From the NCBI GenBank assembly GCA_037147375.1, contig JBAWVI010000053.1, forward strand, positions 1 to 6,519: a stretch of DNA of 6,519 nucleotides, in the 5' to 3' direction. A program made the position numbers and the translations under genes. Source of the DNA: an archaeon. Lineage in GTDB: Archaea; Iainarchaeota; Iainarchaeia; Iainarchaeales; CSSED10-239. This document shows positions 1 through 6,519 of the stretch, piece by piece (position 1 is the first letter of the stretch; each line of letters begins with the position of its first letter). The notes beneath the pieces are model-generated. The model saw only the letters and a program-made list of their open reading frames with translations. It made no database searches and had not been told where the DNA came from.

Positions 1-5
1 ATAAG

Positions 6-3000
6 GTGATGCCTTCTTTCTTATTATTTATATTACTTATATTGATAATAATAGCTGCTATTGTATTGCTATTAATTCCAGCAATCTTTGTATCAGGAGC
101 AGGATATTATCAAGTTCAGTTTAAGGTTACTGATGCGATAACAGGAGCTGTGCTATCTGATGTTCCTTTAATGGTAACTAGCGATAAGGTTTACCAAGTT
201 TCTACAGATATTGAAGGATTAACTAATAGCGTGAATGTTAAGAAAGATCAGACCTTTTATGTGGATATAGACTTTGTAGATGAAGGATACACAAAGTATA
301 GTGGAGACTTCCAAGCAAATCAAAATAATAAGACCTTTGTAATACCTCTTGAATTATTGCAAGCATCTCTTGCAGATAAAGATTATGAATTTTCTATTGT
401 TAATAGAACAACAGGGCAATCAGTTACAGCTAATGGAAAAGCTACATTTAGATGTATGAACGGAGTTGGACTTCCTCCAAGTCCAGTAGACATCTTAAAT
501 GGTAAGATTAAAGTTTCAGCTGATCCTAATTGTTCACTTCTTGCAACAATCATTGCTGATGGATACAATCCAAAGTATGATACACCAGTTACAAATGGAA
601 CAATAAGCGTTTATTTAGATCCAACAACAGGAAGCTTTGAAGGTGGAACATACACAGTTACAGTTTACACAAAAGGAACAACTGGTGAAGCATTATCAAA
701 CATTAAAGTTGTTGCATACAATGATATTGGTGTTGAAGTTGCAAGTTGTATAACAAACACAGGTGGGAATTGTATACTTGAAAACGTAGCAACTGGAGAT
801 TACACTTTAAGATTAACAGATAATAGAAGTGTACCATTATATAGTAATTATACAGAAGCTCTTTATGTTGAATCAAATACTACAAAGTATATTGATATGA
901 CAACACAAGTTTCAGGTTATATTAAGATATTAGTTGTTGATAAAACAACAAATAATCCAATCAAGGATGCATATGTTGCATTAAAGGTTGCAGATAAAAT
1001 AATATCTGATAGTTATACAGATGTTGCTGGTGAAAAATTATTCACAGTTGCAGATAAAACATTAAATTATAGAGTTGTTGTTGATGCAAATGGATATATG
1101 ATAAAATCAACTGCAGTTACTGTATCAGACACAGTTCCAAGCACTCCAACAAAAATTAAATTAGAGCTTGTAACTCCTCAAACAATTGCAAAACTTAATA
1201 TTAGAGTTCTTGATGAACTTGGAAGAGGATATAGGTTTGCTAAGGTTGCACTTTATGATGCAGATACAGGATTCTTAACTGATTATAGACCTTTATTAAC
1301 AGACTATGATGGTAACGTAACCTTCCACATCACAAGTGGTAAGTATTATGCAGTTGCTATTAAAGGTGCATCAAGAGGAGATTCAGCAGTATTTGAATTT
1401 GATGTACGTCAAGCAGATACATATGATACAATTATAATTCCAATGAACATAACTAAAGGAACTTTAGTTATTAAAGTTGTAGATAAAGAAGGAGTAATAG
1501 TACCAAACGCAAGAGTTACTATTTATGATAGATATAGTTATTTTGGATTTAATCCACCAATTGCAATTAAATCAGATTTAACAAGCGCACTTGGAGAAAT
1601 TTCATTTGAGCTTGATGCAGAAAATGATTACTTTGCAGTTGTAACAGATTTAATTAATGAAAACCTTGGTACAGCACAATCAAAATTTATAAGAGTTGCA
1701 CCAAATGGAACTAAAGAATTAAAAGTTGTATTATATGATAAGGTATCATCTTTATCAAAACCAGAATTAAAATTATCTGGATTATACAAGGATGATTTAC
1801 TTGTTTCTGGAAACTTAAAACCAGGAAGCGAGTATGAAGCAAGATTTACTTTATTTGTTCCACAAGATAGATCAGGTAATGATAGATTCCAAGAAGTTGG
1901 AACAATTATAAGAACAGGTAATACAGTATATTTAGAAAACGATAATCTATATATTAAATCAATAGATGTTCCAAATGCAGTATCAATACAAAAGTTCACT
2001 CAATTTGATATGGTTAACCATAAGGTTGATGGAATATATGATTCAGATACCTTAACAGATGGAGATAGCAAATGGGCTAAAGTTGTTTTCGAAAAACCAA
2101 ACTATGTACTTGGAGAAGAATATCCAAACACATATGAAATTGTTGCAACTATAAAGGTTAGAGATAGTGCAGCTTTCGGAGAAGAATTAAAATTATTCTA
2201 CTTAGGTTATGGACTTAATAGAGATGATGATTATGAAACATATAATCCATATACAGGAAGTCAATCAGACATAGAATACTTTGATGTATATAGTCTTCAA
2301 ACATATGGAATTGGAGATGAAGTATTATGTTCAGATGATTTCTGTTATAGTGCAAATATGGTTGATGTTTCAGCTAACTTAAGATATGATGTTAGTACAA
2401 ACTTTTCAGCAGATCCTAATAAAAATTATAAATTACATTTCACATTAATTAATAATCAACAAGATAAGAGATACATTAATTCAAGATTGTTAATAGAGAA
2501 TGAAGATGAAGGAATAAATTTTAAGAATATTAAGATTGATTCTCCAAACGGTTCTCAAATAACAAGTAATATTCCATCAAATGAATATTCATTTGATTAT
2601 GCAATTTCAAGTCTTGATGCTAAACAAAAAGTTGAAGGAGATATTAATTTCACAACTGAATTAATTGGAGACAGACATATTGTTATTAAGTTTATTTCTG
2701 ATCAAAAAATATTATTTGTTCAGGACTTAGTAGTAACAGTAACTTCAAATAAGGAATTTATAACAGATATTACTCCTGAAGTAATACCTTCAAATAAATC
2801 ATTCTCTCTTCAAGTTGAAGCTAGAGATTCTTTAACAAATGTTGAAGTTAAAGATTCATACGTTGTTGTTAAAGATAGATTCTTTGATGTTTTAAGAACA
2901 GAGCCTATGGGTGTTCTTGGTGAAGTTTCAATTAATAATTTACCAGGACAGAATGCAGGAGATTCAATATATGTTTATGTTTCTGCACCAGAATACAAGA

Positions 3001-4985
3001 CATATGTTAAAGAAATTAAAATATCAGATACTTTATTTTCAATAACTCCTAAAAGATTAGGTTTCTCACTTAACATTAATAATGAAAGAACAAAAACAGA
3101 GAGCTTTACAATTACAAATTCATCTGAGCTTGATTTAGAGGTTGCAGATCTTGTAATTAAGGGAGAAAATCTAAACATAATAGATATTGATAGATTAAAT
3201 AATGAGCTTGCTGGTTACATAGGTTTAGTAATCAAAGGAATAGACACAAGTTCAAATACACCTGACAACAGTGACGCAACTAAAGTAATTGAAATGAGAC
3301 TTTCAGTTAACCCTAGAGCAGAAGGAATTACTGAAGTTCAAAACATGAAAGCTAAGCTTAAGGTTTCACTTCAAGCTAAAGGTGGAGCATCACCAACATG
3401 GGTTGTTGAGATACCAGTTGCAATAACAGTTGGATTTGATGGTGTAATGGATAATGCAGCTTGTCTTACATTAACAGAAACTGCTTGGAAAGATGTTTCA
3501 TTAGGTAAGCCTGTTGAAAAACAATTTATAGTTAATAATAGATGTACTATGAATGGAAAAACAGTTCCATTAACAGGTGGTCTTGAAGTTAAAATACAAT
3601 ATGATTCAAGTCCTCTTGGAAAATTTAGTGCAAACGTAAATAATAGATTACTTGAATTATCAAGTGGATATTATAAGACTGTTGTTGATTCAATGGACAG
3701 AGATGCAGGTTATCCTGTTGTTTTAAGATATGAGCCAACTGGAAGAATGCAAGGAAATATTAAAGGTAAGATTATCTTTAGATCAATGAATCCTACAACT
3801 GAAGGAAATCAAGAATTAATTGCAGAATATGCATTTGATATAAGTGTATTATCTCTTGAAGATTGTTATGTTGTTTCAAAGAAGGTATTAAACTTATATA
3901 AAGAACCAGACACATTTACAATTGATAATAAGGGTTGTGGAAAAGATACAACTTATAGATTATCATGTGATGATTGTAGAGGAATTGTAATTGAACCAAG
4001 AACAGAAATTGATGTTCCTGAAACTGGATCAAGTGGAACAATAACAGTTACTTCAAAGGATGCAATCCCTGGACAATATTTAATTAATATCTATTCAAAG
4101 ATTAAAGATGCAAGAGGATCTGAAATAAATGTTGGACAAGTTAAGGTTCAAGTAAGACCACTTGATAGTTGTCTTGATCTTGATAGATATGAGTTTGATT
4201 TATATAGAAGAAATGTTTCTGAGAACACTGGTGATGCAGTAAATGCTAAGTCATACGATACAGCAAACATAATCAACACATGTTATCAGCAAGAAATTAC
4301 TGGAAGCGGAAAGATTAAGGATAGTTCAAGGCTTGGAATGGCACTAATCGCTGCATTAAGAGATGGAGTGTACACATGGGCAGGATCAAGTCTTGTACAA
4401 TGGTTAGGAAAGAAAGAAGCAGATTCAAACTGTTCATTATGGGAAATAGCAATTGGAAAGAAGGGTGCTAAATGTTCAGCTCCAGCAGATAAAAGTATAT
4501 CTTCTGAGGATTCATCATTACTTACTGCTCAAGAAGAATTTAATCAAGCAAGTTCAGATTTAGCTTCATTGGATTGTACAAATATAGCAAATAAAGCAAA
4601 ATGTGATGAATTAAATGCAAAGAAAGTAGCTGCTCAAGAAAAAATTAATCAAGAAAATGCAAACTTAACTGAATATCAAAGATTAAATAAACAATATAAT
4701 GCACAATGTTATGATTCTAAAACAAACACAATAAGAAATACAAAAGAATGTAAAGATTTAGTTACACAAATTCAAACATTAGGTCCTGATCCAGAAGGTC
4801 CAGGTGTAAAATTTACTTGTGAAGGAGTAACTTGTATTGATGGACAAACTTGTAATCCAGAAAATGGAAATTGTGAAGATAATGCCATAAGTTCTCAAGC
4901 AAACAATACAACTACTGATCTTTGTGCAAATGTAACTTGTGCAGAAGGAGAATCATGTGATGCTTCAACAGGAGAATGTTCATAA
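6..4985 (+). CDS. Giant (1659 aa) N-terminally anchored or secreted cell-surface protein with tandem beta-sandwich and Ig-like domains, a C-terminal coiled coil and a Cys-rich tip; no catalytic motif recognised
   Basis: Uninterrupted 4980-nt ORF on the supplied track, ending at TAA 4983..4985. Codon bias is consistent along the whole length (AGA Arg, GGA Gly, GCA Ala, ACA Thr, CCA Pro). The protein shows clear periodic domain signatures. Candidate starts are GTG at 6 or ATG at 9. The frame is also open to the window edge (codon 3..5 is AAG), so the true start could lie upstream. Confidence 0.9.
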   Translation: MMPSFLLFILLILIIIAAIVLLLIPAIFVSGAGYYQVQFKVTDAITGAVLSDVPLMVTSDKVYQVSTDIEGLTNSVNVKKDQTFYVDIDFVDEGYTKYSGDFQANQNNKTFVIPLELLQASLADKDYEFSIVNRTTGQSVTANGKATFRCMNGVGLPPSPVDILNGKIKVSADPNCSLLATIIADGYNPKYDTPVTNGTISVYLDPTTGSFEGGTYTVTVYTKGTTGEALSNIKVVAYNDIGVEVASCITNTGGNCILENVATGDYTLRLTDNRSVPLYSNYTEALYVESNTTKYIDMTTQVSGYIKILVVDKTTNNPIKDAYVALKVADKIISDSYTDVAGEKLFTVADKTLNYRVVVDANGYMIKSTAVTVSDTVPSTPTKIKLELVTPQTIAKLNIRVLDELGRGYRFAKVALYDADTGFLTDYRPLLTDYDGNVTFHITSGKYYAVAIKGASRGDSAVFEFDVRQADTYDTIIIPMNITKGTLVIKVVDKEGVIVPNARVTIYDRYSYFGFNPPIAIKSDLTSALGEISFELDAENDYFAVVTDLINENLGTAQSKFIRVAPNGTKELKVVLYDKVSSLSKPELKLSGLYKDDLLVSGNLKPGSEYEARFTLFVPQDRSGNDRFQEVGTIIRTGNTVYLENDNLYIKSIDVPNAVSIQKFTQFDMVNHKVDGIYDSDTLTDGDSKWAKVVFEKPNYVLGEEYPNTYEIVATIKVRDSAAFGEELKLFYLGYGLNRDDDYETYNPYTGSQSDIEYFDVYSLQTYGIGDEVLCSDDFCYSANMVDVSANLRYDVSTNFSADPNKNYKLHFTLINNQQDKRYINSRLLIENEDEGINFKNIKIDSPNGSQITSNIPSNEYSFDYAISSLDAKQKVEGDINFTTELIGDRHIVIKFISDQKILFVQDLVVTVTSNKEFITDITPEVIPSNKSFSLQVEARDSLTNVEVKDSYVVVKDRFFDVLRTEPMGVLGEVSINNLPGQNAGDSIYVYVSAPEYKTYVKEIKISDTLFSITPKRLGFSLNINNERTKTESFTITNSSELDLEVADLVIKGENLNIIDIDRLNNELAGYIGLVIKGIDTSSNTPDNSDATKVIEMRLSVNPRAEGITEVQNMKAKLKVSLQAKGGASPTWVVEIPVAITVGFDGVMDNAACLTLTETAWKDVSLGKPVEKQFIVNNRCTMNGKTVPLTGGLEVKIQYDSSPLGKFSANVNNRLLELSSGYYKTVVDSMDRDAGYPVVLRYEPTGRMQGNIKGKIIFRSMNPTTEGNQELIAEYAFDISVLSLEDCYVVSKKVLNLYKEPDTFTIDNKGCGKDTTYRLSCDDCRGIVIEPRTEIDVPETGSSGTITVTSKDAIPGQYLINIYSKIKDARGSEINVGQVKVQVRPLDSCLDLDRYEFDLYRRNVSENTGDAVNAKSYDTANIINTCYQQEITGSGKIKDSSRLGMALIAALRDGVYTWAGSSLVQWLGKKEADSNCSLWEIAIGKKGAKCSAPADKSISSEDSSLLTAQEEFNQASSDLASLDCTNIANKAKCDELNAKKVAAQEKINQENANLTEYQRLNKQYNAQCYDSKTNTIRNTKECKDLVTQIQTLGPDPEGPGVKFTCEGVTCIDGQTCNPENGNCEDNAISSQANNTTTDLCANVTCAEGESCDASTGECS
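18..92 (+). other. N-terminal hydrophobic segment (aa 5-29, FLLFILLILIIIAAIVLLLIPAIFV): probable uncleaved signal anchor or very long signal-peptide h-region
   Basis: There are 25 consecutive apolar residues with no charge, followed by VSG/AG. At this length it looks more like a TM anchor than a cleaved signal peptide. No basic n-region is visible, which adds to doubt about the start position. Confidence 0.7.
105..1739 (+). repeat. Six tandem, diverged CarboxypepD_reg-like / prealbumin-fold beta-sandwich domains (protein-level repeat, period about 85-93 aa)
   Basis: Three motifs recur in register. First: h-x-V-x-V-x-D-(x)n-G-x-P-h-x-x-A-x-V-x-h, as in IKILVVDKTTNNPIKDAYVAL, LNIRVLDELGRGYRFAKVALY, LVIKVVDKEGVIVPNARVTIY and QVQFKVTDAITGAVLSDVPLMV. 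Second: TD-x-x-G-x-h-x-F, as in YTDVAGEKLFTV, LTDYDGNVTFHI and STDIEGLTNSV. Third: G/N-x-Y-x-h-x-h-x-x-x-GY, as in LNYRVVVDANGYM, SGKYYAVAIKGAS and GDYTLRLTDNRS. Approximate domain limits in aa are 34-117, 126-205, 214-298, 304-389, 395-480 and 485-578. The family assignment rests on motif recognition only. Confidence 0.7.
2802..3023 (+). repeat. Seventh, isolated CarboxypepD_reg-like beta-sandwich domain (aa 933-1006)
   Basis: FSLQVEARDSLTNVEVKDSYVVVKD ... MGVLGEVSINNLPGQNAGDSIYVYVSAPEYKTYVKEIKI reproduces the three motif blocks of the N-terminal array. Confidence 0.55.
3036..4163 (+). other. Three consecutive PapD/ASH-like Ig-fold modules (aa about 1011-1145, 1155-1283, 1287-1386)
   Basis: Each module opens with the signature h-x-F-x-h-x-N-x-(G/S)-x-x-x-h-x-h. 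The three instances are ESFTITNSSELDLEV, KQFIVNNRCTMNGKTVPL and DTFTIDNKGCGKDTTYRL. Alternating beta-strand patterns follow in each. The boundaries are approximate. Confidence 0.5.
4506..4781 (+). other. Predicted alpha-helical / coiled-coil stalk (aa about 1501-1592), Q/N/K/A/E-rich, with two embedded Cys pairs
   Basis: Apolar residues are spaced roughly as heptads (L1505, F1512, L1519, L1522, L1536, I1547, L1554, L1560) in a Pro/Gly-free stretch. Cys pairs are C1524/C1533 and C1568/C1582. The stretch ends at the GPDPEGPG linker. Confidence 0.5.
4818..4979 (+). repeat. Two C-terminal Cys-rich mini-modules with identical spacing C-x4-C-x5-C-x6-C
   Basis: Module A is CEGVTCIDGQTCNPENGNC (4818..4874). 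Module B is CANVTCAEGESCDASTGEC (4923..4979). They share V-T-C-x-[DE]-G-[QE]-[ST]-C and are separated by a 16-aa N/T/S-rich linker. The protein ends one residue after the last Cys. Confidence 0.8.
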
Positions 4986-4991
4986 ATAATA

Positions 4992-5000
4992 TTTATTATA
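4992..5000 (+). promoter_or_regulatory. TATA-box-like element (TTTATTATA) in the 42-nt spacer; possible archaeal-type internal promoter
   Basis: It resembles the archaeal TTTAWATA consensus and ends 27 nt upstream of the gene 2 ATG. The whole spacer is AT-rich, so a chance match is likely. If it is used, the Shine-Dalgarno at 5014..5018 would lie at or before the transcription start site, so the two calls partly exclude each other. Confidence 0.25.
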
Positions 5001-5013
5001 TTTGAAATAAAAT

Positions 5014-5018
5014 AGGTG
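5014..5018 (+). promoter_or_regulatory. Shine-Dalgarno-like AGGTG for gene 2
   Basis: AGGTG is complementary to the conserved 16S 3' tail (..CACCU..). Nine nt separate it from ATG 5028, which is within the usual spacing range. Confidence 0.55.
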
Positions 5019-5027
5019 TATGAAAAT

Positions 5028-5105
5028 ATGAGAGGAAAAAATTTAATTTGGACAATTGCGATAGCAATTATAACTTTAATGATCTTTGCAGGAACTGTTC
5101 ATGCT
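5028..5105 (+). other. Sec-type signal peptide of gene 2 (aa 1-26, MRGKNLIWTIAIAIITLMIFAGTVHA | AC...)
   Basis: It has a basic n-region (R2, K4), a 16-residue h-region and a V-H-A motif at -3/-1. Alternative reading: cleavage directly before C28 (lipoprotein-like), but H at -3 does not fit a canonical lipobox. Confidence 0.75.
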
Positions 5106-6519
5106 GCGTGTAATCCGGCATGTTCTGGTGCAACACCAAATTGTGTAAATGATAAGTGTGCTGCACAACCTGATCCACAACCTGCAAAAGCTGAATCCCA
5201 GAATATAGTTAGTGGACTTCTTGGAGGAGGTAGCGGAAATGTTCTTGGAGGAGTTCTTGGTGCTGTTACAGGTATCATTGACAAACTTGTTGGAGCAAAC
5301 CCACTCATACATGGACTTATTGGAGCAGCAATCTCTGGATTTTCAACTTATAGTAAATTAGACACAACTGTTGACTTCGTACTTACAAAAGATATGGTTA
5401 ATATATCTGGAGCAGAAACAGACTTTATTGATAACCCAACAGATATGGGTGCAGAAGATTATAAAACATATGGAGATGCATTGTACACAAATAAATTACA
5501 AGCATGTGATTATACAAGTAGAAATGCACCTATTAAATGTACTAATATGATAATAACTGATAAAAACATATTAGATATTGAATTTATTAAAACAAAACCT
5601 CTTAATGATCCTGAATTTATGAAGGATAATCTAAAAAAGAATCCAACATTTAGACTTGCAGAAGAAACAGAAGTTCTTGAACTTACAAATCTTGATGGAA
5701 ATAATGTAACTGGACAAAAGAGAGGTATTCTTTTCGAGGATGCAAACAAAACAATAGTTAATAGTTATGAATTTAGATACTTAATTGCAAGATATAATAA
5801 AGCTACATACACTAATAATATTGAAATAGAATTAAGAACATCAGACTTACTTGCAAACGGAATGTGGATGACTTATTTATTAATGCCATTCTCATCAGGT
5901 AAGAGCTTCTTAACACTTGATAAAGTTCTTCAAAATAATAAAGCTAAAGAAATTATAAATGATGTTAGAACAATAGACACTGTAACACAACCATTCCATT
6001 TACAATTTAATTCATGGACAACTGATGCTAATAAATCACTTGATTTAACACAACTTGATTGTCTAAATGAATCAGGTCAAGCACTTGGAACAACAGGAAC
6101 AGAAATACTTCCTAAAGTCTCATTTGATTGGCAATTTAATGCACACACATCAACAGCAATCAATGGTACTCAATTAAAGAATAATGAATGGTGTGATACT
6201 GATGCATCAGGAAAAACAAAGAATGGAATTTATTGTGATGCAACACAATTCTCAATTGAATTAATGCATAAATTAAATGCAATAGATACTTATGTAAAAG
6301 CACATTCAACTCAGTTTGTTTGTCCAACTCCAGGAGTTACACAAAAGCTTGTAACTGACATAAATAATTTTGGAATAACAAAATTGAATTCTGAATATGA
6401 TGGAATAAGAAATTTAACTATTAATTATATAGTTGATGGTAACTATGATTCAAACTTAATGGTTGCACCATTATATTCAATTGAATTTAAAATATATAAG
6501 ATGAATGCTGGAAATTGGA
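5028..6519 (+). CDS. Secreted protein, 3'-truncated by the window edge (at least 497 aa): signal peptide, 4-Cys module, Pro-rich linker, glycine zipper, large unassigned Cys-paired domain
   Basis: Translated by hand in the frame of ATG 5028; there is no stop codon through 6518 (last full codon TGG 6516..6518). It is missing from the ORF track only because it lacks an in-window stop. Codon bias matches gene 1, there is a Shine-Dalgarno upstream, and the N-terminus is a textbook signal peptide. The upstream ATG at 5020 is out of frame and stops after 3 codons. Confidence 0.85.
   Translation, partial: MRGKNLIWTIAIAIITLMIFAGTVHAACNPACSGATPNCVNDKCAAQPDPQPAKAESQNIVSGLLGGGSGNVLGGVLGAVTGIIDKLVGANPLIHGLIGAAISGFSTYSKLDTTVDFVLTKDMVNISGAETDFIDNPTDMGAEDYKTYGDALYTNKLQACDYTSRNAPIKCTNMIITDKNILDIEFIKTKPLNDPEFMKDNLKKNPTFRLAEETEVLELTNLDGNNVTGQKRGILFEDANKTIVNSYEFRYLIARYNKATYTNNIEIELRTSDLLANGMWMTYLLMPFSSGKSFLTLDKVLQNNKAKEIINDVRTIDTVTQPFHLQFNSWTTDANKSLDLTQLDCLNESGQALGTTGTEILPKVSFDWQFNAHTSTAINGTQLKNNEWCDTDASGKTKNGIYCDATQFSIELMHKLNAIDTYVKAHSTQFVCPTPGVTQKLVTDINNFGITKLNSEYDGIRNLTINYIVDGNYDSNLMVAPLYSIEFKIYKMNAGNW
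5109..5159 (+). other. 4-Cys mini-module at the mature N-terminus of gene 2 (CNPACSGATPNCVNDKC; C-x3-C-x6-C-x4-C) followed by the QPDPQP linker
   Basis: Read directly from the translation. Its size, the CNP tripeptide, the C-x6-C loop and the adjacent PDP linker echo the C-terminal modules of gene 1, although the overall Cys spacing differs. Confidence 0.7.
5214..5339 (+). other. Glycine-zipper hydrophobic segment (aa 63-104) with a perfect GxxxGxxxGxxxG core
   Basis: The sequence is GLLGGGSGNVLGGVLGAVTGIIDKLVGANPLIHGLIGAAISG. The core is G70-NVL-G74-GVL-G78-AVT-G82 (5235..5273). Its composition resembles glycine-zipper membrane segments of the SlyB/17-kDa-antigen type. The locally elevated GC explains the spurious antisense ORFs here. 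Confidence 0.65.

Follow-up and report, generated by a model that had tools for sequence, protein, structure and literature searches.

Alignments of the two genes in the window (the whole 6519-bp stretch of DNA analysed, which is one entire MAG contig) indicate that one ancestral protein of ~2500–2600 aa has been divided between genes 1 and 2, the break lying in the hypervariable linker that joins its stalk to its head. The original prediction had treated the pair as an independent, self-contained module; this view was not upheld, as the split protein belongs to a conserved cluster of ~33 kb that comprises four giant paralogues and a pilin-like gene, in the order A-B-C-[D+E]-F, where D and E correspond to genes 1 and 2. 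At the same time, the functional link between the two genes proved stronger than had been supposed, because relatives carry one gene in place of the two. We regard the split as established, together with the collinearity and positional orthology behind it, the anatomy of the domains and the taxonomic setting. The best explanation for the window as part of this cluster, to which we assign a probability of about 60%, is a surface fibril of anchor, stalk and head, split over two chains, that would be rebuilt by docking of the D and E products and would contact another cell or surface.

The contig ends cut both ORFs of the window, and the GC content of the window DNA is 27–37%. Gene 1, identical to NCBI record P0001 (WCF78_03755), comprises 1658 aa counted from the ATG at nt 9, with its stop at 4983–4985, and lacks ~31 N-terminal codons that lie beyond the contig start; its orthologue P0002 carries 31 extra residues (MGLKEFYYSLEDRYYKFVERTGLYKITDRID) preceding KVMPSFLL. 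Gene 2 lacks ~510 C-terminal codons, its full length in relatives being ~1007–1023 aa, and shows 82% and 68% identity to the 1018- and 1007-aa genes located 3′ of the gene 1 orthologues in loci L003 and L001, respectively. The predicted arrangement of two co-directional genes 42 nt apart, with a Shine-Dalgarno sequence and without a terminator, was confirmed: a Shine-Dalgarno-like GGTG is located at 5015–5018, 9 nt upstream of the gene 2 ATG, and no intrinsic-terminator-like site was detected in 4700–5300. Genes 1 and 2 are probably co-transcribed, but an internal archaeal promoter may precede gene 2, because a TATA-like TTTATTATA is present at 4992–5000 inside the intergenic spacer. The intergenic RNA has no stable fold, shuffled sequences doing equally well (z = -0.27). 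The features of the window are as follows:

3/9..4985, + strand: coding sequence of gene 1 (D), 5′-truncated, the anchor and stalk half; frame open to base 1
9..92, + strand: N-terminal transmembrane signal-anchor (MPSFLLFILLILIIIAAIVLLLIPAIFV), a 28-aa hydrophobic segment with a Kyte-Doolittle (KD) maximum of 3.8
105..1739, + strand: 5–6 tandem prealbumin/CarboxypepD_reg-like beta-sandwich domains of ~85–95 aa each, aa 33–577 (Pfam, hhalign)
1776..4319, + strand: all-beta array, aa 590–1437, of ~7 more beta-sandwich domains in which Cys pairs are conserved (AF2, DSSP)
4320..4409, + strand: conserved amphipathic "helix A" (SSRLGMALIAALRDGVYTWAGSSLVQWLGKK), an AF2 helix at model residues 849–878
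4410..4982, + strand: hypervariable C-terminal tail, aa 1468–1658 (sequence, motif scan, AF2)
4818–4874 and 4923–4979, + strand: two CX4CX2GX2CX6C modules in the gene 1 tail (motif scan)
4986..5027, + strand: intergenic spacer of 42 nt (sequence)
5028..6519, + strand: coding sequence of gene 2 (E), 3′-truncated, the neck and head half with its own export; first 497 of ~1010 aa
5028..5105, + strand: signal peptide (MRGKNLIWTIAIAIITLMIFAGTVHA, followed by A), a hydrophobic segment (KD 2.4) with a small-x-small site between VHA and A
5109..5159, + strand: small four-Cys module CX3CX6CX4C (CNPACSGATPNCVNDKC; motif scan)
5205..5279, + strand: glycine zipper (IVSGLLGGGSGNVLGGVLGAVTGII) with G66, G70, G74, G78 and G82 at i+4 (sequence)
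5283..5351, + strand: conserved "helix B" (KLVGANPLIHGLIGAAISGFSTY), the neck element immediately N-terminal to the head (E alignment)
5355..6518, + strand: N-terminal ~390 aa of a ~900-aa globular head (AF2 of orthologue P0015)

Read in order, the two genes are collinear with single 2500–2600-aa proteins of other Iainarchaeota. Residues 60–1473 of gene 1 align to residues 71–1457 of the fused protein P0038 (27% identity, E = 5e-125), residues 312–1002 of the E orthologue P0015 align to residues 1929–2603 of the same protein (E = 5e-57), and the same collinear pattern was found for P0036, P0045, P0014 and P0030. The order is A(2804)-B(583)-C(2391)-[fused 2502 aa]-F(2320) in locus L043 and A-B-C-D-E-F in the window's clade, the fused protein of L043 occupying the D+E position. 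Another lineage (locus L044) carries a second split at the same linker, with a D of 1840 aa and an E of 983 aa separated by a 16-nt gap without Ns. This pair is 42–43% identical to the fused P0038 and only 26% identical to the window pair, and its split is independent of the window's.

Gene 1 was expected to be exported and held by an N-terminal anchor, and its hydrophobic segment bears this out. In full-length relatives, the anchor is preceded by a conserved ~33-aa cytoplasmic motif (FYYxLEDKYYxF…YKITDKIDKV), which is kept in the D, C and F paralogues. The proposed long rod of beta-sandwich/Ig domains stood, but the count of about 10 domains did not and is now ~13, given by the hhalign repeats over aa 33–577 and the AF2 array over aa 590–1455. 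Pfam PF13620 (CarboxypepD_reg) matches aa 307–379 (E = 2.2e-11), and hhalign between the repeat slices gave 91% for d1-d4, 83% for d3-d6, 94% for d4-d6 and 95% for d5-d6, d2 being weak. In the second part, the AF2 model (m57fb04569d05) had a pLDDT of ~88 over aa 590–1455, DSSP assigned all strands, and the D-family comparison revealed invariant Cys residues. Foldseek returned for the stalk multi-Ig arrays only (hydin-like proteins, A2M/C3 MG domains, PrgB and SbsB; TM 0.1–0.2), and the stalk is backed by Pfam, hhalign, AF2 and Foldseek alike. Helix A, which has a counterpart after the rod in the fused proteins, marks the end of conservation in the D family: all 12 D orthologues keep it, whereas everything downstream is not conserved.

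The gene 1 tail is rich in A, E, K, Q and N, contains 14 Cys and is possibly helical; the helical stalk proposed for it was not confirmed, the AF2 pLDDT being <50 with no MSA coverage there. It is unalignable with the orthologues, which carry (GDAGA)n in P0002 (89% identical) and an Asn/Pro-rich sequence plus a bona fide Cadherin domain (E = 4.8e-11) in P0003 (75%). Related Cys modules had been claimed for this tail and for gene 2, and both are present, but not as a conserved pairing, given such orthologue tails and the E proteins at 38–47% identity without the module. The tail varies freely even at 89% identity and is therefore ruled out as a specific docking module.

Export of the gene 2 product, also anticipated, is borne out by the signal peptide; every standalone E protein has a signal-peptide N-terminus, and no C-terminal anchor was found in the E proteins. 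The four-Cys module is confined to the three closest E proteins and is missing in L004–L006 (38–47% identity). The glycine zipper is indeed a perfect GxxxG x5, with a KD over 19 aa of at most 1.62; it is degenerate in L004–L006 and matches none of the Pfam glycine-zipper families, and similar Gly-rich stretches lie ahead of the head both in the fused P0038 and in the independently split pair of L044. Helix B has invariant residues K86, G89, P92, H95, G96, S103 and T107 and an equivalent, "G.NP…G…Y", in the fused P0036, P0038 and P0045. Helices A and B are both conserved, whereas the sequence lying between them is not. The glycine zipper and the conserved helix are thus part of an ancestral neck ahead of the head. 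The notion of gene 2 as a separate membrane-perturbing partner did not hold, since the fused proteins contain zipper and helix too, immediately ahead of the head, and gene 2 is the head and neck of one ancestral polypeptide.

The head begins with an alpha+beta subdomain, followed by a Cys-rich YCDATQF helix region and the beginning of an Ig-like sandwich. In orthologue P0015, AF2 modelled it confidently as a compact structure (overall pLDDT of 80, exceeding 90 over most of aa 330–1006; pTM 0.63), and the acidic/aromatic motifs DGYSxDFxxDFDxYY, RxGYG and YCDATQF are invariant. The head had no match in Pfam, NCBIfam, PHROGs or PDB sequences, and Foldseek gave one ~120-aa Ig-like match only; it resembles nothing known, its fold family being unassigned by any of these resources. 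Among enzymatic or adhesin families neither gene found a match, CarboxypepD_reg in gene 1 being the only hit, and no strong full-length homology to a characterised family was found for either product, in agreement with the proposal of an uncharacterised surface family.

Conserved D–E adjacency, which the original prediction had made a check, was found in ~12 species-level loci, one of them from the complete Ca. Forterrea multitransposorum genome. The cluster is known from the recovered loci, mostly labelled Iainarchaeota (DPANN) or unnamed archaeon; the relatives are labelled Iainarchaeum, Diapherotrites or Ca. Forterrea, and these labels and the GC content bear out the expected low-GC, small-genome archaeal host, here from DPANN. 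Orthologues occupy a fixed place in 0.3–0.98 Mb chromosomal contigs and in a complete 840-kb genome, with housekeeping neighbours, e.g. a class I tRNA synthetase and Lon.

In the fibril model, the gene 1 product would be held in the cell membrane by its N-terminal signal-anchor and would project the stalk of ~13 beta-sandwich domains, with the conserved amphipathic helix and then a free, fast-changing tail at its distal end. The gene 2 product, comprising the neck (glycine zipper and conserved helix) and the ~900-aa globular head, would be exported by its own signal peptide, after which its neck would dock on the distal end of the gene 1 product. The likely contact is helix A packed against the glycine zipper and helix B; in the fused proteins, these elements lie on either side of the linker. 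Docking would restore the anchor–stalk–head fibril in an extended geometry, with the head and the variable tail touching another cell or surface. Such a fibril would probably be adhesive and serve in attachment. This is hinted at by the Cadherin domain that terminates the 75%-identical orthologue, by the tandem paralogues of the D/E family, which bear different heads, and by the Forterrea genome paper, which ties host interaction to "large extracellular proteins" (PMC5905446). AF2 confidence is low at both docking elements (pLDDT <50 for E aa 16–93 and ~60–75 for D helix A). Also counted against the fibril were the head, in which no adhesive or lectin domain is recognisable, and a strongly hydrophobic two-helix stretch (KD up to 2.96) that about half of the fused paralogues carry where stalk and head meet. 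Such a stretch would probably be inserted by the translocon into the cell's own membrane, which would give an arch with a membrane-proximal head and not an extended fibril. Moreover, E could have become independent after the fission, contrary to docking.

The hydrophobic hairpins of many fused paralogues, which would tether both stalk ends to the membrane, also suit an envelope scaffold, in which the giant paralogues A, C, D+E and F would be structural, forming a stalked canopy or S-layer-like coat with the head layer fixed above the membrane, and not adhesins. In Thermoproteota, SlaB/SlaA or tetrabrachion keep a head layer at a set distance from the membrane. Cluster order and content are conserved among the recovered, mostly Iainarchaeota-labelled loci, and the cluster takes up ~3–4% of ~0.84–1 Mb genomes; heads are conserved like stalks (68–82% vs 75–89% where pairs are close, both falling to ~26–28% where they are distant), and the S-layer protein SbsB is among the Foldseek stalk matches. 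We nevertheless consider a scaffold unlikely: the S-layer families of Pfam and NCBIfam gave no match, the hypervariable tails, cadherin domain included, fit interaction better than lattice building, and a preprint names a 1039-aa protein (A0A2G9N319), apparently a different one, as the Iainarchaeota S-layer protein (10.1101/2024.05.28.596244).

It is improbable that, since the split, gene 2 encodes an independent secreted membrane-active factor of the kind the original prediction envisaged, with a zipper that would form oligomers in a target (host) membrane or enter it, gene 1 providing only reach. The perfect zipper with its borderline TM hydrophobicity, the gene 2 product's own signal peptide without an anchor, the truly TM-like hairpins at the zipper position in fused paralogues and the need of cultured DPANN for direct cell contact with a host would fit such a factor; against it, the zipper degenerates in E orthologues at 38–47% identity, is a neck element within the fused proteins and matches no Pfam glycine-zipper family, while the bulk of the protein is the 900-aa globular head, which has no pore-former-like fold and no toxin or fusogen match in Foldseek. 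Still more doubtful is a surface-displayed enzyme, with the head acting as a novel hydrolase or lyase on a stalk, e.g. against a host envelope polymer. The large, compact, well-conserved head with its invariant motifs, and the Peptidase_M6 gene located upstream of the B-to-F genes at the edge of locus L004, can be cited for it, as can Foldseek alignments, weak and of low probability, to enzymes of GH66 and GH2; these, however, have TM ~0.1, probability 1 being reached for an Ig-like accessory domain only, and the Pfam, NCBIfam and PDB profiles recognise no catalytic family or motif. As for fibre genes of a virus or mobile element, the short isolated contig and the Ig-like repeat proteins would be compatible with them, but this origin is effectively refuted by the fixed chromosomal position beside housekeeping genes and by the lack of any PHROGs match, BFVD giving Ig-like domains only.

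The split anchor–stalk–head fibril can be compared with known systems. Bacterial anchor–extender–head adhesins comprise the RTX proteins MpIBP, LapA and SiiE and the Gram-positive stalk adhesins with SpaA, SdrD_B or Big domains. They share with the window protein a cell anchor at one end, a tandem Ig-/prealbumin-like spacer and, distally, a module without repeats, and weak Pfam matches to the stalk families SpaA, SdrD_B and Big_1 were obtained. In contrast to their T1SS, sortase or outer-membrane plug, the window protein has an N-terminal TM helix with a cytoplasmic motif; it also differs in its head without a known ligand-binding domain, its two exported chains and its hydrophobic Gly-rich helices at the stalk–head junction. 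The SPEARE proteins of Ca. Nanohaloarchaeum antarcticus, which reportedly carry protease, adhesion and nuclease-type domains and have a proposed role in host contact, are likewise very large, exported, multi-domain proteins of reduced-genome, host-dependent archaea; however, no sequence relationship was detected, and those domain types were not found in the window proteins. Two-component stalked S-layers, i.e. the SlaB stalk with the SlaA canopy of Sulfolobales and the Staphylothermus tetrabrachion, one precursor cut to two chains, resemble the window pair in combining a membrane-anchored stalk with an outer protein that is made on its own or becomes separated, the two being encoded together. 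Tetrabrachion, as one precursor able to function as two chains, is a likeness to the split D/E, whereas stalked S-layers have C-terminal anchors and coiled-coil stalks, and the window pair has no homology to them.

The window genes share their family and gene order with the "large extracellular proteins" pointed out in the complete Ca. Forterrea multitransposorum genome (Diapherotrites/Iainarchaeota). In its available sections, the genome paper leaves these proteins uncharacterised and gives no anatomy, family definition or split/fused relation (PMC5905446). Locus L011 of CP045477.1 encodes D (1867 aa), E (964 aa) and F (2466 aa), with 45% and 39–45% identity to the window genes.

On the evidence of tblastn and blastp comparisons, genes 1 and 2 of the window are the split form of one giant protein, their products being collinear along single proteins of relatives. 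The gene 1 product (aa 60–1473) aligned with aa 71–1457 of the fused protein P0038 (27% identity, E = 5e-125), and P0015, a full-length orthologue of the gene 2 product, aligned through aa 312–1002 with aa 1929–2603 of the same protein (27% identity, E = 5e-57). Matches of the gene 1 product to the fused proteins P0038, P0045 and P0036 extended over ~1400 aa with 26–27% identity (E = 1e-116 to 5e-125), and the fused proteins were matched both by the gene 2 fragment, at aa ~310–470 (E = 1e-12 to 2e-18), and by full-length P0015 (E = 1e-53 to 5e-65), with the head motifs YCDATQF, DGYSxDF and RxGYG. The original prediction of a stalked protein with a membrane-active partner as a two-gene module therefore gives way to a single split protein inside a larger gene cluster, the glycine zipper of gene 2 being part of the neck.

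Features of genes 1 and 2 (all on the forward strand; gene 1 residues numbered from the ATG at nt 9)
Gene 1, aa 1–28: hydrophobic helix (Kyte-Doolittle value 3.8), the sole such segment of gene 1 and its predicted surface anchor
Gene 1, aa 33–577: five to six tandem ~90-aa prealbumin/CarboxypepD_reg-like domains (PF13620, E = 2e-11; hhalign between repeats ≤95%)
Gene 1, aa 590–1455: all-beta array of ~7 further sandwiches (AF2 pLDDT ~88, 38-sequence alignment)
Gene 1, aa 1438–1467: conserved helix A (alignment and AF2)
Gene 1, aa 1468–1658: non-conserved tail (alignment, motif scan and AF2)
nt 4983–4985: stop codon of gene 1 (ORF)
nt 4986–5027: 42-nt intergenic spacer, with GGTG at 5015–5018, 9 nt ahead of the gene 2 ATG
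nt 5028 onwards: gene 2, from its ATG and running off the 3′ end (ORF, 497 codons)
Gene 2, N-terminus: predicted signal peptide, ending VHA↓A (sequence)
Gene 2, aa 28–44: four-Cys module (motif scan)
Gene 2, G66, G70, G74, G78 and G82: perfect glycine zipper (sequence)
Gene 2, after the zipper and before the head: conserved helix B, KLVGANPLIHGLIGAAISGFSTY, with K86, G89, P92, H95, G96, S103 and T107 invariant

The window is a MAG contig of 6519 bp in its entirety; it has a GC content of 27–37%, and its large ORF is identical to the NCBI protein P0001 (WCF78_03755, hypothetical protein). The gene 1 frame is open as far as base 1, with nt 3–8 encoding K-V ahead of the ATG, and its 89% identical orthologue P0002 reads MGLKEFYYSLEDRYYKFVERTGLYKITDRID-KVMPSFLL… at the N-terminus; thus, ~31 N-terminal residues are absent from gene 1 of the window. 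These residues, which lie beyond the contig start and are present in P0002, constitute a short cytoplasmic motif kept in paralogues (FYYxLEDKYYxF…). The deposited NCBI protein, 1639 aa long, begins inside the ORF, at a codon that follows the nt 9 ATG by 19 residues (window 3-65). Since the ORF is open to the 5′ end of the contig, the deposited annotation should be 5′-partial. The genes following the gene 1 orthologues in loci L003 and L001 encode 1018 and 1007 aa that are 82% and 68% identical, respectively, over the whole length of gene 2. Neither an intrinsic-terminator-like site nor a stable hairpin was found in the spacer by terminator scan and RNA folding. The TATA-like sequence TTTATTATA at 4992–5000 of the spacer would fit an internal archaeal promoter and may well be a chance match, which is plausible in 30%-GC DNA. 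The minus-strand ORFs of the window are all short, and no tRNA or Rfam family was detected in it. The only tandem repeat found, with a 21-nt unit (2.4 copies, 76% matches), is located within gene 1 at 2841-2891 and is probably insignificant.

A stalk of tandem Ig-like/prealbumin-like domains in the gene 1 product was borne out by Pfam (PF13620), by the hhalign repeats, by the AF2 model and by Foldseek, in which aa 590–1455 matched solely multi-Ig arrays with TM scores of 0.1–0.2 (hydin-like ciliary proteins, A2M/C3 MG domains, PrgB, SbsB and Nup210). The rod of beta-sandwich domains originally proposed is accordingly retained, with its count raised from about 10 to ~13. Among the 12 orthologues of gene 1, conservation ends past helix A. 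The tail beyond it contains 14 Cys, including two CX4CX2GX2CX6C modules, and was modelled with pLDDT below 50, so the model does not bear out the helical stalk originally proposed there. The tails of the orthologues are wholly different: that of P0002 is (GDAGA)n, and that of P0003, another orthologue, is an Asn/Pro-rich stretch with, at its end, a Cadherin domain that passes the Pfam cut-off (PF00028, E = 4.8e-11). A related Cys module shared by the two genes had been proposed as well; comparison of the orthologue tails and of the N-termini of the gene 2 orthologues revealed no conserved pairing, and the idea of a conserved docking pair, with Cys modules in the tail of gene 1 and at the N-terminus of gene 2, was rejected on the same comparison.

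For the glycine zipper of gene 2, the Kyte-Doolittle value peaks at 1.62 in a 19-aa span, on the borderline for a transmembrane segment, and the neck was modelled with pLDDT below 50. No match to any Pfam Gly-zipper family was obtained for gene 2, even at E ≤ 1. In the alignment of gene 2 orthologues, the zipper is intact in the closest relatives alone and degenerate in the loci L004–L006; a Gly-rich stretch in another register is seen again in P0038 and in L044, a locus with a second split. The head was modelled on P0015, which is 68% identical to gene 2, from a 46-sequence alignment (mean pLDDT 80, pTM 0.63); aa 330–1006 mostly exceeded 90, and the neck, aa 16–93, remained below 50. According to this model, the head would be compact and comprise several subdomains: an alpha+beta region, a Cys-rich one that carries the invariant YCDATQF helix, an Ig-like sandwich and, in addition, one alpha/beta and one beta-rich region. 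Searches with 23 family members, and with profiles from 6- and 23-member alignments, returned no Pfam, NCBIfam, PHROGs or PDB-sequence match for the head, and whole-chain Foldseek against PDB and BFVD matched the ~120-aa Ig-like subdomain alone. A weak sequence match to ASF1 (E ~0.8) was discarded, as it corresponds to the same Ig-like sandwich.

The split of the window falls within the region that helix A and helix B enclose in the fused proteins, which is highly variable in length and content, and its two stubs are the gene 1 tail and the gene 2 Cys module. P0036, P0038 and P0045 have a long linker, rich in Cys, Gly or acidic residues. In about half of the fused paralogues of ~2300–2480 aa, a short, strongly hydrophobic two-helix linker directly precedes the head instead (Kyte-Doolittle values up to 2.96), with W-C-P-x-C between the helices and D-D-P-C after them (P0043 aa 1522-1562, P0071 aa 1489-1541, P0042 aa 1457-1521, P0014 aa 1507-1543 and ~15 more); its acidic flanks suggest an out-in-out hairpin. 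Judged by its counterparts in P0038 (…GGAMGGIGSLIGSGNPFTTALTMFIAGTLMAY) and L044 (…GGLLGGVLGSMGSIIGSNDP…), the glycine zipper with helix B is the ancestral neck.

In the second split locus, L044, a D gene of 1840 aa (2462-7984) is followed by an E gene of 983 aa (8001-10952) across a 16-nt gap with no Ns. Both halves share 42–43% identity with the fused P0038 vs 26% with the pair of the window, so fission (or fusion) occurred at least two times at the same linker, and in each of the two splits the head half has its own signal peptide. The apparent splits in L022 (~9400-9500), L024 (~7000-7100) and L040 (~10400-10600) were rejected, being runs of N exactly in the variable linker (masked or scaffold gaps).

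Genes 1 and 2 correspond to D and E of a conserved gene cluster, which in the clade of the window has the order A (~2690 aa), B (~570), C (~2390), D (1600–1870), E (960–1025) and F (~2470). Locus L043 has A (2804), B (583), C (2391), the fused P0045 (2502 aa) and F (2320) in succession, and the best matches between the two arrangements pair up position by position. The 89% and 75% orthologues in L003 and L001 lie between C and F, as does P0045; the window itself holds D and half of E only. The first ~1450 aa of gene 1 recur at 21–23% identity in C (~2390 aa) and F (~2470 aa), and the last ~700–900 aa of F are homologous to the gene 2 family. The adjacency on which the two-gene module had been based is conserved, with D and E directly adjoining in ~12 species-level loci, including that of the complete Ca. 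Forterrea multitransposorum genome (L011). In one lineage, two extra genes encoding 279 and 1325–1329 aa are located between D and E (L004:14911-19742 = L007:4880-9711); both products have signal-like N-termini and matched no family, and the shorter one, of 279 aa, is similar to a portion of the D tail in locus L009 (36% over ~106 aa), which gives the impression of a further split of the linker.

Scanning a single genome for each GTDB species yielded 35 loci, nearly all of which bear the label Iainarchaeum, Diapherotrites, Forterrea or just "archaeon" without a name. Two odd-labelled loci, L030 (JAFCCH010000027.1, "Thaumarchaeota archaeon") and L032 (JAFCCG010000009.1, "Chloroflexi bacterium"), are probably mis-binned: their contigs carry the same Iainarchaeota-type giant genes, and the match pattern of L032 is nearly that of L027, labelled Iainarchaeum. 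Index-free phmmer against 1.84 billion representatives (50% representative library) detected only 94 relatives at E ≤ 1e-3, in which the head mostly lies at aa ~1650–2100 of 2300–2700-aa proteins. The "no homologues" result of a word-indexed search with gene 2, with and without its Gly-rich N-terminus, was a false negative, relatives having been found on JGI/ENA contigs and by phmmer. The protein of the window thus appears, from its homology, to be a member of an unnamed giant stalk–head family found in loci of the Iainarchaeota type, Iainarchaeota being a phylum within the DPANN kingdom Nanobdellati; as far as found, the literature holds only a generic mention of this family. The original prediction rightly sensed an uncharacterised surface system of a DPANN archaeon, and full-length homology to a characterised family was found for neither protein with Pfam, NCBIfam, PHROGs or Foldseek.

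The window and its relatives thus present an N-terminally anchored stalk split from a separately exported neck and head, together with tandem paralogues and a hypervariable linker and tail. The two chains would reassemble outside the cell, probably via the conserved helices flanking the linker, into a fibril of anchor, stalk and head that would touch another cell or surface with its head and variable tail. We assign a probability of roughly 0.6 to this extracellular reassembly into a contacting fibril; the points counted for an interaction role are the architecture, the cadherin-tipped orthologue, the diversification of the tails and a passage of the Forterrea genome paper that regards the large extracellular proteins of that archaeon as mediating interaction with other organisms (PMC5905446). 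The main uncertainty concerns geometry, as many fused paralogues have TM-like hairpins that, as a rule, would integrate into the cell's own membrane, which would result in an arch with a membrane-proximal head. This arch geometry keeps alive an envelope scaffold as an alternative, which we nevertheless consider unlikely. A gene 2 product acting as an independent membrane-active factor, as originally suggested, draws little support from the data and is improbable, and a head serving as a stalk-borne enzyme is slightly less probable still. A viral or mobile-element origin is effectively excluded by the absence of PHROGs matches, by BFVD matches confined to Ig-like domains and by the chromosomal context.

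A further, improbable reading is that the stalk–head junction, formed by TM-like hairpins with the WCPxC turn in many fused paralogues and by the glycine zipper with helix B in the split form, might be a membrane-engaging device, the Gly-rich hydrophobic helices inserting into a host membrane on contact and the head acting on or through it. If true, this would provide the first candidate machinery for DPANN intercellular bridges or nutrient uptake, and the recurrent splitting would reflect selection for a releasable, host-inserted subunit.

Among known kinds of proteins, the protein of the window resembles fibrillar (stalk-type) adhesins in its predicted anchor (Kyte-Doolittle 3.8, no other TM segment) and Ig-like stalk. 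However, no recognised adhesive or ligand-binding domain was found in either protein of the window, the Cadherin domain occurring in the P0003 tail alone; therefore, it shares with these adhesins the anchor and stalk only. By analogy, its mode of action may be that of the anchor–extender–head adhesins of bacteria and of other giant surface proteins from DPANN archaea. Unlike archaeal S-layer proteins, D, E, C, F and B gave no Pfam or NCBIfam S-layer match, the S-layer protein SbsB being merely one of many multi-Ig Foldseek matches to the stalk (TM ~0.1), and another protein has been put forward as the Iainarchaeota S-layer candidate (10.1101/2024.05.28.596244). The (G/A/S)xxxGxxxG run of gene 2 is similar to those of glycine-zipper membrane proteins, but the motif is not kept among orthologues. 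Phage and virus tail fibres differ in viral family, structure and gene context, none of which was encountered here. Its unusual traits are the novel head, a junction that is hydrophobic or Gly-rich, a cytoplasmic N-terminal motif that is conserved, and the twice-evolved split.

Giant stalked surface proteins are a familiar kind, and the finding alone reveals no new mechanism. An anonymous 6.5-kb contig has become part of a defined family with an anchor, a ~13-domain stalk, a hypervariable linker and a ~900-aa head without known relative. The natural, twice-evolved split marks a site at which the protein tolerates cutting and points to the two parts expected to bind each other, providing a concrete handle for structural and binding studies. 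The cluster amounts to ~11,000 aa (~33 kb), i.e., ~3–4% of 0.84–0.98 Mb genomes; for Iainarchaeota, uncultured DPANN archaea with ~1-Mb genomes, to devote such a share to it makes the cluster likely to be central to the cell's dealings with its surroundings or host.

Other members of the cluster showed further features. C (L001:2784-9944) shares the stalk, and the A ends (L005:2-856, L006:2-991 and L043:1-781) carry CarboxypepD_reg matches; in their C-terminal regions, C and A are related neither to the E-type head nor to one another, which brings the head types of the cluster to three or more, and the C-type head has standalone relatives in L013–L015. The B gene (~570 aa; L001:856-2601, L004:913-2670, L005:1114-2790, L006:1066-2781 and L043:803-2554) starts with K/R-G-F-(N/S)-L-F-T-A-L-V-S-L, a sequence suggestive of a class III (type IV pilin-like) signal peptide, and gave a weak, sub-threshold NCBIfam match to the ComGF minor-pilin N-terminus (E = 0.004), the remainder being without family. 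In L043, the stretch after F (24558-26293) encodes five polytopic membrane proteins that are small, at 87–142 aa, and very hydrophobic.
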